Shown: piece after piece, positions 1 through 64,000 of the stretch
Layout: every line of letters begins with the position of its first letter
Numbering within the stretch: the first letter of the stretch is position 1
NCBI GenBank assembly: GCA_023134135.1
Contig: JAGLVB010000003.1
Location: 98,218-162,217 of the forward strand
DNA from: Candidatus Aenigmatarchaeota archaeon
Lineage (GTDB): Archaea > Aenigmatarchaeota > Aenigmatarchaeia > QMZS01
Direction of reading: 5' to 3'
DNA: 64,000 bases
Notes under the pieces: generated by a model
The model's database searches: none
Told to the model about the DNA's origin: nothing
Seen by the model: the letters and a program-made list of their open reading frames with translations, nothing else
Position numbers and translations under genes: made by a program

Positions 1-2
1 AA

Positions 3-170
3 TACAGGAAAAGATTGCCGTTAAAAGAAGTTTATATTAATAGAATTATCGAACTTGGAAAAAGAAAGAAGATAGCTTTGTTGTGCTATGAAAAAGACCC
101 TGAGTTCTGTCATAGAGGACAGATAGCGAATGCGGTAAGACATAAAAAATATGGGGTGGTGGATTTATGA
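3..170 (+). CDS. DUF488-family protein, C-terminal part (5' end outside window)
   Basis: Frame is open from the window edge to TGA at 168-170. Translation ...KIALLCYEKDPEFCHRGQIANAV... carries the LLC-x-E...CHR signature I associate with DUF488. Confidence 0.55.
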   Translation, partial: YRKRLPLKEVYINRIIELGKRKKIALLCYEKDPEFCHRGQIANAVRHKKYGVVDL

Positions 171-222
171 TGCAAAATGAATCTTTTTGGCTAAAGGATA
201 TGATTGTATTGGGGTGGAGTAT

Positions 223-1806
223 ATGTGGTTTAAGAGAATGAAAACAATAAGGGATATAAATGCAGAAGATGTACAGGATTTATTTGACAGCGCTATTTAT
301 CTAAAGGGCGAAGAGTATTTTGAGGATGGTTGTGTAATGTCTATAGAGTTGATTGATGCAGGCACAATAACCGGTATTGTAAGCGGCAATCAAAATTACA
401 ATGTTTCTGTTTCAATTGATGCTGATGGAGATCTTGCCTGCAACTGTTCTTGTCCGTGCGACTTTAACTGCAAACATGCCGCCGCATTGTTGCTAAAGTG
501 GCTTTCAGTTAAAAAGAAATACAATAAAAAATCTGTTAAAGCATCTCCAAAACAATCAATAAACCAGATACTCAATGAAAAAAGTAAAGAAGAATTAATT
601 GAACTTTTAGAGACATTTATCAATAAACACTCTGAGTTAAAATCCTTGGTTAAAATAGAAAGAGAAGAAATAATTTCAGAAATAAAATTATTGTTTTCAA
701 AATACTGGGAGTGGAACGAAGTAGGCGATCTTATCTCCAAGCTGGAAATCATCTTTGAAGGCATTAGAAAAAATAAAAATTCGTGGGATAAAAACTTGCT
801 GAATGACATAGAAATCAGTTCCATGATTATGATTAACAATATTGAAAATGTTGATGATGAAGGTGATTTAGGTATATTCCTTGAAGACTGGTTTGAAACT
901 TTCGGGGAAATATTTTCAAAAACAAAACCAGATATTAAAGAGAAAAAAGAATTCATACAAAAGATTCTTGATTGGATAAATAAAGATGATTATGGTTTTG
1001 ATGATAGTTATGAAAGGGCGTTACTTGGAATGTGCAATACTGAAGAGGATATAATATTAATTAAGAAGTTTATGAATCAAAAAGAGTCTGAATATTATAA
1101 TAAAGATGATAGGGCCTCTTTTTATCTTGAATTATATGATAAAATTGGCATGGATGATAAATATGTAGAAGTTGCTGAACAATCAGGATTATCTCTTGCC
1201 CTCATTGATAAATTGATTTCACTTAACAGATTAAACGAAGCATTGAAGACCTGTGAAAAAAACAACAAAAAAGAATTTTCAGAGCAAATTGAAAATAAGA
1301 AAATAGAGATATTGAAAAAGTTAGGTAAAGGGAAGGAAATTAAAGAAACCCTATCAAATCTGTTAAAGAAAACAGGCGATTTCAGTTATTTTGTAAAATT
1401 AAAACAGGAATCATCAAAAAAAGAGTGGATAAAATACTTTAAAGAAGCCGTATCTGACGCAAAAAGTAAAAAGAGATTTATTCTTCTTTCAAGGATTTAT
1501 TATCATGAAGGTGACTTCAAAAAAGCCTATGAATATTCTAAAACCCTGACTGATTTAAATTATTTAGAATTATTGGCAAAAAAACTAAGCGCTAAATATC
1601 CTGAATTAGCTTGCAATTTATTCAGGAAAATGTGTTTTGATTGGATTGATTCAGGCTCTGGATGGCCTTACAGAAAAGCCGGCAATATGCTTGAAGCCAT
1701 TAAAAAATTAGATAAAAATGGAGAATTCTTCAAAGAAACAAAGGAAGAAATAATCAGGAAACATAAGAAAAAATGGTCTCTAATGAAAATCATAGAGAAT
1801 GTTTAA
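223..1806 (+). CDS. SWIM zinc-finger domain protein with long helical C-terminal region
   Basis: Track ORF 187..1806 starts on TTG; the first in-frame ATG is at 223 (another at 238). CNCSCPCDFNCKHAAALLL fits the CxCxnCxH SWIM signature. The rest is Lys/Glu-rich and helical. Confidence 0.65.
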   Translation: MWFKRMKTIRDINAEDVQDLFDSAIYLKGEEYFEDGCVMSIELIDAGTITGIVSGNQNYNVSVSIDADGDLACNCSCPCDFNCKHAAALLLKWLSVKKKYNKKSVKASPKQSINQILNEKSKEELIELLETFINKHSELKSLVKIEREEIISEIKLLFSKYWEWNEVGDLISKLEIIFEGIRKNKNSWDKNLLNDIEISSMIMINNIENVDDEGDLGIFLEDWFETFGEIFSKTKPDIKEKKEFIQKILDWINKDDYGFDDSYERALLGMCNTEEDIILIKKFMNQKESEYYNKDDRASFYLELYDKIGMDDKYVEVAEQSGLSLALIDKLISLNRLNEALKTCEKNNKKEFSEQIENKKIEILKKLGKGKEIKETLSNLLKKTGDFSYFVKLKQESSKKEWIKYFKEAVSDAKSKKRFILLSRIYYHEGDFKKAYEYSKTLTDLNYLELLAKKLSAKYPELACNLFRKMCFDWIDSGSGWPYRKAGNMLEAIKKLDKNGEFFKETKEEIIRKHKKKWSLMKIIENV

Positions 1807-1869
1807 AGAAATGGGCAAAGGAGCAGGCAGCTTATTTAAAAACAAATAAGCATAAGTGTTTTCATATAG

Positions 1870-3213
1870 ATGAAATTAATTATTATGGATACAAAACAAT
1901 TAAATTTAGTTCTTGAAGAAGGGGAAGGGCAGTATATAGAATTCAAGGAAAGGTTAGATAAGAAATTCGCAAAAGAGATTGTTGCGTTTACAAATGCTTC
2001 AGGCGGTCAGATATTTTTAGGAATAGGTGATGGTGGCAAAATCAAAGGGGTTGACATCACAAACAACCTTAAATCTAAAATTACAGACCTCGCAAAAAAC
2101 TGCGATCCTTTTATATCTTTGGAGATTGAATCTTATAAAAACCTGCTTATAATAACTGTTCCTGAAGGAGATAATAAACCTTATCAATGTTCAGATGGTT
2201 TCTTTATGAGAATAGGTCCTAATTCACAGAAACTTGACCGCAACCAGATACTTGAACTAAGTATAAAAGAAGGTAAAATTAGGTTTGATGAGCAGATATG
2301 CGTTGATTTTGATTGGAAAGATTTTGATGATGAAAAATTTGAATATTTCCTGAGACTTGCGGGAATTTCATATAATCTTGACAGGAAATATATTTTATCT
2401 AATTTAAAATTGCTTACAGACAAAGGCATGACAAATGCGGGTATGTTGTTTTTTGCAAAAAATCCATTCAAATATATATTCACTTCCAAGATAAGGTGCG
2501 TGACTTTCAGGGATGATGATAGAGTGGATATCCTTGATAAAAAAGAGGTTGATAAAGGAATCATTGGGAATATAGAATATGCCACCAATTATCTAAAAGA
2601 GCATGTTGATGTCAGGTTTGAGATAAAAGGAATTAAACGGATTGAACACCCTGAGTATCCGCAAGAGGCATACCGTGAGGCAATAGTAAATGCAGTAATA
2701 CACAGGGATTATTCTGAAACCGGGGAGGTTGCAGTTGAAAAACTCAGAAGCGGAATAGTTATCAACAACCCGGGCGGGTTGATTAGTTCATTGCCTAAAG
2801 AAAAATTTGGAAAAATAAGCAGACCAAGAAACAGGCTTCTTGCAAATATATTATCAAAAACAATGTTTATGGAAAAAGTAGGCACTGGTATCAGGAGAAT
2901 AAGGACTGACTGCAAAGAAAATAATAATTCTGTTGAACTCAGTTTTGACCAATATAATTTTTTTGTAAGTATTGGTTCTAATAAGAAGTACCCAGAAAAG
3001 TACCCAGAAAAGTACCCAGAAAAATTGAGCGATACTCAGTTAAAAATACTCAAGTTGATAAAACAAGATAATGCTCTGACAAGAGATAAAATGGCAAAAA
3101 AGCTGAATTTAAGTGAAAGTTCGATTAAGAAGAATCTTAAATTGTTAAAACAAAAAAATATTTTATATCGTATTGGCTCTGACCGAGCAGGATATTGGAA
3201 GATAAAAGATTAA
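1870..3213 (+). CDS. AlbA_2 (Schlafen-like) + HATPase_c_4 + C-terminal wHTH protein (family often annotated RecG-like helicase / putative transcriptional regulator)
   Basis: N-terminal EGEGQYIEFKERL box, central REAIVNAVIHRDY box, and a C-terminal wHTH (LSESSIKKNLKLLKQKNILYRIGS). Contains an in-frame KYPE x3 repeat. Confidence 0.7.
   Translation: MKLIIMDTKQLNLVLEEGEGQYIEFKERLDKKFAKEIVAFTNASGGQIFLGIGDGGKIKGVDITNNLKSKITDLAKNCDPFISLEIESYKNLLIITVPEGDNKPYQCSDGFFMRIGPNSQKLDRNQILELSIKEGKIRFDEQICVDFDWKDFDDEKFEYFLRLAGISYNLDRKYILSNLKLLTDKGMTNAGMLFFAKNPFKYIFTSKIRCVTFRDDDRVDILDKKEVDKGIIGNIEYATNYLKEHVDVRFEIKGIKRIEHPEYPQEAYREAIVNAVIHRDYSETGEVAVEKLRSGIVINNPGGLISSLPKEKFGKISRPRNRLLANILSKTMFMEKVGTGIRRIRTDCKENNNSVELSFDQYNFFVSIGSNKKYPEKYPEKYPEKLSDTQLKILKLIKQDNALTRDKMAKKLNLSESSIKKNLKLLKQKNILYRIGSDRAGYWKIKD
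2988..3023 (+). repeat. Perfect 12-bp tandem repeat x3 (gtacccagaaaa), in frame (KYPE x3)
   Basis: Read directly: gtacccagaaaa gtacccagaaaa gtacccagaaaa. Confidence 0.95.
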
Positions 3214-3263
3214 TAAAACAGAAATATTGAATGATACAACCTGTAAAGAAAATAGCAGGATGA

Positions 3264-3449
3264 CTACAAAAAGAGTATATTGAGTTGGTAGAAGTCTCGC
3301 AGAAGACAGCAAAAAGAGATTTATCTGATTTAAAAGACAAGAGAATTATCTTATATATAGGGTCGGCGAAGACAGGTTATTATATATTAAATGACCTTGT
3401 AAATGACCTTGTAAATGACCTTGTAAATGACCTTGTAAAAAGTGATTGA
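3264..3449 (+). pseudogene. Start-less remnant of a wHTH C-terminus resembling the tail of the upstream AlbA_2/HATPase_c_4 gene
   Basis: Frame opens after TGA at 3261-3263, has no ATG, and ends at TGA 3447-3449. Translation: LQKEYIELVEVSQKTAKRDLSDLKDKRIILYIGSAKTGYYILNDLVNDLVNDLVNDLVKSD. Its architecture parallels ...LLKQKNILYRIGSDRAGYWKIKD of the upstream gene. Confidence 0.5.
3390..3437 (+). repeat. Perfect 12-bp tandem repeat x4 (aatgaccttgta), NDLV x4 in the remnant frame
   Basis: Read directly. The minus-strand track ORF 3346..3531 (GHLQ x4) is its antisense shadow. Confidence 0.95.
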
Positions 3450-3547
3450 AAATGGGTTGTGTTTTGTTAGGAATCTGATAAATAAAAGGTTTAATGAAAT
3501 ATAAATAATTGAAATTATGGTAGAGAAACAATTAGAGGATAATAAAT

Positions 3548-6271
3548 ATGTTTGATAAAGAAAAAGCCAAAGAACAAGTAAAAATTCTTGTTGATAAATA
3601 CAACCGAGTTGCTGAAGCAGGCAAATTAAAGAGATATAAAGAAGAAGACACTAAAGCAGAATTTATTGAACCCTTATTTGAAGCATTGGGTTGGGATGTC
3701 AGAAATATAACCCATGATGACGAAGTTACAAGAGAAGATAAAGTATCTCGTGGAAGAGTGGATTATGCGTTTAGAATAGATGGAATTCCTAAATTATTTC
3801 TGGAAGCCAAAGCTATTAAAGAAGATTTAGAGAAAATTAAATTTGCTGAACAGGCAATTAACTATGCGTGGCATAAAGGAGCGACATGGGCGGTCTTGAC
3901 TGATTTTGAAGGTGTAATGGTTTTTAATGCAGAATGGAAATCTGTTAATCCCTTGCGAGATAGGCTTTTTTACATTAAATATGATGAATTTTTAGATAAA
4001 TTTGATCAACTTCTCCTATTGTCAAGAGAAAGTTTAGAAAAAGGATTACTTGATAAAGAAGCTGAAAAATGGGGTAAAAAAGCTAAAAAAATTCCAGTGG
4101 ATAAACAACTTCTTAGTGATTTGACTAAATTTAGAGAATTGCTTACAAAAAACATTTTGAAAAATAATCCTTCACGAAATTTATCTGGTGATGAATTGGA
4201 TGAAGTAGTCCAAAGAATTTTGGACAGGTTAATATTTATCAGAACTCTTGAAGATAAACAACTGGAAGCACCTGTCTTACAGGCTTTAATTAGAGAAGAT
4301 AAACACAAACGAGTTTATAAAAAACTCAGTTTATTGTTTAGTGAAATAAATGAGATTTACAATAGCAAATTATTTGCACATCATCTTTGTCAGGAATTAG
4401 TTATAGATGATGAAGTTTTAGAGAAAATAATTCATGGTTTGTTTAAAACATGCGATAACACAGTTCATTATGATTTTGGAGTTATTGATGCTGATGTCCT
4501 TGGTAATATTTACGAACAATATTTAGGACATATTCTTAAGAAAACGGATAAAAGAGCAAAACTTGCGGATGGAAAAACACACCGAAAAGAACAAGGAATT
4601 TATTATACTCCAACTTATGTAGTAGACTATATTGTTAAAAATACTGTTGGGGAACTGGCGAAAAGTAAAAAATTTGATTTGAAGAATATTAAGATTTTAG
4701 ACCCTGCATGCGGTTCAGGTTCTTTTTTGATGAAAGCATTTGATTATCTTGTTGCGTTGGATAAAAAAAGAAACAAAAACACAGACCAGACAAAACTTGA
4801 TTTGTCTGGCACTTCTGCAACCTATGGGAGAAAAATTGAGATATTGAAAAACAATATATTTGGGGTTGACTTAGACTCAAAAGCAACAGAAATTGCCCAA
4901 CTTAATTTGTTATTGAAAGCCGCTGAAAAAAAACACAGGTTGCCAACATTGCAGGAAAATATTAAAGTTGGGAATAGTTTAATTGATGATTCTGAAATTG
5001 CAGGAAATAAGGCTTTTAAGTGGAATGAAGAATTTGGAGAAATTATGGATGATAATGGGTTTGATGTTGTGATTGGAAATCCTCCTTATGTTTTTACAAG
5101 GGATGTTGAGTTCCTTGATGCTTTTAAAGAATATATTAAAAGCAATTATTTTAAAGGATATGATACCAGTTCAAAAAGTCATGCAAAACAAGCGGGTAAA
5201 GTAAATTTATATGCAGTATTTCTAATAAAAAGTATTTTATTGTTGAAAGAAAGAGGTCTTTTTGGATTTATAATACCTAATAATTTACTCAGAACCACCA
5301 CATATGATATTATTAGAAAATTCATATTAGATAACTGTAAGATTATTCAAATAGTGGATTTAGGTAGTGGTGTTTTTGAGGGAGTTACCGCTTCAACGAT
5401 AATACTTATTTTACAAAAAGAAGGCAGTGAAACTAAGAGAAATAAAAACAAAGTTATAATATATCCGGATATCAATAATTTATCAAACAAAAAAGAAATT
5501 GAACAAAAAGATTTCTTAGAGAATACAAGTTATACATTTAACATCACACTTGGTAAAAATGAAAGGACAATATTTGGTACAATAGAAAAAAATTCAATTT
5601 CATTGGGAAAAGAGACAAAATATATTATAGAAGGTATTGTTGGAAGTCGAAAAAAAGATGTTGTCGATTCACCGATTGATGATAAATGTAAAAAATTCTT
5701 AGTAGGTAAAGATATAGGTAGATATAAACTTGATTATAAGGATAAATATATTATTTACGATAGGGACAGATTACATCGGGCAAGACCCGAAGAAGTATTT
5801 ACATCTAATAAAATAATTATTCAAAGAATAAGTGGAGGGTGCATGCCATTAAGATGCGTTTTAGATAAGAAGAAATATTATACTTTTGCATCAACCAATC
5901 TTTTACTTTTAGGAGAAAACTCTAAATTTGATTTAATTTATGTAATGGCATTATTAAATTCAAAATTAATTAATTGGTATTATGTGAATAAATTTACTAA
6001 TAAATCAACCTTGACTGTAAATATTTCTAAAACCTTTTTGGAACAAATTCCAATTAAAAATATTTCAAAATTAGAGCAGAAAATAATTATTGAATTGGCA
6101 AACAAGATGCTCTCTATTAATGAAGATTTGATTAAACTGAAGAACAAAACAACAGATGAAAAAGCCAGATTAGAAAAAGAAGCTGAAAAAGTAGATAAAG
6201 AAATAGATAGAGAAGTTTATAAGATTTATGGTCTGACCAAAGACGAGATTAAGATTATTGAGGAAAAATGA
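3548..6271 (+). CDS. Type IIG restriction-modification enzyme (N-terminal PD-(D/E)xK nuclease fused to gamma-class N6-adenine DNA methyltransferase and specificity region)
   Basis: N-terminus EEDTKAEFIEPLFEALGWDV...GRVDYAF...LEAKA resembles an HsdR-N/Mrr-like nuclease core. DPACGSGSFL is SAM motif I and VIGNPPYV is motif IV. Long C-terminal TRD-like region; 907 aa in one polypeptide. Confidence 0.8.
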   Translation: MFDKEKAKEQVKILVDKYNRVAEAGKLKRYKEEDTKAEFIEPLFEALGWDVRNITHDDEVTREDKVSRGRVDYAFRIDGIPKLFLEAKAIKEDLEKIKFAEQAINYAWHKGATWAVLTDFEGVMVFNAEWKSVNPLRDRLFYIKYDEFLDKFDQLLLLSRESLEKGLLDKEAEKWGKKAKKIPVDKQLLSDLTKFRELLTKNILKNNPSRNLSGDELDEVVQRILDRLIFIRTLEDKQLEAPVLQALIREDKHKRVYKKLSLLFSEINEIYNSKLFAHHLCQELVIDDEVLEKIIHGLFKTCDNTVHYDFGVIDADVLGNIYEQYLGHILKKTDKRAKLADGKTHRKEQGIYYTPTYVVDYIVKNTVGELAKSKKFDLKNIKILDPACGSGSFLMKAFDYLVALDKKRNKNTDQTKLDLSGTSATYGRKIEILKNNIFGVDLDSKATEIAQLNLLLKAAEKKHRLPTLQENIKVGNSLIDDSEIAGNKAFKWNEEFGEIMDDNGFDVVIGNPPYVFTRDVEFLDAFKEYIKSNYFKGYDTSSKSHAKQAGKVNLYAVFLIKSILLLKERGLFGFIIPNNLLRTTTYDIIRKFILDNCKIIQIVDLGSGVFEGVTASTIILILQKEGSETKRNKNKVIIYPDINNLSNKKEIEQKDFLENTSYTFNITLGKNERTIFGTIEKNSISLGKETKYIIEGIVGSRKKDVVDSPIDDKCKKFLVGKDIGRYKLDYKDKYIIYDRDRLHRARPEEVFTSNKIIIQRISGGCMPLRCVLDKKKYYTFASTNLLLLGENSKFDLIYVMALLNSKLINWYYVNKFTNKSTLTVNISKTFLEQIPIKNISKLEQKIIIELANKMLSINEDLIKLKNKTTDEKARLEKEAEKVDKEIDREVYKIYGLTKDEIKIIEEK

Positions 6272-6363
6272 AATCGTTAAATTTAATTCGGGTAATTTGA
6301 CACAAAAGGATATAGAAGAATTTGAATAAGATCATTATATATAGATATAAAGGAGATTAATTA

Positions 6364-6630
6364 ATGAGATATCAAATAATATGTACTACGAGAAAAGAAA
6401 ATGATTCAATTGACAAATTAGGTTTTATTGAAGAAGGGAAATCTGAGGGTAAACCTACCCATATTGAGACTAAAGAAGCAATAAACCAAAGAATAAGATC
6501 GGGTGATAGTTTCTTTTTTACAGACGAAGCTGGAAAAGAAACTGAGGTAATTGCAGTCGAAGATGATTATGTTAAAACAAGTCCAGATAGTACAACGAAG
6601 AATAATTTGTTACATTTGAAAAAATGTTGA
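6364..6630 (+). CDS. DUF3892-like small protein
   Basis: 88 aa. The pattern ...INQRIRSGDSFFF...VKTSPDSTTKNNLLHL resembles the DUF3892 consensus as I recall it. Confidence 0.5.
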   Translation: MRYQIICTTRKENDSIDKLGFIEEGKSEGKPTHIETKEAINQRIRSGDSFFFTDEAGKETEVIAVEDDYVKTSPDSTTKNNLLHLKKC

Positions 6631-7118
6631 ATTTAGATTTTTTGTTTTTTAAATATTAATTAATATTCTTAACTGTATTACTTAAACTTTTTAATTGATT
6701 TGCTTTATTAGAAACTTCTGTAAGGTTTTAGCTGATTTGGCAGTAATTTTTAATAAATTGCAATTTTCTTCATTTAAACTTTTGCAAGATTCATCCACAA
6801 GTTGATTAATTTAATTGATATACCCCGGAGCAATAGTCTGAACGGTGTGTTTCTGTGTTTTATTAGTTCTTTGAGTTCCATTTAAATAGTTGGTTGAATT
6901 TTTAGGTAACTGGAATATTAGACCTGAGACTTGTTTTCAATTAATACCCTTTCTCAGAATGCAAAAAACTCTCAAAAATAGTGTTTGTTATATTAAAGAA
7001 AAAGGATTTAATTAGTGGTTTAATATCAGGCACATTGTTTATAAAGAATAAATCTTATTATTACGCTTTTCTGGGATATATTATTTAATAGAGGGAATAG
7101 TTATGTAGGTTATTTAAC

Positions 7119-7589
7119 ATGATTAAAAAAAGAGATTTTGAAAATTGGAGTAAAACTGAGTTGGTTAAAGAGATTAAAAAATCAGAGAAAAGAAAAAACC
7201 TATGGTGCTCTGTGAATAAACCTGAAAAAGAGTTTATGAACAAATATTTTGAACTTTGGCGAGATGAGAGAGGTTATACAATTTCGAGGTTAGGATTAAT
7301 ACTCAATAGTAATTCGATCCTGTTTTTAGGATATGTACTGATTAAGAATACTTGGTTGGGTGCTTATGTTGCTATTATTGGAATTGTAGCCAATATATTT
7401 TATTTTCTATTTTTTTGGGGGTTTGCAAAAAGAATGAAATATCTACAAAATAAAATTAAATCTCAAGAAGTTGGTGAATTTGCAAAGATATCAGTTAAAG
7501 GACGATGGGGATTCGTTCCGATGGTTATTATATTTGAATTAATATGGATTGGTTCGGTATTTTATACATTCTCAGGGGGTTTTATTTAA
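7119..7589 (+). CDS. Hypothetical membrane protein
   Basis: Three hydrophobic segments (ILFLGYVLI, AYVAIIGIVANIFYFLFFWGF, FVPMVIIFELIWIGSVFYTF). No family recognised. Confidence 0.5.
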   Translation: MIKKRDFENWSKTELVKEIKKSEKRKNLWCSVNKPEKEFMNKYFELWRDERGYTISRLGLILNSNSILFLGYVLIKNTWLGAYVAIIGIVANIFYFLFFWGFAKRMKYLQNKIKSQEVGEFAKISVKGRWGFVPMVIIFELIWIGSVFYTFSGGFI

Positions 7590-7624
7590 TGAATTAATAA
7601 AGCTATTATTTAAATACTCTAAAC

Positions 7625-7690
7625 TCACCTCAACAACAATTTAATTTCAACTAGTTTGTATTTCCATTTCTCAAGAATTTGTTGAGTTTT
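7625..7690 (-). pseudogene. Diverged duplicate of the 3' end of rps15 (last ~16 codons plus stop)
   Basis: The minus strand reads ...LEKWKYKLVEIKLLLR*. The intact rps15 ends PEKWKYKPAEVELLLR* at 10129. By my hand count about 41 of 52 nt are identical, including a 15-nt identical run tcacctcaacaacaa. Confidence 0.75.
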
Positions 7691-7774
7691 ATTTTAATAA
7701 TTGATTAGGTAAGTGGTTTTGTAGAAGTGCGTTAGGAGTATATCTTTTAAATCGTGCTTTTCCATATTGCTAAA

Positions 7775-8629
7775 TTAAACAGATAATGGATTATTCCCGT
7801 GGATTAATTTTTTACTGAAAAATAAAATTTCTTTTCCTTTTCTTGCCCTGTATGCTGAATGATTAAAAGAATATTTTTTCTTTCTTTTTATTGGAACCCA
7901 TTTATAAATATTTTCTATTTCTGGTGTGTTATCGTAAGAAACAATCCAATAAATGTTTTTTATTTTTTTTATTGCACTGGCCACTTCTTTGTGTTGATTA
8001 TCTTTATAGTGATTCATGTATAAAGTGGAACCCTTTAAATAATAAGGTGGATCAAAATAGAAAATAGTTTGTTTGTTATTTGATTCTTTTTGTATTTTTT
8101 TAACTAATTCCAAAGCATCAAGATTATAAAGGTTGATTTGTTTTTTATGTTTGGCTATTGCTTTAATTCTTCTTATTAGTTCTTTTTTATTAAAACGGCA
8201 ATCTATTTTATATTTTCCATTTTGCTTTAAGCCACCAATTACACCTGCATTTATAATTCCAGAAATGTTTGTTCTATTCAGGAAAAAAGTTGAAAACCCT
8301 AAATCTAAGAGTTCTGCATTTTTTTTATCTTTTTGGATATTTTTTGCTTTTTGCCAGTTTTCAATATTTATTTCGGTGCTTTTAATTAAATCACAAAGTT
8401 TTTTTGTATTTTTTAAAACAGAATGCCAAAAAGCAAAAACAGAACAATCATAATCGTTTATTGTAATTTTTTTAACTTTTTTTTCTAACAATAAATGTAA
8501 AGCTACTGAGGCACCTCCTGCATATGGTTCAACATAATGACTATTAATATTATTATCTAAACATATTTTTGCAATAAATTTTGATAATTTATTTTTTCCA
8601 CCAGGATATCTTAAAGGTGAATAGAACAT
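7775..8629 (-). CDS. dam: D12-class (Dam-like) N6-adenine DNA methyltransferase
   Basis: SPLRYPGGKNKL near the N-terminus, EPYAGGAS (SAM loop) and FYFDPPYY (motif IV). Confidence 0.85.
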   Translation of the reverse strand: MFYSPLRYPGGKNKLSKFIAKICLDNNINSHYVEPYAGGASVALHLLLEKKVKKITINDYDCSVFAFWHSVLKNTKKLCDLIKSTEINIENWQKAKNIQKDKKNAELLDLGFSTFFLNRTNISGIINAGVIGGLKQNGKYKIDCRFNKKELIRRIKAIAKHKKQINLYNLDALELVKKIQKESNNKQTIFYFDPPYYLKGSTLYMNHYKDNQHKEVASAIKKIKNIYWIVSYDNTPEIENIYKWVPIKRKKKYSFNHSAYRARKGKEILFFSKKLIHGNNPLSV

Positions 8630-8632
8630 AAT

Positions 8633-10033
8633 TTACTTTTTATATTGTAAAGAAGTCCATAGAATTTCAAAAAATTCTTCTAAATTGTCCCACTTTGCCT
8701 TTAATTCGCTGGAAGTTGGTTGAGTGGTGTGAGAATGTACATATTCATGGAAATTATCTATAGATAAATAACTTTGTTCTTTTGTAGATGAACCAACTTT
8801 CTTTATATTATTAAACAATTTTTTATCATAACCTTTTTCTATAAAATTGTTGACCACCCAAGTTATCTTTTTGCGTATGGTATCATTTGTTTTAAAATCC
8901 TGCCCTTTCATTTTTGCATAATAATCAAGAGAAATTTCCAAAAATACTCTAAATAAAACACCCACTGCATTTGGAACTGCTTTATTTGTATCATCAAGCA
9001 ATAAATCTTCCCTAAGTTCACGATAGATATTATTAATTTTCTTTTCATCAATGGAAATACGGAAAGTCCTTGGAATAAGATAATTTCTTGAGGTACTTTT
9101 AGGATTTATTTTAGTTTTCTTTTTTGACGGAATTACATCAACAATCGGTTCATCAAGGAGATTAATTGTTGTATTTTTTTTAATTTCAGAATCTACTTTA
9201 TTATAATCATCAGTTGTAATTGATTTTAAATATTCTTCCTTCTCTTCGTTTTTATTTAAAGAACGGGAATCAATTTTGTTTCCAGAAAAATCTTTTTTCT
9301 GTAAAACATTCAAAATTATAACTTTCAATTTCTTCTCGAATTCATTATCTTTAATTTCCAATTCTCCATTATCTCTTAAATTAAATCCAAATTTTTTCCA
9401 AGCAACAGAATTATCCAAGATACGCCAAAAAGTTGTCACATATCCGAGCCCTAATATTTGTTCTTTTAAGGTTTCAGGAAGATCTAGTTTTTTTATAATT
9501 TTTGCAATTGCAATTTTAAATTCCTCTTTTTTAGTCGCATTCCCTCTACGAATATTATAATTAGTTCGTTCTTGTTCCCCCCAACTTACTTCATTATTTC
9601 CATTTACATGTTTTCTCTCAATAAAACGAAATCCTTCTGCTTTACTATCTGTTACGAGGCAATCAAAAGAAAAACTATTATCGATACTTATATCTTGCTT
9701 TAACTTTAAAAATTTGCTTTTTAAAGTATCATTTGGTGCTAAATCAGGATTCTTTAATAATTTATAAACGGTTAAACGACGGTTTCCCTCCAACACTATA
9801 TTTTTTTCGCCAGTAGCATAAACAAGCAATTTCTCCAAATGTGGTAAATCAAAATCCTTAACAATCTCTTTTGCAAAAGATTCAATTTTAAAGTTTTTCT
9901 TCGTACAAAAATATTTAATTAATTCTTTCTCAGATTTACTGAAATATTTATCGGGAAAACGAGCATTTTCATCCCATAAGGATAACTGTTCTAAAGATAT
10001 TCTTGATTCTTGCCAATGATTATTTTGTGCCAT
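8633..10033 (-). CDS. ParB/Srx-fold N-terminal domain protein with uncharacterised C-terminal region
   Basis: ISLEQLSLWDENARF ... IVLEGNRRLTVYKLL matches the ParB N-terminal (ParBc) pattern with the GxRR box. The remaining ~330 aa were not recognised. A 3-nt gap separates it from the Dam gene. Confidence 0.55.
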   Translation of the reverse strand: MAQNNHWQESRISLEQLSLWDENARFPDKYFSKSEKELIKYFCTKKNFKIESFAKEIVKDFDLPHLEKLLVYATGEKNIVLEGNRRLTVYKLLKNPDLAPNDTLKSKFLKLKQDISIDNSFSFDCLVTDSKAEGFRFIERKHVNGNNEVSWGEQERTNYNIRRGNATKKEEFKIAIAKIIKKLDLPETLKEQILGLGYVTTFWRILDNSVAWKKFGFNLRDNGELEIKDNEFEKKLKVIILNVLQKKDFSGNKIDSRSLNKNEEKEEYLKSITTDDYNKVDSEIKKNTTINLLDEPIVDVIPSKKKTKINPKSTSRNYLIPRTFRISIDEKKINNIYRELREDLLLDDTNKAVPNAVGVLFRVFLEISLDYYAKMKGQDFKTNDTIRKKITWVVNNFIEKGYDKKLFNNIKKVGSSTKEQSYLSIDNFHEYVHSHTTQPTSSELKAKWDNLEEFFEILWTSLQYKK

Positions 10034-10128
10034 AGCTACATTATCGTTTAAAATCTTATATTTGCGTTATTATATTCTTTTTAGTAATTAAATAGAAAGA
10101 AAAACAAGGTTTTATCAAAAAACCAACA

Positions 10129-10584
10129 TCACCTCAACAACAACTCAACCTCAGCAGGCTTGTATTTCCACTTCTCAGGCAACAAATGCTCTTTCATGTA
10201 GTATTTTCCAAGTCTCCTGATTTTGGATTCTGTTAACTGCAATGACCTTTTGTTGTGATTATCTTTTTTATTATCAACCAGATGTTTTCTCAAGTGTATT
10301 GCTTTTTTAAACAAATTCATCAAATCCTCAGGATAATCCTCTTTAATATCATTTTCCTCAAGAATTGTCTGCAATTTCTTTCCTGTTGACAATTTAATTG
10401 AAGGCACTCCATAACTATCCCTTAAAATTAGCCCAATTTCAGGCTTTTTATGATCATCTTTCCTCAACTCAATAACTTTGGCAATAATCTCCTTTTTGCC
10501 CATTTCCTGCCATTCAGGGACCTTGTTTCTGACAACTTTGTCTGAACCGCTTTTCCCTTTTCTTCTAGCATACATTCGCGCCAT
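10129..10584 (-). CDS. rps15: 30S ribosomal protein uS15 (archaeal S15 / eukaryotic S13 type)
   Basis: MARMYARRKGKSGS... N-terminus and ...RRLGKYY...KWKYKP... C-terminus. The likely start is the ATG at 10584, not the track start at 10620. Confidence 0.9.
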   Translation of the reverse strand: MARMYARRKGKSGSDKVVRNKVPEWQEMGKKEIIAKVIELRKDDHKKPEIGLILRDSYGVPSIKLSTGKKLQTILEENDIKEDYPEDLMNLFKKAIHLRKHLVDNKKDNHNKRSLQLTESKIRRLGKYYMKEHLLPEKWKYKPAEVELLLR

Positions 10585-10646
10585 AAGAATACATAAAAAT
10601 AAATAATATTGAATACTCACTCTAAAAGATAGTTTCTTAGAATATT

Positions 10647-12902
10647 ATGCAATTTAAAAAGGAAGATTATCCAATTAAAACCCTTGAAAGCATAGGATTC
10701 ACGAGAAGTAAGTGCAAAGTGTGCGGAAAACACTTCTGGAGCAAGAATACAAGGGATTACTGCGATGATGATGAATGCAGGGTGAAATTAAACCTCCCGG
10801 CTTACGATTTTATAGGAAAACCCGTGGGAAAGAAGAAAACTTACTTAGAATGCTGGAAAACCTTCACAGAGACCTTTGAGAAGTTCAAACACACTGTAAT
10901 AGGAAGATATCCGATAATAGCGAGGTGGAGAGACGATGTTTTCTTTGTTGAGGCATCAATATATGATTTCCAGCCTTATTGCGTTTCAGGAGAGGTTGAA
11001 CCCCCGGCAAATCCATTATTAGTCCCCCAGTTTTGCTTAAGATTCAATGACCTTGAAAATGTTGGGGTAACAGGCAGGCATTATTCCGGGTTTATAATGG
11101 TTGGTCAGCATGTATTTAACAGACCAAATGATTTCATCTATTTCAAGGAAGAAGGATTATCTTACATTTACAATCTATTAACCGAAGGTTTTGGAATCCC
11201 GGATGAAGAAATTTACTTCCACGAAGATTCATGGGAAGGGGGAGGAAACGCAGGACCGTGCATAGAATTTTTTGTGAGAGGACTGGAACTTGGGAATCAG
11301 GTTTACATGCAGTACAAAAAAATCGGAGACAAACTTGTTGAACTTGAAACAAAAGTTATTGATATGGGGGCTGGACTTGAAAGATTCCCGTGGTTATTGA
11401 ACGGAACAGACACAAGTTATGAAATGGTTTTCCCCGAAGCATTAAAATTTCTTGAAAAGTTCAACATAACCAATGAAGAAAAAATAATACTTGCGGACCA
11501 CACAAGAACTTTATTGATTGCTCTGTCAGACAATGCATTGCCATCAAATGTTTCAGGCGGATACAACCTCAGGAAAGTTCTAAGGAGATGTTTTTCAATA
11601 ATAAGAAAAAACAATTTGGATTTAAATCTTGTTGAACTCATGAAAATTCATTCAACTGAATTTAAGATTTACCCTGAACTCAGGAAAGTAAACTTTGATT
11701 TTGTTGAGGATATTTTAAAGGAAGAGGAGAGAAAATACAAGGAAACAATAAAAGCCGCGATAAGAACAATAAAGAAAACAGAAAATTTTGATGAAGAAAC
11801 AATGAGGACTTTGTACCAATCCCAGGGAATAACCCCTGAGATAATCAAAGAAGTCAAACCTGAAATAAAAATTCCAGATAACTTTGAAGTTTCAAAAAAA
11901 CCAAAAAAGAAAGAACAAAAAAAAGTATTTGATGTTGATGGTCTGGAGGAAACAGAGAAATTATATTATGAAGGAAAAACCAGATGCTCAGCCAGGGTAT
12001 TAAAAGTAATTGATGCTGTAAAAAAAGAAAACCCAACACAAAAAGAATCTGATAAACCCGTAATTTTAGAAACTGATAAAACCAAAGAAAATGCAAATGT
12101 GGTTAGTGAAGAATATTTAAGAAATATCGCAAAGTCCTTAAATTACAACTGGATTATTTTGGACAAAACCGTGTTCTACCCAAAGAGCGGGGGACAGGAT
12201 TTTGATTTAGGTGTTATTGGGGAGTGCGAGGTATTGGAGGTTATCAAGCAGGGAAATATAATCCTGCATCTGGTTAAAGGAAAATTTAAATATGATGATG
12301 CTGTGGAACTTGTTGTGGATGAGGCTAGAAGAAAACAATTGGTTCAACACCACACCTCAGCCCATATCATCAACGGGGCTGCGAGAAAAGTTTTGGGAGA
12401 ACATGTGCAGCAGGCAGGGGCCGAAAAGAAGATTGACAAAGCCCATTTGGATATGTTTCATTTCAAAAAAATTTCTGATGAGGAACTCGCAAAGATTGAG
12501 GAACTCGCAAACACCTGTATTAAGGAAAACCATGAAGTTTCCGTCAACTGGTTAAACCGAACTGAGGCAGAGCAGAAATACGGTTTTGAGATTTATCAGG
12601 GGGGAGCAGTCCCGGGAAAGGAAATAAGGATTGTAAATATAAAAGACTGGGATGTAGAGGCTTGCGGTGGATTGCATTTAAACAACACAGGAGAAGCAGA
12701 TATAATTGTAATAACCGGAATAAAAAAATTACAGGATTCTGTTGTAAGAATTGAATTCCTTGCGGGAAAAGTCGCAAGAGATTACCTTGAAAAAATGGAA
12801 GAATTTTCAAAACAATGCGCGGAAATTCTTGATTGCGATGGAGAACAGGTTTTTGACAGGGCGAAAGAATTGTTTGAAGAATGGAAGAGAAAAAGAAAAT
12901 AA
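10647..12902 (+). CDS. alaS: Alanyl-tRNA synthetase (archaeal type, short C-terminus)
   Basis: N-terminal Zn-ribbon-like CKVCGKHFWS...CDDDEC. Editing-domain motifs HHTSAHIINGA and WDVEACGGLHL. At 751 aa the protein ends soon after the editing domain. Confidence 0.85.
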   Translation: MQFKKEDYPIKTLESIGFTRSKCKVCGKHFWSKNTRDYCDDDECRVKLNLPAYDFIGKPVGKKKTYLECWKTFTETFEKFKHTVIGRYPIIARWRDDVFFVEASIYDFQPYCVSGEVEPPANPLLVPQFCLRFNDLENVGVTGRHYSGFIMVGQHVFNRPNDFIYFKEEGLSYIYNLLTEGFGIPDEEIYFHEDSWEGGGNAGPCIEFFVRGLELGNQVYMQYKKIGDKLVELETKVIDMGAGLERFPWLLNGTDTSYEMVFPEALKFLEKFNITNEEKIILADHTRTLLIALSDNALPSNVSGGYNLRKVLRRCFSIIRKNNLDLNLVELMKIHSTEFKIYPELRKVNFDFVEDILKEEERKYKETIKAAIRTIKKTENFDEETMRTLYQSQGITPEIIKEVKPEIKIPDNFEVSKKPKKKEQKKVFDVDGLEETEKLYYEGKTRCSARVLKVIDAVKKENPTQKESDKPVILETDKTKENANVVSEEYLRNIAKSLNYNWIILDKTVFYPKSGGQDFDLGVIGECEVLEVIKQGNIILHLVKGKFKYDDAVELVVDEARRKQLVQHHTSAHIINGAARKVLGEHVQQAGAEKKIDKAHLDMFHFKKISDEELAKIEELANTCIKENHEVSVNWLNRTEAEQKYGFEIYQGGAVPGKEIRIVNIKDWDVEACGGLHLNNTGEADIIVITGIKKLQDSVVRIEFLAGKVARDYLEKMEEFSKQCAEILDCDGEQVFDRAKELFEEWKRKRK

Positions 12903-12911
12903 TTAAATCCC

Positions 12912-13568
12912 TCACCAATGATATTTCTTCAACTCTTTCTCAAGTTCCCGATAATTAGGAAGTATTTTTTCAACCCCAAGTTTAAAATCTTTTGAATGAT
13001 TGAAATGTTTTAGATGAACCAATTCATGAGCCACAACATAATCAATAAGCGGGATTGGAAGACAGATTAATTTGGAATTAAAGAAAATCCTTCCATCTCT
13101 TTTACAGTGCCCAAAGCTTCTTAGGTTTTTTATTGAAACTGATTTTGGATACAATCCAAAAATACTGGAAAATTCTTCGGCTTTGACCGAGACATATTCA
13201 AGGGTTTCATCTGCGAGAAATTCAAGCAGAATATTCTCGGTTTTTCTTTTCCCAAATTTATATATTTCAATTGAATTATCAAATATTTTTATGCCTGAAT
13301 TTTTATCCCTTACTATATTCACACCATATTTTTCTCCTTTGTAATAAACCGAATCCTCTTCAAAAAGTTTCACTGATTTCCCAAGTTCCCCAACTTTTCT
13401 TTTAAGCCAGTTTTGCTTCTCTTTCAAAATAGTTTCTGCAGATACACTGTTATTCTCGGGCAGGGTAATCTCAAGGCAGTAATTTGGGTTTAATTTAAGG
13501 TATGCGTGTCGGGTTTTTTTATATTTTATTTTGCAGTTTACCTCTTTATTTCCTATTTTCAGGAGCAT
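12912..13568 (-). CDS. DUF45/YgjP-like (M48-related) zinc metallohydrolase
   Basis: C-terminal HELVHLKHFNHSKDF contains an HExxH motif in the usual DUF45 context. Confidence 0.65.
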   Translation of the reverse strand: MLLKIGNKEVNCKIKYKKTRHAYLKLNPNYCLEITLPENNSVSAETILKEKQNWLKRKVGELGKSVKLFEEDSVYYKGEKYGVNIVRDKNSGIKIFDNSIEIYKFGKRKTENILLEFLADETLEYVSVKAEEFSSIFGLYPKSVSIKNLRSFGHCKRDGRIFFNSKLICLPIPLIDYVVAHELVHLKHFNHSKDFKLGVEKILPNYRELEKELKKYHW

Positions 13569-13592
13569 AATATTGTTAATTTTAAGGCACTA

Positions 13593-13805
13593 TTAGTCAG
13601 TATTGGGCTCTGTAACTTCATATTTTTTAATTATCATTTCTTCCAATTCTTCAGGATTATCATCTAAATACTTTTTGTGTTCTTCACACCAGGTATATCC
13701 ATATCTCATATATTCTGCAGGTTCTCCGCATAAGATGCAGTTATATGAGTTCCCATTCTTAATTCTGAATTCTTCATAGAACCCCCCACTTTCTTCATCA
13801 TCCAT
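13593..13805 (-). CDS. Small acidic Cys/His-cluster protein (hypothetical)
   Basis: 70 aa with CILCGEPAEY...WCEEH. Confidence 0.4.
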   Translation of the reverse strand: MDDEESGGFYEEFRIKNGNSYNCILCGEPAEYMRYGYTWCEEHKKYLDDNPEELEEMIIKKYEVTEPNTD

Positions 13806-13916
13806 AAATATGAAATTATGATTTTAAGTAATCCCTAATTTTAGGGAAATTTTCGCAGAATGTATTTTTATTAATAAAAGTATAAATAGTTTTAAATACT
13901 ATTATATTGTGGTGAA

Positions 13917-14435
13917 ATGATTGAAAAGACTTTATATGGTGTACCTGTTATTTCAGAAGAATTAATGGGAAAAAATGATATTATTGAGAATGACCGATAT
14001 ACTGATGCTTATTTAGAACAGATTAACGAATTATATCATTTAGATAATATTTTAGGTTCACGAAAAAGCGGAATTGCTAATGGTGAATGGGCTGATTTAG
14101 ATTATTTTACGAGGAGTTCTCCGCTTAGAAATTCAGAAGGTGAAGATATCCTTAATGCGATTTTATATCATAGCGCAAATGCAGGTCTTTGGCAGCCTAA
14201 AATAATTGATGTAGATAAATTAACAGATCCACGCATAAAAACAGCAGAAGAATATTTAGAGCAGGTAAAAACAATAAGTCCTGATTATGGAAGAGGTATG
14301 ATATCTAAAGGTAACATATACGGCATTAGCGTCGCTAAAAAAGGCGGGTTTGTTGAATTAAATTCTTTAGATAATAAAGTAATTGTTCTCCCAACACAGT
14401 CATTTGTTGAATATTGTATTTCAAGGAACGAGTGA
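13917..14435 (+). CDS. Hypothetical protein
   Basis: 172-aa ORF with an ATG start. No family recognised. Confidence 0.4.
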   Translation: MIEKTLYGVPVISEELMGKNDIIENDRYTDAYLEQINELYHLDNILGSRKSGIANGEWADLDYFTRSSPLRNSEGEDILNAILYHSANAGLWQPKIIDVDKLTDPRIKTAEEYLEQVKTISPDYGRGMISKGNIYGISVAKKGGFVELNSLDNKVIVLPTQSFVEYCISRNE

Positions 14436-14562
14436 TTTGTAAATATAACCTACAATTTAATCAAAGAATTCTCTGTAGCTTTACTATGAGATTAGAGAAT
14501 CATTTCTTTAAAATCGTAAATATATTGTTGAATTCCAAAAATAGTTTAATTTATTAAATATT

Positions 14563-15996
14563 ATGCAGGAGATAATGATTGGTCTGGAAGTCCATGTGCA
14601 ATTAAACACAGAAACTAAACTATTCTGTCCCTGTTCAACTAAGCAGGCAGAGCCAAATGAGAATGTATGCGGTGTATGCCTCGGATTTCCCGGAACAAAG
14701 CCAGTATTAAACGAGAAAGCAATAGAATTAGCATTAAAAATTGCGTATGCTTTGGAATTGGAAATTAACAAGGAATTTATGTTTTCAAGGAAGACTTATT
14801 TTTACCCGGATTTGGCAAAGAATTTCCAGATAACCCAATATGAAATCCCTGTTGCCCAGAACGGTAAGTTAAAAGTCGGGGACAGGGAGATAAGGATTAG
14901 AAGAGTTCATCTTGAGGAAGATCCCGCAAGAATAGTGAGAAAAGATGATTGCGCTTTAATGGATTATAATCGAAGCGGAATTCCATTAGTGGAAATTGTC
15001 ACAGAACCTGATTTGAAAAGCCCGAGAGAAGCAAGATTATTTGTGCAAAAACTCCAGCAGATTTTGCAGTTTATTTATGTATCTGATTTGGATAAAGAGG
15101 GAAACATGAGGATTGACGCAAATATTTCCACAATCAGGTACGAAGAAAAATATGATTACAAGGGTGGATTAAAAACAGAAAAAAAATATGGAGAAAGAGT
15201 TGAGATAAAAAATGTTTCCGGCGCAAAGGAAGTTGAGAAAGCTTTAGGCTATGAAGCCTTAAGACAGAAAAATACCCCCGAAGTAAAAATGGAAACAAGG
15301 CTGTGGAATGAGAAAACAAAAACAACAAGCAGCGCGAGAGAAAAAGAAGGAGAGGCGGATTATGGTTATATTTTTGAGCCTGATTTGCCAAAGTTCGAAC
15401 TTTCAGATGAATTATTAAAAAAGATACAATCAAAATTGCCTGAGTTGCCGGGGAAGAAAAAACACAGGTTTTTGAAGTATGGTTTGTCTGAGGAACTTAT
15501 AGATACTTTGTTGACAGAACCGGAATTGACTCATTATTTTGAGTATATGTGCGAGACTCATAATGAAAAAGCTTCTGCGGTGTTGCTTGCAAAATATTTG
15601 AAGAAGACTTTGAATTACCACAACCTTAAACTAAAAGATGTCCCTGTGGATGTCAGGAAATTAAGAAGAATTCTGGATTTGTTGCAACAATATTTGATTA
15701 GCGATGAAATTGCAGAGATTCTTGTCAGGGAGATGGTTAAGGATTATATAGAGGGAAAAAGGGTAAGAAATCCTGAAAAGATTCTGATTGATTTGAATTA
15801 TGAAAAACCTTTGGAAGATGAACAACTGGCAAGAATCGTGAGAATTGTTGTGAGAGAACACAAGAGAGCAGTGAAAGATTATCTTGATGGGGAATTAAAA
15901 TCAATGGATTATTTAATCGGGCAGGTGATGAGAAAAACAAGAAGGGGAGCTGATGTAAAAAAAATCAGAGAATTGTTGAAGAGAGAATTTGATTGA
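14563..15996 (+). CDS. gatB: Asp/Glu-tRNA amidotransferase subunit B
   Basis: IGLEVHVQLNTETKLFCPCS N-terminus, a GatB-sized protein (477 aa), and a C-terminal YqeY-like tail (DYLIGQVMRKTRRGADVKKIRELL). Confidence 0.85.
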   Translation: MQEIMIGLEVHVQLNTETKLFCPCSTKQAEPNENVCGVCLGFPGTKPVLNEKAIELALKIAYALELEINKEFMFSRKTYFYPDLAKNFQITQYEIPVAQNGKLKVGDREIRIRRVHLEEDPARIVRKDDCALMDYNRSGIPLVEIVTEPDLKSPREARLFVQKLQQILQFIYVSDLDKEGNMRIDANISTIRYEEKYDYKGGLKTEKKYGERVEIKNVSGAKEVEKALGYEALRQKNTPEVKMETRLWNEKTKTTSSAREKEGEADYGYIFEPDLPKFELSDELLKKIQSKLPELPGKKKHRFLKYGLSEELIDTLLTEPELTHYFEYMCETHNEKASAVLLAKYLKKTLNYHNLKLKDVPVDVRKLRRILDLLQQYLISDEIAEILVREMVKDYIEGKRVRNPEKILIDLNYEKPLEDEQLARIVRIVVREHKRAVKDYLDGELKSMDYLIGQVMRKTRRGADVKKIRELLKREFD

Positions 15997-15997
15997 A

Positions 15998-16182
15998 ATG
16001 GAAGAGAATGATTTAGTTATTATTTCGGTCGGGGTTTAAGGCTTAATACTCCTTTTGACCCGATTGCGGCAAAGAAAGCAGAAGAATTGGGACTTAAAGT
16101 TGTGGTATTAAATGGAAAAAATCTGAGTAATTTTAAGAATTATCTAAATGGAAATGAATTTGTTGGAACAGTAATAGATTAA
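15998..16182 (+). pseudogene. pyrH: UMP kinase (pyrH) remnant: first 13 codons and last ~45 codons only, in different frames
   Basis: ATG at 15998 gives MEENDLVIISVGV*. A second frame reads ...TPFDPIAAKKAEELGLKVVVLNGKNLSNFKNYLNGNEFVGTVID* (stop 16180-16182), which is typical of the archaeal PyrH C-terminus. The central ~170 codons are absent. Confidence 0.6.
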
Positions 16183-16202
16183 ATAAACTCTTGAATTGAA
16201 GA

Positions 16203-16379
16203 TTAGTAGGCACCTATTGCTTTATAAGGAGGTCTATTACCTGATAACTCATCCAGCATATTAACGACTGGAGGTTTACGATATTTTGTTAATTCTCCTG
16301 TTGATTCATCAGGCAGTCCATTACCACTTATGTCATCTTTTTTATTTAATCCAGGATAACCATGATCCATTATTCCCAT
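16203..16379 (-). CDS. Small hypothetical protein (58 aa, below the track cutoff)
   Basis: Hand-translated: MGIMDHGYPGLNKKDDISGNGLPDESTGELTKYRKPPVVNMLDELSGNRPPYKAIGAY*. Confidence 0.25.
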   Translation of the reverse strand: MGIMDHGYPGLNKKDDISGNGLPDESTGELTKYRKPPVVNMLDELSGNRPPYKAIGAY

Positions 16380-16484
16380 AATAATATGTTTAAGTATATA
16401 TAAATAAGACTCGTTTGTACTGTTTAAGTAATAAAACGCTGTTTTCTTTCTTTTTGCGAAGCAATGAGACCCTCAAATTAAGAT

Positions 16485-16823
16485 TCAATCTATATAATCA
16501 GAAAATCCCCTCGACATGCTTTTTTTCTTTACTTTTTCTCCTTTCAATAATTTAATTTTCCCGAATTTGTGTTCATATTTATCAATATTTTCTTTTAACA
16601 AATTAAGAAATATTTTTGCCTGTTTTGGTTCAAGAATGATTGAATTGTGTTTAATGTTATAACTTATCATTTGTTCATTCTGAATCATATCCACTTTAGG
16701 AATTACCTGCGCAAAGTCCAGAACAAACTCTGTGGGATTATTGAAGACAGCAAGATTATTTGCGTAAAAGCTGTCTTTATTCTGATCTATATTTACCTGC
16801 ACCTTTTTTTTAGTTTCTGCCAT
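16485..16823 (-). CDS. DUF3467-like protein
   Basis: FYANNLAVFNNPTEFVLDFAQV matches the DUF3467 core as I recall it. Confidence 0.5.
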   Translation of the reverse strand: MAETKKKVQVNIDQNKDSFYANNLAVFNNPTEFVLDFAQVIPKVDMIQNEQMISYNIKHNSIILEPKQAKIFLNLLKENIDKYEHKFGKIKLLKGEKVKKKSMSRGFSDYID

Positions 16824-16840
16824 AATTAACTAAGAAGACT

Positions 16841-17290
16841 TTAATAACTTTCCTGTTGTTGCCCCGGAGGTTGACCCTGATTTTTTGAGGTATAATAATA
16901 TTTACTTAGGGAAGCAAGTTTCATTTTTCTTTCCAGTTTTTTTAGTTTATCAAGAAGTTCCTGATTTGTTTCTTCAAGTTTCCTGTTTCCGTCTTTTATT
17001 TTTGACCATTCTTCTGGTTCTTCACTGGTTTCAGAAACTTCGATGCTATCCATAAATTCCTTGAATTTTGTTGTAAGCGCTCCAAGATGATTGGATAAAC
17101 CGCTTATGTTTGTAATAAGTTCTGCATTAGTGTTAATAAGATGGTCAACTGTTCTCTGGTTTTCTTTCATCATTTCAGCGAGGTCTTTTAGAACAGAATT
17201 ATATCCCGGGGAGCCATGCTCAATTCTTTCAAGTCTTTGTTCAATTTTTCTTAAAGGCGTAATCGGAACAACTTCATACTCTTCCACCAT
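16841..17290 (-). CDS. Coiled-coil hypothetical protein
   Basis: Likely start is MVEEYEVVPI at 17290; the track start at 17392 adds an implausible hydrophobic leader. Heptad-rich sequence. Confidence 0.45.
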   Translation of the reverse strand: MVEEYEVVPITPLRKIEQRLERIEHGSPGYNSVLKDLAEMMKENQRTVDHLINTNAELITNISGLSNHLGALTTKFKEFMDSIEVSETSEEPEEWSKIKDGNRKLEETNQELLDKLKKLERKMKLASLSKYYYTSKNQGQPPGQQQESY

Positions 17291-17341
17291 ATATATACTT
17301 AATATATATCTATAATAACCTTTTATTAATTTTACAATATT

Positions 17342-17749
17342 ATGGTTAATCAGGAGGAATTGCAGAAAAAAGCGCAGGAAATATATATGCACATCGAAAT
17401 GCTAAATAAGGAATTTGAGCAGATTTCAATGCAATATGATGTAATAAATTCCAAGATTGAGGAATCAGCAAAACTCAGAAAAGATGTGAATGGTTTGATT
17501 GCGGGCGAGGGTTTCTCGCGAATGGGTTCCGGAGTTTTGGTTCCCTCAACAATCACAGAGGACAATTCTTTTTTGGTTAATGTGGGGAAAAAACTTTTTG
17601 TGAAAATGAATAAAGTTGAAGTTGATAAACACATTGAGGAAAAAATAAAAGGCATGGAATCTGTTTTGCCTAAAGTGTTGAGCCGGAAGAAGGAGTTGCA
17701 GGATAATATTCAAAAACACATGCTGGAGTTGCAGACTTTGCAACAGTAA
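17342..17749 (+). CDS. pfdA: Prefoldin alpha subunit
   Basis: 135 aa with coiled-coil ends. The central segment GSGVLVPSTITEDNSFLVNVGKKLFVKMNKVEV fits the alpha-type double beta-hairpin. Confidence 0.65.
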   Translation: MVNQEELQKKAQEIYMHIEMLNKEFEQISMQYDVINSKIEESAKLRKDVNGLIAGEGFSRMGSGVLVPSTITEDNSFLVNVGKKLFVKMNKVEVDKHIEEKIKGMESVLPKVLSRKKELQDNIQKHMLELQTLQQ

Positions 17750-17802
17750 ATTCTATTGAATAATGGTTGATAAGTACTTTAAATAAATAAACAAATTAGG
17801 TT

Positions 17803-18687
17803 ATGGCGAAGACCTTAGAAAAACATCTTGAAAATGTTGACAGCGAACTCGCATCTTTAATTCTTAAATTAAGCGCTGTTGCAAAAGTAATAAGCGATGA
17901 ACTTCCTTATCGAAGAGGCAAAGCGGATACTGAAAATGTGTTTGGTGAAGTCCAGCTTGTTGCTGATAAATGGGCTGACCAGTATATTACCAATGAACTG
18001 AGAGAATCCGGGATGGTAAAAACCTTGGTATCAGAAGAGCAGCCTGAAATAGTAAAATTAAATGAAACCGGAACCTTTAATATTACTTTAGATCCTCTTG
18101 ATGGTTCTTCAAATATTGAGAGCAATAATTCCGTGGGAATTATAATTGGAATTTATAAAAAAGATTTGCCGGCGCAGGGAAAAGATATGGTTGCGGCAAT
18201 ATATATTTTATACGGGTCTGTAATATCTTTGGTTTATGCAGTCCCAAATAATGTTAGTGAATTTATAAACACAAAAAGAGGATTTGTTTTAAAGGCTGAA
18301 AATATAAAAATTTCAGAACCCGGAATTTTGTATGGTGTTGGCGGACTTAAGAAAGAATGGTTGCCGAAATTTAAAACTTATATAGAATCTCTTGAAAAAG
18401 ATGGACAGAAATTAAGATATGGAGGTTCTTTTGTTGGAGATATAAATCAGATACTTCATTATGGGGGAATCTTTGCTTATCCAGAATTAGTTACAAAACC
18501 AAACGGAAAGTTAAGATTATTGGTTGAAAGCAATACAATGGCTTATGTAATTAAACAGGCTGGAGGAGCTTCTTCAAATGGAAAATGTTCAATTCTTGAG
18601 ATTAAACCTGAGAGTATAACTCAGAGAGTTCCAACTTATATTGGGAACAAAGAACTTATTGAGAAACTTGAAACTGCGCTTAAATAA
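17803..18687 (+). CDS. fbp: Class I fructose-1,6-bisphosphatase
   Basis: LDPLDGSSNIESNNSVG and GKLRLLVESNTMAYVIKQAGGASSNG motifs. Confidence 0.8.
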   Translation: MAKTLEKHLENVDSELASLILKLSAVAKVISDELPYRRGKADTENVFGEVQLVADKWADQYITNELRESGMVKTLVSEEQPEIVKLNETGTFNITLDPLDGSSNIESNNSVGIIIGIYKKDLPAQGKDMVAAIYILYGSVISLVYAVPNNVSEFINTKRGFVLKAENIKISEPGILYGVGGLKKEWLPKFKTYIESLEKDGQKLRYGGSFVGDINQILHYGGIFAYPELVTKPNGKLRLLVESNTMAYVIKQAGGASSNGKCSILEIKPESITQRVPTYIGNKELIEKLETALK

Positions 18688-18746
18688 ATTTAATTTTGAA
18701 AGAAGTTATAAATAAATATTTGTAGTTCATTAGCTTGATAATTTTT

Positions 18747-20423
18747 TTACATTTTCTCAGGAACTTCAATCCCCAATAAATCCAAACAAATCTCTAAAAG
18801 GTCTCTTGTCTTTTCAATAAGTTTCAATCTGAATGTTTCTTCATAACTCCCGATAACTTTGCAGTTTTCGTAGAATTTTGAAAATGCGGTTGCAAGTTCA
18901 AAGGTGTAGTTGCACAAAAGATTTGGTTTCAACTGTCTGGCAGCCCTGTCCAAAACTTCTTCAAACTCAAGGAACTTTCGCATCAGTTTTTTTTCATGTT
19001 CATTCACCTGAGTTATCTTTTCATCTTTTTTAATCTTGCACACTTTTGTCTCTGCATTTCTCAGGATTGAATTGCATCTCACCGCCATATATTGGATATA
19101 AGGTCCTGTGTTCCCTTCAAATTTAATTGCTTTATCTGGATTAAAATCAACGTTTTTATTTCTTTCAACTTTTAGAATATCATATTTTAAAGCCCCTAAT
19201 CCAATTTTTTCAGTTATTTTCAGTATCTGTTCCCCATCCAAATTTGGATTTCTTTTTCTCACTTCCTTGCACGCTTTTTCATTTATCTCTTCAATCAGAT
19301 CATCAATTAAAATAAATTCTCCTGAACGCGAACTCATCTTTGAACCTTTCAGGGTTATCAGACCATAGTTTACATGTTCGCAGTTTTTTGTCCATTTGCA
19401 TCCAAGCAGTTCAAGTATTTTAAATAATTGTCTGAAGTGATTATTCTGGTCTGCGCCAACAACCCAAATTGATTTGTCAAGTTTGTATTTTTCAAATTTA
19501 TGGATTGTCAGTGAAATATCAGAAGTAAGATAAACTCCGGTGCCGTCAGAACGGATTATAATTGTATTTGGGATGGTTGAATCTTCTTTTTCAAGGTTAA
19601 TCACCACAGCTCTTTCATGAGGGAAAGCATATCCTTGTTTCAGAAGTTTCTGCGAGAGTTTTTTCCCTTCATCCTTGAAATCGCTTTCGTAAAAATAAAT
19701 GTCAAATTTAATTTTTGAATTTTTGTAGGTTTCTTCAAATCCTTCTGTTGCCATCTTTACAACTTCTTTCCATTCCTTCCTATATTTTCCTGTATTGTTT
19801 TCGAGTTCGCACAAAATCTTTTGAGCTATTTTGTTAAATTCTTCCTGTTCTTTTTTATCTCCTTCAGCATGAAGCTTTGCGTATATCTCTGCGAGTTCAT
19901 GGTCGATTTTTTTATTTTTCTTAAGCCCGTATTTGTCAACCGCAAGAACTGTTTTCGCAACCTGCTTCCCAAGGTCATTGTAATAGTTTGCTTTTACAAC
20001 ATCATTTCCGCAGTACTTTAAAATTCTTGAAAGAGAATCTCCAATAAAGGTTGATCTTGAGTTTCCAATATGCATTGCTTTGCAGGGATTTGGGTTTGAG
20101 AATTCCACCATTATATTTTCTTTTTTCCCGGATGAAACTTTATAATTCTTAAGTATTTTTGGAATTAATTTTTCATAGTTGAAGTGGAAATTAATATAAC
20201 CGTTTTTATTTTCAATTTTTTTAAATTCAGGAATTAATTTTATTTTCTTTATTGCTTTTAGGCTTAATTCCATGGGATTTATCCCCTTTTTCTTCGCTTC
20301 AATAAAACAGATATTGCAGGAAATATCCCCAAATTTCCCAAGGAACTGGAAGTTTTCTTCTTTAATGTCGGGGAATTCAGTTTTTAATTCCTTTGTCAGT
20401 TTTTTAATTATTTTCTGTATCAT
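18747..20423 (-). CDS. argS: Arginyl-tRNA synthetase
   Basis: Class I HIGH variant (AMHIGNSRS), KMSSRSG (KMSKS-like), and a C-terminal DALR-type anticodon-binding region. Confidence 0.9.
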   Translation of the reverse strand: MIQKIIKKLTKELKTEFPDIKEENFQFLGKFGDISCNICFIEAKKKGINPMELSLKAIKKIKLIPEFKKIENKNGYINFHFNYEKLIPKILKNYKVSSGKKENIMVEFSNPNPCKAMHIGNSRSTFIGDSLSRILKYCGNDVVKANYYNDLGKQVAKTVLAVDKYGLKKNKKIDHELAEIYAKLHAEGDKKEQEEFNKIAQKILCELENNTGKYRKEWKEVVKMATEGFEETYKNSKIKFDIYFYESDFKDEGKKLSQKLLKQGYAFPHERAVVINLEKEDSTIPNTIIIRSDGTGVYLTSDISLTIHKFEKYKLDKSIWVVGADQNNHFRQLFKILELLGCKWTKNCEHVNYGLITLKGSKMSSRSGEFILIDDLIEEINEKACKEVRKRNPNLDGEQILKITEKIGLGALKYDILKVERNKNVDFNPDKAIKFEGNTGPYIQYMAVRCNSILRNAETKVCKIKKDEKITQVNEHEKKLMRKFLEFEEVLDRAARQLKPNLLCNYTFELATAFSKFYENCKVIGSYEETFRLKLIEKTRDLLEICLDLLGIEVPEKM

Positions 20424-20450
20424 AACTTAATTTAGAAATTATGAATACTA

Positions 20451-20798
20451 TTATTCTTTATCTTTTCTCTGAATATAATTTGCAGCATCCAGTGCCCCTA
20501 TTATAACCCAAGGTGCAAAATAAATATTGGTTACAAGAGTTATGCCTGCAATTATACCTCCAATATGAGCCATACGTTCAGATATATTTAAATCATTTGG
20601 GTAAAATATGGCTTTATTTGTTTTAGAGCAAAGAGATAGAGAGTTACTTTCATGCGGTTTTTCATATATTGATTCAATTAAACCCGGAATAGGGCTAAGT
20701 GAAGTAATAACACCCCTTTCAAAGTTTCTTAAATATCTGTTGTTTGTATTATCTATTCTCTCGACAACCCTATCATAATATTCATCTATATTTACCAT
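20451..20798 (-). CDS. Small protein, tandem paralog B (C-terminal hydrophobic segment)
   Basis: MVNIDEYYDRVVERID... and ...GALDAANYIQRKDKE. Paralogous to the upstream gene. Confidence 0.5.
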   Translation of the reverse strand: MVNIDEYYDRVVERIDNTNNRYLRNFERGVITSLSPIPGLIESIYEKPHESNSLSLCSKTNKAIFYPNDLNISERMAHIGGIIAGITLVTNIYFAPWVIIGALDAANYIQRKDKE

Positions 20799-21166
20799 TA
20801 TTCTTTACCTCTTCTTTGAATATAATTTGCAGTATCAAGTGCCCCCATCGCATACCAGAGACCAAAAATTCCGCAAACTGAGCCAATTGCATGACCCATA
20901 CCCATGGATAAAAACTCATCTGGCTGATTGAGCAACTTATTTTCATATTCTTTAACATTTTCCCATGTTTTGTATCCAAGAGTTATTGGATTATTTTTAT
21001 ATTTATTTGGGGGGAAATTTGTGACTAAATCTTTAACTATTTCTACACCAAATGGAAGAAAGTCAATTCCCTGAACAAAACCTGCTTTAAAACCTTTTTT
21101 GTATTTACCTTTAGTCTGGTCTATATTCTCAATAATCTTATTATAATACTTATCTATATTTACCAT
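20798..21166 (-). CDS. Small protein, tandem paralog A
   Basis: MVNIDKYYNKIIENID... and ...GALDTANYIQRRGKE. Its stop overlaps the next start (TAATG). Confidence 0.5.
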   Translation of the reverse strand: MVNIDKYYNKIIENIDQTKGKYKKGFKAGFVQGIDFLPFGVEIVKDLVTNFPPNKYKNNPITLGYKTWENVKEYENKLLNQPDEFLSMGMGHAIGSVCGIFGLWYAMGALDTANYIQRRGKE

Positions 21167-21260
21167 TAATAAATGGCAATTAAAGTTTTAAATAACTTTC
21201 CTGACAAGAATCTGATTAATTAATCTCTATTTTTATCATATTATCCTAATAACATAATTT

Positions 21261-21512
21261 ATGAACAAAGCGTTATTTTATGATTTTGTGTGGATGGGAA
21301 TTGCCATTGTTGGTGGCATTGTTATATCAATATCATTTGCCCTTTACTTTGATAATTCCCCCTTTCTAAGAGCTTTGTTGAAATTTCTTGGAGTTCTCTC
21401 AGAAGTTCTTGGCAATGTTTTTTCAAATCCTCTTTCCATAGTTCTGATATTTATCTGTTTATTGGTAATTTTCTTTTTGATGAGTTTTGAGAAATCCATA
21501 GAACCTGATTGA
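21261..21512 (+). CDS. Small membrane protein
   Basis: 83 aa with three hydrophobic helices. Confidence 0.4.
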   Translation: MNKALFYDFVWMGIAIVGGIVISISFALYFDNSPFLRALLKFLGVLSEVLGNVFSNPLSIVLIFICLLVIFFLMSFEKSIEPD

Positions 21513-21554
21513 TAAATAAATCTAATAACCATAAGAAATTTTTTAACAAGAATC

Positions 21555-21932
21555 TTATTTTGTTTCTTCGCCAATGCTCAGTTCAAGTTTACCTCTTTCA
21601 TTCAACCTTGAGTGCAGTTCTATTTCATCAAACCGCGTTATAATTATTGTGAAATCTTCAGAAACAAGTTTTTCTATTCTCCGCGTTTTTCCATCTGAGT
21701 AACAGTAAAGTTCTATGTGAGGTTTTCCCTGCAGGTCGGAGATTGTCCCGTGAAGAGTTGCGTCTTCAATATCAATCAACCCTTCTTTGTATTCAATATA
21801 CCTGAGTTTTCCATATCCTTCAAGAACCCCAGATTTAATCCCATAGGTTTCTATTAAATTCATCAGGTCCTCAAGAGTTTCATTTCTTGAGAGTTTAAGA
21901 AATATAATATTGCCTTCTTTTGCTGATATCAT
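21555..21932 (-). CDS. PPC/DUF296-like domain protein (tentative)
   Basis: IFLKLSRNETLEDLMNLIETYGIKSGVLEGYGKL... follows the DUF296 pattern as I recall it. The match is weak. Confidence 0.35.
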   Translation of the reverse strand: MISAKEGNIIFLKLSRNETLEDLMNLIETYGIKSGVLEGYGKLRYIEYKEGLIDIEDATLHGTISDLQGKPHIELYCYSDGKTRRIEKLVSEDFTIIITRFDEIELHSRLNERGKLELSIGEETK

Positions 21933-21998
21933 AATATAATTCGTATTTTCTATATATTCAGAGATATTTAAATATCATAAAATTTTCCTAATTAAATA

Positions 21999-23495
21999 AT
22001 GGGTCTTGATGAAACTTTAGCGAAGAGGGGATTTTTGTTCAGGAGTTCTGAGATTTACGGAGGTGTCTCAGGTTTCTATGATTATGGTCATCTCGGAACT
22101 TTGATGAAAAGAAAATTTGAGAATTTATGGAGAGACTATTTTTTGGGTTTAGGGGAGAATTTTTATGAAATTGAGACAACAGACATAATGCCGGAAAATG
22201 TTTTTGTTGCTTCAGGGCACATAGAAAATTTTATGGATTCCCTCACAGGATGCAAAAAGTGCAAATCTGATTTCAGGGCAGACCATCTTGTTGAGGATAA
22301 AACCGGCGAGACTGCGGAGCATCTTGACAACAAACAGCTTACAGAAAAAATAAAAGAGTTGGGAATAACCTGTCCTAATTGCGGGGGTGAACTTGATGAG
22401 GTTGATTTTCTTAATTTAATGTTTCCTTTGAAAATAGGTTCAAAAGACAAGGGAGCTCTCAGACCGGAAACTGCGCAGGGTTGTTATGTTGCGTTCAAGA
22501 GAATGTTTTCCGCAACAAGGGAGAAACTGCCTTTGGGTCTTGCGATTATAGGAAAGGCTTTTAGGAATGAGATTTCACCAAGACAGGGAACTTTCAGATT
22601 GAGGGAATTTACCCAGTCAGAACTTCAGATTTTTTTTGACTCAGATAAGATAAATGAATGCGAAAATTTTGATGAGGTTAAGGATTATAAATTAAGACTT
22701 AAATTTACAGATAAAAAAGATATAGAAGAGATAAGTTGCGGCGATTTATTGGATAAACTTCCAAAAATGTATTTATATTATCTTGCAAAAGTTCAGCAAT
22801 TTTATCTTGATGTCCTTTGCATTCCACCTGAGAAATTTAGGTTTAAGGAATTGAATGAAAAGGAAAAAGCATTCTACAATAAATATCATTTTGATGTTGA
22901 GGTTTTTTCAGAAAAGTTTAATGGATTCAAAGAGATGGGCGGAGTTCATTACAGGACAGACCACGATTTGTTAGGTCACGAAAAAGTTTCCGGGGAAAAT
23001 CTTCATGTCACAATTGAAGGGAAGAAATTTATCCCTCATGTTTTTGAATTATCTTTCGGGGTTGACAGGAATGTTTATTCATTGCTCGAAATTTCTTACA
23101 AAGATAATGTTTTGAATTTAGATCCAAAAGTTTCTCCTTTCACTTTAGGAATTTTCCCTCTTGTGAAAAAAGACGGTCTTGGGGAAAAAGGGTTTGAATT
23201 GTACAAAAACCTGAAGAAGGACTTTGATTGCTTTTTTGATAATTCGGGTAGTGTTGGGAAGAGATATGCGAGGGCAGATGAAGCAGGAATTCCTTATGGG
23301 ATTACTCTGGATTATGACACAATGAATGATGAGACAGTTACAATAAGAGACCGGGATTCCACAGAACAGGTCAGGGTTAAAATCGAGGATTTGGGTGAAA
23401 TTGTGGGAAAACTTGCAAATAGGGACCTTAAATTCAAGGAAATCGGCGAATTGGTTGAAACAAGGAAGAAAGAGGTGGGTTATAGGACAAGTTAA
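21999..23495 (+). CDS. glyS: Glycyl-tRNA synthetase (archaeal/eukaryotic alpha2 type)
   Basis: RGFLFRSSEIYGGVSGFYDYGHLG N-terminus, class II motifs (FRNEISPR, ...FGVDR) and a C-terminal anticodon-binding domain. Confidence 0.9.
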   Translation: MGLDETLAKRGFLFRSSEIYGGVSGFYDYGHLGTLMKRKFENLWRDYFLGLGENFYEIETTDIMPENVFVASGHIENFMDSLTGCKKCKSDFRADHLVEDKTGETAEHLDNKQLTEKIKELGITCPNCGGELDEVDFLNLMFPLKIGSKDKGALRPETAQGCYVAFKRMFSATREKLPLGLAIIGKAFRNEISPRQGTFRLREFTQSELQIFFDSDKINECENFDEVKDYKLRLKFTDKKDIEEISCGDLLDKLPKMYLYYLAKVQQFYLDVLCIPPEKFRFKELNEKEKAFYNKYHFDVEVFSEKFNGFKEMGGVHYRTDHDLLGHEKVSGENLHVTIEGKKFIPHVFELSFGVDRNVYSLLEISYKDNVLNLDPKVSPFTLGIFPLVKKDGLGEKGFELYKNLKKDFDCFFDNSGSVGKRYARADEAGIPYGITLDYDTMNDETVTIRDRDSTEQVRVKIEDLGEIVGKLANRDLKFKEIGELVETRKKEVGYRTS

Positions 23496-23521
23496 GTATT
23501 TTTATAATTAATAAGATAATT

Positions 23522-23677
23522 ATGGCGAAAGATAAAAGGAGAATGCCCCAATCAACAGCGGGATTAATTAATTATTCTGAGGAGATTGAGGATGGAATTA
23601 ACCTGAAACCAGAGATTATTTTGGGAATAGGTTTTGGAATATGCCTTCTTGTGCTTGTTTTGAGATTTGTGGTTTAG
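23522..23677 (+). CDS. secG: Preprotein translocase subunit Sec61-beta (archaeal SecG)
   Basis: Hand-translated 51 aa: MAKDKRRMPQSTAGLINYSEEIEDGINLKPEIILGIGFGICLLVLVLRFVV*. It has the basic N-terminus, the S-x-AGL-x-Y motif and a single C-terminal TM helix. Below the track cutoff. Confidence 0.7.
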   Translation: MAKDKRRMPQSTAGLINYSEEIEDGINLKPEIILGIGFGICLLVLVLRFVV

Positions 23678-24444
23678 ATATTTAAAAGCCTGTTAATCTT
23701 AATTCTATCTTCTTCAACAGTCCCGATTGCTCTTAATTTATCTTCAATAAATATTGCAACTCTTTCCCCCCGAATAAAATCTTTTTTATCTTCCATCTGA
23801 ATAGGAACCCCATTTTCAACTTTACTTCCTTCTTCTTTGGAAACAGAAATCGTTTTTATTTTCAGCCTTTCAATTATTTTTTCGTTTGGAATAATATATT
23901 TTTCTTTACTTATTTTCAGGTCATCATAACTAACAACTTCTTCTTCCCGGAATCCGGCAACTCCGATTCTTCTTAGATATCCCATATGAGCCCCGCAACC
24001 AAGTTCCACTCCAATATCATGGAATAGTTTTCTGATGTAGGTTCCATGTTCGCAGTCAATAAACATAGTAACATTATTCCCTTCGATTTTTTGTATTTCA
24101 AGCCGATGGATTGTTCTTTTCCGTTCAACTCTTTTCACCCTTGATTTTACAGGAGGCAGTTGCGTGATTTCTCCTTTGAATTTGTTCACGCCTTCTTTTA
24201 GTTTTTCCACTTCCACTTCCTTATGCAAATGCATTATCCCAACATAAATTTTGTCAAGTTTTTCAAAGAGAGGTGCAAGTTTTCTTGTTTCCCCGAGAAG
24301 AATCAATAAAACCCCCGTTACTTTAGGGTCCAAGGTACCTGTATGTCCGGCTTTCTTAAGCCCAAATATTCTCCCAACTCCTTCAACACAGTCAAAGCTG
24401 GTAGGTCCTGAAGGTTTGTCCAAAATTATAAGTCCTGAGGTCAT
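23674..24444 (-). CDS. truB: TruB-family pseudouridine synthase (Cbf5-like, with C-terminal PUA-like region)
   Basis: LDKPSGPTSFD and GHTGTLDPKVTGVLLILLG (catalytic Asp motif). Confidence 0.85.
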   Translation of the reverse strand: MTSGLIILDKPSGPTSFDCVEGVGRIFGLKKAGHTGTLDPKVTGVLLILLGETRKLAPLFEKLDKIYVGIMHLHKEVEVEKLKEGVNKFKGEITQLPPVKSRVKRVERKRTIHRLEIQKIEGNNVTMFIDCEHGTYIRKLFHDIGVELGCGAHMGYLRRIGVAGFREEEVVSYDDLKISKEKYIIPNEKIIERLKIKTISVSKEEGSKVENGVPIQMEDKKDFIRGERVAIFIEDKLRAIGTVEEDRIKINRLLNI

Positions 24445-24836
24445 AAAATATCACCGGTAATATCTTTTTGTTTGTGGAAATCCAAAACCATTTTTGCTAT
24501 ATCATACTCACATTCTCCTCTCCAGTTTAAATACAAGCCGGGAATCATACCAATAGCAAATGCAGGATGATAGCAGGCGCCTGCAAAAGAACAAAGAGCT
24601 ATTGGATAAGATATTCTGATTTCCAGATTACCTCTTTTCTTTATTTTATCCAATTTATCCAAATCAGTTTCTTCTAAGATTTTATCAGCATAATGATCAT
24701 AAATCCCATCAAGTATTTTAGACAAACCGGTTTTTTTACAGATTTCTCCCCGAACAGCATGAAATGTAGCAGTATATTTATCCTATTTATATTCTTCCAT
24801 TAAGTCATTTCTCAATTCTTTTATTTCACTTAACAT
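24441..24836 (-). pseudogene. Hypothetical gene interrupted by a single in-frame TAG (24783-24785)
   Basis: ATG at 24836 gives MLSEIKELRNDLMEEYK, then TAG, then DKYTATFHAVRGEICKKTGLSKILDG... in the same frame. The downstream 94-aa track ORF has no ATG (TTG only). Confidence 0.45.
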
Positions 24837-24838
24837 GT

Positions 24839-25942
24839 TTATTGTGATTTATATAAAATAAAATCTTTGTTAGGTTCTATTGTATAAAGAGAAAAGGCTT
24901 CAGGATTATTTTTACCATAACCCCCTCTGTTTAACCCATTTTTGCCATACCCTAAGTTGTCTAAGTCATTACCATAACTAATTTTTGATAGAACCTCATA
25001 GTTCGTAACTCCTTTCTGCGGGTTATTATAATTTTCAAGAAACCGCTGTATTTTTTCTATTTTTTTGAGACTAAATTTCTTATTGTATTTTGCATTAGAA
25101 TGAGTTGGATCTATTTTCAAAACTTTGTTGAAATATTTTAATGCTTGTTTATGAAATCCGTTTTCACCTAAAGTAGTGCCACAATTATATAAAATATCTG
25201 CGATAATATTTTCTTTAGGTGATGTATCTGGAAGCTTGCCATATTTTTCTAAGTAATATTCGTCAGGCATAACCTTATCAAAGTCTATATTTTCATAACC
25301 TTCATTTGACTTTTTTCTTATAATTTCATGTCCAAATAAAGTTATTTTATTATACAATCTTCCAATATTACAATTCTTAAATAATTCCTGATCTAACATT
25401 TCTGCTAATGATAAAAACAAAGAGGTGGTGCCAACACAGTTAATATTATTTGATTCTAAAACCCCTGTTAGATATGAAGTGGAATTTTTCGTTTCTGTGT
25501 TAAATTTCTTTTTACAATTTTCAGAGATATCTTTTGTGAATACACCTTTGTTACCTTCTTCTCTAACCCGCTGGATTATTTCTTTTTCTATATCATCAGT
25601 TAATTCACATCCATTATTTTTGTATTGTTGACGATATTCTTCCATTTTATTATCTATAAACAACTCCACTTGTTTTTCTCTCTCTTTCTGTACCCATAAA
25701 TCCGTTTTATTGCTTATAAATTTTTTAATAACTTCTTCTGCATCTTTTCTTATGTCCATTTTTTCTTGTAAATTGGTTTTAATTTCCTGTAATTTTTCGT
25801 AATAGTAATGCGGTTCTTCCAATTCTCTATCCCCAATTTCCTGTTCGCTCATCCAGGAGGCATACAACATTCTTTCTGTCAGAGATAACCCGGAAGTCAT
25901 TTGATTTTGAAGATGTCCTTCTTGATTATTTTCTTTAACCAT
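24839..25942 (-). CDS. TPR-repeat-containing hypothetical protein
   Basis: ALKYFNKVLKIDPTHSNAKYNK is TPR-like. The remainder was not recognised. Confidence 0.45.
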   Translation of the reverse strand: MVKENNQEGHLQNQMTSGLSLTERMLYASWMSEQEIGDRELEEPHYYYEKLQEIKTNLQEKMDIRKDAEEVIKKFISNKTDLWVQKEREKQVELFIDNKMEEYRQQYKNNGCELTDDIEKEIIQRVREEGNKGVFTKDISENCKKKFNTETKNSTSYLTGVLESNNINCVGTTSLFLSLAEMLDQELFKNCNIGRLYNKITLFGHEIIRKKSNEGYENIDFDKVMPDEYYLEKYGKLPDTSPKENIIADILYNCGTTLGENGFHKQALKYFNKVLKIDPTHSNAKYNKKFSLKKIEKIQRFLENYNNPQKGVTNYEVLSKISYGNDLDNLGYGKNGLNRGGYGKNNPEAFSLYTIEPNKDFILYKSQ

Positions 25943-26011
25943 TAAATAATAGTAATATAATCATATATAAAGACTTTGGTTGTAGAATATATATTTTAGA
26001 AACTATAAATA

Positions 26012-26443
26012 TTAAGGAGTTTCCTTTTTTATTTCCAATATAAATTGATTCCAGATTTTTGGAATGCTTTTTGCAAGTTGGGTTAAGGAAGATTCCTCAA
26101 GCATAAACCCATATCCATGAATGAAAAAATGCCTAAAAGCAAGATATTCTCTGAGTTTATCTGCTAAATCCTCAGATATAATTTTATGTTTCACTGAAGT
26201 TTCCAGTATTTTTTTATGCCACATATCCGATTTTTGAATCTCTATATTTTTTGATTTTAAAATTTGTTTTAGCATATTTTCAATTCCATTGTAAATATTA
26301 TGCATGAATGTGGCTGTTGCGGATAATTCAATAACAGACTTTTTCTTTTTTTTCATGACTTGTTTCAAATTTTCAAGCACTATATTTACATTTTCTTTTT
26401 CTGCATCAATTTTCTCTAATAAATTACCCATATATCTTTTCAC
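26012..26443 (-). CDS. hepT: HepT-like (DUF86/HEPN) RNase toxin
   Basis: AFRHFFIHGY matches Rx4HxY. It overlaps the upstream nucleotidyltransferase gene. Confidence 0.7.
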   Translation of the reverse strand: MKRYMGNLLEKIDAEKENVNIVLENLKQVMKKKKKSVIELSATATFMHNIYNGIENMLKQILKSKNIEIQKSDMWHKKILETSVKHKIISEDLADKLREYLAFRHFFIHGYGFMLEESSLTQLAKSIPKIWNQFILEIKKETP

Positions 26444-26693
26444 CTTCTTTTTCCACTAATTCGTTAAATTTGGATTTTTTTGAGATATCCACAAGGTCAA
26501 CATTTTTTGGCAGATTTTTTATTAATTCAGCGTAGAATTTAAAGAATAATTTTGGTTTAATTCCTTTTATTCCAATATCAATATCATTATATTTTTTGTT
26601 TTTTTCAATAGAAGAGCCAAATAAGTAAAGAGAAGAAACTCTGTACTTTTTTGCGCATTTCAAAATAATCTTTTTCTCATTGGGTTTTATCAT
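26424..26693 (-). CDS. mntA: MntA-like minimal nucleotidyltransferase antitoxin
   Basis: LYLFGSSIEKNKKYNDIDIGI fits the GS...DxD NTase motif. 89 aa, with a 20-nt overlap with hepT. Confidence 0.7.
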   Translation of the reverse strand: MIKPNEKKIILKCAKKYRVSSLYLFGSSIEKNKKYNDIDIGIKGIKPKLFFKFYAELIKNLPKNVDLVDISKKSKFNELVEKEGEKIYG

Positions 26694-26720
26694 AATTTAT
26701 ATAAAGATTAAGGTAATCTA

Positions 26721-27248
26721 CTAATTTTTAACTCCTAAAATCTTATGAAATTCTTTTTTTAGTTCTTCTTTTAATTTAGGTATTTCATTATATAATTTTT
26801 TATTTGCATCCACCCGCCATTGCTGTTTCTGCTGAGGACTTGCTGCATTATTTAAATCGTTAGTTGGGGTTGCATTCCAGATTTCTCTAAAAGTGGCATT
26901 TATTCTATATAAGGATCCACTTATTTTTTTGTTGAAATATATTTCATTTTTTGCATAGAAATCAATAAATCTATTACAGCTTTTTCTAGTTTCCTCGGCT
27001 TTTTCATCTTTATTTATAATAGAACCTGAAACTAAATCTTTCATTTGTTTTTCAAGCTCCACTAATTTTGCATATAATTCTGCAATAATCTTTGCTCTAT
27101 TTTCATGCAACTTAGAAAAACGGATTCTATCTTGTGTAAACTTTTCTTCAATTAAAGATCGAATAAGATATCCAAGTAATGTAAATATTAATGGAATTGC
27201 AATAGTTAAGATTATTTCTAAGACAGTATTCCAATCCATAAATAACAA
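26721..27248 (-). CDS. N-terminally membrane-anchored hypothetical protein
   Basis: One N-terminal TM helix (VLEIILTIAIPLIFTLLGYLI) followed by a helical region. Confidence 0.4.
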   Translation of the reverse strand: MLFMDWNTVLEIILTIAIPLIFTLLGYLIRSLIEEKFTQDRIRFSKLHENRAKIIAELYAKLVELEKQMKDLVSGSIINKDEKAEETRKSCNRFIDFYAKNEIYFNKKISGSLYRINATFREIWNATPTNDLNNAASPQQKQQWRVDANKKLYNEIPKLKEELKKEFHKILGVKN

Positions 27249-27257
27249 TATTATATT

Positions 27258-28151
27258 CTAAGGAGTCTTCCGAATAATCTCGTAGTAAGTCACATCTCCT
27301 TCATCATCAACAACAGCCCATAACATCTTTGCTCTAATATTGTGCGCTAATCTAACCGCTCTGGATAATTCTGGGAAAGAACATGTGTAATTTTCGGGTA
27401 TTGCGTGAACAATCCATTTTGTGTGTTCTCTCACTGATTTTGGACCTCTCTTTAATTTTACCCCTCTTGCGTAAACCCTGAAGTGAGTGCCGAACTTGAA
27501 CCCGGTTCTCACAAGAAGACCCCGACCTCTGAGTTCTTCATATACTGTAAATTTCCATGGGAATTCTTTGTCCTGCAAGCAGGCATATTCATAAAATTCC
27601 TCAACATTTAATTCTTTTTTATTTTCATAGATTTTCAGTTTATTTCTTTTTGCAAGCACAAGAGCTTCTTCAAGGGAGAGTTCATTTTTATCATCTTTGA
27701 TTTTTCCAAAGCATCCATAATCATAAATTTCTTCTCCATCAGTTTTGTCAAATATGTAAATTTTATTTTCAAGAAGAGTTCCTTTGTAGGTTTTCTTTGG
27801 TTCTCTTTTAAATTTGTTGGATTCTTCTGAAGAACTTTCCTGAGCCTCTTCATTTTCCGGGAAAATCTCTTCGCAGCTCAAAGGTTTAATCTCTTCTACT
27901 TCTTCTGTTTTCTTGGATTTCTTTTTTACTTTATCCGTTTTAGGTTCATTAGTTTTTTTTGATATTCTTTTTTCTTTGGAAACTTTTTTTGTTTTGGCGG
28001 AGGATTCTTTTTTAACTTTAACCGCAGTTTTTTTGGTTACTTTCTTTTTTGCTTTCTTTTCAATCTGAGCATCATCCAAAAATTCCTTTTCCTCAATTAT
28101 CTTGGTTTTCTTTTTGCTGACTGTCTTTTTGGTTTCTGTTTTCTTTCTCAT
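27258..28151 (-). CDS. endA: tRNA-splicing endonuclease (single alpha-type unit) with a ~110-aa Lys-rich N-terminal extension
   Basis: The C-terminal catalytic region FRVYARG...HTKWIVHAI...RLAHNIRAKMLWAVV carries Tyr/His/Lys triad positions. The N-terminus is KKTxKK-type low complexity. Confidence 0.75.
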   Translation of the reverse strand: MRKKTETKKTVSKKKTKIIEEKEFLDDAQIEKKAKKKVTKKTAVKVKKESSAKTKKVSKEKRISKKTNEPKTDKVKKKSKKTEEVEEIKPLSCEEIFPENEEAQESSSEESNKFKREPKKTYKGTLLENKIYIFDKTDGEEIYDYGCFGKIKDDKNELSLEEALVLAKRNKLKIYENKKELNVEEFYEYACLQDKEFPWKFTVYEELRGRGLLVRTGFKFGTHFRVYARGVKLKRGPKSVREHTKWIVHAIPENYTCSFPELSRAVRLAHNIRAKMLWAVVDDEGDVTYYEIIRKTP

Positions 28152-28672
28152 AAATCCACACCTTTAAGAGTGTTGTTAATTTTACACTCTTTGCAAAAAT
28201 CCATCACCTCAAAATCAATATCCTTTGCACAGGTAATCTTGTGCATTAAACATCTTGGGTGCTGGCAGTCTTCAAGTCCTTTTATTCTTCCTGTGGAATA
28301 AATCACTTCTTTTACCAGACGGTCAATCAATAAATTAAAATTTGGTTTTTCCTGATAATATTCAGGTTTAATCCTGTATGTTGAAATTAAAGCAGGTCCG
28401 TCATATTCAACTGTTGAAAAAGTATAACTTAATTTGTCTGTGTATAAATCCGCATCTGTAATCGCAATAATAGTTCCTTTCAGGTTCCTGAGGGTGTCTA
28501 TAATCACATCAGCGTTATATTGTTTCCTATACACATTTAGCGAGGTTTTTGGAAGTTCGGTTTTAGCGTAAACTCTCACAAGAAAGTTCCTATCTTTCAG
28601 CCTTAGTTTTAGCGCCTCAATTGTTTTTTCATCAATATCCCCCATAGGAACAATATCCAGTTCTATCCTCAT
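28148..28672 (-). CDS. Archaemetzincin-like protein with HExxH replaced (probable pseudo-protease)
   Basis: YSTGRIKGLEDCQHPRCLM...FCKEC aligns to HExxHxxGx3Cx4CxM...CxxC. All four Cys, the Gly and the Met are kept, but HExxH reads YSTGR. Confidence 0.6.
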   Translation of the reverse strand: MRIELDIVPMGDIDEKTIEALKLRLKDRNFLVRVYAKTELPKTSLNVYRKQYNADVIIDTLRNLKGTIIAITDADLYTDKLSYTFSTVEYDGPALISTYRIKPEYYQEKPNFNLLIDRLVKEVIYSTGRIKGLEDCQHPRCLMHKITCAKDIDFEVMDFCKECKINNTLKGVDL

Positions 28673-28780
28673 AAATCTATAGAATATTTAAATAATTAAG
28701 CAATATTAGGGGTTTATCTTGGTTATACGCAATCCATCTTGAAGAATAACTTCATATAAATTTAATAATCTACTTTAAAT

Positions 28781-29356
28781 ATGAGTGCTAAAAAATGCAT
28801 AATAATTCATGGATGTCCTTCCAAAGCAGAAAAACTAATGAATTCAAAAACAAGAACTTATGATAAACACTGGATGCCATGGATTAAAAAAGAATTAATA
28901 GCAAAAAATATCGAGACAGAAACCCCTCTCATACCTTCTCCCTGGGAACCAAATTATGAAAAATTCAGGAGAGTATTTGAAAGCTATGATATTGATGAAA
29001 ATACGATTTTAATAGGTCACAGTTGCGGTTGTGCTTTTTTAGTTCGTTGGCTCGGGGAAACAAAGAGAAAGATTTCCAAACTTATTCTTGTTGCGCCCTG
29101 GAAAATCAATAGCAGAGGTGGTAAATTTAGAGAAACATTTTATAATTATCAAATTGACGAAACAATTAAAGATAGAATAAACAAAATTGTAATGTTTACT
29201 GCTGATAATGAAGAAGATGATGGAAAAGAGAGTTTGAAAATTTTTCATAAAGCTCTTGAAGGTGAAATTATTGAGCTTAAAGGGCGAGGGCATTATACTA
29301 TTGGCGATATGGGAACTGAGGTATTTCCTGAATTATTAAAAGAGATTTTAGAATAA
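28781..29356 (+). CDS. YdeN/RBBP9-type alpha/beta serine hydrolase
   Basis: About 190 aa with IIIHGCPS, LIGHSCGCAF (GxSxG) and a late GHY. Confidence 0.6.
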   Translation: MSAKKCIIIHGCPSKAEKLMNSKTRTYDKHWMPWIKKELIAKNIETETPLIPSPWEPNYEKFRRVFESYDIDENTILIGHSCGCAFLVRWLGETKRKISKLILVAPWKINSRGGKFRETFYNYQIDETIKDRINKIVMFTADNEEDDGKESLKIFHKALEGEIIELKGRGHYTIGDMGTEVFPELLKEILE

Positions 29357-29364
29357 GAATTTTT

Positions 29365-29412
29365 CTTTTTTGGGTGCAGACCTTTAAATTAACTGAACAA
29401 ATAAAGGGTTGC
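29365..29412 (-). repeat. Hairpin module copy 1 (tRNA-Leu 3' trailer)
   Basis: Minus strand: GCAACCCTTT-N-AAAGGTCTGCACCCAAAAAAG, starting 2 nt after the tRNA discriminator base. Confidence 0.8.
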
Positions 29413-29414
29413 AA

Positions 29415-29603
29415 TGCAGGAGGACGGAATTTCATTCACCCAAATAATTGCCTTTTTTGGGGTGCAGACCTTTTTCAATAATTGCATTGAAAAGGGTTGC
29501 TTCGAACCGTCGAACTCACTAAGAGACTGGATCTTGAGTCCAGCGCCTTTTTCTGTAACAAAGTCAAACTGACTTTTATCTGACCAGACTTGGCTACTCC
29601 TGC
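29415..29603 (-). tRNA. tRNA-Leu(CAA) with two non-canonical introns (D-loop ~30 nt; T-loop ~72 nt near position 58-60)
   Basis: Minus strand: GCAGGAG-TA-GCCAAGTCTGGTCA[insert]AGGCG-CTGGA-CTCAAGA-TCCAG-TCTCTTAGTGAGTTC-GACGG-TTCGAA[insert]T-CCGTC-CTCCTGC-A. The 7/7 acceptor stem, 5-bp anticodon stem and 5-bp T stem are all Watson-Crick. It also has U33, G37 and a class II variable arm. No 37/38 intron and no encoded CCA. Confidence 0.7.
29452..29500 (-). repeat. Hairpin module copy 2 (5' part of the tRNA-Leu T-loop intron)
   Basis: Minus strand: GCAACCCTTT-N-AAAGGTCTGCACCCCAAAAAAG, starting immediately after T-loop TTCGAA. The ends match copy 1; the interior differs but still forms a hairpin. 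Confidence 0.8.
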
Positions 29604-29704
29604 ATAATATTGTTACTATTTTTTATTTGCCTTTAATCTGGAATTAGATAAAGTTATCTATATTTGTGTTTTAAAAAAAATAAGTAAAAATTAAAAAAAC
29701 TGAA

Positions 29705-29881
29705 TTACAGGTCGTAACTTCTCAATGTTTTTCTTCCGTTTGCTTTTGATCTGTTTACTGCTTTTGTGATTGCTTCTTCGACCATTTTTGAAAGACCTTC
29801 TGAGAAATCGCTGCCTACGTTTACATCTGACTGTTTAGCGAATTCCTTTATTTTTGATTGAACTACTAACATTTCACTCAT
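29705..29881 (-). CDS. Small histone-fold-like DNA-binding protein (tentative)
   Basis: From the ATG at 29881: MSEMLVVQSKIKEFAKQSDVNVGSDFSEGLSKMVEEAITKAVNRSKANGRKTLRSYDL. The pattern resembles archaeal histone/DUF1931 (...RVs.dA...l...A...A...GRKT....D.) but is shorter. Confidence 0.4.
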   Translation of the reverse strand: MSEMLVVQSKIKEFAKQSDVNVGSDFSEGLSKMVEEAITKAVNRSKANGRKTLRSYDL

Positions 29882-30075
29882 AATAATACCTGTATTGGTA
29901 TATATAGGCATTTTACGGGGTTTTTTTGGAGATTTTGCGATTCTCCGGCGAATTTAAGGGATACAGACGATTTTAAATATTTAACCCAGTTACTTTGAAA
30001 CCCAGAATAAAGGCTTTTTAGCTAATATTTCAGGAGAGATGAAATTGTAATTATTACAGAAATTAAACTAATGTT

Positions 30076-31059
30076 ATGGAGAACTCTGTTAAGAAGAATA
30101 TGCAAATATCAGCCCGTGTTTGTGTCAGAACCTGCATGAAAGTAAAACCTGATGAGAATGTGTTGATTGTAAATGAAAACAATAATAATATTGTTGATGC
30201 TTTTAAAGAAGCATGTGAGGGAGCCGGAGCCACAGCGAGAATTAAAAATGTAAAACTTGAAAGAGATAGGGAAGAACCTCCGGAAGAAATAACAATTGAA
30301 TTAATGAATTCCAATGTTGTTCTTTTGGCGACCCAACATTCTTTGACTCATACAACCGCGGTTATAAATGCGCAAAAAAGCGGGGTGAGAATTGCTTCGC
30401 TTCCGGGAATTACAGAAGAAATGTTTTGCAGAGCAGTGCCTGTTGATTATGTTAAGATGCATGAACTTGGAGAGAAAGTAAAAAGAATACTTGAGAAAAA
30501 TGAGTTCCTAAGAGTAAAAACAGACAAGGGAACTAATGTTGAGTTGGAGATAAAAGGGAGAACAATTATAATAGATTCTGGAATTATTGATAAACATAAT
30601 TTGGTAAATCTTCCTGATGGTGAGGTTGAGGTTGCTCCTCTGGAAACTAAAACAAATGGGAAAATTGTTGTGGATGGTTGCGGTTCTCCGGTTTGCGAAA
30701 CAAAATTCGGGAGAGTGGGAAAAATAAAGCAAGACATAATTTTATCAGTAGAAAATGGTCGGGTTGTGAATATTGAAGGCGGGGAACAGGCAGAAATCCT
30801 GAAAAATATCCTGGAAGATATGAATGACCCCGGGGCTTATGTAATCGCGGAATTTGCAGTGGGAATAAATCCCAAGGCAAAGATAACAGATAAAATCCTT
30901 GAATCAGAGAAAGTTTTGGGTACTGTGCATTTTGCTCTTGGAGAAAACCGGAGCATGGGAGGAATAAATGAAAGTAAAGTCCACTGGGATTTTGTCCTGA
31001 AAGACCCGAAGATATATTCAAAAGACGGGGAATTAATTATAGATTGTTCTAGATTATGA
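30076..31059 (+). CDS. M29/aminopeptidase T-like protein (tentative)
   Basis: 327 aa. The N-terminal ARVCVRTCMKVKPDENVLIV and overall layout resemble thermophilic aminopeptidase family members. Recalled similarity only. Confidence 0.45.
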   Translation: MENSVKKNMQISARVCVRTCMKVKPDENVLIVNENNNNIVDAFKEACEGAGATARIKNVKLERDREEPPEEITIELMNSNVVLLATQHSLTHTTAVINAQKSGVRIASLPGITEEMFCRAVPVDYVKMHELGEKVKRILEKNEFLRVKTDKGTNVELEIKGRTIIIDSGIIDKHNLVNLPDGEVEVAPLETKTNGKIVVDGCGSPVCETKFGRVGKIKQDIILSVENGRVVNIEGGEQAEILKNILEDMNDPGAYVIAEFAVGINPKAKITDKILESEKVLGTVHFALGENRSMGGINESKVHWDFVLKDPKIYSKDGELIIDCSRL

Positions 31060-31105
31060 AATTAGAGAATTTAATAGGAACCAATTTATATAAACAGATA
31101 TAATT

Positions 31106-32383
31106 ATGACTTGGGATACCGGATATGGGGATTTAAAGGGAACAAAAAATTACTCAACAAAAAAGCAGATTTTGAGAGAGGATATTATAAAAATCATAAA
31201 AAAAGTTCTTGAAAAATACGGGTTCAATCCAATAGAAACCCCAATACTCCAGCTTTATTCTCTGCTGTCTTCAAAGTACGGAGGAGGCGAGGAAATTTTA
31301 AAGGAATGTTATCAACTTAAAGACCAGGGAAAAAGAAGTCTTGGTTTGAGATATGAACTCACAATAACTCTTGCGGGTTTTCTAAAAGAAAACCAAAATT
31401 TAAAGATACCTTTCAAGAGATATGAAATCGGGAAAGTTTTCAGGGACGGACCAATAAAACAATCAAGGGTAAGGGAATTTACGCAGATTGATTTTGATGT
31501 TGCGGGAGTAAAATCAGAACTTGGTGAACTTGAAATTCTTTCAATCTTTGAGGAAGTTTTCAAAAAATTAAATTTTGATATTGAGATACAACTGAACAAC
31601 AGGAAGATTCTTATTGGGATGCTTGAATATGCGGGAATAAAGGATAACCAAAATTCAGTTATTCTTTCAATAGACAAACTTGAAAAAATAGGGAAGGAAG
31701 GAGTTGGAAAAGAGCTCACGGAGAAAGGTCTGAAAGAAGAACAGATAGAAAAGATTTTTGAGGTTCTTGAAATAAAAGGAACTAATGAAGAAATACTTTC
31801 AAAATTAGGAGAATTATTGAAAACAGAAACTGGTAAAGAAGGAGTTGAAGAATTGGGAAAACTCTTTGAATTAATTGAAGTTTATAATCTTGAAAAAGTA
31901 ATATTAGTTCCTTCTCTTGCAAGAGGTCTGAATTATTACACCGGAACAATTTATGAAGTATTCTCAAAGGAAAAAACAAGTTCTTCTTTGGGGGCGGGAG
32001 GGAGATTTGATGAATTGCTTTCAAAATCACTTGGAAGAGACCTACCTTCTGTTGGGGGTTCATTCGGTCTTGATGCAATTTCTTCTGTTATTGAATCAGA
32101 TAAAAAATCAAACACTCAGGTTTATTTGATTCCTGTTGGAATTCCCGATGAAAAATTTCTCCCAGTTGTGAAAAAACTAAGGGAAAAATTAAATGTTGAT
32201 TTTGATTTATCCGGAAGGGGGATAAGCAAAAATCTTGAGTTTGCAAATGCTAACAATATTCCTTTTTGCGCAATTCTCGGAGAAAAGGAGATGAAAGAAG
32301 GAAAAGTCAAATTAAAAAACATGAACACAAGGGAAGAAAACCTTTTAAGTATTGATGAAATTGTTAAGATAATTCAAGGGTAG
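31106..32383 (+). CDS. hisS: Histidyl-tRNA synthetase
   Basis: LRYELTITLAGF, FRDGPIKQSRVREFTQIDFDVAG, ARGLNYYTG and GGRFDEL class IIa motifs, plus a C-terminal anticodon-binding domain. Confidence 0.9.
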   Translation: MTWDTGYGDLKGTKNYSTKKQILREDIIKIIKKVLEKYGFNPIETPILQLYSLLSSKYGGGEEILKECYQLKDQGKRSLGLRYELTITLAGFLKENQNLKIPFKRYEIGKVFRDGPIKQSRVREFTQIDFDVAGVKSELGELEILSIFEEVFKKLNFDIEIQLNNRKILIGMLEYAGIKDNQNSVILSIDKLEKIGKEGVGKELTEKGLKEEQIEKIFEVLEIKGTNEEILSKLGELLKTETGKEGVEELGKLFELIEVYNLEKVILVPSLARGLNYYTGTIYEVFSKEKTSSSLGAGGRFDELLSKSLGRDLPSVGGSFGLDAISSVIESDKKSNTQVYLIPVGIPDEKFLPVVKKLREKLNVDFDLSGRGISKNLEFANANNIPFCAILGEKEMKEGKVKLKNMNTREENLLSIDEIVKIIQG

Positions 32384-32408
32384 TATATATTTAAAGTTTT
32401 TTAGATTT

Positions 32409-32837
32409 ATGGAAGTAATTGATTTTTTTGATAGTGTTTCACACAAAATTCTTAGTGATGGATATTTTCACCCGGAAATTCCCAAATACCTTAAGGATTT
32501 GGAGAGAAATGTAATTTCGGGTTATATTGGAAAATCCCATGGCGAAGTGAAAATCAATCCAGCATTTTTTAGAGCTAACAAAGAATTATCTTTAGAAATA
32601 TTTCCTCAATTAGTTGAGAATATAAGAAATATGCGTGAACTAAATTTTAAAATAGAAACTGGAGATTATGTTCTGAGAATTCCAGGATATAGTCGCGCAG
32701 GGGGAGCAAGTATTTATAAAGGGGAAAAACCTGCATATTTTGCTTCCGGAAATTATGGTTATTTGGGTAATAATGCTAAAACTTCTTATGATGCAGGACA
32801 AAAATTTGTTAAATTAGTTGACGCAGAAAATTGTTAA
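32409..32837 (+). CDS. Hypothetical protein
   Basis: 142-aa ORF. No family recognised. Confidence 0.4.
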   Translation: MEVIDFFDSVSHKILSDGYFHPEIPKYLKDLERNVISGYIGKSHGEVKINPAFFRANKELSLEIFPQLVENIRNMRELNFKIETGDYVLRIPGYSRAGGASIYKGEKPAYFASGNYGYLGNNAKTSYDAGQKFVKLVDAENC

Positions 32838-32918
32838 CTTTTTGAACTGGTGAATTTTTCTTTTATTAATTAACGAACCAACAAAAAATCTTATTTATTA
32901 AAATAAATAAATTAGGGA

Positions 32919-34013
32919 ATGGTATCCCCAATAAATTTGGAAAGTGTTAATATAACCAATCATATGGAGAAATTAAAGCCGGAAATAGATAAGATTATTG
33001 AGAAATATCTTCCAACTAAAGTAACTCAGGAATGGCTTGAATTTACATTCGGGAAACCAAGATATAAATATAACCTTGAAGCCTCGCAAAAGGCGATTAT
33101 TGACCCAATAAGAGATTTTCTTGACAGGGGAGGAAAAAGATGGAGACCTGTGTTATTTTTATTGATTGCTGAATCTGTTGGAGGTGATATTGAAAAACTA
33201 AAGGAGTTTGTGGTTATCCCTGAAATTATCCATAATGGAACAATAATGATTGATGATGTTGAGGATATGGGGGAATTGAGGAGAGGAAAGCCCTGCACCC
33301 ATAAGATTTACGGCGAAGATATTGCGATTAATGCGGGAAATTTCATGTATTATGACCCATTACTTGCTTTCGCAAAAAACCGTAATCTGTTTGAGCCCGA
33401 GGTTCTTGTAAGGGCTTATGAGGTTTATGTTCAGGAGATGCTTAATTTAAGTTTTGGTCAGGCATCTGATATTTATTGGCATAAGGGAAATGTTAAGATT
33501 GAAGAGGAAGAATACATGCAGATGTGCGCTTACAAAACAGGATGTCTTTCAAGATTGTCCGCAAAACTGGCTGTAATTTTGTCAGGTGGGGATGATAAAT
33601 TGGCAACAAGAATCGGAGAAGTGGCTGAGACAATAGGCGTTGCTTTTCAGATACAGGATGATATTTTGGATATTGATTTAAAGGGAGAAGACCGGGAAAA
33701 ATTCGGTAAAATTTTCGGGAATGATATTAAGGAAGGAAAGAGAACCCTAATGGTTATCCATACATTAGAAAATGCAAACGAAGAGGATAAAAAAAGACTA
33801 ACAGAAATTTTAGACAAACACACCGATGATATGGAAGAAAGAGAGGAAGCGATTTCAATTATCCGGAAATATGGAGCAATTGAATACTCACAAAAGAAGG
33901 CAAAGGAAATTGTTGAAAATACCTGGAAAGAAGTAGAACCTTTGCTGGAGGAAAACAAGGCTAAAGATTTGCTAAAAGAATTTGTTTATTATCTGATTGA
34001 GAGAGATGTTTGA
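32919..34013 (+). CDS. Polyprenyl (geranylgeranyl) diphosphate synthase
   Basis: The first Asp-rich motif is IMIDDVEDMGELRRGKP and the second is FQIQDDILD. Confidence 0.85.
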   Translation: MVSPINLESVNITNHMEKLKPEIDKIIEKYLPTKVTQEWLEFTFGKPRYKYNLEASQKAIIDPIRDFLDRGGKRWRPVLFLLIAESVGGDIEKLKEFVVIPEIIHNGTIMIDDVEDMGELRRGKPCTHKIYGEDIAINAGNFMYYDPLLAFAKNRNLFEPEVLVRAYEVYVQEMLNLSFGQASDIYWHKGNVKIEEEEYMQMCAYKTGCLSRLSAKLAVILSGGDDKLATRIGEVAETIGVAFQIQDDILDIDLKGEDREKFGKIFGNDIKEGKRTLMVIHTLENANEEDKKRLTEILDKHTDDMEEREEAISIIRKYGAIEYSQKKAKEIVENTWKEVEPLLEENKAKDLLKEFVYYLIERDV

Positions 34014-34014
34014 T

Positions 34015-34447
34015 TTATAATTTGGAAATTGCATCTTTCAGCCAATTTGGACAATCCAAATTTTCCAGTTCTTTTCTTTCAATCCATTTATAATTAAGAT
34101 GTTTATCACTCAGAATAACATTATCTGAGTTGGATTCGCACAAATAAGTCTTTCCATCTAAGTGGATCCCCTTTTCTTTTAAATCTAAAGACCATTCATT
34201 TAACAATTCTTGAATTTTAATTTCAAGTCCAACTTCTTCTTTAATTTCCCTTTTTAGAGCTTCGTCATCAGTTTCTCCGAATTCTTTTCTTCCCCCCGGA
34301 ACTTCGTATTTTCCTCCAATAAAACATTCATTTTGTAAAGCAAAATGATGCACCGTTTTTCAAAGAAAAACAAGTGTTTTCTTTTTCTAATATAAGGTAT
34401 TTATTTTTGTAAAGAATTAATCCTTTCACAGCCTTATAATCGTTCAT
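34015..34447 (-). pseudogene. NUDIX hydrolase split by a 1-nt frameshift in an A5 run (about 34356-34360)
   Basis: ATG at 34447 gives MNDYKAVKGLILYKNKYLILEKENTCFSLKNG..., with a stop at 34328. The Nudix box GGKYEVPGGRKEFGETDDEALKREIKEEVGL is in the adjacent frame (track ORF 34015..34353, GTG). Removing one A restores a single ORF. Confidence 0.6.
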
Positions 34448-34472
34448 AAATTATTTAGTTATTTGATTATTA

Positions 34473-35033
34473 ATGAGTAACTCTACAGAATATGGGTTTA
34501 TGGTGACTGAACTTAGAAAATATATAAAACTTTTAGATATTGCAGCTAAAGGATTGCCAACACTTCAGGAATCAACAGAGAAATTTACCCCTGAGAGATT
34601 ATATAAACAAAATTATGATTTTTTAGATCCATTTAAAAATATGTTTGGGGTATTGGGGGCGAAAGTAGTTAAAGAAGAACTTGTGGGTGATGCAAGATAT
34701 TTAGAAATTGACCTTTCAGAAAGTGAATATGTAAATAATGGGAGGAGAATTTCCAATAATCCTGATGCACTTACCTCAGAGATATGGTTTGGTTATGATC
34801 TAGCTCCTAAGAATGAGGAAGAAGATTCTGATTATTTTTTTGATGGGGTTTATGATATTGATGGGAATTCTAAAATGAGATTAGGTTTAGGCGGTCTTTA
34901 TTATCATGATTTAACTGAAAAGGAAGATGAGAGAATTGCAATTAGTATTGGAGATAAGTGTTATGAAGGTAGATTTATATTTCCTGCGAAAGACTGGAGA
35001 ATGATTGTGGACGAATTGTTTGAATCAAAATAA
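34473..35033 (+). CDS. Hypothetical protein
   Basis: 186-aa ORF. No family recognised. Confidence 0.4.
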   Translation: MSNSTEYGFMVTELRKYIKLLDIAAKGLPTLQESTEKFTPERLYKQNYDFLDPFKNMFGVLGAKVVKEELVGDARYLEIDLSESEYVNNGRRISNNPDALTSEIWFGYDLAPKNEEEDSDYFFDGVYDIDGNSKMRLGLGGLYYHDLTEKEDERIAISIGDKCYEGRFIFPAKDWRMIVDELFESK

Positions 35034-35067
35034 TTCTATTTTTTAAGTTGGTGATATTTTACAATTT

Positions 35068-35658
35068 TTATAAATGGCGACCAGAACTATGATAAATTCC
35101 TCTATGAGGTTTTCCTTCTTTAAAATAACCCTTTCCATCTTTGAACTCTACTCTTACCGCATACTTGGATGTTAAGCTGTTTGGGAGGGGTATATTTATC
35201 CCAGATTCAATAAGCCCCTCATTGGCTGAAAGAGTGATATATGCAAATTTAGAGCCTTCCAGAGGAACCAAACCCGTAATTTTTTCATCAACATGGATAG
35301 GTCTATAATTTTCCATAATCTCAAGTATTGTCTTTTTATCAGAAGGGTGCTGAGCTTGATAATATCTGATAGCATTATTTAGATTATCCAATATATTTTC
35401 AGGTGTTTCCGCTGCATTTATTAAAGTTTCACGGAAATCTTCGTAAGAACCCTTAAATGGATGAATCGCATCATAAATTTCACCCAAATGCAAAAAAACT
35501 TCTTCGAATGGATTATCTATAGTAATTATACCTTCTTTATCACGCTGAAAATCAGAAAAAGAATTTTTGTTACAGGTTCCGTAGACAGGTTCACAAAGTT
35601 TAGTCATACCATCATTAAATCGTATCTGTTCTTCTGAGGACAATTCTTTAAATACCAT
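35068..35658 (-). CDS. Hypothetical protein
   Basis: 196-aa ORF. No family recognised. Confidence 0.4.
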   Translation of the reverse strand: MVFKELSSEEQIRFNDGMTKLCEPVYGTCNKNSFSDFQRDKEGIITIDNPFEEVFLHLGEIYDAIHPFKGSYEDFRETLINAAETPENILDNLNNAIRYYQAQHPSDKKTILEIMENYRPIHVDEKITGLVPLEGSKFAYITLSANEGLIESGINIPLPNSLTSKYAVRVEFKDGKGYFKEGKPHRGIYHSSGRHL

Positions 35659-35719
35659 AAAAGTAATTTAATTAAAATTATTTATGCATTATAATTTATC
35701 TATTAATAAGTAAATTGTT

Positions 35720-37156
35720 TTATCCCTTAACAACCCCCATAGGAACAACCCTTACAACTTTCTTGGAAATTCCCGCCAGGTCAACGGATTTTATCACTTC
35801 ATCAATATCTTTGTAAGCGTTCGGGGATTCCTCCGCGAGAACTTTGGGGGATGTTGCTTTTGCGATAATTCCTTCTTTCATCAAGTCTTCTTTTACTGTG
35901 TTTCCCCGGAAATTTCTTATTGCTTTCCCCCGGCTCATCACTCTCCCGGCTCCGTGACAACTTGAGTAAAAAGTATCCTTTGCGTTTTCGCCCCCAACTA
36001 AAATATAACTTGCAGTTCCCATTGAGCCCGCAATTAATACAGGCTGACCAACTTTCATATAGGTTTTGGGAAGCAGTTCATGTCCCGCAGGAAGACTTCT
36101 TGTTGCTCCTTTCCTGTGAACATACAATTTTCTTTTCTCCCCATTGACTTCATGTTCTTCAAGTTTGCAGATATTGTGGCACACATCATACATTAATTTC
36201 ATATCAAGTTCATCTCTCGTTCTCCCGAAAATTCTTTCAAAGCTTTCTCTTACCCAGTCTGTCATCACAGTCCTGTTGCAGAAAGCATAATTGACCGCTC
36301 CTTTCATTGCCTCAAAGTAATCCTGACCTTCCTGCGAGTTTGTCGGGGCGCATACTAACTGAGGGTCGGGAAGTTTAATATTGTATTTCTTTGATGCTGC
36401 TTCATGAATTTTTAAGTAGTCTGTGGCAATCTGGTGCCCAAGACCTCTTGAACCGCAATGGAGCATTATTACCACCTGATCTTTTTTAGTTATCCCAAAA
36501 ACTTCAGCAGTCTTTGAATCAAAAATATCATCAACTTTCTGGATTTCAAGGAAGTGATTTCCTGAACCTAAAGTTCCTAATTGTGGAAGACCTCTTTTCT
36601 TTGCCAGTTCGGAAATTTTATCTGTGTTTGCTCCTTTGATGCAACCATATTCTTCCATGTGCTCCAAATCTTCTTTTTCAGCGTAATTGTTTTTAAGAGC
36701 CCATTTTGCCCCGTTGTTTAAAACCTCTTCAAGTTCATCATTGGAAATTCTTAATTTTCCTTTTGACCCAACTCCGGTTGGAACATTTTTAAACAAAAGG
36801 TCGATTAATTCTCTTAATTTTGGTTTTACTTCATTATAAGTCAGATTTGTTTTAATCACCCTGATTCCGCAGTTTATGTCAAAACCTGTGCATCCGCAGG
36901 AGATTATCCCTTCTTCTGAATCAAATGCCCCCACAGCGCCCATTGGCAATCCATAACCCCAGTGAATATCAGGCATCCCGCACACAGGTTCAACAACTCC
37001 GGGGAGACAGGCAACATTTGTGAGCTGTTTAATTGCTTCATCTTCAATCTGATTCCTGACTTTCTCAGTAGCGATTATTTTCGCATTTACTCTCATCCCT
37101 TCTCTTTCTTCTTTTGAAATTGAGTATTCAAATTCAGAGACTTTCTTGACTTTCAT
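35720..37156 (-). CDS. rtcB: RNA-splicing ligase RtcB
   Basis: GSGNHFLEIQ, HCGSRGLGHQ and SSCHGAGR motifs; 478 aa. Confidence 0.92.
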   Translation of the reverse strand: MKVKKVSEFEYSISKEEREGMRVNAKIIATEKVRNQIEDEAIKQLTNVACLPGVVEPVCGMPDIHWGYGLPMGAVGAFDSEEGIISCGCTGFDINCGIRVIKTNLTYNEVKPKLRELIDLLFKNVPTGVGSKGKLRISNDELEEVLNNGAKWALKNNYAEKEDLEHMEEYGCIKGANTDKISELAKKRGLPQLGTLGSGNHFLEIQKVDDIFDSKTAEVFGITKKDQVVIMLHCGSRGLGHQIATDYLKIHEAASKKYNIKLPDPQLVCAPTNSQEGQDYFEAMKGAVNYAFCNRTVMTDWVRESFERIFGRTRDELDMKLMYDVCHNICKLEEHEVNGEKRKLYVHRKGATRSLPAGHELLPKTYMKVGQPVLIAGSMGTASYILVGGENAKDTFYSSCHGAGRVMSRGKAIRNFRGNTVKEDLMKEGIIAKATSPKVLAEESPNAYKDIDEVIKSVDLAGISKKVVRVVPMGVVKG

Positions 37157-37219
37157 AAGAGATAATGTTTTAAAATATTAGTCAATTATTTGTATTAATA
37201 TATATCCGTATATTTAGTT

Positions 37220-37780
37220 ATGGCATATGATTGTGGATTTATAGCAAGTCCGAGCGTATGCAGAATATTATACGAATTCGCGTTTCCATGGATATTCTGT
37301 TTCGCAATATTTTTCGGTTTGCTATTAAGAGCAAAGATATTCGGAGTGGACGAAAACGGAGCAGCAACAAGGACAGCGAGAGGAGTAGCAGGAATAATCG
37401 GTCTTGTGGCAGGATTTTTAATAGTAATGTCATTTGGACCAGCAATGGGAGCTTTCATATCAGGAATCACAGGAACAACTGTGATGTACTTGACAGTAAT
37501 AATGGGTTTGATATTAATAATTACAATAGTAAAACCTGACTGGATAATTGGCACTGGAGAAGAAAAAGATGGCAAAAAAGATACAGGATTTAGTGGATGG
37601 CGAGCATGGGCATTAATAATAGGTCTTGTAATATTAGCCTGGCTAATTATCAATGGATATGTTGGTGGAATAAACTGGTTCTATTTTGGATTTACACAGG
37701 ATTTAATTGCTTTGATAATAATTTTCATAGTAATTGGAGCAATAATGTGGTTCATCAATTCCACTGAGAAAAACGAATAA
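37220..37780 (+). CDS. Polytopic membrane protein, tandem paralog 1
   Basis: MAYDCGFIASPSVCRILYEFAFPWIFCFAIFFGLLLRAKIFG... with several TM segments. Confidence 0.55.
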   Translation: MAYDCGFIASPSVCRILYEFAFPWIFCFAIFFGLLLRAKIFGVDENGAATRTARGVAGIIGLVAGFLIVMSFGPAMGAFISGITGTTVMYLTVIMGLILIITIVKPDWIIGTGEEKDGKKDTGFSGWRAWALIIGLVILAWLIINGYVGGINWFYFGFTQDLIALIIIFIVIGAIMWFINSTEKNE

Positions 37781-37874
37781 TTTATTTTTTTATTATAATT
37801 TTTTTAGTAAAGTGGTCTTGCTGAGGATTAAAAAGAGATTATGGGATGTTATAAATACTAAAACTATTTAAATT

Positions 37875-38420
37875 ATGGTATATGATTGTGGATTTATAGC
37901 AAGTCCGAGCGTATGCAGAATATTATACGAATTCGCGTTTCCATGGATATTCTGTTTCGCAATATTTTTCGGTTTGCTATTAAGAGCAAAGATATTCGGA
38001 CCAAGTGAAGATAAAACAGCAAGAGGTGTTTCAGGGATAATAGGGCTGGTAGCAGGATTTTTAATAGTGATGGCATATGGATCAACAATGGGAGCTTTTT
38101 TGGCAGGAATCACAGCAGGAACTGTAATGTATTTAACCGTAATAATGGGTTTAATCTTAGTAATTACAATAGTAAAGCCTGAATGGATAGAAAAATTTGA
38201 AGGAAAGTCTGCATGGGCATTAATAATAGGTCTTGTAGTAATCACATGGATGATTATCAACGGAGTTGTAGGCGGAATGAACTGGTTCTATTTTGGACTC
38301 ACGCAGGACTTAATTGCTTTGATAATAATCTTCATAGTGATTGGAGCGATGATGTGGTTCATTAACAATACTGAAACTAAACCCACCCCACCAGCAGGAA
38401 AAAAACAAGGTGAAGTCTAA
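37875..38420 (+). CDS. Polytopic membrane protein, tandem paralog 2
   Basis: MVYDCGFIASPSVCRILYEFAFPW... A 121-nt tract is identical to paralog 1 (37225-37345 = 37880-38000). Confidence 0.55.
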   Translation: MVYDCGFIASPSVCRILYEFAFPWIFCFAIFFGLLLRAKIFGPSEDKTARGVSGIIGLVAGFLIVMAYGSTMGAFLAGITAGTVMYLTVIMGLILVITIVKPEWIEKFEGKSAWALIIGLVVITWMIINGVVGGMNWFYFGLTQDLIALIIIFIVIGAMMWFINNTETKPTPPAGKKQGEV

Positions 38421-38736
38421 TAAATTATTTTTAATTTTTCTTAATTATAATTTTTGCAGAGAGATTGCCGGATTTTTTCTGAAACTAGCGAGTATTGAAA
38501 TTTAACTATTTTTGGATAAAAGTTATTAAATAATTTTTGGTGATTGGGTACTTTTCGGAATAAATTGACGAAATATCTCAACAAGCAATGGATAAAGATC
38601 CTCGTTTTTATGATTAAATCTAAACTCTATTTCTTTAACATAAGGGAGATAATTTGTTTTCTTGCTTCCTATATTATTTTATTGATTAAATAATTAAACC
38701 TTATATTTTCACAGTTCAGGTATAATTATAGAGCAG

Positions 38737-39093
38737 ATGATAAAGAATATTAAACTCAGGGCGGGAAATTGTAAATTTAAGGCATTGCACCTTAAAAACC
38801 CCTTTGAACTGATGTTGGGGCTTATGTTCAGGAAAAGAGGGAACGCTCTCATAGAATTTCCCTGGGAAGGAAAACCCGGGATATGGATGCTGTTTATGAG
38901 ATATTCTTTAAACCTTGTATTTTTGGACAAAAACCTGAGAGTGATTGATATCCTGAAAAATATTCCCCCTCTTTTTTTTAGCCCAAAAACATGGAAAACC
39001 TATTACCCAAAAAATAAGTACAAATACGTTCTTGAACTAGATGTAAGGGAGAAAATTGAAATAAAGCAAAACTCCAGACTGGAATTTATCTAA
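38737..39093 (+). CDS. DUF192 domain protein
   Basis: ELMLGLMFRK...IWMLFMRYSLNLVFLD fits the DUF192 GLM-x-R ... M pattern. Confidence 0.55.
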   Translation: MIKNIKLRAGNCKFKALHLKNPFELMLGLMFRKRGNALIEFPWEGKPGIWMLFMRYSLNLVFLDKNLRVIDILKNIPPLFFSPKTWKTYYPKNKYKYVLELDVREKIEIKQNSRLEFI

Positions 39094-39578
39094 AACGGCA
39101 ATTCTTTCCATTTATATTGCTTCGTGAAAATAAATGTCTGCCAGTCTTTGATTATCTTTGAAAATTTTGTCTTAATTTCGTGCGAAAGAGAATCAAATTC
39201 TTCTGTATTTTTTGTCCAGAAACCTATTTTCAGGTCATAGTTTCCTGTAATTTTTTCCACGGAAGTTATGTTTTTATGTTCAATCAAATAATCCAAAAAT
39301 TCCCCCCATTCTCTTTCTGAATAATTCCACAGAGAAACCATAATCACCGCGCAAATATTATAACCTAATTTTTTCTTATTTATTCTTACAATAAATTTTT
39401 CAATAATTCCCGCTTTTGTTAATTTATTCAGTTTGTACCTGACGGTTTCATGAGATAGTTTTACTCTGTCAGCCAGTTCGGTAATGGGAATCCTCCCTTT
39501 TTCCTCTAAAATTTTGATTATTTCTATATCTTTGTTATTAATTTTTGGCATTTCAAGGTTTTTTTGCAGTTTTCTCAT
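39090..39578 (-). CDS. Lrp/AsnC-family transcriptional regulator
   Basis: N-terminal HTH (IPITELADRVKLSHETVRYKLNKLTKAGII) plus a RAM-like C-terminal domain. Confidence 0.75.
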   Translation of the reverse strand: MRKLQKNLEMPKINNKDIEIIKILEEKGRIPITELADRVKLSHETVRYKLNKLTKAGIIEKFIVRINKKKLGYNICAVIMVSLWNYSEREWGEFLDYLIEHKNITSVEKITGNYDLKIGFWTKNTEEFDSLSHEIKTKFSKIIKDWQTFIFTKQYKWKELPF

Positions 39579-39633
39579 AATATTTATTAATATTTAAGAG
39601 ATACTTATTTGAGTTTGGTAATTATATGATAAT

Positions 39634-39900
39634 ATGGATAGTGAAAGAAGTAAGTTGGAAGAGATATACCAGATAAAGGAAATATATTATAGCAGCATGG
39701 ATGGGTACACCCCGCCAACAGAAAAAATTCTGGAAACCTGCACAAATAAGACAAAAGCGGACGATTATTTGCAGAAATTAATAGATGAAAATGAAGCTAA
39801 AAAAGAAGCCTTGGAAGAAGCAGGATTGAAAGGATATTATAACAAGTTTGAGAATTATCAATATCGTATGGATATTATAAAGGTTAATCATGATGATTAA
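39634..39900 (+). CDS. Hypothetical protein
   Basis: 88-aa ORF. Confidence 0.35.
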   Translation: MDSERSKLEEIYQIKEIYYSSMDGYTPPTEKILETCTNKTKADDYLQKLIDENEAKKEALEEAGLKGYYNKFENYQYRMDIIKVNHDD

Positions 39901-40234
39901 AAAGATTAGTAAATCTGAGGTAAAACCAATTGAAAGCAGTTGCGGACTATTGAGAGAATTATATAAATCCAAAGATTTAAGTATTTCTCACAACATTGTT
40001 TCAGAAAAACCCAGAAAACATCTCCACAAAAAAATGGAGGAAATCTATTACATAGAAAAAGGCAGGGGAAAGGCAGAAATTGATGGGGAGTTGATTGATG
40101 TTAAAAAAGGAGATATTGTATTAATTCCAAAGAATACTTGGCATTGCTTAAAGAAAATCGGAAGAGAACCTTTAGAAGTATTGGTAATTAATAGTCCAAA
40201 ATATAACCCAATAGATGTTATTCTGGAAGAATAA
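39890..40234 (+). CDS. Cupin-domain protein
   Basis: PRKHLHKKMEEIYYIEKGRGKAEIDGE...GDIVLIPKNTWH contains the two cupin motifs. Confidence 0.65.
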   Translation: MMIKKISKSEVKPIESSCGLLRELYKSKDLSISHNIVSEKPRKHLHKKMEEIYYIEKGRGKAEIDGELIDVKKGDIVLIPKNTWHCLKKIGREPLEVLVINSPKYNPIDVILEE

Positions 40235-40243
40235 ATCTTAAAT

Positions 40244-40522
40244 TTATCTCCTCGTAATTTTAATTTCCTTCTTTTTTGTCAGTGTTTTCAACAAATCTTT
40301 TAATTTATCTTCAGGAAGGGGTTCTGTGAGTTGTCCCTGTTGCTGAACCTGAATTAAATAAAGTTCAACCTGTTCCGCAAGTTGAGGGTTTGCAATTCTC
40401 ACATTGGCTAATCTTTCTCTTGCCTCTTTTGTTAAACATTCACCAAGGAGTTTTCTTTTCATCTCCTCGACCATTTTTAATTGTTCCTGTTGCATTTTCA
40501 TTTGGTCTAATTGCGCTACCAT
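40244..40522 (-). CDS. PDCD5/TFAR19-like DNA-binding protein
   Basis: LTKEARERLANVRIANPQLAEQVELYLIQVQQQGQL is typical of the archaeal PDCD5 family. Confidence 0.7.
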   Translation of the reverse strand: MVAQLDQMKMQQEQLKMVEEMKRKLLGECLTKEARERLANVRIANPQLAEQVELYLIQVQQQGQLTEPLPEDKLKDLLKTLTKKKEIKITRR

Positions 40523-40630
40523 AAATTATTAGATAAATTAAAAAGAGAATAATTGAGATTTATGCAAATTCTTCTACCACCCTCGGTGGTAGAGTGAGTA
40601 TAATAACTATTATTGAGTAAATATATTTAG

Positions 40631-41158
40631 GTGATGAAAATGATAAATGAGTATGAACCAACAAAAAAAGAGATATATAGTGAAATATATAGAGGTATGA
40701 AGAGATATACTAAAAACAAGATTGAGACTATATGCGATGATACCAAAAATAAGTTTGGGACTGTATATAATAAACTCGAAAATGTTGGTATCCCATATCT
40801 TGCTGGTGCGTTAAGCGTGCCAATAACCGGTTGCATATTTCCTTCTTTTATAAAACATGTATATATTGACAGAAACACACAGGAAGGTATTGATGAAGAA
40901 TTAAATCTCTATGAAAAAATAGGTGTTTGTGGTGGTTTGATAACAGGAACAGGTATTACTATTCTCGGTATTGATTTAGCAATGGAATATCCAGAACTTT
41001 TTTTAATTCCATTAACAACAAATATAATTTCCGGTGCTTATGAGTTTAATGAAAAATACCAGAAAATCAAACAGAATTTAATCGAGCAACATGAACCACA
41101 AGAAGTTTCAGATAAGGAACTTGCCAAGTATGGAGGAATAGCAGGTGATGAAAAATGA
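40631..41158 (+). CDS. Hypothetical membrane-associated protein
   Basis: 175-aa ORF with two hydrophobic segments. Confidence 0.4.
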   Translation: MMKMINEYEPTKKEIYSEIYRGMKRYTKNKIETICDDTKNKFGTVYNKLENVGIPYLAGALSVPITGCIFPSFIKHVYIDRNTQEGIDEELNLYEKIGVCGGLITGTGITILGIDLAMEYPELFLIPLTTNIISGAYEFNEKYQKIKQNLIEQHEPQEVSDKELAKYGGIAGDEK

Positions 41159-41481
41159 TAGGAGATAAAAGGTACGAAGAATTAAGAGAAGAATTAGAAG
41201 ATATTGTTGACCAGATTAAAATAGGTGATGGCATTCTAGTTGAACACCTTGAACAAATTGCAGATAGACAGTATACTGGAAATGAATATCACCCCATTTT
41301 CGGTAAATTTAGAGGGGAATTGGATTTCTATGAATTTTCACTCCATGTATTTGATAAGCAAGTGAATCAGGTTGAGGCAGTTTTAGATAAAGCAGAACTC
41401 AAACCTGTTGAGATAATGTACTTAAATGAAAAAATTGTTGAATATAGAAAAATTATCCAAGATAAAATCTATAAAGATTAA
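41155..41481 (+). CDS. Hypothetical protein (translationally coupled to the upstream ORF, ATGA overlap)
   Basis: 108-aa ORF. Confidence 0.4.
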   Translation: MIGDKRYEELREELEDIVDQIKIGDGILVEHLEQIADRQYTGNEYHPIFGKFRGELDFYEFSLHVFDKQVNQVEAVLDKAELKPVEIMYLNEKIVEYRKIIQDKIYKD

Positions 41482-41505
41482 ACTATCAAAATAATAATTT
41501 TTACC

Positions 41506-42234
41506 TCAAACACATTTACTTTTTTTCCACCAGTAATTAAATTGCCCTGAGACGAATTGTATAAGTTCAGGATGTTTTATAAAAATAATTGCAACATCTT
41601 CAACATAACCTGCTGTTGAGATTAAGCCTAATTTATTATCAACCACACCAGCCCTGAATGGTTCAAAATCTTTTTGTGAAATCAATCGCACTTCAGTGCC
41701 TGCATTCTTTAACATTTCCGCGTTTCTTTTCATTTTGTCGCTTACAATAAACCGTATTTTTACCCCGCGTTTTATTGCCTGTTTAATTGCAGGTCTTTTT
41801 TTAGACATTGCTATGCCTTCAAAAGCAAACCCGTCAACAAATTTCTCAGAATTTTCAATACAGTTTTCCAATGCTTTAATGCATTCTTTTTTGCCTTTAA
41901 CGAGCCAAAGGTCAAGTTCTTTTTTTGGTTTGATAGGTTTAAATTTTTTACTTAATTTCTCAAGTTCATTTGCTTCATTTAATTTTTCATTAGATAAATT
42001 TTTTAGAACCTGCTGAATTGATACAGCAAGATATCTTTTTGGTTTTCCCGGCTCTATTTTAACAAATCCTTTTCTTATAAGTGAATCCAAAACTTCATAT
42101 ATCTTTGAAGAAGGAACTTTTGATAATTTTGAGATTTTTACAGCAGTTAGAATATCATAACAGCAAAGAGCAGAATATGTTTTGATTTCATATTTGTTCA
42201 AACCAATCTTTTGCAAAACTTCATTTAATTCCAT
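41506..42234 (-). CDS. TrmB-family transcriptional regulator
   Basis: N-terminal LNKYEIKTYSALCCYDILTAVKISKLSKVPSSKIYEVLDSLIRKGFV wHTH. Confidence 0.7.
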   Translation of the reverse strand: MELNEVLQKIGLNKYEIKTYSALCCYDILTAVKISKLSKVPSSKIYEVLDSLIRKGFVKIEPGKPKRYLAVSIQQVLKNLSNEKLNEANELEKLSKKFKPIKPKKELDLWLVKGKKECIKALENCIENSEKFVDGFAFEGIAMSKKRPAIKQAIKRGVKIRFIVSDKMKRNAEMLKNAGTEVRLISQKDFEPFRAGVVDNKLGLISTAGYVEDVAIIFIKHPELIQFVSGQFNYWWKKSKCV

Positions 42235-42333
42235 AAATATATAAACAAAAAGGAACCTAAAGTTTTTGAAATACTTATTTTAAATTTAAGTTGACAGGAA
42301 CTGCTTGTATAAATATTTATTACAAATTTAATA

Positions 42334-42516
42334 ATGTTTAAATTAGATAAAGATAAATGTTTAAGATGTGGAGGCTGTGTGGGAATCTGCCCTGTTGATG
42401 CTCTTGAATTAACAGAAACAGGAATTGTCTGCAATGAAGAAAAATGCATTAAATGCAGGAATTGCGAATCTTTTTGCCCTATTGGGGCTATAAAAATCAA
42501 GAAAGAGGAAAAATAA
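42334..42516 (+). CDS. 2x[4Fe-4S] ferredoxin
   Basis: CLRCGGCVGICP and CIKCRNCESFCP. Confidence 0.85.
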   Translation: MFKLDKDKCLRCGGCVGICPVDALELTETGIVCNEEKCIKCRNCESFCPIGAIKIKKEEK

Positions 42517-42521
42517 GTTTA

Positions 42522-43130
42522 TTATTGAATTCTGACTTGTTCATAAGGTATTCCTTCTTCCCGCAACTTATCAAAATATTCATTTGCATAATTGATGTTT
42601 TCGTCAGATGGTTTTTTAGTCCAGGCAATACCGTAGGTACGACTGTGGAGATAATTAATATTTTCTTCAGAGAGTTTTTTAGTCCGAATAATACGTTTAG
42701 CACGAGCATAATTTGAATTAATGTCATGTTCTGATTCAAACAAGATATAAGTATCTGAATCATAATTAAAAACAGGGTTGATTGTATATAGAGCTTTTTC
42801 TATTTTCCCCCGAAGATTTGAAGGTGCCAGATCTCTTTTATTTGGTGGTGTGTACATTGAAAGGTGCGCTATTGGAGGTTCTTCCAATATAGATATTTTT
42901 GCTCCTCTATTATATAATTCTTCCAAACCCTTTTTGTATTTTTCCTGCTGGGGCATTCCTCCAAACAGATAAATTTCCACATTTCCTTCCTCTAACAATT
43001 CCGTTAGTTTTTTATAGAATTTACCCTCTGGGTTCCAAGCTCTATATTCAAAGGACTGGCTCATTATATTGAATTTTGAACCTTCTCTGGCGTTCTCAAA
43101 AAAATGCAACATAGTTTCAGCTAAACCCAT
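42522..43130 (-). CDS. Hypothetical protein, paralog 1 (internal TKK-x-S-x-ENINY duplication)
   Basis: Shares ...EGS-F-I-S..F...W.....FYKK-TELLE......GGMP....Y...LE-LY-RGAKISIL--PP... and the C-terminal ...RIQ with 43203..43661. Confidence 0.45.
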   Translation of the reverse strand: MGLAETMLHFFENAREGSKFNIMSQSFEYRAWNPEGKFYKKLTELLEEGNVEIYLFGGMPQQEKYKKGLEELYNRGAKISILEEPPIAHLSMYTPPNKRDLAPSNLRGKIEKALYTINPVFNYDSDTYILFESEHDINSNYARAKRIIRTKKLSEENINYLHSRTYGIAWTKKPSDENINYANEYFDKLREEGIPYEQVRIQ

Positions 43131-43202
43131 AAATTAAATTGTTAAGTTTAAGTAAGTTATATTATTACAAAATAATTGTTTATAAGAAAATTTAGAAGGG
43201 TT

Positions 43203-43661
43203 TTATTCCTGAATTCTGACCATTTCATAAGGTCTTCCTTTTTCCCAGAGCTTGTCAAATTTATCATTTGCAATTATTATATTGAAATTATCTGGGTTGT
43301 AATTGAAAAATCTCCCTTTTGCTGCATCACTTTTATGTTTCTCTTCAACATATATAAAATCATTATATTTTGGAGAATTATATATAAAATGATGTTGGGT
43401 TGGCGGTTTTTTCAATATAGATATTTTTGCCCCTCTTTTATATAAATTTTCAAGATTGGCAATATATGGTTCTTTTAAAGGCATACCCCCTAAAAGTATG
43501 AAGTCCGCAGTTTCATTTTCCAGCAATTCAGTAATTTTTTTATAAAATTCACTTTTTTCATCCCATAAATTATGTCCAAACCTGTAACTTATTATCTTGA
43601 ATTCTGAGCCTTCTTCAGCTCTTTCAAGAACAGGCAATAAATAGTCTATGATTTTCTTCAT
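43203..43661 (-). CDS. Hypothetical protein, paralog 2
   Basis: See paralog 1. The 3' ends are also similar at the DNA level. Confidence 0.45.
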   Translation of the reverse strand: MKKIIDYLLPVLERAEEGSEFKIISYRFGHNLWDEKSEFYKKITELLENETADFILLGGMPLKEPYIANLENLYKRGAKISILKKPPTQHHFIYNSPKYNDFIYVEEKHKSDAAKGRFFNYNPDNFNIIIANDKFDKLWEKGRPYEMVRIQE

Positions 43662-43689
43662 AATATAAATTTCAAAAAGTTTAAGTGTT

Positions 43690-44865
43690 ATGAGGGATGT
43701 GATTATAGTGGGGGCTGGACCAGGAGGTTCTGCAACAGCAAAACATCTGGCTGAGAAAGGCTATAATGTTGCGCTTTATGAAAAGAGGCAGGAGATAGGC
43801 GCCCCCAAGAGATGCGCCGAAGGTTTTTCTTTAACCGGTATAAAAGAATTTAATCTAAATCCGCCTGAAAATTGCATAAGGCAGAAAATAAATGGTTCGA
43901 GGGTCTATACTCCAAACGGTAATTTTGTTGAGGTTGATTATGAAGTTGATGGAGGTTGTATTTTGGAAAGGAAGGTTTTCGATAAATGGCTTGCTGAGGA
44001 AGCAGTAAGGAAAGGGGCAAAGGTTCAGGCAAAAACAACTATTACAGGTTTATTAAAGGAAAACGGGAAAGTGGTTGGAGTTAAAGGAGAATTTGTTGGC
44101 GAAAAATTTGAAGAAAGGTGCAAGGTATTGATTGCTTCAGATGGAATTGAAAGCAAGATTTCAAGAATGGCCGGTCTGAATACAACCTGCAGTCCAAAAC
44201 TTGTGGACTCAGGGGTTCAGTTTGAAATGGCGGGGATAGATATAGAAGACCCAAAGAAGATATATTTATATCTTGGAAATAAAATTGCGCCAAGAGGATA
44301 TTGCTGGGTTTTTCCAAAAGGGAAAGATGTTGCAAATGTCGGGATAGGCATTCTTGGGAAACATGATATTCCAGCAATTAAATATCTTGAAAGATTTGTT
44401 GAGAGCAGGGAAGAATTAAAAAAAGGTTCTATTCTTGAAGTGAATTCAGGGGGGATTCCTGTTGGGGGTTTACTGCAGAAAATGTGTTTGGATAATTTTC
44501 TTGTTGTTGGCGATGCCGCCCATCAGGTAAATCCAATTCATGGCGGAGGTATATATGAAGCTCAGTTTGCAGGAAGAATTGCAGCGGAAGTGGTTGATGA
44601 AGCGCTTAAGAAGGCAGATACTTCTGAAAAACAATTAGACAAATATAATAAAGAATGGTGGGAGAAGAGAGGAAATTATTTGAGGGAGGTTGAACTGCTA
44701 AGGGAAGTTTTTGAAAAACTTTCAGACGAGGATTTCAATTTTCTTTCCAAGAATCTTAAAGGAGAAAATTTGGTGGATTTTTGCGGTGGTAATAATCTGA
44801 TGATTCTTGGGAAATTGTTGATGAAGAGACCTCATTTGATAAAGTTTGCAAAAGCTTTGTTTTAA
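43690..44865 (+). CDS. Geranylgeranyl reductase family (digeranylgeranylglycerophospholipid reductase)
   Basis: VIIVGAGPGGSATAKHLAEKG (FAD GxGxxG), RCAEG and GDAAHQVNPIHGGGI. Confidence 0.85.
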   Translation: MRDVIIVGAGPGGSATAKHLAEKGYNVALYEKRQEIGAPKRCAEGFSLTGIKEFNLNPPENCIRQKINGSRVYTPNGNFVEVDYEVDGGCILERKVFDKWLAEEAVRKGAKVQAKTTITGLLKENGKVVGVKGEFVGEKFEERCKVLIASDGIESKISRMAGLNTTCSPKLVDSGVQFEMAGIDIEDPKKIYLYLGNKIAPRGYCWVFPKGKDVANVGIGILGKHDIPAIKYLERFVESREELKKGSILEVNSGGIPVGGLLQKMCLDNFLVVGDAAHQVNPIHGGGIYEAQFAGRIAAEVVDEALKKADTSEKQLDKYNKEWWEKRGNYLREVELLREVFEKLSDEDFNFLSKNLKGENLVDFCGGNNLMILGKLLMKRPHLIKFAKALF

Positions 44866-44880
44866 AATTATAATTTAAAT

Positions 44881-46608
44881 TCACTTTTTTAAAATTTCCC
44901 CTTTCCCATAAGGCACCACTTTCAGGAATTCATCCAGATTAATTTGTTTAATTTTCTCAACATCTTCTTTTTTTGCTTTTTCAAAGATTTTTAATTTGAT
45001 TAATTCTCCGAGTTCTTTTCCTTCTTTCCCCCCTGGAATCAAACCAACAAAATATTTTGCGTGTTTCTTGATTGATTCAAAAGGACCTTTTACAATTTCA
45101 AAATTATCATTAATACCAATATAAATGATTAATTCATTTCTCAGGAAATTCTTTTTACCGTAAATCATGAAAGATCCTTTTTTCACATGACCTTTACCGG
45201 TTTTTGAAACCTGATCCGGAGTCACCCAATAGACATCCGCGATTCCCAGTTTTGAAATCCAGAACCTTGAGTAGCACCCCACAAACTGCGCAGCTTCTTT
45301 GATTGCCTGTTCTGTGATTTTTTTTCCTTCGTTTCTGATGATTCCAAACGGAGAACCTATGATATGCGCGTGCAGGATAATATCATTTTTCTTGCAGTAT
45401 TTCTTGACCAGTTTCTCATTTGTGTCCGTGTCTTTTCCCGCGACAACAAGGAAATTGTCTGAGGTATGAAAATACCTGAAGTGTTCATACCATTGCAATT
45501 TAATATTTTGTTTTTTTGAAAATTTGCTTTCCTTAAGCTCAATTGGTTTTTCAATCAATAGTTCAATCCTTCTTATTTTCTCTCTCGCTTTCTTTGATTT
45601 TTTGTACAATTTATTTGTTTCTTCTTTCAAGTCAATGTTTATATTCAATTCTATTTTGTTCCCCTCAAGTTCAATAATTACAACGCCTTTTTTTTCAAGG
45701 ACATCTTTTATCGGAGTTATTATTTTTTTATTTTCTTTGTAAATCTTTATAGCATTTTCTACTTCTGATTTATGTTCAAAGAACAGGTCTGCCTGTTCCT
45801 TAAATTTTACAATTTCTCTTTTGTATTTTTCAAGAGTTTTTTTCTGGTTTTCCCGAATAAGTTCTGTTTTTGTTTTTCTTTCTTCTGAAAAAACTTCTTT
45901 GATTGCCAGAGAAAAACTTTCTTTTTTTTCAGACCTTAAGTTTTTCAAAGTATCCAATTCAAAAGGAGAAACAAAATATTCACTCGTCCTTTGGACGGTG
46001 CATCGTTGCTTCGCAACGAATGTAACATCATCTTTAAAATAAATCCGCGGGGAAATTTTTTTGTTTAATAATTCTTTCAGATTTTTATTTTTCAAGATTT
46101 CTTCAGTGTATATTTTTCCAATGTGAATTTTTTTCAGCAATTCTTCATCTTTTGTTTCAAGATAATTTTCAATATTTTCGCTTTCTATTTCAATGTATTT
46201 TTCTCCAACCCTGATTTTCCGGTCTTTGAATTCCCTCTGGAAAAGACACCCTGCTATTTTTCCTTCCTGACAAAGGATTATATTCCCTCTTCCAATGAAC
46301 TCAAGAATTACCTGATAATCAGAAAAATCCAGAACAAGGATTTTGTTGAATTTATCCTGTTCAATCTTAATTAATGTTTTCCCTTTTAGCCTTTCTGATA
46401 GGAAATTAATAAATCCTTTGGTTTCTTTTTCTTTGGGTTTTTCCGGGTCAAGATAACAAAAGTTTTTTCCCGCGACAAGGGAAAATATTCCTTTTTTTGG
46501 CTTGAATTCAAAAACAATGTTTTCTGATTTATAAATTCTCTTTAATTTGCATCTTTCAAGAATTCTTAGTTCTTTTACCAAATAATGAAAATCCAAAGGA
46601 GTTAACAT
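44881..46608 (-). CDS. NFACT-family protein (Rqc2/FbpA homolog, DUF814)
   Basis: The N-terminal NFACT-N-like region (LTPLDFHYLVKEL...), central coiled coil and C-terminal DIILHAHIIGSPFGIIR... fit the DUF814 pattern. Confidence 0.7.
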   Translation of the reverse strand: MLTPLDFHYLVKELRILERCKLKRIYKSENIVFEFKPKKGIFSLVAGKNFCYLDPEKPKEKETKGFINFLSERLKGKTLIKIEQDKFNKILVLDFSDYQVILEFIGRGNIILCQEGKIAGCLFQREFKDRKIRVGEKYIEIESENIENYLETKDEELLKKIHIGKIYTEEILKNKNLKELLNKKISPRIYFKDDVTFVAKQRCTVQRTSEYFVSPFELDTLKNLRSEKKESFSLAIKEVFSEERKTKTELIRENQKKTLEKYKREIVKFKEQADLFFEHKSEVENAIKIYKENKKIITPIKDVLEKKGVVIIELEGNKIELNINIDLKEETNKLYKKSKKAREKIRRIELLIEKPIELKESKFSKKQNIKLQWYEHFRYFHTSDNFLVVAGKDTDTNEKLVKKYCKKNDIILHAHIIGSPFGIIRNEGKKITEQAIKEAAQFVGCYSRFWISKLGIADVYWVTPDQVSKTGKGHVKKGSFMIYGKKNFLRNELIIYIGINDNFEIVKGPFESIKKHAKYFVGLIPGGKEGKELGELIKLKIFEKAKKEDVEKIKQINLDEFLKVVPYGKGEILKK

Positions 46609-46622
46609 AAAATTAGATGTAA

Positions 46623-47165
46623 TTATTTTTGATATTGCGCAGGGCTGTTTATAAGATTAAAAAGATATGCCGTAGTTTCACTGTCAGGTACATATAATAC
46701 AAAATCCGCGTCTGTATAAATAGTTGATTCAAGAGAAGCAAGATCATTAATATAATTAATAGTGTTATCATCAGTATATTTTGTTTCACTTAATCTATCT
46801 GGCTTATTATTGAGCAATATCGACTTTATAACCTCCATTGAATTTCTTAACTGGGATTCAGACAGGAATATCCTATAATTATCAAATTGGTGTCTCAAAT
46901 CTTGTTCAATCAATTGTTTATTTAAATTATTATATCTTAAATCAGATGGATCAAAACCATCATACGGAGTTTCTTTTAATGCTTCTCTTTCGGATTTCAA
47001 TTTATTTTTTACACTGTCAAGAACTCTCTGTAAATTAATAATTTTTTCACCTATAAAATTATAATTTTCGTCAAGTTGTCTTTCATCTTCTATTTCCCGA
47101 TAAGGTTCAACTATTACCCCAGGTTCTCCGCCAAAGGTACCTAAATCAAAACTTCTCTTTAACAT
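46623..47165 (-). CDS. Hypothetical protein
   Basis: 180-aa ORF. Confidence 0.4.
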   Translation of the reverse strand: MLKRSFDLGTFGGEPGVIVEPYREIEDERQLDENYNFIGEKIINLQRVLDSVKNKLKSEREALKETPYDGFDPSDLRYNNLNKQLIEQDLRHQFDNYRIFLSESQLRNSMEVIKSILLNNKPDRLSETKYTDDNTINYINDLASLESTIYTDADFVLYVPDSETTAYLFNLINSPAQYQK

Positions 47166-47225
47166 TTATGAAATAGTGATAAAATTTTAAATAGATTGTA
47201 AATCAAAAATATTTGAAAATTTCAA

Positions 47226-47441
47226 TTATTCCTTTTTCTCAATAGTTGAGAAACAAGTTCCGCAATAATACACTGTTTTCCCCTCAAGTTTCCTTTCTCC
47301 AAGAAATACCCCAGGACCGCATTTTTGGCAAAATTCCCGGTTTCTGACGATTTTGTCCCCTTCAATTTTGTATTTCTCGTATTTTTTTGATACTCTGTGT
47401 TTGCTCTTTGATTTTGCTCTCTTCCCTTTTTTGTCTGCCAT
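47226..47441 (-). CDS. rps27ae: 30S ribosomal protein S27ae (eS31)
   Basis: Basic N-terminus plus a CQKCGPG...YYCGTC zinc ribbon; 71 aa. Confidence 0.85.
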   Translation of the reverse strand: MADKKGKRAKSKSKHRVSKKYEKYKIEGDKIVRNREFCQKCGPGVFLGERKLEGKTVYYCGTCFSTIEKKE

Positions 47442-47517
47442 AATCTACACTAAAAATAAGAAATAAAAGCACCCAAGCCATAAATTTTGGATTAATTATA
47501 CATAAATAAGTTTAATT

Positions 47518-49101
47518 ATGAAGGGTCTGAGTATTGCTTATATGATGATGGGTGCCACTATATTAATAGCGGGTCTATATGTGATTTTGATGGGTTCTGT
47601 AGGGGAGACTCCTATTTATTATCATACTCTTCCTGAAATACAGTTTTCTGAATTGCTTACTTCTTTCCTGCATGCTGAGACAAACCTGCAAAGAGTTGTG
47701 GAAGAGGATTCTAACAGGCTTTTTGAGAATATGCAGGAGACCCCTATATTATGGAATAATTCCTGGAATTCTTATGGGGATTTCATGGGGCTTTTTGAAG
47801 AGAGATTTGGAGATGCAGTAAGTGATTATTTTGCTTCTGTTTATATTTTAGAGAGCGCAAATGTGAATTCTTCAATACTGGATGCTTCTGGAGAAGGCAG
47901 CAATCTGTATTATAATCCCGGAACTGGATCTGGAACTGAAACCCTGATCTGGGAATATATTTATAAAATTCAGTTAACGAGCAAGATGTTTGGCGCAGAA
48001 ATAGCAAATGAGATTAATACAGTAAGAAGCGGGGAAATTGAGTTTGAGTTTTTAAATCTGGAAGAGGTTTATGCTTGTGCACATGATTTTTTTAATGCGG
48101 GTCTGGTGTACAAGTTTCAGGAGTGCAGTTCTTCAGAGCTTACTAATGGGCTGGTGAATAAGTTTTTAAGCAACCTACCTACCTCCTGCGACGGATTTGA
48201 TGTTTCAGTAAAAGCTCCTGTTTTTTGCGGAGTATATAATTGCAAGTGCGATAGCATGGAACCTGTTAAGAGAACTTTGGTTCTTGGCAAAGAAGGAAAA
48301 GGAAGTATGGCTTTTACCTCAGAATTTAGTGATTTTGAATGCGGCGAACCTGAGAACACCTGCAAAACAGGAATGGATTGTCCTGATGATGATTGCGTTA
48401 ATGGATTTTGCGGCAAGTGTTATGCGAATAAATTAGCTTGTTCGTCAGATGACACTCCGTTTTCTTCAGGTTTACGAGAATGTTCTAAAGTAATAGGAGG
48501 AGTGAATAAATATGAATGCTTGCAGAGCCTTAAGTCAGGAGTTGATTTTAAAATATATTTGAAGGTGGATGAAGATTTATTTGAGCATTCAGGTCTTGAA
48601 CCAATAATATTAAACTGCGGGAAACAACCAAAAACTTTAATACTGGAAGGAATTTCGGATTATTTTTTTGAATTTAATGGAGTTAATGTTGGCGCAGGAG
48701 AACTGGATTTATGCGATGCTTCAAAAGTTCCAAGAGTGAGCGGCAGATTAACAATTTATGATAATTCCGGGAGCGCTGTTCGTTCAATAGGCGATATATA
48801 TATTAGTTTTGCAATATCAGATGCAATAAATGATTTGAATGGGGAGAGTTTTGTTTATTATTTTAATTCTATGGATTGCGCTGAATTTAAAACAAACACA
48901 AGAGATTTAATTTCAAAAAAGATAGAGGATACAGGGATTGAAGGATATACCTGGAGTATTTATCTGCCTGATTGCAACACCAACCCGGCGACATGGTATG
49001 GTGAACAATATGATATATTCACTATCTATTTTGTTGAAGAGGAATCCGGTGAAGCCGCCGCAACAGCAAGTTATATTATAGAGTATAAAGCAGAGGTATA
49101 A
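47518..49101 (+). CDS. Large Cys-rich extracellular/surface protein with N-terminal hydrophobic anchor
   Basis: N-terminal IAYMMMGATILIAGLYVILMG. Many Cys are clustered between residues ~190-330 (e.g. CKTGMDCPDDDCVNGFCGKC). Confidence 0.5.
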   Translation: MKGLSIAYMMMGATILIAGLYVILMGSVGETPIYYHTLPEIQFSELLTSFLHAETNLQRVVEEDSNRLFENMQETPILWNNSWNSYGDFMGLFEERFGDAVSDYFASVYILESANVNSSILDASGEGSNLYYNPGTGSGTETLIWEYIYKIQLTSKMFGAEIANEINTVRSGEIEFEFLNLEEVYACAHDFFNAGLVYKFQECSSSELTNGLVNKFLSNLPTSCDGFDVSVKAPVFCGVYNCKCDSMEPVKRTLVLGKEGKGSMAFTSEFSDFECGEPENTCKTGMDCPDDDCVNGFCGKCYANKLACSSDDTPFSSGLRECSKVIGGVNKYECLQSLKSGVDFKIYLKVDEDLFEHSGLEPIILNCGKQPKTLILEGISDYFFEFNGVNVGAGELDLCDASKVPRVSGRLTIYDNSGSAVRSIGDIYISFAISDAINDLNGESFVYYFNSMDCAEFKTNTRDLISKKIEDTGIEGYTWSIYLPDCNTNPATWYGEQYDIFTIYFVEEESGEAAATASYIIEYKAEV

Positions 49102-49103
49102 TT

Positions 49104-49256
49104 ATGGAGTTGCCAACACAAAAGATTATAGGAATAATTCTTTTTCTGATAGTGCTTTTCCTGATTATTTACGGGGTAATTTATAGCGGCATACTCCCAG
49201 GTTTTGGAAATATCTCAAATATTCTTGGAGAATGGTTTGGTAAATTATTCAGTTAG
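49104..49256 (+). CDS. Small single-pass membrane protein (50 aa, below track cutoff)
   Basis: Hand-translated: MELPTQKIIGIILFLIVLFLIIYGVIYSGILPGFGNISNILGEWFGKLFS*. It starts 2 nt after the upstream stop. Confidence 0.35.
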   Translation: MELPTQKIIGIILFLIVLFLIIYGVIYSGILPGFGNISNILGEWFGKLFS

Positions 49257-49263
49257 GTTTAAA

Positions 49264-49794
49264 TTAATATCTAATCACATTTACATTTTCATAATTATCT
49301 CTCAGGTATTTAATCAACTCTTCATCGCTTAATCCCCCATCAGTATGGAAATTAATTTTATTCCCATTAGGTTCGGGCAAGTGGTTTTTAATAATATCCA
49401 CTTTTGTATAATCTTTCAATATCTCCCCTGTAAATTTACCCCCTACAATTTCAGGTACTATTGTTGAATAAACACCTTCGCAATTGCGGAGTTCAGGAGG
49501 AATTAATTCTTTTACAAAAGGATTGTCTGAAATTATATATACCTGATTTTTGTTTTTCAAATATTCAATTAATTCTTTTCTGTATTTTAGATTTTCTTTT
49601 ACCAGGGATAAATATTTTTCCACCCCGCCATTATTTTTCATATATTTCATATATTTGAATATGACTGTTTTTGGGTCTCCTTCAAGAGATATTCCAGGTA
49701 AATTTCTATACACTTCAAAACTATTTGTAGTAATAGTCCCGTCACAATCAGTAATGTTAGTAATGGACATTAAACAAGTATTATTAAAGAACAT
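49264..49794 (-). CDS. HAD-superfamily hydrolase-like protein
   Basis: ITDCDGTIT fits the DxDGT motif I. The start may be the second ATG (MSITNI..., 49770). Confidence 0.5.
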   Translation of the reverse strand: MFFNNTCLMSITNITDCDGTITTNSFEVYRNLPGISLEGDPKTVIFKYMKYMKNNGGVEKYLSLVKENLKYRKELIEYLKNKNQVYIISDNPFVKELIPPELRNCEGVYSTIVPEIVGGKFTGEILKDYTKVDIIKNHLPEPNGNKINFHTDGGLSDEELIKYLRDNYENVNVIRY

Positions 49795-49807
49795 ATTATT
49801 GTCGAAC

Positions 49808-52099
49808 TCAGTTTCGACGATTGCTTTTCTCTAATTTTGCCACCCTGAGCTTTGTTTCAAGGAAAACATCGGGATTTACTGAAATAGTGTCTATTTTATT
49901 CTCAAGCAGGAATTTTGTGTATTCCGGGTATTTTGAAGGAGCCTGACCGCAAATTCCAACAGGCTTTTTGTTTTTATGTGCGATTTTTATTAGTTCCCTG
50001 ATTAATTTTTTTACTGATTCATTTCTTTCATCAAAATTCAGGGTTGAATTATCCCTGTCCATTCCAAGAGTTAACTGGGTTAAATCATTTGAACCAATCG
50101 AGAACCCGTCAAATAATTTTGAGAATTCTTCTGCAAGAAGAATATTGGATGGAATTTCCGCCATCACATAAACTTTCATCTTATTGCCTGCTTTTTTCAA
50201 TTTTGATTCAGTCAATATTTTCAAAACCTCTTTTGCTTCTTCAATTGTTCTGCAGAAAGGAACCATAACATCAACATTGGTTAATTTCATCTCTTCCCTG
50301 ACTTTTCTAAGTGCTTTGCATTCGAGAAGGAAAGCCGGTTTGAAACTAGGATCTATGTATCTTGATGCGCCCCTGAAACCAAGCATTGGATTATTTTCAA
50401 CAGGCTCATATTTCTTGCCGCCTTTCAGGTTCCTGTATTCATTTGTTTTGAAGTCGGATAATCTTACAATTATCTGGTTTGGGTAAACTGCCGCCGCCAG
50501 CATCCCTATTCCTTCGGCTAATTTATCTGTATAAAATTCCTGCTGTTTTGTTTCTATTGCGTAAAGCGGGTGCATGTTTATCCAGTCATTTATTATATAT
50601 TCTATTCTTGCAAGACCAATCCCGTCAGGTTGGAAATGAGTAAGGTCAAATGCTTCTTCAGGGGTTCCAAGAATAAACATAACTTTTGTTTTTGTTTTTG
50701 GAATTTTGTCAACCCTGATTTTTTTAATCTCATAATCAAGTCTTCCATTCCATATAATTCCTCTTGAACTCGCGCAGTCTATTGTAATTATCTGCCCGTT
50801 TTTTAATCTGCTCATTGCGCCTTTCGCTCCCACAATACACGGAACTCCAAGTTCTCTTGATACAATTGACGCGTGGCTTGTGCTCCCTCCCTGTTCAGTG
50901 ATTATTCCTGAAGCGATTTTCATTATTGGCTCCCAGTCTGGGTTGGTTTGTTTTGCAACCAGCACTTCGCCTTTTTTGAATTTTTCTATCTGGTTTATGT
51001 TTTTTATGATGTGAATCTTCCCTGAACCAATTTTCCTTCCAACCGCAATACCTTCAAGCAGTTTTTTGCTTTGTTTTAATAAAATATATTTTTCAATTTC
51101 ATTTTTCTTTGCGTGGATTGTTTCAGGTCTTGCCTGCACAATATACAGTTTTTTATCCTGACCGTCTTTTGCAAATTCAATATCCATTGGTTTTTTGTAG
51201 TGTTCTTCAATTTTAATCGCATACCCCGCAAGTTCTTCAAGTTCATTATCAGTTAGGAAATATTTGTTCCTGTCTTTTAATTCAACTTTATCCTGTTTTG
51301 TTCCTGTTTTAGAATATACTAATTTAATTTTTTTATCCCTGTGTTCCTTTTTAATTATTTTTCCGGTTGGCTTGAATACATAAAATGAATCAGGGTTTAC
51401 AATTCCTTTTACAATATATTCCCCTAATCCATAACTTCCTTCTATGCACACAACATTCCTGAATCCTGTGTTTGGGTCAAGGGTGAACATCACTCCCGAA
51501 CCGGCAAGGTCGCTTCTAACCATTTTCTGGATTCCTATAGATAATTTTACTGAAAATTGGTCAAACCCTTTATCTTTCCTGTAAGAGATAGCCCGGTCTG
51601 TAAACAATGAAGAATAGCATAGTAGGACTGATTTTAACAGTTCTTTATAACCCTTTACATTTAGATAGGATTCCTGCTGTCCGGCAAAACTCGCATCAGG
51701 AAGGTCTTCTGCTGTTGCGGAACTTCTTACTGCAACTCCAATCTTTTTTCCGTATTCTTTGCAGAGTTTTTTATAACTTTTTAAAATATCAATTTCAAGT
51801 TTCTCGGGGATTTTTGATTTAAGAATTAAATCTCTTATTTGTTTTCCTTTTATTCTAAGATTTTTTATATTGTGGGTGTCTAAATCGGAAAGAATGTGCT
51901 TTATTTTGTTGTCAAGTTTATTTTCTTTGATAAAATAATCATAAGCTCCTGATGTAAGTGCAAAACCATTCGGGACTCTTATGCCTTTTGTTTTTAACTG
52001 GGAATACATTTCTCCAAGTGAAGCGTTTTTTCCGCCTACTTTAGGAATATCTTTGTATCGGATTTTAGAAAAGAAAAGCACTGATTCCATAATATGCAT
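49808..52099 (-). CDS. ppsA: Phosphoenolpyruvate synthase
   Basis: VGGKNASLGEMY, GGSTSHASIVSRELGVPCIVG (phospho-His region) and C-terminal ...FSIGSNDLTQL; 763 aa. Confidence 0.92.
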   Translation of the reverse strand: MHIMESVLFFSKIRYKDIPKVGGKNASLGEMYSQLKTKGIRVPNGFALTSGAYDYFIKENKLDNKIKHILSDLDTHNIKNLRIKGKQIRDLILKSKIPEKLEIDILKSYKKLCKEYGKKIGVAVRSSATAEDLPDASFAGQQESYLNVKGYKELLKSVLLCYSSLFTDRAISYRKDKGFDQFSVKLSIGIQKMVRSDLAGSGVMFTLDPNTGFRNVVCIEGSYGLGEYIVKGIVNPDSFYVFKPTGKIIKKEHRDKKIKLVYSKTGTKQDKVELKDRNKYFLTDNELEELAGYAIKIEEHYKKPMDIEFAKDGQDKKLYIVQARPETIHAKKNEIEKYILLKQSKKLLEGIAVGRKIGSGKIHIIKNINQIEKFKKGEVLVAKQTNPDWEPIMKIASGIITEQGGSTSHASIVSRELGVPCIVGAKGAMSRLKNGQIITIDCASSRGIIWNGRLDYEIKKIRVDKIPKTKTKVMFILGTPEEAFDLTHFQPDGIGLARIEYIINDWINMHPLYAIETKQQEFYTDKLAEGIGMLAAAVYPNQIIVRLSDFKTNEYRNLKGGKKYEPVENNPMLGFRGASRYIDPSFKPAFLLECKALRKVREEMKLTNVDVMVPFCRTIEEAKEVLKILTESKLKKAGNKMKVYVMAEIPSNILLAEEFSKLFDGFSIGSNDLTQLTLGMDRDNSTLNFDERNESVKKLIRELIKIAHKNKKPVGICGQAPSKYPEYTKFLLENKIDTISVNPDVFLETKLRVAKLEKSNRRN

Positions 52100-52103
52100 T
52101 TGT

Positions 52104-53192
52104 TTATTTAATTAACTTATCCAGTCTTTTGAACCCATTTCTAAAGTCGTTGATATCAAATATCTGGATGTCCTTAAGGTCAGGATATTTCTCAAGATTT
52201 TTGCAGAATGGTCTTCTATATCCTGTTGAGAAAATAAATTTTTTTGTTTTTATTCCATATATTTTTTCAACAAGCGATGCTTTGCCATAAAATTTTACCA
52301 AGTGGTCTTCTGTTATGTTGTGGCTATTTTTGCATTCTATTAATACGAGTTCATCATTTTTTATCATTAGAGTTCCGTCAAGTTCCAAGTATCCGTCCAA
52401 TTTATAATTTCCTTTATTTTCCTTTTGTTTTTCAGGATTGACTAATACAATGGGATTTTTTGTGACTTTTTCTGAACCAAATTTTGAATTAACATAGTCT
52501 TCAAAAAAAGTATGGTATTGGAGACATGATAAAAAGTTCTGCAGGTTAGGGTGTTTGATTTCTCTCTTCTCCAAGTAGAGATAAGTTTTTTTGTCTGTGG
52601 CATATTTATCAAAATCGATTATTTTTAAAATTTTTATCATTGGTTTTATCAGGTGTTTGTCAAATTCAAATTTTCCTGAAATATATTTTTCTATTGAAAT
52701 TTTATAGTATTTTGAAATTGAACTGTAGCAATTTAAATCAGGATTCTCATTTGCGTTTGTTTTGTCGTGATTTGAAATAAACCCAAATAGTTTTATTTTG
52801 CGAAGGTCGCGGTATTCTTCCTGATGATGGTCAAATATAATTGACCTCAAGGTTCTCAATTCATCGCAGCCTTTTTTTTCTTTTAACACCCATAAATAAA
52901 ATTGAGGTTCGCGGAGAATATTTAATAAATAATTCTGGAGGTCAACGCACAGAAGGTTGCGCAGTTCCGGAGAGTTGTTCATTTCTTTGATGATGTTTTC
53001 ATTTAATTCTTCCGGGAGTCTTATTCTTTCATGGCTTAACAAATGATTTGGAAGTGAATTGTAATCATTTTTTACCAAAAATAATTTTTTGTCATTTGTT
53101 AATTTCATTTCTTTTATTGGTTCCCTCAGTTCATCGCTCAAATTATTTATTTTGTTTTCTAAATGCTGGTAATTATCAGAACCTCCACCCAT
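52104..53192 (-). CDS. Hypothetical protein with C-terminal PD-(D/E)xK-like nuclease motif
   Basis: LDGYLELDGTLMIKNDELVLIECKNS has the D...ExK arrangement. The N-terminal ~270 aa were not recognised. A 3-nt gap separates it from the upstream Panacea-like gene. Confidence 0.45.
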   Translation of the reverse strand: MGGGSDNYQHLENKINNLSDELREPIKEMKLTNDKKLFLVKNDYNSLPNHLLSHERIRLPEELNENIIKEMNNSPELRNLLCVDLQNYLLNILREPQFYLWVLKEKKGCDELRTLRSIIFDHHQEEYRDLRKIKLFGFISNHDKTNANENPDLNCYSSISKYYKISIEKYISGKFEFDKHLIKPMIKILKIIDFDKYATDKKTYLYLEKREIKHPNLQNFLSCLQYHTFFEDYVNSKFGSEKVTKNPIVLVNPEKQKENKGNYKLDGYLELDGTLMIKNDELVLIECKNSHNITEDHLVKFYGKASLVEKIYGIKTKKFIFSTGYRRPFCKNLEKYPDLKDIQIFDINDFRNGFKRLDKLIK

Positions 53193-53195
53193 AGC

Positions 53196-53630
53196 TCACA
53201 TATACTTGGAGTATACATATCTGATAATATCGTTCATGGGTTTTTTGTTCCATTTCTTTACTGTTCCATTTATGACTTTCGAATCTGCTTCAAAATTATT
53301 CTTATTATCTTTCACGAACTTTTCCCCTTTTTTTGTTAATTGAAACAGGAATCTTTTGCCTGAGAATTCATTGTCTGTTGCAAACTCTTCTTTCTCAATG
53401 GTTAGGAATCCTTCTTTCTCCAGAGCATCTATATCTTTTGTAAGTTCAAAAGAGTAAGGACCATAATTGTATTTTATGAACTCAAATTCTTTGCTCAGTT
53501 TGTTTTCTTTTTGCGCGAGGAACATCATCTTCTGAAACTTGGTTTTCCCCTCAATCTTTTTCGCGTGTTTTAAAAACAGGAGAATCTGAGCAAGACCTTT
53601 TTTATTTCTGGCATTAGAAAGAGTTTCCAT
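53196..53630 (-). CDS. SocA/Panacea (DUF4065) or YwgA-like domain protein
   Basis: GKTKFQKMMFLAQKE...FIKYNYGPYSFELTKDIDALEKEGFL parallels the KLQKLLY...W-x-GP...Y pattern of DUF4065/YwgA. Confidence 0.5.
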   Translation of the reverse strand: METLSNARNKKGLAQILLFLKHAKKIEGKTKFQKMMFLAQKENKLSKEFEFIKYNYGPYSFELTKDIDALEKEGFLTIEKEEFATDNEFSGKRFLFQLTKKGEKFVKDNKNNFEADSKVINGTVKKWNKKPMNDIIRYVYSKYM

Positions 53631-53760
53631 AACTATAAGGTGTTTATAAGGTATTTATAGGTTATTTTGGATTTTTGTTGGTTTCATGGATAAAATAGAA
53701 AACTTAAACTAAAAAAATAGAGATGGAATAAACAGTTCTGAAATTTCTTGTTAAATTTAA

Positions 53761-53970
53761 TTATTCTCTGCCAAAAATACCCAGATTTAAATCCAAATTT
53801 CGTATATCTTCAAGACTAATAATTAAAGAATTACTTTCTTTTTTACATAAATAATACAATGATTTATCAGGAGTGATTATATTATGTTTATTTAAACTGG
53901 ATGACAAATAAATAGATAAGTCTGTAAAATCAAATTCTCCAAATTTAGGCAATTTTATTAAAGAATTCAA
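53761..53970 (-). CDS. Hypothetical small protein
   Basis: 69-aa ORF. Confidence 0.3.
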   Translation of the reverse strand: MNSLIKLPKFGEFDFTDLSIYLSSSLNKHNIITPDKSLYYLCKKESNSLIISLEDIRNLDLNLGIFGRE

Positions 53971-54164
53971 GTCAAAAAATAAAGATATTAAATTTTAGTT
54001 AATTTGGTTGGGGTTGAAATGGAATTAGAAGAAAAAACACAAAAAAAGTTGATTCTCAAATACCCCGTCACTCTGTGGCGGGGAACTTTATTTTCTTTTA
54101 GAAAATGATGCATCGTTTTCGGAGAAAACGCATGAACGGCACCCATTTTTGCATCGCAAAATGA

Positions 54165-54284
54165 ATGTTGCAAAAAGAAGGTTTTGGTGTTGACATTGAC
54201 CTTATTTGGGATATAGTAAAAAAGAATTTGCCAAATTTGAAGAAAACACTCGTCGTTCCGACGGTGCATTTATCCTCTGGATAA
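54165..54284 (+). pseudogene. Remnant of a HepT/DUF86 toxin C-terminus
   Basis: A 39-codon frame reads MLQKEGFGVDIDLIWDIVKKNLPNLKKTLVVPTVHLSSG*. VDxxxIWDIVKKNLPxLKKxL is the typical DUF86 C-terminal helix. There is no Rx4HxY region upstream. Confidence 0.5.
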
Positions 54285-54447
54285 TGCCCCTTTTTTCGAA
54301 GAAAAAAGAAGGCATCATTTCATTCATTCGAAAAAGCGAATGATGCATCTTTTTCCTTTCGAAAAAGAATGTTTCTTAAAAAATGAATGAGATTAAAAAG
54401 ATTTTGGAAGAAGAGATTTAAGTATCTCTTTAAAAAAGGATTTTATT

Positions 54448-54621
54448 ATGATTGAGATGATTATTAACAAGATTATTGGAATTTTGTTAATACTTTTTGG
54501 GTTGTTCATGGTTCTTAAATTCCCGCAACCCAGCGAGTATCAGCCAAAAGGGTTTTCTCTCCTTGGAATTTTGGTTGGTATTATTTCTCTTGGTGTTGGG
54601 GTATATTTGCTCTTTTCCTGA
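54448..54621 (+). CDS. Small two-TM membrane protein (57 aa, below track cutoff)
   Basis: Hand-translated: MIEMIINKIIGILLILFGLFMVLKFPQPSEYQPKGFSLLGILVGIISLGVGVYLLFS*. Confidence 0.35.
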   Translation: MIEMIINKIIGILLILFGLFMVLKFPQPSEYQPKGFSLLGILVGIISLGVGVYLLFS

Positions 54622-54666
54622 ACTTTCTGTAATTAATTATATTTATTAAAGGATAGTAACTAATAT

Positions 54667-55071
54667 ATGGTAAATCATAGAGAGACTTTGGATAAACCCA
54701 TTCCCAGTTTAGAAGATATGATTGAATTTGCTTTTCTATTGCTTCTGCCGGTTTCTCTGGTAATTTCATGGATTGTTGATTTTAGCGCAGTGTTGATATG
54801 TTTTTTTCTGATTGCTTCTTCATTAGGTTTGCTCTTTTTTGCTTGTGTTGTTGTGGATTCAGAATACAATAAAGAGAAATATAGAATGGAATATTCTCTT
54901 TCAAATGGCATTTTTACATTCCTGACCCTTGTACTGGTAATCCCTTCAATAGTAATTACTTATCTGTTAAAAACTGAATTTCTTTTCCTACCAGTGTATG
55001 CTATTTTGTTAATTGGATTTTTTGGATTTCTTTGTAATAGGTGGATTAAGGGATTGGCGAATATTGGTTGA
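54667..55071 (+). CDS. Hypothetical four-TM membrane protein
   Basis: 134-aa ORF. An attC-like element starts 8 nt after its stop. Confidence 0.45.
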   Translation: MVNHRETLDKPIPSLEDMIEFAFLLLLPVSLVISWIVDFSAVLICFFLIASSLGLLFFACVVVDSEYNKEKYRMEYSLSNGIFTFLTLVLVIPSIVITYLLKTEFLFLPVYAILLIGFFGFLCNRWIKGLANIG

Positions 55072-55078
55072 TTGTGGG

Positions 55079-55161
55079 ATTTAACATATGCAGATATGCG
55101 AAGTTTGCGAAGCAAATTTGGATGGAGCCTGTAAGGCGGAGTCTCTTAATCGCTGTTATGT
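55079..55161. repeat. attC-like element 1 (ATTTAAC ... GTTATGT); left half of sub-family 2, right half of sub-family 1
   Basis: ATTTAAC-ATATGCAGATATGCGAAG-[TTTGC GAA GCAAA]-TTTGGATGGAG-[CCT GTA AGG]-CGGAGTCTCTTAATCGCT-GTTATGT. Confidence 0.6.
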
Positions 55162-55252
55162 CTGGGTGAGCGAAGCGAAAGTCTGCAAGACGTCCCCAAG
55201 AATTTTCGTAGAAAATTCGCAGTGTTTCTTCGGGTGCCGTTAATCACTAATA

Positions 55253-55260
55253 TTTATATA
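55253..55260 (+). promoter_or_regulatory. TATA-box-like TTTATATA, ending 22 nt upstream of the ATG at 55283
   Basis: The sequence and spacing fit an archaeal promoter with a short or absent leader. AT-rich background lowers specificity. Confidence 0.3.
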
Positions 55261-55282
55261 ATACAAAATAGTTAACTAAATT

Positions 55283-55927
55283 ATGAGTAATGATAAGGAA
55301 ATGTTTGAAAAAATATATGAAAAAGTAGCAGTCTGGACAGAATCCGAGCCACCTAAAGAATTGGTAAATTTAATTGAAAGTGGAAAAATTAAACCATGCA
55401 AAGTTCTTGATGTTGGATGTGGTGAAGGATTCTATGCTATTTATTTGGCTTCAAAAGGTTTTGATGTAACAGGAATAGATATATCAGAAAATGCTATAAA
55501 ACTTGCAAAAGGAAATGCGGTGAAACAAAGTGTAAAAATAAAATTTATGCCTTTTGATGTAGATGATTTAGATAAAATAAATGATAAATTTGATTTTGTA
55601 TTTGAATGGGCAATTTTGCATCATATAATGTCCGAACAAAGACAAAAATATGTAAAGAATATTAAAAGGATTTTGAATGTAGAAGGAAAATATTTATCAA
55701 TCTGTTTTAATAATCAAAATCCTGATTTCGGAGCGAAGGGCAAGAATTTAAGAATAATTCCAGAAGGTGCAAAAATGCCTGTAGGAACAAGATTATATTA
55801 TTCATCTTTTGAAGAGATGAAACAGTTATTTGAACCGCATTTTCGTGTAATTGAAGCCAAATTGATTACCATGACTGCGGGTAAAAAAGAACATATTGGT
55901 AACTATTTCTTTATGGAAAAGATGTAA
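55283..55927 (+). CDS. Class I SAM-dependent methyltransferase (small-molecule type)
   Basis: VLDVGCGEGFYAIYLASKGFDVTGIDIS (motif I and post-I); 214 aa. Confidence 0.75.
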   Translation: MSNDKEMFEKIYEKVAVWTESEPPKELVNLIESGKIKPCKVLDVGCGEGFYAIYLASKGFDVTGIDISENAIKLAKGNAVKQSVKIKFMPFDVDDLDKINDKFDFVFEWAILHHIMSEQRQKYVKNIKRILNVEGKYLSICFNNQNPDFGAKGKNLRIIPEGAKMPVGTRLYYSSFEEMKQLFEPHFRVIEAKLITMTAGKKEHIGNYFFMEKM

Positions 55928-55946
55928 AGGCACCAGAGGAAATTAA

Positions 55947-56036
55947 ACATAACATCGGGATTTAGAGAAGTCGGGCGTAGCCCGATTTGGATGGAGAAAT
56001 CTGCAAGACTTCGGAATCTCTTAATCGCTGTTATAT
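55947..56036. repeat. attC-like element 2 (ACATAAC ... GTTATAT)
   Basis: ACATAAC-ATCGGGATTTAGAGAAG-[TCGGGC GTA GCCCGA]-TTTGGATGGAG-[AAATCT GCA AGACTT]-CGGAATCTCTTAATCGCT-GTTATAT. The outer arms GATTTAGAGA/TCTCTTAATC pair at 9 of 10 positions. Confidence 0.65.
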
Positions 56037-56161
56037 TTTCCCGTCAGGGATTGATTTTTAGTGCAACGACGCTGAAAGCAAAAAATCAAAGTCGTATTTA
56101 AGTTTCCCAATAGAAGCGAGGTTTTTCCGAGTGTAACCTCAAAAGCTCTCTCATTGCCAAT

Positions 56162-57025
56162 CTAATCTGCATCAACGGGTACAGTAGATTTATCTTTTCT
56201 TAATAATAATCCCGCAACAAGAATTAAAGTTCCTCCAATAATCATGTTTAATGTGATTACTTCTTTGAAGAAGACAACACTAAAGATTAATGCTGCTGGA
56301 ACTTCCCAATATGTGAATAATGAATAATGGCTCATTTTTAATTTTTTCAACGCAAAAAAGAATAATAAGAATGCAATTATACCAACTAAAAATCCATATA
56401 ATGATGCAACACCTGTTTGAGTAATTGTTGGTATTGGTTTATTGATAAAAATGAATGGTAAAAAAACAATTGCACCTACAAGATTTTGATAAAATATTGT
56501 TTCTGTCTTGGTGTATTTTTTTAATCCTTTTTTGAAGATAACTACTGTAATTGAAAAAATTATTGCGGAAAGTAGCATGGCTGCCATTCCAATAAAGTCT
56601 TTATTTCCAAAACTAATTTCTTTATTCATATACATGACAGTAATTCCTAAAAAAGCCATACCAATAAGTAATGCAGTTCTTTTTGATACTTTTTCTTTCA
56701 AAAAAATTGCACCGAAGATTGAAGCAAAAATTGGCCATGTAAATAGAATTATTACTGCATTACCAATTGAGGTGTATAGATATGCAACGAAATAAAGAAA
56801 CATCATGGCAGCATTTAATCCAGAAGCAATTAACATGATTTTGTAATTTCCCTGAAATAATTTTATCTTCTTCCATTCAAAATAACCTAATAAAATTATT
56901 ACAGGAATGAACACTCTAAAGAATGTGATTGAAGTTGATGGGAGATTGAGGAGTTTAATAAAAACGCCACTTGATCCACTAATTGTTGCGGCAAAGATTA
57001 TTGCGAGATAAGGATTCAGCTTCAT
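56162..57025 (-). CDS. EamA/DMT-superfamily transporter
   Basis: 287 aa, about 10 TM helices, with the two-EamA-repeat architecture. Confidence 0.7.
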   Translation of the reverse strand: MKLNPYLAIIFAATISGSSGVFIKLLNLPSTSITFFRVFIPVIILLGYFEWKKIKLFQGNYKIMLIASGLNAAMMFLYFVAYLYTSIGNAVIILFTWPIFASIFGAIFLKEKVSKRTALLIGMAFLGITVMYMNKEISFGNKDFIGMAAMLLSAIIFSITVVIFKKGLKKYTKTETIFYQNLVGAIVFLPFIFINKPIPTITQTGVASLYGFLVGIIAFLLFFFALKKLKMSHYSLFTYWEVPAALIFSVVFFKEVITLNMIIGGTLILVAGLLLRKDKSTVPVDAD

Positions 57026-57106
57026 AATGATTACAATTGCGGGATTATTATATATAGTTTTCTAGTAGCCAGTATAAAGAGAGAGCCGTTCAGAAACTTA
57101 AATACG

Positions 57107-57211
57107 ATTGCACATTGCTATTAAAAGAAGTTCGGTTTTGAGGCAACCCACAAAACCGAATTTGGATGGAGAAGTCTGCAAGACTTCGGAACTTCTTAAT
57201 CGCTGTTAGTT
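57107..57211. repeat. attC-like element 3 (left box degenerate: ATTGCAC ... GTTAGTT)
   Basis: ATTGCA-CATTGCTATTAAAAGAAG-[TTCGGTTTTG AGGCAACCCA CAAAACCGAA]-TTTGGATGGAG-[AAGTCT GCA AGACTT]-CGGAACTTCTTAATCGCT-GTTAGTT. Compared with AATTGCAACTAACAT of elements 4 and 5, the ACTAA of the left box is missing. Confidence 0.55.
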
Positions 57212-57344
57212 GCGTCGGAGTGAAACGAGGACCAAGGGTTAGTGCAACGGTCGGCGAAGCCGAAACCCGAAGAGTTATTTTCAAGGGCGTTCTATTAAAT
57301 GAGCGAATGCGATACATTAAGAACAAGAATTAAAAGGCGAATTT

Positions 57345-57908
57345 TTATTCCAATTTCATATAAGAATATTTTCCTAAAGTAAATTTATTATCAGTAATTA
57401 ATTGTTCAACTTGTTGTTTATGATTTTCATATGAATTTTGAATTATTAAATCAATACATACTAATGGATTTTCATTTTCAGATTCAACAGTTCTAACAAA
57501 AATATTTGAAGCATTAGTTGGTTCTCCTATTTGATAAGCTAAATCTTTGATTTGTTCTAATTGATATGGTGGTTTTATTCTAATTCCAATATAATTACCC
57601 TTCAAGTCACCCTTTTTAACTATTTCAAGTGCATCTTCGGACTCAATAGATACATCACATCCTCTTAATTTTTCTTCAAGGTCAACCTGCTTTCTAAAAA
57701 GATTAACAATATCTTTTGAAGAATATTTATCATCAACATTTCCATCAATAAAAACACCAGATTCTAAAATATTTTTATTATATCGAAATAATGATCTGAA
57801 AAATCCTAATTCAACATTATCTAAATGAAAATTCGTAAAACTACTATTTACCTCATCAAAAGTTTTCCCTTCAAAATAAACAAATCCTCTAATTTTTTGC
57901 ATAATCAT
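57345..57908 (-). CDS. Hypothetical protein
   Basis: 187-aa ORF. No family recognised. Confidence 0.4.
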   Translation of the reverse strand: MIMQKIRGFVYFEGKTFDEVNSSFTNFHLDNVELGFFRSLFRYNKNILESGVFIDGNVDDKYSSKDIVNLFRKQVDLEEKLRGCDVSIESEDALEIVKKGDLKGNYIGIRIKPPYQLEQIKDLAYQIGEPTNASNIFVRTVESENENPLVCIDLIIQNSYENHKQQVEQLITDNKFTLGKYSYMKLE

Positions 57909-57984
57909 ATATAATTAATAGATTAATATAAAACTTTCGAAAAAATTCGCCTTCTTTACTTTTTTAGTCCTTGAAAATAATTGC

Positions 57985-58083
57985 AACTAACATATGCAGA
58001 TATGCGAAGTTTTTGCGAGTATCAATTGTTCCAAAGCAAAAATTTGGACGGAGCGAAGCGGAGTCGTATATTTGCTGTTATGT
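57985..58083. repeat. attC-like element 4 (AACTAAC ... GTTATGT), sub-family 2
   Basis: AACTAAC-ATATGCAGATATGCGAAG-[TTTTTGC ...19 nt... GCAAAAA]-TTTGGACGGAG-[C GAA G]-CGGAGTCGTATATTTGCT-GTTATGT. The arms GCAGATATGCGA/TCGTATATTTGC pair with two G:T positions. Confidence 0.6.
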
Positions 58084-58140
58084 TCTCATCCAAAGGATGA
58101 CGAGGAGCGAAGCGACGAAGAGTAAAATTTCCATTTCCTG

Positions 58141-58190
58141 ATATATTCTGCGAAGCAGACAATATGTCCGCAGGACGGGGGGAGTTCTTT
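58141..58190. repeat. 50-bp module copy A (ATATATTCTGCGAAGCAGAC..TGTCCGCAGGACGGGGGGAGTTCTTT)
   Basis: Differs at 3 positions from 63333-63382. Contains the CTGC-GAA-GCAG and GTCC-GCA-GGAC mini-hairpins. Confidence 0.85.
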
Positions 58191-58207
58191 TTATGAGATT
58201 AATAAGA

Positions 58208-58432
58208 TCAAAATATTACTTCTTTAAGAATATCTGCATGAAATCCACCGTTGGATAGAAAATAAGGCGGGTCTGCAAAAATCATATTAACTGAATTTGC
58301 AGGTAGTGAATTAAGAACCTTTAGACAGTCGTCATGGAATAACTGTATGTTTTCTGAGTTGAAGTATGGTTTAACCATATATCTATTTGTTTGGAATTGG
58401 TTAATAAAAAGTTTGTTGTTTAATCTCGGCAA
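58208..58432 (-). pseudogene. Truncated beta-class N6A/N4C DNA methyltransferase (N-terminal ~70 aa only)
   Basis: ...IQLFHDDCLKVLNSLPANSVNMIFADPPYFLSNGGF, then 10 unrelated codons and a stop. The TRD and SAM-binding motifs expected downstream are absent. The truncation abuts the repeat module at 58141-58197. Confidence 0.7.
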
Positions 58433-58437
58433 AACAA

Positions 58438-59508
58438 TTATTTACCAATTATTATAACTTCTCGATATCCTTTTCCATTATTTCTATTAAGTTTATATGA
58501 ATATGGTATGGATTTTGTTATCACTGTTTTTTTGTATTTTTTCATTAATTTGACAATTGTTTGTATAGTTGGCTTTCCTTTATTTCCGTAAGATACAACT
58601 ATTGTGGAATCGGAGAATTTACGAAAAAGATTATCAAAATTACTTATTAAATTACAATCCCATGTATTTTTTTTGAAAATGAATGGTTTATTTACTCTTG
58701 AATTATCAATATTATGTTCCCATGTATTGTAATTCATAATACCTTCTAAAAAATGATACATCTCTGCATAGTTTTGAGGATGACAAGAATCTTTCCTACA
58801 ATAAGGCGGATCAAAATATACTAGATCAAATTTATCATTGATATTGAATATGTCTGTATTAAGTACCATATTGTTTTTTCCATTGTCAAAAACAAACTTT
58901 GAATATTCTTTATTGAATTTAATAAAATGATCCTTGAATGGTTTATCCCATGTTTTTTTATTGCCAAAACTTCTCTTAACATTGCTCGTTCTAAGATTCA
59001 AATTTTTTCTATGAAATAGATTAAATGGTCTTTTTGAAAGACAAGATTGAAACAAATTGTGATATGCTAACGCTTTTTTGTATCTTAGTGTTTTACCGTT
59101 ATATAACAAAGACAAATCTTCAATATTTTTTATCATTTTATCTAATAAGATATTTTCTTCATCAAGAAAATAAATACCATTATACATTTTACTTATTAGT
59201 TTTGGATATGATTCTGTTTTTCTTTCATTAAAAATAAATTCGATGTCTTTCACATTAAGTTTTACATTTTTATTCTCAATTAAAGCTATTCCCGTCTGAC
59301 TATTTGATTTAAGTATATCATTAAATGAGACTTCTTTACCCATACTTTTAAAAAGAAAACCAATACTACCTGAACCCCCAAAAGCATCTAAAACAGTTTC
59401 AAATTCAAGAGTTACAAGGATATTTTTTAACCAAGACACCATTCTTCTTTTGCTTCCTTGATATCTTGTTGAAGGAGCATCAAATCTTTCATTATCTTTT
59501 TTCTTCAT
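58438..59508 (-). CDS. D12-class N6-adenine DNA methyltransferase
   Basis: STRYQGSKRR, LDAFGGSGS (SAM loop) and VYFDPPYC (motif IV); 356 aa. Confidence 0.8.
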   Translation of the reverse strand: MKKKDNERFDAPSTRYQGSKRRMVSWLKNILVTLEFETVLDAFGGSGSIGFLFKSMGKEVSFNDILKSNSQTGIALIENKNVKLNVKDIEFIFNERKTESYPKLISKMYNGIYFLDEENILLDKMIKNIEDLSLLYNGKTLRYKKALAYHNLFQSCLSKRPFNLFHRKNLNLRTSNVKRSFGNKKTWDKPFKDHFIKFNKEYSKFVFDNGKNNMVLNTDIFNINDKFDLVYFDPPYCRKDSCHPQNYAEMYHFLEGIMNYNTWEHNIDNSRVNKPFIFKKNTWDCNLISNFDNLFRKFSDSTIVVSYGNKGKPTIQTIVKLMKKYKKTVITKSIPYSYKLNRNNGKGYREVIIIGK

Positions 59509-59509
59509 A

Positions 59510-60292
59510 TTAAATTACACTTTGTATTTTTTGAATATAATCTAGGTCAACAATTGCTTTATTTAAGATAGAATCTTGCTCCGAAGATGTCATCTTTTTG
59601 AAAATATCAGGAAAAGCTAAAATTAATGATATCATAATATAACACTGCAAATCATTACAGTTTTTTATCCATTCCTGAAATTTCGCTTCATCATACTTTG
59701 GAGAATAACGACCTGTCGAAGTTTGGAAATGATCCGCACTAGTATGAATGGATTTTGAAAGTTGAGCATATAATCTTTTTAATAGATCTCCTGTTTTCCT
59801 TCCTGAGTAAATTTTTTTATTGGCATTACATTGCTGATCAAATGTGTCTATTTTACTAAGTTGTTTAAAATAAGTGAAGTCAGAACCCCAAACATATTTT
59901 TGTTTTACATTGATATACCATTCATTGTCGTTAAGCCACCAGTCATATTCTATTTTGTGGTCGATAAAGTAGATCATTCTTAGAGCGGATTCCATTTGAG
60001 ATCGTAAACACATATTGGCATATTTATAGAGTCCCAATAACGCAAAATGCAATCCATTTATTCCATCAGCGAAAATTTCAGGCATTATTTTTTCAGCAAT
60101 TTTATCTCCATGAAATTTGTTTTTCCATTTTCCATATAAATTCAGTATTTCTAATACTTTCTCTATGTTATTGTCTTGATCTATTATAGACTTTTCCCAA
60201 TTTTGTTTTCTCCATATCTTTTGTGCATTATGCACAGTTTTTATCAATGTAGGTAAATTGTTGATTTGAAATCTAACCATTATTATCACCAT
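59510..60292 (-). CDS. Unknown helical protein with HEPN-like Rx6H motif
   Basis: LRSQMESALRMIYFIDH contains RMIYFIDH, which fits the Rx4-6H spacing. Also LSKSIHTS. No family recognised. Its start (60292 or 60280) overlaps the upstream gene. Confidence 0.4.
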   Translation of the reverse strand: MVIIMVRFQINNLPTLIKTVHNAQKIWRKQNWEKSIIDQDNNIEKVLEILNLYGKWKNKFHGDKIAEKIMPEIFADGINGLHFALLGLYKYANMCLRSQMESALRMIYFIDHKIEYDWWLNDNEWYINVKQKYVWGSDFTYFKQLSKIDTFDQQCNANKKIYSGRKTGDLLKRLYAQLSKSIHTSADHFQTSTGRYSPKYDEAKFQEWIKNCNDLQCYIMISLILAFPDIFKKMTSSEQDSILNKAIVDLDYIQKIQSVI

Positions 60293-61016
60293 TTATAAAG
60301 AAAGAAACAGAACAAAGTGAGTTATTGCTATCAATTGTTAAAATATGGTCTTCAATCTCCGCATTTACATTATACTTTTGAGCAAGTTGCTGAAAAAATT
60401 CTTTTAAAGTTAAGATTTTATCTGCAATAGAATTAATATTATTACTCTTGGATAAATTTAAACCATGCCATGATGATACCAGGAATTGATCTGAGTTATT
60501 CTTTATTGTTGTTGTATTGACAGCCGTTTGTTCTAAGAGTGTTGTATACATGACTATAAAACTACTGTTTCCGAATCTTTTTTGCTCACTAAAAATTTTT
60601 TCAATACTTTTAAGTTCTTTTTCTATTCGTCCATTTAATATTTCAATTTCTTGTGAAGAAAAATCAATGTTTAAAATGTGAAACGGGAGACGATCAAAGA
60701 TTTTATGTTGACCACAATTTAAGATAGTCTCTTCAAATTCAATTTCATCAATTACTTCGTTTACTTTTCCTTCAGCATCTAAACTTAAAGCCTCAATTGA
60801 ATTTTTACACCAAGCAAGTATATGGATTTTTGAAGAAATACATTCTTCATTAAGAATTCTTATTTCATCCATGTTTCTAGAGTTGGTTAAAGTTAAAACC
60901 TTTAAGTTCTTGTTTTTTATTTTTCTCGGATTTATTACATGACCTATATCTTTGAATTTATTTTTCCAGAAATTATTGGCAATGTCGGTTTTTAACCGTA
61001 ATATAGTTTCTTCCAT
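60273..61016 (-). CDS. Unknown protein (faint Rossmann/MTase-like motif order without a Gly-rich loop)
   Basis: LKVLTLTNSRNMDEIRIL ... LPFHILNIDFSSQ loosely recalls the motif I/IV positions of Trm1/TcmP-like folds. This is very tentative. Confidence 0.3.
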   Translation of the reverse strand: MEETILRLKTDIANNFWKNKFKDIGHVINPRKIKNKNLKVLTLTNSRNMDEIRILNEECISSKIHILAWCKNSIEALSLDAEGKVNEVIDEIEFEETILNCGQHKIFDRLPFHILNIDFSSQEIEILNGRIEKELKSIEKIFSEQKRFGNSSFIVMYTTLLEQTAVNTTTIKNNSDQFLVSSWHGLNLSKSNNINSIADKILTLKEFFQQLAQKYNVNAEIEDHILTIDSNNSLCSVSFFINGDNNG

Positions 61017-61025
61017 GATATTTAC

Positions 61026-62711
61026 CTAGAACATCTTTTCGAATAATCTGTATATTTTTTGCATTGCAGAAATAGATATTTTTTCTTCTTTTGCAATGAA
61101 TTGAAAACCAATCACAAATTCCATAATAATCGTATTGTCCAAGGCAATATTGAAAATTGGATGGTTTTTATTGAATACAACTGTTTTTTTCTGTATATCT
61201 AATTTACAGATAGGATCAATTTTCGTTGTTATATTCCATTGATCATATTTAACAGAAAATTCTTTGTTATTGACTCTGATTTTTTCAAAAAGTGATGGAT
61301 GTTCCTCATGAATAATTACTTTTTTTTGTTCTTTGTCTATTTCTATGGGATTCTCATCTATATTTCTTATTGACCTTTTTTTCTCAATAGTGAATCCTTT
61401 TTTGCTTGCTATATCGCTAATTTTCTTTGAGAGGGTTACTATTTCTTTCTTATCTTTCCTTACTATCGGTGCTTTCGGGATTCTTAAATTAGTTTTATCA
61501 AATTTAATGATTCCTACTGATTTTAAATCTTGAATGATTTTTTCTTGATTTGGTAGTTTTTCTAACGTTTCATATATTGCTTTATCTTCTTTTGCAGTGT
61601 TTTGAAACTCATGATCCCATTTTGTTAATTTGTCTCTAAAGAACTCATATATTTTTGATACTTCTTCAGTATAATAGAAACCATCCCTATCAAGCATTAA
61701 ATCATTATTTAATCCTTCAACAATATGAATTTCTCCCGTAAAATAATTTAATTTACCTAACATACGACCTTTCAATTTGATAACATCAAAATCTGTAGGT
61801 AAACCTATTCCTACATCGTTTAATCTAATTTGAAATCCTCTTGCTTCCTGTGGTCTGATAGAAGTAAAAGGAGACAAAATTGTGTATTTCAATATAATGT
61901 TTCCAAACTTTTGTTCTCCTTTTTCTATTATTTCTGATCTTTTATTATTGGCTCCTTCAGGCACATTCCTAAATAATTCTTCTCCGTCAAACCACACTCT
62001 TAAAGGAATCCTATTTTTTAGATAGAAAAAATCTTTTAATTCTTTATAAGATTCAGGGAATTGTAACGGTAAATATTGTGATAGCTCCCATTTCGTCTTT
62101 TCAAGCCAACCAAATCGTTCAATTGAACCACAACCCTCTTTTTCATATTCTTTCATTTGTGTAATTGTGCGATCTTCTATATTTTCAAGAAGTACAATTG
62201 TTTCTCCTTGTTTTTTTGGCAATAAGCTCGGACATATTTTATAATCTATATTTTCAATATTGTTATTTAACACCCAAGAATTATCTTGATAATATTCACT
62301 TACTTTAATAATTACTTCAATAGCATTTTCTTCTCCTGCTTTTTTACTTACAATTCGAATTGTTTTACAATAGGGAAATACCGCCAAGAAACCAACTCCA
62401 AACTGCCCTATTCTTTTTCTACCCAAACCAATTGAAGCACCTGTCCGGGGGGTGGTTTTACCAATTGTTAAAAGTTTATTTTCAATATCTATTTTATCCA
62501 TCCCTTTTCCATTATCTTTAATAATGAGTTTCTTCGATTTGAAATCTAAATTTATCTTTATCTCTGTAGCTTCAGCATCATAAGCGTTAGAAACAAGTTC
62601 TTTTATTGCTCGCGAAAAATTCTTATAAAGACCAATACTTAAATGACTCACTACTTTTGAATCCACTTTTATAGAAAGTTTGCCTTTTTCAATGATTTTT
62701 TGATTAATCAT
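61026..62711 (-). CDS. GHKL-superfamily (MORC/MutL-like, HATPase_c_3) ATPase
   Basis: N box ELVSNAYDAEATEIKI, G1 box IKDNGKGM and G2 box GQFGVGF. A long C-terminal region may hold an S5-like transducer. The likely start is ATG 62711 (the track uses GTG 62720). Confidence 0.8.
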   Translation of the reverse strand: MINQKIIEKGKLSIKVDSKVVSHLSIGLYKNFSRAIKELVSNAYDAEATEIKINLDFKSKKLIIKDNGKGMDKIDIENKLLTIGKTTPRTGASIGLGRKRIGQFGVGFLAVFPYCKTIRIVSKKAGEENAIEVIIKVSEYYQDNSWVLNNNIENIDYKICPSLLPKKQGETIVLLENIEDRTITQMKEYEKEGCGSIERFGWLEKTKWELSQYLPLQFPESYKELKDFFYLKNRIPLRVWFDGEELFRNVPEGANNKRSEIIEKGEQKFGNIILKYTILSPFTSIRPQEARGFQIRLNDVGIGLPTDFDVIKLKGRMLGKLNYFTGEIHIVEGLNNDLMLDRDGFYYTEEVSKIYEFFRDKLTKWDHEFQNTAKEDKAIYETLEKLPNQEKIIQDLKSVGIIKFDKTNLRIPKAPIVRKDKKEIVTLSKKISDIASKKGFTIEKKRSIRNIDENPIEIDKEQKKVIIHEEHPSLFEKIRVNNKEFSVKYDQWNITTKIDPICKLDIQKKTVVFNKNHPIFNIALDNTIIMEFVIGFQFIAKEEKISISAMQKIYRLFEKMF

Positions 62712-62847
62712 TTTGCTCACCCTTTAATTGTTCTTCCATCATAATTTCAAATTGTCTTGATATAAGCCACCCTTTTCTTTTACAATAACTTCTATAGTCA
62801 TTATACAACTTGGTTTTAACTCTTAAAGTTATATTTTTTGATTCCAT
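62704..62847 (-). CDS. Ribbon-helix-helix (CopG/Arc-like) DNA-binding protein, 47 aa
   Basis: Hand-translated: MESKNITLRVKTKLYNDYRSYCKRKGWLISRQFEIMMEEQLKGEQND*. It has a beta-strand (ITLRV) followed by two helices. Its stop overlaps the ATPase start (ATGATTAA). Below the track cutoff. Confidence 0.6.
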   Translation of the reverse strand: MESKNITLRVKTKLYNDYRSYCKRKGWLISRQFEIMMEEQLKGEQND

Positions 62848-62866
62848 AATTATCACCATAATTCAA

Positions 62867-62887
62867 ATATACACAAATGTATATAAA
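62867..62887 (-). promoter_or_regulatory. TATA-like box (TTTATATA, 62880-62887 on minus) overlapped by the perfect palindrome ATATACA-caaa-TGTATAT (62867-62884)
   Basis: Read directly. The box ends 32 nt upstream of the RHH ATG (62847). The palindrome is a candidate RHH operator. Confidence 0.4.
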
Positions 62888-62976
62888 TATTGCTATTTTA
62901 GAGTTTTTATCTATAGACATATCCTTTTCAAAGAAAAAGACGATTTGTCCGTAGGAACTCCCTTAATAATATAGAA

Positions 62977-63019
62977 AAATTTGGGAGAGCGAAAGCGAAC
63001 CTCTTAACCTTGGTTATAT
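62977..63019. repeat. attC-like half-site (right half only, ends GTTATAT)
   Basis: AAATTTGGGAGAG-[C GAAA G]-CGAACCTCTTAACCTTG-GTTATAT parallels the right halves of elements 1-5. No matching left arm was seen. Confidence 0.45.
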
Positions 63020-63149
63020 AAAGTGCGAAGCATTTCCTTGTTGTTTCGGGTGGTCGGTTAAGAGAAGTTTTTCTATCGAGCGAAGCGAGACAATCTGTGC
63101 GTAGCACTGGAATTCCCCCTTTTTTTTAGGAAAACTTAAACACAATTGC

Positions 63150-63244
63150 AACTAACATCGGGCATTAAGAGAAGTTTTTTGCGTAGCAAAAAATTTGGGT
63201 GGAGAAGTCTGCAAGACTTCGTAACCTCTTAATGTTTGTTATGT
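63150..63244. repeat. attC-like element 5 (AACTAAC ... GTTATGT)
   Basis: AACTAAC-ATCGGGCATTAAGAGAAG-[TTTTTTGC GTA GCAAAAAA]-TTTGGGTGGAG-[AAGTCT GCA AGACTT]-CGTAACCTCTTAATGTTT-GTTATGT. The outer arms CATTAAGAG/CTCTTAATG pair perfectly. Confidence 0.65.
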
Positions 63245-63332
63245 CTGTCGGAGCGAAGCGGAGACCAAGGGATAGCCGCAGGCGGTTTTTGCGAAGCAAA
63301 AAATCCCGCAGAGTTAAGTTTAAGTTTTCCGT

Positions 63333-63382
63333 ATATATTCTGCGAAGCAGACTATCTGTCCGTAGGACGGGGGGAGTTCTTT
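63333..63382. repeat. 50-bp module copy B
   Basis: ATATATTCTGCGAAGCAGACTATCTGTCCGTAGGACGGGGGGAGTTCTTT. See copy A. Confidence 0.85.
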
Positions 63383-63470
63383 ACACCAAAGCCGAAGGCT
63401 CATATTACTTAAATTATGGGAGTTCTTGGTTAAAAATAGGACAATTTATAAATATTTAAGTAGTTTTAAT

Positions 63471-64000
63471 ATGACTATGGAAGGAAACATAGAATTGTAT
63501 AAAGAACTTTTAGGGTTTTGTGAAGAAATTAGAGAAAAACAAAAGTTTAAATTTGATTCTAACCTGAATTTTTCCAATTTTAATGAAAAATGTTATATTG
63601 AGATGTATTTAAAGAATAAAGTGTCAACTAGACCTCTAGTGTTTAAAAAAGGCTCACTTCCCGAGTTAAAGGATGTTTGTTCTAAGTGTGCAATGTTTCA
63701 TACTTCAAAAAGGAATGAGATGATTAAAGGTTTCGATATACAATTTGGTCATTGGTTTGAAAAAGCATTTAGAGATTTTTTGTTAAATAAAGGTATCAAA
63801 ACGGAGAAAAAAGGATTTCCTTTTCCAGATATTGAAGTTATTAAGAACGGTGTTCCCGTTGCATATTTTGAACTAAAGTATATTAGATCTCCTTTTGTTT
63901 ATGCCAATAACCAACTAAAGATGGAGAGATGGTGTTATGAATGCTCGCTGACTTTGGATGTTGGAGATAAATTATCTAAGCAAAGAACGAAGATAGAAGA
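63471..64000 (+). CDS. PD-(D/E)xK restriction-endonuclease-like protein, 3' end outside window
   Basis: ATG at 63471; I saw no stop before the window end. ...KKGFPFPDIEVIKNGVPVAYFELKYI... is a classical PD-x(n)-ExK arrangement. Not in the ORF track because the frame is open-ended. Confidence 0.5.
   Translation, partial: MTMEGNIELYKELLGFCEEIREKQKFKFDSNLNFSNFNEKCYIEMYLKNKVSTRPLVFKKGSLPELKDVCSKCAMFHTSKRNEMIKGFDIQFGHWFEKAFRDFLLNKGIKTEKKGFPFPDIEVIKNGVPVAYFELKYIRSPFVYANNQLKMERWCYECSLTLDVGDKLSKQRTKIE

Follow-up and report, generated by a model that had tools for sequence, protein, structure and literature searches.

RESULTS

The end of rps15 and its second copy

Foreign DNA appears to have entered the chromosome of an uncultivated Candidatus Aenigmatarchaeota archaeon directly behind the stop codon of rps15, and a second, decayed copy of the last 52 nt of that gene lies on the far side of a predicted PD-lambda-5 defence system. 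[quoted passage not shown] The following features of the 64,000-nt stretch that was analysed (the window; contig JAGLVB010000003.1) are involved.

7625 to 7676, minus strand: far repeat copy, non-coding, putatively what is left of a decayed rps15 3' end, 41/52 identity
7775 to 8629, minus strand: PD-lambda-5 gene B, 284 aa, Dam-type (D12 class) N6-adenine DNA methyltransferase (PADLOC PD-Lambda-5_B, 2.9e-117)
8633 to 10033, minus strand: PD-lambda-5 gene A, 466 aa, presumed effector (PADLOC PD-Lambda-5_A, 5.2e-73, full length)
10117 to 10128, minus strand: rps15 trailer, 12 nt, TGTTGGTTTTTT in gene orientation, common to some relatives until they diverge
10129 to 10180, minus strand: gene-proximal repeat copy, the last 16 codons and stop of rps15, functional
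10129 to 10584, minus strand: rps15 (archaeal uS15, 151 aa; Pfam Ribosomal_S13_N, 1e-20, and Ribosomal_S15, 2.4e-15)
10647 to 12902, plus strand: alaS (alanyl-tRNA synthetase; Pfam tRNA-synt_2c, 8e-79), divergent from rps15, the conserved core flank

Alignment within the window bears out the repeat that a preliminary description had counted by hand: 41 of the 52 bases are identical in the same orientation, and the first 15 nt of both copies, TCACCTCAACAACAA on the plus strand, agree fully. The rps15 end finds no better match than 28/52 elsewhere in the window (both strands, 128 kb), and the best score among 500 shuffles of the query that kept its dinucleotide composition was 32/52 (mean, 28.1; sd, 1.0), so that the similarity is significant against shuffled sequence. 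A further 19 nt past the stop, which an automatic repeat search had added, match at background level only. When translated, the far copy ends in ILEKWKYKLVEIKLLLR and rps15 in PEKWKYKPAEVELLLR, each followed by a stop. Because an in-frame stop lies 22 codons upstream and a start codon is lacking, the far copy is a gene fragment. A 30,375-nt unitig from the cold-seep source sample covers positions 6880 to beyond 13000 without mismatch and runs through both junctions, so that neither can be an assembly artefact. The locus forms a single unbranched unitig in the source run, and no excised or empty form was seen among the Logan contigs assembled from the source population.

The start of rps15 is placed by homology at the ATG at 10584 (homologues begin MARMYARRKG; the open reading frame list extends to a GTG at 10620), and the gene is 92% identical to P0002, with which it shares a 90% cluster. 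Its final 52 nt differ from those of the orthologues in L001, L008, and L027 by 1 to 2 nt and encode an identical peptide. In the far copy 11 positions are changed, 10 of which went from GC to AT, and two conserved prolines are lost. None of these changes falls in the last 15 nt and all 11 fall in the preceding 37 (Fisher p, 0.02), a conservation of the 15-nt block that is marginally non-random (p, 0.02 to 0.05). The preliminary description had proposed that the inserted element supplied a replacement 3' end and displaced the original to its far border. This part of the proposal is not supported: as the proximal copy is the orthologous end and the far copy holds the changes, no replacement of the rps15 end is needed, and the far copy is, as judged from its sequence, a decayed relic and not a displaced functional end. 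Single-stranded DNA folding of the repeat regions, and of a 78-nt element described below, was no better than that of shuffles, and hairpin or inverted-repeat structure is absent at the repeats.

The bracketed cargo

The 2,452 nt between the repeats (7677 to 10128) hold only two real genes, A and B, both on the minus strand, adjacent, co-oriented, and separated by a 3-nt gap. The preliminary description had called them a Dam plus ParB-fold module. The Dam-type assignment stands, with further matches of gene B to Pfam MethyltransfD12 (1.7e-20) and TIGR00571 (1.5e-17). The gene A protein, which contains an invariant EGNRR motif, has no match in Pfam, NCBIfam, or PDB sequences; its AlphaFold model (pLDDT, 79.8) retrieved ParB, Noc, KorB, and sulfiredoxin (Srx) as top Foldseek matches at a probability of at most 0.97 and an E value of 0.03 or worse, and the resemblance of its modelled N-terminal domain to the ParB/Srx fold is weakly supported. 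The pair is better named PD-lambda-5, since each protein matches its PADLOC model from end to end, and the two genes are predicted to make up a complete defence system of this kind. PD-lambda-5 is a compact system, RM-plus-Abi-like, with broad protection, and protection from viruses was demonstrated for the E. coli system (Vassallo et al. 2022, PMC9519451); unlike there, the host here is an archaeon and the function is predicted.

The A-B pair recurs in other contexts, among them L022 to L025, with a gene order and tight spacing equal to those seen here. Gene A has 593 homologues, mostly bacterial or CPR, and the system of the window is 55 to 77% identical to its mostly bacterial or CPR homologues. 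Its GC content is 25 to 28%, compared with 36 to 37% for rps15 and alaS, and nucleotide identity of 76 to 82% to operons on unrelated contigs is confined to positions 10063 to about 7800. The PD-lambda-5 operon is thus by all appearances foreign, AT-rich DNA.

Variation behind rps15 in relatives

Close relatives were defined by an rps15 at least 90% identical (the 90% cluster), and L001 and L016, which are 100% identical over 6,585 nt, were counted as one lineage. At least five unrelated sequences begin 0 to 12 nt past the rps15 stop, namely those of the window, L001/L016, the L008 type, L011, and L027. Contigs L012, L030, and L031 and unitigs of the runs X2 and X3 stop exactly at the rps15 TGA, and a 164-nt contig of X2 matches the window as far as 10117 and diverges after it. 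At the trailer position, L011 reads GGTTGGTTTT and L001 reads GGTTAGTACTTTTTT.

In L001, positions 5135 to 5249 are 96.5% identical to that genome's own rps15 end (a duplicate of 115 to 118 nt) and bracket a 2.7-kb cargo of a HAD hydrolase, a TIM-barrel gene, and a 381-aa gene. This duplication of the same end round different cargo sustains the earlier proposal of an insertion footprint at the rps15 3' end. The four rps15-end copies, two in the window and two in L001, all end at the stop codon, and the repeat measures 52 nt in the former and 115 to 118 nt in the latter. The more distant L002 to L007 (rps15 73 to 75% identical) have no rps15-end duplicate, and pattern scans of JGI metagenomes and GTDB genomes yielded just four loci, each of which was known before or belongs to the same clade. 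Between L008 and L011, 4069 nt are cleanly substituted by 398 nt at the rps15 site, without repeats.

Runs X2 and X3 stem from relatives that are 96 to 98% identical in rps15 and alaS and show no PD-lambda-5 at matching depth. The preliminary description had reckoned with relatives that lack the two genes and keep both repeat copies; X2, the 98% identical relative, goes part of the way, as it seems to be without PD-lambda-5 and has a partial rps15 end, on a 1,007-nt contig, beside different DNA. The inner boundary of this partial end lies at 49 nt, against 52 nt in the window, and a weakly similar stretch adjoins it (20/25 nt; p about 0.03). X2 and X3 may form an occupied/empty pair, seen as 30-nt contig ends only. 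A strictly empty site, in which rps15 is followed directly by position 7624 and leftwards, was not found among the relatives because the distal neighbour, a 156-aa gene, is an ORFan without other homologue; the relatives carry one rps15 end, each then followed by other DNA. Within this lineage, the rps15 stop codon appears to be a recurrent landing site for foreign genes.

The rest of the island and the search for mobility machinery

As the preliminary description had supposed, the island continues beyond the far copy, and DNA of the closest relative resumes only at 3471 to 3260. The features of this distal part are as follows.

3260 to 3471, unstranded: relic, the putative 3' end of an AlbA_2/HATPase_c_4/wHTH gene, 94% identity to L001
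3548 to 6271, plus strand: single-chain Type IIG restriction-modification enzyme, distal island cargo (Pfam Eco57I, 6.6e-38, N6_Mtase, TaqI_C, MmeI_Mtase; PADLOC REase_MTase_IIG, 7.6e-128)
6364 to 6630: DUF3892 gene, after the Type IIG enzyme gene
6832 to 6909, unstranded: 78-nt element with two copies in the source genome, which looks as if the end of a small gene located elsewhere had been duplicated
7119 to 7589, plus strand: 156-aa ORFan, convergent with the far copy, the next island segment

Positions 3471 to 3260 match L001 6085 to 6259, where a gene at 6101 to 6583 encodes HATPase_c_4 and HTH domains, and this first DNA to be shared again marks how far the variable region on the rps15 side extends outwards. 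The 156-aa ORFan belongs to no family in Pfam, NCBIfam, PADLOC, or PHROGs, its sole database match being itself. Within the window the 78-nt element has no second copy; the unitig over 6847 to 6909 has a depth of 53.8, compared with 27 around it, and a second contig with different flanks has a depth of 28.

No recombinase family was detected in the 13 island genes scanned in the window and L001/L016, and no tyrosine or serine recombinase gene in window positions 187 to 13568; the two-gene insert has neither a recombinase nor a transposase family, in agreement with the earlier remark that an integrase is missing from the cargo. Ten further window ORFs of suitable size and what is visible of three other rps15-site variants yielded no recombinase either. 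The 381-aa gene beside the L001 far copy was considered as a hidden recombinase and rejected, as it falls into no family in Pfam, PHROGs, NCBIfam, PADLOC, or PDB sequences. The island contains no tRNA and no Rfam RNA. A covariance model of attC-like sites (R1) recovered the five known sites at 55 to 63 kb of the window and one in L002; it had no match in window positions 1 to 13000 or at the rps15 loci of L001, L008, L011, L016, and L027. An integron-type explanation is rejected, given that this model finds nothing near rps15 in any close relative. The GC-rich stretch at which L008 and L011 rejoin is unrelated to the attC-like sites at 55 to 63 kb.

DISCUSSION

Insertion with long target duplication is reportedly known for restriction-modification gene units (Nobusato et al. 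2000). In the archaeon studied here, DNA may enter the slot behind rps15 without bringing its own recombinase. Most probably, a fragment from a different strain, circularised and carrying a piece of the rps15 end together with neighbouring cargo, would have recombined with the rps15 end of the chromosome by a single crossover (Campbell-type). The duplicated stretch would then run from the break point of the fragment to the end of inter-strain homology, at the stop codon or a short trailer. Differing repeat lengths combined with a common outer boundary are what single-crossover entry predicts. The outer copy, released from selection, would decay towards AT; the model needs such decay after the event because two 52-nt copies that are 79% identical are too dissimilar to recombine homologously today. 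Later cassettes might be stacked or swapped through recombination in rps15 and the distal flank. Once in place, PD-lambda-5 presumably methylates adenines of self DNA and attacks unmethylated invader DNA, by analogy with E. coli.

The closest parallel comes from a survey in which RM units were found inserted with target duplications of more than 30 bp, without mobility genes and in some cases overlapping gene 3' ends (Furuta, Abe and Kobayashi 2010, PMC2853133). The locus described here resembles these cases in that a small, low-GC, R-M-like unit of less than 20 kb, consisting of a modification gene and a partner (a nuclease activity of A being assumed), lies without transposase or integrase between direct repeats of more than 30 bp copied from the local target (here 52 nt), and in that the target overlaps a gene 3' end, as in the H. 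influenzae cases. It differs in its host, a DPANN archaeon, the survey having had no archaeal case; in the age of the repeat, which is old and decayed (79%) compared with the published 93 to 100%; in the reuse of the site by unrelated cargo; and in that no genome with an empty site was found.

Site-specific integration is the strongest competitor of this reading, although we consider it clearly less probable. A tyrosine or serine recombinase, encoded elsewhere or lost, would use the last rps15 codons as attB (core TTGTTGTTGAGGTGA, perhaps with the GGTTGGTTTT trailer); the attP of each cassette would imitate the rps15 end, and what reads as a decayed duplicate, the far copy, would instead be an arm belonging to the element, joined to the core. 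An intact 15-nt block at the outer end of a repeat that is otherwise 70% identical (11/37 changed) is less readily explained by uniform decay than by a site-specific reaction with an identical core. Divergence of all variants within 0 to 12 nt of one point, at which several assemblies break exactly at the TGA, would be explained by a dedicated recombinase too, and the far copy in X2, with its near-equal inner boundary and weakly similar adjoining stretch, points the same way. Integration into the 3' end of protein genes that leaves a pseudo-end is also classical: prophage e14 and phage 21 in E. coli icd leave the icdC pseudo-end, and there, as here, the gene is intact, a partial second 3' end lies at the far border, and identity stops at the gene end. 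Those elements, however, bring their own integrase and supply a new gene end, whereas here neither the window island nor the L001/L016 cassette, the visible parts of the three variants, or the ten additional ORFs contain a recombinase gene, and the functional end is orthologous. The lengths of the two duplicates, moreover, differ more than two-fold, the far copy has changed almost solely from GC to AT, with loss of conserved residues, which is how a decaying copy of the host's own gene end should look, none of the attC-like sites known from the window's array occur at rps15, and the repeats are without hairpin or inverted-repeat structure.

More speculatively, and in our view rather unlikely, the rps15 end (TTGTTGTTGAGGTGA with the GGTTGGTTTT trailer) may serve as a dedicated landing pad of a DPANN cassette-insertion pathway without a recombinase of its own, in which perhaps a trans-acting Xer-like enzyme takes part and the gene end is rebuilt by copying 50 to 120 nt of the host target. 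If true, this would be the main way of uptake of defence and metabolic genes in gene-dense DPANN genomes.

The bracket marks the slot, and it may predate the present PD-lambda-5 cargo because X2, which seems to lack this system, has a partial rps15 end whose inner boundary almost coincides with that in the window. In its strong form, which we regard as improbable, an older, unrelated insertion made the bracket, and the cassette between rps15 and the old far copy was later exchanged for PD-lambda-5; the repeat would then be uninformative on how PD-lambda-5 itself moves. Such a history would accord with a far copy that is 21% diverged, yet with relatives of 96 to 98% identity (X2 and X3) that do not show the system, with the similar boundary beside different DNA in X2, and with the clean exchange, free of repeats, between L008 and L011. 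Against it, the X2 contig is readable only as 30-nt loose ends, and depths of 6.5 versus 10.5 suggest a strain mixture; furthermore, an older bracket is compatible with insertion with long target duplication and does not exclude it. Chance similarity or an assembly chimera, for which the AT-rich region (27% GC) and the background-level match beyond the stop might speak, is refuted by the shuffle test, the preserved reading frame and stop of the far copy, the single error-free unitig across both junctions, and the second case in L001, and deserves practically no credence.

Integron-type cassette arrays (attC sites, CALINs) are alike in that small promoter-bearing cassettes gather at one place with no recombinase nearby; they are unlike in that no attC-like site lies at the cassette borders here. 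Two independent duplications of the same end, round different cargo and without a recombinase gene, would provide an archaeal example of the poorly understood long target duplication. For an uncultivated DPANN archaeon, they would also map with precision where foreign genes repeatedly enter, at the first nucleotide past the stop codon of an essential ribosomal protein gene. The locus would further place a defence system of bacterial type, PD-lambda-5, on the chromosome of an archaeon. The rps15-alaS pair may serve as a conserved anchor for following strain-level cassette turnover of Aenigmarchaeota in metagenomes; over the alaS and rps15 stretch, the window and L001 are 88% identical at the nucleotide level.

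Duplication of the rps15 3' end around a two-gene insert

The host genome of the window is archaeal and low in GC. The product of its rps15 carries the archaeal S13/S15 N-terminal domain (Pfam), and its closest named homologues are from Aenigmarchaeota. The features at the locus are as follows.

10584 (ATG) to 10129-10131 (stop), minus strand: rps15
10647-12902, divergent from rps15: alaS
10129-10180, minus strand: gene-proximal repeat copy (rps15 3' end)
7625-7676, minus strand: far repeat copy

The final 52 nt of rps15 recur at 7625-7676 in the same orientation with 41 of 52 bases identical, including a 15-nt identical block that corresponds to the stop codon and the four codons before it. 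Exact comparison thus reproduces the hand count of the preliminary description (about 41 of 52, with the first 15 nt in window order identical). The best match to the rps15 end elsewhere in the window, on both strands, is 28/52, and 500 dinucleotide-preserving shuffles of the query reached a maximum of 32/52, so that the similarity stands clear of shuffled sequence. The far copy preserves the reading frame and stop (ending in ILEKWKYKLVEIKLLLR and the stop codon) and is a fragment, since a stop lies 22 codons upstream and there is no start. Both junctions are real, as a single unitig of 30,375 nt from the sequencing run of the source cold-seep sample (X1) spans 6880 to >13000 with zero differences from the window.

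The gene-proximal 52 nt differ from those of the relatives L001, L008, and L027 (handles of this form denote contigs compared with the window) by one or two synonymous changes and encode the same peptide. Of the 11 changes in the far copy, 10 are GC to AT and none is AT to GC, and two prolines conserved in nearly all inspected homologues are replaced. We conclude that the far copy drifted without selection and that the gene-proximal copy is the orthologous, functional end, so that the proposal of an element supplying a replacement rps15 end is not needed.

A foreign PD-lambda-5 operon as cargo

The bracketed DNA consists of two co-oriented genes, 3 nt apart. PADLOC recognizes both proteins at full length as PD-Lambda-5_A (5.2e-73) and PD-Lambda-5_B (2.9e-117), the latter a D12-class Dam-type adenine methyltransferase of 284 aa (Pfam, 1.7e-20; TIGR00571, 1.5e-17). 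PD-lambda-5 was discovered in E. coli by functional selection, blocked 9 of 10 tested phages, and was characterized as a compacted RM-plus-Abi-like system (PMC9519451). Protein A (466 aa) has no matches in Pfam, NCBIfam, or PDB sequences. Its predicted model (mean pLDDT, 79.8) finds ParB, Noc, KorB, and sulfiredoxin as best Foldseek matches with a probability of up to 0.97 but an E value of 0.03 or worse, and an EGNRR motif is invariant in an alignment of 32 homologues; together these hint at the ParB fold that had been suggested for this protein.

Judged by its sequence, the operon is foreign to the host. Its GC content is 25 to 28%, versus 36 to 37% for rps15 and alaS, and the 593 homologues of protein A (55 to 77% identity) bear mainly the names of CPR and other bacteria. 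Operons on unrelated contigs are 76 to 82% identical at the DNA level, only between 10063 and about 7800, and there the A-B pair lies in quite different gene neighborhoods. L019 (479-4326), L020, and L021 have a three-gene variant in which the A and methyltransferase genes are separated by one for a 519-aa AAA_15/AAA_21 ATPase.

The rps15 stop codon as a hot spot

The 90%-identity cluster of the window's rps15 has nine members. The alaS-rps15 pair is always kept in the cluster contigs, and divergence begins at the first or thirteenth base past the stop, after which five distinct continuations are found.

Continuations after the rps15 stop codon in the 90%-identity cluster
Window: PD-lambda-5
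L008, L009, L010, L013-L015, L017, L018: 620-nt spacer, then NMT1-type ABC transporter and SdpI-like gene
L011: 398 nt of different DNA, then rejoins L008
L027 (2-1487): Type IIG/Type I-S-like C-terminal part (PADLOC, 1e-7) and a 223-aa gene without family, both convergent with rps15
L001 = L016: HAD hydrolase, xylose-isomerase-like (CbiR-like) TIM-barrel protein, and a 381-aa protein of no known family

L008 and L011 have an identical rps15 protein, and 4,069 nt with the ABC transporter and SdpI genes (L008, 10457-14525) are cleanly substituted by 398 nt (L011, 10457-10854), beginning at the first base past the stop and without a flanking repeat. The independently assembled contigs L012, L030, and L031 break off precisely with the final base of the rps15 TGA, as do unitigs of relatives with 96 to 98% identity in two other runs (X2 and X3); assembly graphs behave in this way where strains diverge. 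Assembly ends at the rps15 TGA are a practical signature of a strain-variable junction. The DNA behind rps15 is also variable in more distant Aenigmarchaeota: a DEAD-box helicase gene follows directly in L004, and in L002 ~6.3 kb of extra DNA, in which a duplicated rps15 end is absent, lies between the two genes.

A second duplicate and the extent of the island

In L001/L016, the closest relative, the final 115 to 118 nt of rps15 reappear on the far side of the 2.7-kb HAD cassette (L001, 2325-2442 and 5132-5249; L016, 6814-6931 and 9621-9738). The far duplicate, called in the annotation of L016 as a 40-aa "gene," is 96.5% identical to its own rps15 end. The stop codon is the common end point of the window's two copies and the two in L001, and the sequences beyond it are unrelated. 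Two duplicates with different cargo and lengths and the same outer boundary imply that the rps15 end was duplicated at least twice. The repeat is confirmed, and the central idea of the preliminary description, that the 3' end of rps15 bears the footprint of an insertion, is upheld.

Beyond the cassette, similarity between L001 and the window resumes only at 3471-3260 (94%), which sets the rps15-side variable region at 3472-10128, with at least two segments.

Segment 1: PD-lambda-5, limited by the far copy
Segment 2, beyond the far copy: ORFan, 78-nt repeat, DUF3892, Type IIG enzyme
3260-3471: AlbA_2/HATPase_c_4/wHTH gene relic (3'-terminal wHTH part), with 94% identity to the corresponding end of the intact L001 gene

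An unrelated AlbA_2/HTH gene of the window itself (1870-3213) terminates 46 nt ahead of the relic; a 12-nt unit, TAAATGACCTTG, is present in 4.3 repeats in the window (3388-3439) and once in L001. The 78-nt element (6832-6909) has two copies in the source genome (unitig depth, 53.8 versus 27), and unitigs of the source sample break at 6876-6880. The other copy, outside the window, is preceded by ATGAAGGGGATAATTATTAAAAACAGTAAT and would thereby comprise the end of a 27-codon ORF and a 24-nt trailer. From its sequence, the window copy looks like a further duplicated gene end within the island.

Bracket and cargo in close relatives

Runs X1 to X3 were compared as assembled contigs. In the relatives in X2 and X3 that are 96 to 98% identical in rps15 and alaS, PD-lambda-5 was not seen at matching depth. 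The far copy itself looks old. A 1,007-nt contig of a relative in X2, another cold-seep sample, contains a partial rps15 end of 49 nt (window-equivalent 10129-10177) with one TTG codon fewer. Of its surroundings only 30-nt ends are visible: the inner one corresponds to nt 1 to 30 of the 78-nt element (6909-6832) and weakly resembles window 7681-7705, and the outer one resembles the DNA that follows the true rps15 in X3. X2 and X3 may thus represent an occupied/empty pair. A search through the distal neighbor found no strictly empty site, because this neighbor is an ORFan. These observations agree with a slot whose bracket can persist longer than its cargo and in which cassettes are swapped by recombination, as the repeat-free L008/L011 substitution shows directly.

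Route of entry

The anatomy of the locus is that by which "insertion with long target duplication" has been defined for R-M units (PMC2853133): a small low-GC insert with a methylase and its partner, no mobility gene, and flanking direct repeats of >30 bp with the sequence of the target. Among the bacterial insertions are some whose duplicated target likewise overlaps the 3' end of a gene (PMC2853133). The cargo is a known defense system, and scars of this kind have been described in bacteria. The present locus extends them to an archaeal host and to a ribosomal-protein gene as anchor, and it adds recurrence, proven by the second, independent duplicate and by five alternative occupants.

Matches to recombinase or transposase families were absent among the genes of the window's island, those of the L001/L016 cassette, and ten other window ORFs of suitable size; for the bracketed cargo, the preliminary description had already noted the lack of an integrase. 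The region contains no tRNA or Rfam family, and shuffled sequences fold at least as well as the DNA around the repeats. We consider the most likely route to be a single crossover, in which the chromosomal rps15 end would recombine with a circularized fragment from another strain. The inner boundary would then vary with the break point of the fragment, the outer boundary would be constant because homology between strains ends there, and an integrase would not be required. The main alternative is a site-specific recombinase acting in trans, which would better explain the very sharp divergence point and the untouched 15-nt block: the 11 changes of the far copy are confined to its first 37 nt, leaving the final 15 nt unaltered (Fisher P = 0.02 with all sites counted and 0.05 for G/C sites). 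A covariance model of attC-like sites (R1), which recovers five sites at 55 to 63 kb of the window and one in L002, has no matches in window 1-13000 or at the rps15 loci of close relatives. The site in L002 (16646-16711; 73 bits) is at the outer limit of the additional ~6.3 kb of that contig. The attC-like cassette array of the window includes a second D12-class adenine methyltransferase gene (58438-59508; Pfam, 1.1e-12).

Follow-up and report, generated by a model that had tools for sequence, protein, structure and literature searches.

An interrupted tRNA-Leu(CAA) gene on the minus strand

The window, that is, the whole stretch of 64,000 nucleotides analysed here, comes from an Aenigmatarchaeota-like DPANN archaeon of a cold-seep metagenome and carries a tRNA-Leu(CAA) gene on its minus strand (29415..29603). 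The gene has three exons, separated by one intron in the D-loop and one in the T-loop, and an intron at position 37/38 is absent. Exon 1, GCAGGAGTAGCCAAGTCTGGTC (29582..29603, minus strand), contributes the 5' strands of the acceptor and D stems and the D-loop through G18 G19 U20 C20a. Exon 2 (29501..29550, minus strand) comprises AAAGGCG, the anticodon arm (CAA), the long variable arm, the 5' strand of the T stem and T-loop positions 54-59 (TTCGAA), and exon 3 (29415..29428, minus strand) comprises U60, the 3' strands of the T stem (CCGTC) and acceptor stem (CTCCTGC), and A73. Read on the minus strand, the acceptor stem is GCAGGAG/CTCCTGC, the D stem GCC/GGC, the anticodon arm CTGGA-CTCAAGA-TCCAG and the T stem GACGG/CCGTC; the variable arm measures 15 nt, the discriminator is A73 and CCA is not encoded. 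When both inserts are removed in silico the 189-nt precursor becomes an 86-nt sequence, on which ARAGORN calls tRNA-Leu(caa), in agreement with the mature length of about 86 nt expected from an earlier, sequence-only reading of the locus. When the precursor is folded without constraints, the acceptor, D, anticodon, variable and T helices reappear (z = -3.96), as do the central helices of both introns and the hairpin of the module described below.

The sequence-only reading had proposed that two introns interrupt the gene at non-canonical positions and that 37/38 has none. We find the same arrangement, and every element that it named is present on the minus strand where it had been placed. Its D-loop insert of some 30 nt can be refined to 31 nt (29581..29551), located after GGUC (about 20a/20b) and containing the hairpin AAAGTCA-GTT-TGACTTT, while the T-loop insert between TTCGAA and TCCGTC, put at about 72 nt, is indeed 72 nt long (29500..29429) and lies at position 59/60.

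The suspicion that default finders are blind to this gene was also borne out. ARAGORN reported no tRNA in the raw window, anticodon-loop-intron options included, and gave spurious calls on the raw locus when its thresholds were lowered. Rfam produced no tRNA match in the window even at E<=10 and, with gathering and E-value thresholds, no family of any kind at the locus or elsewhere in the window. Standard finders miss the gene because both its D-loop and its T-loop are interrupted. When the 64 kb were scanned for a T arm, interrupted at 59/60 or not, together with a 7/7 acceptor stem, three candidates emerged, of which only the one at this locus yields a tRNA.

The upstream region (29604..29680, minus strand) contains an A/T-rich, promoter-like block, and its final TTAT abuts +1; TTAT immediately precedes +1 in most tRNA genes recovered from relatives. 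The region equals that of the ortholog L035 at 76 of 77 bases, with one 1-nt indel, and its last 40 nt are identical to those of the ortholog L043.

Relaxed splice motifs at both introns

At the D-loop intron, AGATAAAAGTCAGTTTGACTTTGTTACAGAA (29551..29581, minus strand), the sequence supports a relaxed HBh' motif, in which H is CUGG:ACAG (3/4 pairs), the bulges are UC|A and AA|A, and h' is either GAUAAA:UUUGUU (6 bp) or the 7-bp hairpin AAAGUCA/UGACUUU. The outer helix h amounts to 1 bp, short of a strict hBHBh'. The same register in relatives gives an H of 4/4 pairs in L040 (CCGG, with an h' of 6) and in L044 (CTGG), so the 3' strand of H takes three forms (ACAG, CCGG, CTGG), all of which pair with CUGG. 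After splicing, the D-loop of the window gene matches that of an intron-less tRNA-Leu(TAG) in L042, whose D arm is GCCAAGTCTGGTTAAAGGCG and whose D-loop has the expected 13 nt. The boundaries of the D-loop intron are uncertain by 1 nt, and the alternative register UCUG:CAGA, which leads to an 85-nt tRNA, is less likely than the 86-nt register because its h' is not adjacent and its D-loop is shorter than in the intron-less relative.

The T-loop intron (29429..29500, minus strand) forms a strict h-B-H at its 3' splice site. Here h is the T stem (5 bp), H is U54U55C56G57:UGAA (4/4) and the bulge, AU|U60, is canonical. The module hairpin comes after the 5' splice site (AA|G), and a strict hBHBh' is absent from this intron as well. 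The sequence-only reading had pointed to a helix ACCC/GGGT; this stands as a possible h' (ACCC:GGGU), though unpaired bases separate it from H, with which it is not contiguous. Its broader expectation of BHB motifs at both junctions holds for relaxed forms at each and for a strict hBHBh' at neither.

A simple rule describes the T-loop introns of relatives: T54-R57 pairs with YGRA, and 2 nt follow before U60 (at least nine isoacceptor types in 12 MAGs). Among the 19 T-loop introns whose 3' end our script delimited correctly, H is 4/4 in 16 and 3/4 in the other three, with about 3% expected by chance. Its 3' strand varies among relatives (TGAA, TGGA, CGGA, TGAG, CGAA), and H reaches just 3/4 in the close ortholog L035. 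Both introns are of the BHB type in a relaxed sense, with motifs conserved through sequence changes in relatives, and the T-loop intron belongs to an intron family that is phylum-wide.

Genes for both splicing enzymes lie in the window

The two enzymes that BHB introns call for, EndA and RtcB, are encoded within the window. The tRNA-splicing endonuclease EndA (27258..28151, minus strand) matches PF01974 (E = 5.6e-25) and PF02778 (E = 7.7e-13), as well as the structures 1a79 (E = 1.4e-27) and 3iey (E = 5.1e-27). It appears to consist of one alpha-type unit, divided into N- and C-terminal domains, and has a Lys-rich N-terminal extension of about 110 aa. Directly before its conserved EH motif, the His of which we take to be catalytic, stands a basic insertion of 6 residues that is common to the N. 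equitans alpha subunit. The tRNA-splicing ligase RtcB (35720..37156, minus strand; 478 aa) matches PF01139 over its full length (E = 1.2e-173).

A single alpha-type EndA is classically held to require strict BHB motifs. Here an enzyme of this type, with its Lys-rich extension, apparently must cut the relaxed motifs of the D-loop and the T-loop. In other DPANN genomes, an alpha4-type EndA with an extra loop is reported to accompany heavily disrupted tRNA genes (PMC5829648).

Orthologous genes keep their exons and differ in their introns

Three independent, full-length orthologs (L035, L043 and L044) all splice to an 86-nt tRNA. Their D-loop, anticodon-loop and T-loop introns measure 31, 54 and 71 nt in L035, 31, 52 and 106 nt in L043, and 164, 65 and 95 nt in L044. 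The exons of L035 and L043 are identical to those of the window gene, despite differing introns and flanking DNA. In L044 the T-stem pair 50:64 has changed from A-T to G-C, a compensatory change across the intron. The 20-nt 5' end of exon 1 is unchanged across five metagenome loci, and in a further relative, X3, no base has changed over the 71 nt that run from exon 1 through the D-loop intron into exon 2, compared with 10 differences across the adjoining 95 nt upstream. Every relative sampled carries an intron at 37/38, for which reason its absence from the window gene is probably a derived loss. No intron-less form of the D-loop or T-loop intron was found among the contigs of four metagenomes. 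A search of RNA runs for this locus or its counterpart in a relative gave no match, and a metatranscriptome from the study of one relative contained no reads on that relative's tRNA. We also considered a common sub-family for the anticodon-loop intron of L035 and the T-loop intron of L043, and set it aside for weak similarity.

A hairpin-plus-tail module inside and outside tRNA genes

The 5' end of the T-loop intron is formed by a hairpin-plus-tail module (29456..29500, minus strand; 68.6 bits). The hairpin, GCA-AC-CCTTT(T)...(A)AAAGG-TC-TGC, has a variable apical part and is followed by the tail ACCCCAAA. A second copy (29368..29412, minus strand; 58.4 bits) lies in the trailer, 2 nt past the 3' end of the tRNA, and has the same stems, a different apical loop and the tail ACCCAAAA. 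At the site of this trailer copy, a segment of about 50 nt that includes it is absent in the close relatives L035 and a contig of run X2 (joint 29356->29413 in X2), the single case of this kind that we observed.

We recovered 50 strong copies at 38 loci, and the module is present in 12 Aenigmatarchaeota-type MAGs. The source sample supplies at least four more copies, on contigs of matching depth. Within introns the module always occupies the 5' end in sense orientation, 0-2 nt past the 5' splice site. It is found in T-loop introns of Leu, Tyr, Gly, Ser, Met, Asn, Gln, Ala and Glu tRNAs, in D-loop introns of L022, L029 and L033, and in anticodon-loop introns of L043 and L044. The stems covary (GCA/TGC, TGA/TCA, GTC/GAC, AAA/TTT) and the loops drift. 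Copies were picked by an exact pattern, which inflates the apparent conservation of the module; the tail CCAAA, though outside the search pattern, is nearly invariant. Orthologs of tRNA-Asn in three MAGs keep stems and tail, and the remainder of the intron differs. Relative to the neighbouring genes, intergenic copies are in sense orientation in L026 and in antisense orientation in L009, L018 and L031; tandem arrays occur as well. Some of the antisense copies adjoin a start codon, for instance those of ParE-type toxin-antitoxin operons in L009 and of a class II aaRS in L018.

Searches around the module were negative in several directions. No transposase was found in the roughly 390 kb examined, a linked Y1 transposase included, and a tblastn probe with an IS608-like TnpA (an approximate sequence) found nothing in the window and 45 loci. 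Neither a target-site duplication nor a common target sequence was seen at the intergenic copies. Viral contigs scanned for the module gave no match, and so no evidence of a viral source. A literature search with strings of the module sequence returned unrelated primers only, and we found no paper on Aenigmatarchaeota tRNA introns.

Several identities proposed for the module did not hold. A general promoter is contradicted by inconsistent gene orientation, the many loops that are not A/T-rich and the absence of a BRE-like sequence. CRISPR repeats are similar in having a hairpin and an 8-nt tail, but the tandem copies have identical "spacers". The boxes of C/D-box or H/ACA guide RNAs are absent. 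The derivation of helix H from a target-site duplication of the palindromic TTCGAA fails for T-loops with TTCAAA, and TCAA, which precedes the module in each of the three tRNA loops and would make a common insertion target, is missing at intergenic copies.

Interpretation of the gene

We put at roughly 0.85 the probability that this tRNA-Leu(CAA) gene of an Aenigmatarchaeota-like DPANN archaeon is functional. Its transcription would give a single 189-nt precursor, from which two BHB-type introns would then be removed. In the D-loop intron, C17-G19 would pair with ACAG, the cuts would fall at UC|A and AA|A, and the intron hairpin would adjoin the 5' bulge. In the T-loop intron, T54-G57 would pair with UGAA near the intron 3' end to give a 4-bp central helix; this helix would stack on the T stem, so that the 3' cut (AU|U60) would lie in a canonical 3-nt bulge, and the 5' cut (A58 A59|G) would be flanked on one side by the central helix and on the other, from the first intron nucleotide onward, by a stable hairpin. 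The cuts would be made by EndA, whose gene is 1.3 kb away, and RtcB, encoded 6 kb away, would join the exons into an 86-nt class II tRNA. We infer that cleavage takes place at exactly these bonds and that the EndA of the window accepts such relaxed motifs.

Two other accounts of the gene have to be weighed. The locus might be a pseudogene: repeat elements that inserted into a tRNA-Leu would have inactivated it, and UUG would be decoded by an intron-less Leu(CAA) or by wobble of Leu(UAA). The T-loop insert does carry a dispersed repeat with another copy in the trailer, and the BHB motifs are relaxed, yet we regard this account as very improbable. The 100% identity of the exons in L035 and L043 against differing introns and flanks, the compensatory change that keeps the T stem of L044 paired across the intron, and the unchanged 71 nt of X3 all speak against inactivation; the intron-less form is absent from the contigs of the four metagenomes; and relatives have the same intron architecture in tRNAs for at least nine amino acids, which cannot all be dead genes. 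The exons might alternatively belong to a split, trans-spliced tRNA, with an internal promoter in an A/T-rich module loop, or the inserts might be retained as expansions; we hold either to be improbable in the extreme. Split tRNAs are known in N. equitans, another DPANN member (PMC4090602), and some module loops of relatives include a perfect TATA-like sequence, as in L009 (TTTATATAA, about 22 nt before an ATG on the opposite strand). The module loop of the window copy, however, is not TATA-like, the exons are contiguous and co-oriented at distances of 31 and 72 nt, and the conserved rule of YGRA plus 2 nt is a prediction of BHB splicing in cis. We know of no precedent for a separately transcribed 3' exon of 14 nt, and a retained insert at 59/60 would break the interaction between T-loop and D-loop.

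Interpretation of the module

We read the module as either a proliferating non-autonomous hairpin element or a portable cassette for the 5' ends of introns, and propose that it persists inside tRNA genes because it is located there in splice-competent contexts, and that a second copy landed in the trailer of tRNA-Leu(CAA). One possibility, which we put forward tentatively and at odds well below even, is that the module is the vehicle by which Aenigmatarchaeota tRNAs gain introns, namely a non-autonomous unit of about 45-50 nt that would enter by DNA insertion or RNA reverse-splicing and survive in tRNA genes wherever its hairpin and a short complement to the local loop create a splice-competent BHB. 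If so, all stages of the process would be visible: free intergenic copies, a freshly landed one (the trailer copy), and domesticated introns in the D-, anticodon- and T-loops. A different and likewise doubtful possibility is that the module, rather than being selfish DNA, is a functional part of the intron RNA, either a built-in helix beside the 5' bulge through which the DPANN endonuclease recognises non-canonical sites or a domain for protein binding or for a stable circular RNA. Intergenic copies would then be by-products or would serve the same binding factor. The sense orientation and the distance of 0-2 nt from the 5' splice site at three tRNA positions fit such a role, as do the covarying stems with drifting loops, the near-invariant CCAAA outside the search pattern, and the stems and tail conserved amid otherwise differing introns in tRNA-Asn. 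The D-loop intron of the window, on the other hand, is without a module, which would thus be dispensable for splicing there, and the T-loop intron of L043 begins without one, although it may carry a different hairpin-tail subfamily. Intergenic copies in both orientations and in tandem fit poorly with a single RNA role, and selection by exact pattern exaggerates the conservation that is seen.

Relation to known systems

The REP and PATE-type hairpin repeats are mobilised by Y1 (IS200/IS605-type) transposases. Like them, the module is short and non-coding, forms an imperfect hairpin whose stems are conserved and whose loop varies, is dispersed between genes, sometimes in tandem or inverted pairs, and lacks a target-site duplication at the single filled-versus-empty site seen here. 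Unlike them, it has no cognate transposase in the DNA examined and no conserved intergenic target sequence. The module is a dispersed, compensated hairpin with one case of presence/absence polymorphism and without a cognate Y1 (HUH) transposase in that DNA. To our knowledge, a strong association of REP or PATE repeats with the 5' ends of tRNA introns has not been described.

The parallel with Thermoproteales drawn in the sequence-only reading is upheld for the intron pattern; the organism itself is an Aenigmatarchaeota-like DPANN archaeon outside that group. Thermoproteales tRNAs have up to three BHB-type introns at non-canonical positions that include the D- and T-arms (Sugahara et al. 2008 and Fujishima et al. 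2010, as summarised in PMC4090602 and bioRxiv 10.64898/2026.10.13.758758). There, as here, closely similar intron sequences recur across isoacceptors and positions and standard finders miss the genes. The differences are that Thermoproteales belong to TACK and the window lineage (Aenigmatarchaeota) to DPANN, that a 5' hairpin-plus-tail module of about 45 nt is common here rather than the whole intron, and that copies of this module are also found beyond tRNA genes, in either orientation, in tandem and with presence/absence between close relatives. The module itself shows the mark of a transposed intron family, closely related sequence that recurs across tRNA types and positions.

A small genome with multiple non-canonical introns recalls the disrupted-tRNA systems of other DPANN archaea, namely ARMAN-2 with its epsilon2 EndA (PMC3239211, PMC3488258) and those with an alpha4-type EndA carrying an L3 loop (PMC5829648); the genome sets of these three studies did not include Aenigmatarchaeota. 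The EndA of the window shares with these systems an extra basic insertion in the catalytic domain, which may or may not equal the L3 loop, and differs from the three-unit epsilon type of ARMAN-2 in its apparently single alpha-type unit and in the long Lys-rich extension at its N terminus. Related genomes that differ in intron number, with a mobile-element origin proposed, are known from the tRNA-Thr of Caldiarchaeum subterraneum, where the agent is a 1.8-kb recombinase-encoding element rather than a non-coding hairpin of about 45-50 nt with no linked recombinase (PMC3293823). A published survey of tRNA introns likewise describes hidden D-arm introns missed by annotators, BHB-competent sites, and gains and losses between close lineages. 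Intron families in that survey are almost never common to tRNA types (1.5% at 80% identity) and show no link to mobile elements, whereas the module described here is pervasive.

It is an open question how protein-spliced introns come to reside in tRNA genes, and a census of Asgard genomes in 2026 revealed no route. In Aenigmatarchaeota, one short module is common to introns at three tRNA positions, to many isoacceptors and to intergenic DNA, and near-identical genomes differ in whether they have one of its copies. Among the tRNA-Leu orthologs both the number (two versus three) and the content of the introns vary, and intron gain, loss and turnover thereby become directly testable within one clade. 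Counts of tRNAs also enter into the grading of MAGs by quality and into inferences of "missing" tRNAs in DPANN genomes. In about 390 kb of DNA from Aenigmatarchaeota, ARAGORN finds a single tRNA where at least 20 tRNA genes with T-loop introns are present; such counts are therefore badly underestimated for Aenigmatarchaeota.

A tRNA-Leu(CAA) gene with two predicted introns

The gene lies on the minus strand at 29603..29415. Its 5' part reads GCAGGAG-TA-GCC-AAGTCTGGTC, followed by a D-loop intron, AGATAAAAGTCAGTTTGACTTTGTTACAGAA, and then AAA-GGC-G; the middle consists of CTGGA-CTCAAGA-TCCAG, TCTCTTAGTGAGTTC and GACGG-TTCGAA, and a T-loop intron, GCAACCC...GGGTGAATGAAAT, precedes the closing T-CCGTC-CTCCTGC-A. 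ARAGORN found no tRNA anywhere in the window, nor did switching on its intron options reveal one at this locus. Rfam gave no match in the window at gathering thresholds or E≤1, or at the locus at E≤10; the sequence-only reading had expected default finders to miss the gene. Once about 30 nt had been taken out of the D-loop and the 72-nt insert out of the T-loop, ARAGORN called tRNA-Leu(caa), and with refined boundaries the spliced product was 86 nt. All four full-length orthologous genes, this one included, gave 86 nt on splicing and were called tRNA-Leu(caa), which upholds the two-insert structure originally proposed. Searching all 64 kb for a perfect acceptor stem combined with a T arm, whether or not the latter carries a 59/60 insert, returned three candidates; the two others lie in coding sequence and yield no tRNA. 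Unconstrained folding of the 189-nt precursor produced the acceptor, D, anticodon, variable and T helices along with both central helices and the intron hairpins (z = -3.96; 0 of 200 shuffles equally stable), and the spliced RNA folded with z = -3.05. From sequence, we judge that this is probably a genuine, functional, cis-spliced two-intron gene (probability about 0.85).

Splice motifs at the two junctions

Bulge-helix-bulge motifs, which the earlier reading had proposed to seek at both junctions, were found there in relaxed form. We scored every possible boundary pair for canonical geometry, namely a 4-bp central helix (H) lying between an outer helix (h) and an inner one (h'), both strands being cut 2 nt 3' of H. 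For the T-loop intron, the sole boundary pair with a proper T arm was 59/60, where H is TTCG:TGAA (4/4), h is the 5-bp T stem and the 3' bulge is AT|T. A stable hairpin directly follows the 5' site, AA|G. The ACCC:GGGT helix singled out at the outset is present as a conventional h' but is set off from H by unpaired bases, so the motif is relaxed on its 5' side.

The same rule held in relatives, whose loci are numbered with an L prefix. A script set 3' ends for 22 T-loop introns headed by a ~45-nt hairpin-plus-tail unit, here called the module; three ends were spurious (L012, L022, L038). The 19 correctly delimited introns come from 12 MAGs and represent at least nine isoacceptor types. Each finishes with YGRA, 2 nt and T60; H is fully paired (4/4) in 16 of them and 3/4 paired in the remaining three, the chance of such pairing for a random 4-mer being about 3%.

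In the window's D-loop intron, H is CTGG:ACAG (3/4), h' has 6 bp and h has 1 bp under the register GGTC|A ... AA|AAAGGC. Two relatives pair 4/4 in this register, L040 with CCGG and a 5' half that is a textbook H-bulge-h', and L044 with CTGG. The mature D arm is the same in all three (GCCAAGTCTGGTC^AAAGGCG) and agrees with the 13-nt D-loop of an intron-less tRNA-Leu(TAG) in L042. A register one base earlier (TCTG:CAGA, 4/4, without an adjacent h') may be an alternative.

Intron turnover among orthologs

A close relative, L035 (MAG CSMAG_2581), has this gene in matching surroundings: its 77 nt upstream, its exons and its D-loop intron show essentially no difference from the window apart from a single 1-nt indel upstream, and the T-loop introns differ at six positions. 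Further metagenome copies were retrieved with an exon-only pattern, the gene's first 20 nt. The D-loop, anticodon-loop and T-loop introns measure 31, 0 and 72 nt in the window, 31, 54 and 71 nt in L035, 31, 52 and 106 nt in L043, and 164, 65 and 95 nt in L044; in L040, whose contig ends early, the D-loop intron is 22 nt, an anticodon-loop intron is present and a T-loop intron is not seen. After splicing, the window, L035 and L043 are identical, and L044 differs by one variable-arm base and a two-sided change of T-stem pair 50:64 from A-T to G-C. The T-loop intron lies between the two bases of this compensated pair, a hallmark of a working tRNA.

An insert exactly at 37/38, the canonical anticodon-loop site, was also present in contigs of three further metagenomes (X2, X3, X4). 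Because these and the other relatives (L035, L043, L044, L040) have it, its absence from the window would most simply reflect precise loss. No form lacking the D- or T-loop intron was found among the metagenome contigs, X2, X3 and X4 included. A separate contig, L041 (OMKS01084978), has the same 5' exon from position 262 on the minus strand, then a D-loop insert with a module variant, and no recognisable downstream exons within 330 nt; possible readings are a very long intron, one half of a split tRNA, or a relic.

A hairpin module inside and outside tRNA genes

The T-loop intron starts with GCAACCCTTT-(16-20 nt)-AAAGGTCTGCACCCCAAA, and the module folds into an outer stem GCA/TGC, a 2x2 internal loop and an inner stem CCTTT/AAAGG, topped by an apical part that varies; the tail ACCCCAAA comes after this hairpin. 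A second copy begins 2 nt past the tRNA 3' end, and the 64 kb contain only these two. Scanning with a sequence pattern, across prokaryotes at one genome per species, gave matches at 38 loci in 12 MAGs plus one chance match in a Clostridia genome, and MAGs with the conserved T-loop intron piece are almost only Aenigmatarchaeota-labelled (one is Nanoarchaeota and two are 'uncultured archaeon'). A covariance model recovered some diverged copies besides about 50 strong ones. The exact retrieval pattern inflates apparent stem conservation; free of this bias are the covarying variants, the tail and the orthologs anchored by their exons. In diverged or pattern-independent copies the tail A(C/G)CC(C)AAA is kept and the outer stem covaries on both sides (TGA/TCA, GTC/GAC, AAA/TTT, TGAG/CTCA, GAAG/CTTC).

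Of the stronger copies, about 25 follow T-loop position 59 immediately or after a few nt, and four lie in D-loops after GGTC(A/T)A. About 20 others are found away from tRNA genes, some in tandem and with both orientations to the neighbouring genes represented; variant copies occur in anticodon-loop introns of L043 and L044. Intronic copies are always sense and 0-2 nt from the 5' cut. The source metagenome contains four more contigs of the same depth (27-29x), taken to belong to the same genome, with T-loop-plus-module copies, which differ from each other or from the window only within the apical loop. The trailer copy is absent at the same site in L035 and an X2 contig, with no target duplication.

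We favour reading the module as a hairpin element that proliferates or as a portable intron cassette. It may be selfish, an analogue of REP or PATE elements, although tblastn of the window and the 45 loci found no transposase (the IS608-like TnpA probe sequence was only approximate). It may instead serve splicing or another RNA function; however, the window's D-loop intron has no module, so the module is dispensable for predicted splicing at these positions. Local duplication was rejected as the origin of the trailer copy, because the intron copy, 88 nt away, has a different loop.

Several further arrangements were seen. Antisense intergenic copies end 0-8 nt before the next start codon in L009 (1132-2764), L020 (721-1242), L018 (4346-4395) and L031 (193-256), ahead of ParE-type toxin-antitoxin operons (L009), a class II aaRS (L018) and a 1318-aa ORF; the loop of the L009 and L020 copies reads TTTATATAA, a perfect TATA-like sequence ~22 nt before ATG. 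Tandem arrays with identical inter-copy sequence occur in L013 (6070-6187), L015 (56-162) and L024 (4378-4874). The L015 array sits in a T-loop intron, and introns can apparently grow through tandem duplication of the module. In L008 and L030, the trailers of the same tRNA start TT-TCAACCCTTTATTG..., like the module's first half, at the offset of the window's full trailer copy (2 nt after the discriminator), and may be decayed copies. Other hairpin-plus-A-rich-tail modules head introns in L029 and L033 (tRNA-Ser(UGA)), L022 (tRNA-Leu(UAG)), L043 and L035, for example TAAGG...CCTTA + AGCAAAAGAAA and GAAGACTTTCTTTC..GAAAGAAAGTC + CTCAACNTCAAAGAAA; the tRNA-Ser genes have three or four introns, one of them a T-loop intron at 54/55.

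Splicing enzymes and genomic setting

The neighbouring genes are archaeal by Pfam (a TruB/Cbf5-type pseudouridine synthase, an M54 peptidase of the archaemetzincin family and the splicing endonuclease EndA), and a translation read by eye resembles histidyl-tRNA synthetase (31106-32383). GC is ~32%, and a cold-seep metagenome run contains the sequence at 100%. EndA (27258-28151, minus strand) has both of its domains and a Lys-rich N-terminal extension of ~110 aa, and structurally it comes closest to the alpha4 enzyme of M. jannaschii and the catalytic alpha subunit of N. equitans. A basic 6-residue insertion (at KLKRGPKSV), which aligns with that of the N. equitans subunit and is missing from the M. 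jannaschii enzyme, directly precedes the conserved EH motif, which we take to carry the catalytic His. DPANN alpha4-type enzymes with an extra loop are reported to co-occur with strongly disrupted tRNA genes (PMC5829648). The splicing ligase RtcB is matched at full length at 35720-37156 (minus strand), 6 kb from the tRNA and 8 kb from EndA; its gene surfaced through the T-arm scan, its coding sequence mimicking a T arm.

Relation to known systems

The tRNA gene itself is of a known type. Multiple non-canonical BHB introns, with families common to several tRNAs, are found in Thermoproteales (PMC4090602), and other DPANN lineages combine disrupted tRNAs with a broad-specificity EndA (PMC3239211, PMC5829648); in Asgard genomes hidden introns are numerous, yet shared families and a known arrival route are lacking (bioRxiv 10.64898/2026.10.13.758758). 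The literature searched contained no account of Aenigmatarchaeota tRNA introns or of the module. What is new and merits follow-up is the module, with its copies between genes, together with the turnover of introns in orthologs that are nearly identical.

tRNA detection and 5' flanks

With intron options, ARAGORN found one tRNA in the window and L001-L045 (~390 kb), a tRNA-Arg with a canonical intron in L034, where at least 20 tRNA genes with T-loop introns exist; tRNA counts for Aenigmatarchaeota MAGs must therefore be strongly underestimated. In the flanks of L001-L044, TTAT directly precedes 15 of the 17 credible recovered tRNA genes, as it does in the window (29604-29607), and an A/T-rich block lies ~20-30 nt upstream. 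This suggests that tRNA transcription may begin at +1, leaderless. Leaderless tRNAs have been described for Nanoarchaeum equitans. RNase P RNA had no match within the window. Finally, two small overlapping ORFs at 26012-26693 (minus strand) resemble, by eye, a nucleotidyltransferase/HEPN toxin-antitoxin pair (GSS...DIDI motif, RHFFIHGYG).

Follow-up and report, generated by a model that had tools for sequence, protein, structure and literature searches.

The stretch we analysed, which we call the window, is 64,000 nucleotides (nt) of DNA from a Candidatus Aenigmatarchaeota archaeon, and toward its far end lies a row of genes separated by short structured elements. The original prediction saw in these an array of attC-like sites, five of them, in one orientation. 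R1, a covariance model of the element family with e3 outside its training set, was run unfiltered over the whole 64 kb and matched in five places only, all on the + strand (E 1e-12 to 1e-24), with no further match at E ≤ 1 anywhere in the window. Pattern searches agree (an 18-mer matched four times against 0.08 expected, a 29-mer three times against 0 expected), and the five elements lie where they had been placed. The features, with R1 scores for the sites, are as follows.

55068–55171, +: site e1 (61.9 bits, E 9e-13; also from sequence and alignment)
55283–55927, +: SAM-dependent methyltransferase (Pfam Methyltransf_25, 1.5e-21), its cassette inverted relative to the array
55936–56046, +: site e2 (103.2 bits, E 2e-23; ssDNA fold pairs both ends, z = -2.9)
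56037–56096, +: accessory hairpin module with the AGTGCAACG motif, after e2
56162–57025, −: EamA-family transporter (Pfam EamA, 2e-34)
57095–57221, +: site e3 (66.5 bits; blastn matches to L031, L113, L021 and L057)
57212–57277, +: accessory hairpin module with the AGTGCAACG motif, after e3 (57160–57333 is 87% identical to L046)
57345–57908, −: 187-aa protein belonging to no family (no Pfam or PADLOC match)
57974–58093, +: site e4 (70.5 bits; alignment), of a subtype with a GCAGATATGCGA/TCGTATATTTGC inner stem
58134–58190, +: third accessory module (TCTGCGAAGCAGA ... GTCCGCAGGAC GGGGGG), copy 1 (direct repeat D7, 91% identical to 63326–63382)
58208–62849, −: multi-gene restriction-modification-like operon (Pfam; PADLOC MTase_II 2e-47, REase_II 2e-17)
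62952–63126, +: conserved "leader" module of 175 nt, containing a half-site at 62977–63019; 5′ end of the operon cassette in − strand reading
63139–63254, +: site e5 (107.8 bits, E 1.5e-24, the top family-model match; ssDNA fold z = -5.0)
63326–63382, +: third accessory module, copy 2 (direct repeat D7; further copies in L042, L118 and L021)
63471–64000, +: next cargo block, beginning in the window and extending beyond it (257-aa protein, TGT-like protein, two N4/N6 methyltransferases)

Much of what had been said of these elements is borne out. Their boxes read as quoted (5′ ATTTAAC, ACATAAC and AACTAAC; 3′ GTTATGT, GTTATAT and GTTAGTT), and GTTATGT with ACATAAC and GTTAGTT with AACTAAC are both exact reverse complements. 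Two elements do start 8 and 20 nt past the stops of the open reading frames (ORFs) at 54667–55071 and 55283–55927, and the elements are indeed enriched in G+C, at 37–44% against about 30% in their surroundings. The deletion noticed in the third element is the one that removed the 5′ TAAC box of e3, the inner part of which is still some 85–90% identical over 138–149 nt to copies in Woesearchaeota and Methanosarcinales MAGs (blastn); e5 shares 91% identity over 230 nt with L042, from an Aenigmatarchaeota MAG. In e1 the architecture is a TAACA/TGTTA outer stem, a 3-nt bulge and a 12-bp inner stem, with two small GNA-loop hairpins flanking AAATTTGGATGGAG. From start to start, e1 to e4 are spaced by 868, 1159 and 879 nt on one strand, and e4 to e5 by 5.2 kb. 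The array runs on past the window, with elements at 67833–67934 and 68551–68659, until the contig ends at 68760 (window coordinates).

Reading strand and accessory modules

Which way the array is read turned out to matter. The original prediction took + as the reading strand of the sites and held it against the integron idea that most cargo genes are antisense. We find the assignment to be the reverse. Among the listed family loci, ORFs between sites lie 77:32 on the strand opposite to the model (+) strand, with 29% inverted. A canonical attC has its top strand opposite its integrase, whereas sites of this family lie on the same strand as their recombinase, so the + strand of the window corresponds to the canonical bottom strand. 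Since this is the folding strand, most cargo genes are sense and the objection disappears. Reading of the array thus proceeds on the − strand toward lower coordinates, which makes e1 its last site; the EamA gene is followed in this reading by e2, and we therefore assign e2 to the EamA cassette as its attC-like site.

Most of the cargo here consists of restriction-modification-type and accessory genes. In the operon are a 74-aa fragment of a methyltransferase, a D12/type II methyltransferase, proteins of 260 and 247 aa, a GHKL-ATPase protein that looks like a type II restriction enzyme, and a small ORF.

Each element is adjoined by further conserved hairpin modules, 100–200 nt in all, which precede the site in cassette reading. 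The half-site of the original prediction is real, but it belongs to the larger "leader" module, which R1 does not match. This module carries permuted inner-arm sequences (CTCTTAACC ... GGTTAAGAGAAGT; on the − strand TTTATATAA), is homologous to 67640–67819 (window coordinates) and recurs in at least five other genomes; in L118 and L103, homologous sequence adjoins the recombinase gene and the attI-like box. Of 186 family elements, 81 have the AGTGCAACG motif after them, at a median distance of 30 nt, and the stem flanking it is complementary at 7.8 of 9 positions, against 5.8 in a shuffled control.

The element family and its fold

A motif scan of species-representative genomes, for which we estimate about 25 chance matches, places the same element in at least 118 loci, mostly in DPANN archaea, ANME/Methanosarcinales and Patescibacteria; nhmmer gave 258 copies among the matches listed. 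The family is widespread in tiny archaea and bacteria, and we could not find a published description of it. Near-identical copies occur in distant taxa. Some matches in Proteobacteria and Spirochaetes are on short contigs that are possibly mis-binned. In the 72 multi-copy loci among those listed, orientation is never mixed and the median spacing is 970 bp.

In the fold that members share, (ATTGnnnn)TAACA pairs with TGTTA(nnnn) to form the outer arm. Next come a 2–5-nt bulge and a 9–12-bp inner arm ending in GAAGT, and the tip is formed by a three-way junction, where a pair of small GNA-triloop hairpins surrounds a conserved ATTTGGRYGGAG. TAAC and GTTA are invariant across 69 aligned family members. 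Eighteen of 30 pairs show compensatory changes, and 95.3% of pairing cells are paired, against 82.1% after shuffling (none of 500 shuffles reached 95.3%) and 30–53% with slid partners. The fold has a strand: across the family, 190 of 257 triloop hairpins have GNA loops when the model strand is read, the opposite strand has none, and the numbers in the window's array are about 18 against 0; G.T cells outnumber A.C cells 52:24 and one G.T pair is almost invariant. The outer-arm consensus ATTGnATATAA and ATTGGATATAA, the dif arm of P. abyssi, disagree at one of 11 positions.

As a fold check, the original prediction had proposed the conserved extrahelical bases of attC, and here the elements depart from it. 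The R and L stems covary, but the canonical arrangement, with extrahelical bases on the L″/R″ bottom-strand arm and an unpaired spacer, is otherwise absent: single-strand folds and the alignment put the 2–5 extra bases on the 5′ arm of the folding strand, opposite to the canonical arm, the spacer is largely paired, and the inner arm lacks an extrahelical G. Rfam 15 gave no gathering-score match in the window and only noise at E ≤ 5 in the array.

Cassette boundaries and the recombinase of relatives

If cassettes are the mobile units, each site should be split between the two ends of a cassette. Across the cargo, we matched the 4 nt that follow GTTA in one element against the 4 nt that precede TAAC in the element that comes next. 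Over the family the mean complementarity is 2.84 of 4, and it is perfect in 56 of 105 pairs; the two ends of a single element score 1.55 of 4 and random pairing 1.51 ± 0.10. Cargo is thus flanked by complementary bases, as is characteristic of cassettes with a split site. The window's own junctions score 3/4, 4/4, 1/4 and 0/4, so that the circular-cassette test of the original prediction holds for two of the four testable junctions, and for the family, and fails for the other two.

Comparison between genomes, where sites are conserved while cargo varies, places the boundaries at the boxes. A cassette common to L074, L075 and L018 begins exactly at G|TTATATTCAAT after three different sites, and homology between L088 and L096 begins at GTTA and stops at TATAAC. 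In two sets of homologous cassettes the post-cargo site differs, with breaks at the 5′ box or inside an accessory module. A simple model in which the site travels with its cargo does not predict this; homologous exchange between conserved motifs could be a source of it. At this locus we looked for presence/absence polymorphism and circular junctions and saw none.

The original prediction found no integrase in the window, and the whole 68.76 kb available for this genome has neither a tyrosine recombinase nor an attI-like end. The relatives supply both. A complete tyrosine recombinase gene is present in 14 listed loci, with partial matches in three more, always at the same array end and on the same strand, and transcribed divergently from the cassettes. 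The product, of about 270 aa, is XerA/IntI-like. Its best profile match is NF040815 (XerA), at 202–250 bits and above the curated cut-off for two of six tested, and its best PDB match is XerA 4A8E (168 bits). An IntI profile aligns in two stretches only, the IntI-specific insertion is absent from all the array-linked recombinases, and the C-terminal KSPLD is common with IntI. Xer-family hallmarks (about 270–300 aa, no IntI insertion) are thus seen in the relatives only. Upstream of the gene, in 12 of the 14 loci, is an attI-like ATTGnnnnTAAC box, 78–135 nt away in most, with an inner-arm-like AAGT box to complete the site. This site does not consist of two inverted dif arms. In the elements, the inner arm does not repeat the outer one in inverted form; a two-arm core is confined to the folded strand, or to the attI-like site.

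Among 80 metagenome loci encoding relatives of the recombinase, the family model matched only upstream of short recombinases (7 of the 11 closest), and a canonical attC proxy model only beside long IntI-type integrases (3 of 9); neither kind of site was ever found with the other kind of enzyme. The proxy was made from eight published attCs and is a stand-in for IntegronFinder's own model. It ranked four of four held-out class 1 attCs first (18.4–25.9 bits) and, with filters off, matched no window element at E ≤ 10 on either strand.

Explanations and known systems

Judged by sequence, the repeats are genuine and would be folded-DNA sites of recombination between gene cassettes, in integron fashion, with recombination itself presumed. 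We think it probable that the window holds the recombinase-less end of an integron-like array, of a non-canonical family with folded single-stranded sites and a Xer-like recombinase. Each element of about 100 nt would work as a folded single strand, the + strand of the window. The ~270-aa recombinase from the array head would bind both arms and swap a single strand at TAA|C (G|TTA in the complement), so moving cassettes, read on the − strand as cargo, then accessory hairpin modules, then site, between these sites and the attI-like site adjoining its own gene. With no recombinase or attI-like end in 68.8 kb, activity in this genome is unproven, and the array may be a fossil. Also counting against the proposal are the lack of polymorphism or circular junctions at this locus, the post-cargo sites that differ between homologous cassettes, the two window junctions that fail, the share of inverted ORFs, the bulge on the non-canonical arm with no extrahelical G, and the possible mis-binning of some matches. 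The integron reading of the original prediction survives in its folded attC-like sites, co-oriented arrays (72 loci), complementary cargo flanks and divergent recombinase at a fixed end, but loses canonical membership, as the proxy misses all five sites and the IntI insertion is lacking.

The strongest rival, though we consider it unlikely, does without a dedicated integron-style recombinase: the array would be the work of the host's own housekeeping XerA, at the chromosomal dif or close to it, as tandem integration of the IMEX or CTX-phage type. The enzyme does score as a XerA equivalog with XerA as its nearest structural relative, and the outer arm is one position from a characterised dif arm. 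For CTX phage, where the enzyme is XerCD, the use of folded single-stranded sites by Xer enzymes is established. Against this stand the attI-like site, which is no pair of inverted dif arms, the IntI-like C-terminus, and the sites found upstream of 7 of the 11 closest metagenomic relatives. The gene also heads the array in all 14 loci with a complete copy, whereas archaeal dif sites do not adjoin xerA (Cortez et al. 2010, PMC2958812).

More doubtful still is a CALIN, an integrase-less cluster whose attC sites would be of the ordinary kind, with a classical IntI acting on them from another part of the genome. The RYYYAAC/GTTRRRY-type boxes, imperfect hairpins, 83–105-nt lengths and array layout all fit, and archaeal CALINs, Nanoarchaeota included, were documented from MAGs in 2022 (Ghaly et al. 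2022, PMC9668308). A proxy that recovers every held-out class 1 attC and none of these elements, the absent extrahelical G, and the strict separation of family sites from long IntIs and of canonical sites from short recombinases argue otherwise. Five older public contigs with several family sites each (PCYA01, BDTJ01, QMZS01, MZXQ01 and PFOR01) are also missing from the IntegronFinder table of PMC9668308, possibly through quality filtering.

Structured RNAs of the accessory genes (terminators, 3′UTR stabilisers or small RNAs) would account for the strong covariation, the conserved single-stranded motif, the conserved G-U-type pair and the position downstream of most cargo ORFs. We rate this as very improbable: the folding strand is antisense to 70% of neighbouring ORFs, GNA triloops are exceptionally stable in DNA rather than RNA, no Rfam family matches, and cross-cargo complementarity, fixed recombinase linkage and homology breaks at the boxes go unexplained. 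Self-spreading palindromic repeats of MITE, REP or IS200/IS605 origin are likewise short, structured, intergenic, multi-copy and near-identical in distant taxa, but we give them almost no credence, as the other 55 kb of the window has no copy, copies are always clustered and co-oriented, only cross-cargo ends pair above chance (the ends of one element score 1.55, random pairing 1.51), no transposase is linked, and the sole match in 2.9 million viral contigs is a chance one.

How, then, does the integron-like array compare with known systems? It resembles archaeal XerA/dif in the sequence and length of its recombinase, in its outer arm and in an inferred break at the arm/spacer junction. It differs in that dif is one duplex inverted repeat of 28 bp, made of two 11-bp arms and a 6-bp spacer, whereas here the gene heads an array of many hairpin sites of about 100 nt, the second arm is unrelated to the first and the recombinase has an IntI-like C-terminus. 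By analogy it would share with CTX-phage-type IMEX a Xer-type enzyme, an intrastrand-paired single-stranded site and the possibility of tandem arrays, but IMEX are phage genomes integrating at the host dif, and here there are gene-sized cassettes without replication or virion genes, in a family absent from viral contigs. The pdif modules of Acinetobacter plasmids are small cargo bounded by Xer-type sites, a likeness to our array, but those sites are 28-bp duplexes in alternating orientation, and ours are co-oriented, long and structured, with covariation.

The comparison with integrons runs deepest. In common are structured sites in one orientation, spaced by about 1 kb and set among accessory genes that mostly lack promoters (integron arrays have at least two sites within 4 kb, and e1 to e4 are spaced more closely than that), inverse core boxes (RYYYAAC ... 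GTTRRRY, with AAC...GTT at their heart), a boundary at G|TT, a site split across cassette ends, an implied folding strand and cargo rich in restriction-modification genes, with a tyrosine recombinase gene divergent from the array and an attI-like site in between. The differences lie in sites that the proxy attC model misses, with the bulge on the other arm and no inner-arm extrahelical G; in a conserved three-way junction with an invariant ATTTGGRYGGAG where attC has a variable loop; in the 100–200 nt of hairpin modules before each site; and in a recombinase without the insertion that defines integron integrases.

Structured elements and the strand that probably folds

Direct-repeat finding, pattern searches and the family covariance model concur on five elements (e1–e5), all on the + strand, and the same three methods found no further copies in the 64-kb window. 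The five elements of the original prediction are thus real, and its boxes, its deletion in the third element, its two exact reverse-complement pairs and its distances from ORF stops were all borne out. The contig continues for 4.76 kb past the window edge, ending at window coordinate 68760, and carries two more elements there, so the array extends to the contig end.

Family elements on the contig (window coordinates)
55068–55171 (+), e1
55936–56046 (+), e2
57095–57221 (+), e3
57974–58093 (+), e4
63139–63254 (+), e5
67833–67934, extra element beyond the window
68551–68659, extra element beyond the window

The host is an AT-rich archaeon (G+C ~31%). The window, whose gene content includes a geranylgeranyl reductase, an NFACT protein and PEP synthase, is contained in contig DAOVKR010000001.1 of MAG GCA_030631635.1. 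The recovered assemblies held no alternative arrangement of the locus, and the two long ones are identical across their overlap. Assemblies made independently from this sample break within the array or beside it. Two Logan ends fall within e2 and one within e3, where the short contigs are simply broken. Arrays of this family are likely under-assembled in MAGs.

Assembly breakpoints (window coordinates)
68760, NCBI contig
62012, ENA scaffold_24
56000/57150 and 55993, Logan contigs

Each element has an outer stem of TAACA/TGTTA, an asymmetric bulge of 2–5 nt on the + strand 5′ arm, and an inner stem of 9–12 bp that terminates in GAAGT before a three-way junction. At the junction, a variable hairpin lies 5′ of the conserved ATTTGGRYGGAG, whose RY pairs with a downstream RY to enclose a second hairpin. 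In an alignment of 69 sequences, 4 of them from the window and the remaining 65 from other genomes, compensatory changes are seen at 18 of 30 pairs. Pairing cells stand at 95.3%, against 82.1% in column shuffles (0 of 500 reached as high), and fall to 30–53% when partners are slid by 1–3 columns. Rfam gave no match to the elements at gathering or permissive thresholds.

Which strand folds? GNA triloop caps are one-sided: ~18 on the + strand of the window array and 0 on the – strand. The 201 elements examined in other genomes agree: of 257 triloops, 190 are GNA on the model strand (the window + strand) and 0 on the opposite one. G·T-type cells outnumber A·C-type cells by 52 to 24, and one G·T pair is near-invariant. 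These asymmetries are evidence for the + strand as the folding strand. Since d(C-GNA-G) hairpins are unusually stable in DNA, we infer that it folds as DNA. Isolated hairpins with GNA loops, such as TTGCGAAGCAA, also occur between genes away from the array; they are not linked to the family and are possibly terminators.

Isolated GNA-loop hairpins outside the array
16454–16464 (+)
46003–46019 (–)
54114–54130 (+)
54290–54308 (+)

Cassette boundaries across genomes

Scanning one genome per species for an exact pattern gave at least 118 stretches, with ~25 chance matches estimated; four or five of those listed look like chance. Hosts among the matches listed are mainly Woese-, Pace-, Nano-, Aenigm- and Nanohal-archaeota, ANME/Methanosarcinales and Patescibacteria, with a few other bacteria, and several matches sit on contigs of 0.9–2.6 Mb, so not all can be binning artefacts. 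A scan of viral contigs gave a single match, attributable to chance. Among the matches listed, a profile search found 258 copies, with mixed orientation in none of 72 multi-copy loci and a median start-to-start spacing of 970 bp. Homology between the window and these loci is limited to the elements and the conserved hairpin modules that trail them; the cargo differs. One such accessory module, present after 81 of 186 family elements, carries AGTGCAACG within a stem that covaries.

The circular-cassette test, which two units of the window had passed in the original prediction, was scaled up to 105 neighbouring element pairs and holds family-wide. Across cargo, the 4 nt 3′ of GTTA and the 4 nt 5′ of the next element's TAAC are complementary at a mean of 2.84 of 4 positions, perfectly so in 56 pairs. 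Within elements the mean is 1.55, and random pairing gives 1.51 ± 0.10 (maximum 1.79 in 2000 trials). Such complementarity would be expected of one hairpin site split by recombination at its boxes; it is not expected of self-contained repeats.

An isochorismatase-like cassette is common to Nanoarchaeota, Woesearchaeota and Saccharibacteria (bacterial) MAGs at 86–90% nucleotide identity. Its three-way homology begins exactly at G|TTATATTCAAT, following three different upstream sites, and breaks downstream inside the accessory AGTGCAACG module. If the binning is right, this would be a cassette shared across domains. In a second pair, homology runs from the upstream GTTA to TATAAC of the downstream site (break TATAAC|A), the interior of which differs.

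Homologous segments in the comparison loci
L074:912–1646, L075:935–1657 and L018:2126–2839, isochorismatase-like cassette
L088:6100–7800 and L096:3270–4950, second homologous cassette
L022:2201–2512, L057:5365–5677, L106:3784–4096 and L089:3255–3557, ~310-nt composite of site and accessory modules

The idea that a site strictly travels with its cargo was rejected, since homologous cassettes in both sets carry different downstream sites; a site is not always kept with its cargo. The swaps could reflect exchange at both boxes, or else conserved motifs may have served for homologous exchange. We also observed a ~310-nt composite that is conserved between MAGs (97–99% among three, 86% in the fourth, L089) beside different cargo. 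It looks like a portable tail joined to different genes, which is relevant to how cassettes arise.

A Xer-like recombinase in relatives and the direction of reading

The original prediction had reported no integrase in the window, and none was found in the whole 68.76 kb, even when tblastn was used for any tyrosine recombinase. When the 8-kb genome loci among the matches listed were searched by tblastn with an IntI1 query (it matches NF011946 at full length, 799 bits), 17 of them gave a tyrosine recombinase, and complete genes of ~260–287 aa were extracted from 14. All 14 occupy one and the same side of the array and share the strand of the model orientation, divergent from the cassettes and with the start adjoining the array. 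Their top profile is NF040815 (XerA), at 202–250 bits, and the closest solved structure is P. abyssi XerA. The integron-integrase profile matches them in two stretches only, under its cut-off. In alignment they retain the catalytic R, K, H, R, H and Y and lack the IntI1 insertion, and they share with IntI1 and VchIntIA a C-terminal (V/I)(K/R)SPLD that is not in XerA structures.

The association was also run in reverse, starting from 80 metagenome loci in which relatives of the recombinase are encoded. Matches to the family model are confined to positions upstream of the closest short recombinases, in 7 of the 11 best loci and always on the + strand. A proxy attC model, our stand-in for that of IntegronFinder, built from 8 published attCs (7 archaeal and attC_aadA7), matches only beside 3 of 9 long IntIs, on the – strand; these nine are 50–68% identical to IntI1, gaps excluded. 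Each enzyme type is thus paired with its own site type. Because family sites lie on the + strand and canonical sites on the – strand beside their recombinases, the window + strand corresponds to the bottom strand of canonical sites.

In 12 of the 14 loci a ATTGnnnnTAAC box, which we call attI-like, precedes the start codon of the recombinase, mostly by 78–135 nt. An AAGT box follows after ~13 nt, as in the 5′ arm of the sites, often inside a short hairpin. Just upstream of the recombinase genes in four loci (L086, L005, L103 and L070), the attI-like box is followed by a 6-nt spacer and a perfect hairpin of 8–10 bp, for example GGCATCAT-AAGTAAAATA-ATGATGCC, so the attI-like site may itself fold. 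In L118 and L103 the first feature after the box is a 175-nt module that also occurs twice on our contig. Both inner-arm sequences are present in it, their order permuted (CTCTTAACC ... GGTTAAGAGAAGT), and its – strand carries TTTATATAA, which resembles an archaeal TATA box. The half-site of the original prediction falls within this module; it is part of a conserved composite, and its reading as a truncated site was rejected. The module may serve as a promoter, as an accessory binding region or as the leader of a cassette.

Further modules and cargo (window coordinates unless stated)
62952–63126, 175-nt module
67640–67819 (= L001 942–1121, L001 being the locus that covers this part of the contig), second copy of the 175-nt module
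58134–58190 and 63326–63382, copies of another accessory module (direct repeat)
63471–64000 in the window, L001 1256–5290 (= 63471–67505), cargo block past the window edge
58208–58432 (–), 74-aa ORF

The longest ORF between neighbouring sites runs against the + strand in 77 cases and with it in 32. This bias and the recombinase geometry overturn the + strand 'top' orientation proposed earlier: the array should be read on the – strand, starting at the high coordinates, in the order cargo, accessory modules, its site. This reading puts the genes for the EamA transporter and the 187-aa protein, together with the operon, in sense, and likewise two methyltransferase genes and a 168-aa gene past the window edge. 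The SAM methyltransferase cassette and the genes starting at 63471 are inverted. The array's missing head is expected past 68760.

Two N4/N6 DNA methyltransferases are encoded in the cargo block past the edge, along with a TGT-family protein of 482 aa and a 257-aa protein that matched no family. It might be a DpdA-like DNA-modification/restriction module rather than a housekeeping archaeosine TGT. The 74-aa ORF, at the 3′ end of the operon cassette, is probably a gene fragment; its similarity to type II DNA methyltransferases is confined to their N-terminal ~45 residues.

Relation to integrons and to Xer/dif

Integrons are the standard example of gene capture, and what defines their integrase is an insertion through which the extrahelical bases of attC are read. 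The proposal that the window's sites are ordinary integron attCs was rejected on the evidence of the proxy model. Run with no filters, the proxy model ranked four attCs of two class 1 integrons first (18.4–25.9 bits), none of them in its training set, and matched no window element at E ≤ 10. The locus lacks two defining marks of the canonical family, a match to the site model and, in relatives, the integrase insertion, while its sequence organization suggests that it works like an integron array. Several older public contigs with 3–4 family sites are missing from the IntegronFinder table of the archaeal-integron survey (Ghaly et al. 2022, PMC9668308), and none of the conserved motifs was found in that paper's supplement; absence from the table is suggestive only, because the survey also filtered MAGs by quality. 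The literature searched, in which subscription journals were poorly covered, held no description of such a system, which is weak evidence of novelty.

There is, in our judgement, about an even chance that these loci represent a second, unrecognised integron-like class of gene capture. It would combine a Xer-type recombinase (without the IntI insertion, with an IntI-like C terminus) with folded single-stranded sites that have a conserved three-way junction and an outer arm resembling dif, and would be widespread in reduced DPANN and Patescibacteria genomes and in ANME archaea. Cassettes appear to be common to both domains. If so, cassette arrays in DPANN and CPR are probably undercounted by standard integron finders, the defence and restriction-modification genes of tiny genomes may belong to an exchangeable pool, and the near-identical sites, with one archaeal/Saccharibacteria cassette, would offer a route for cross-domain gene flow among episymbionts.

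Xer enzymes cut at the arm–spacer junction. We infer a crossover at TAA|C, at the arm–spacer junction of the family's sites. The dif arm of P. abyssi XerA is ATTGGATATAA|TCGGCC (Cortez et al. 2010, PMC2958812), and the family's consensus outer arm, ATTGnATATAA, differs from ATTGGATATAA at 1 of 11 positions. The system could be a state between Xer/dif and classical integrons. If true, a family that keeps the array logic but uses a Xer-like enzyme and dif-like arms, and has no extrahelical-base code, would give the origin of integrons from Xer-type recombinases a concrete point of comparison and make it testable, through the strand used, the arm cut and the need for extra hairpin modules.
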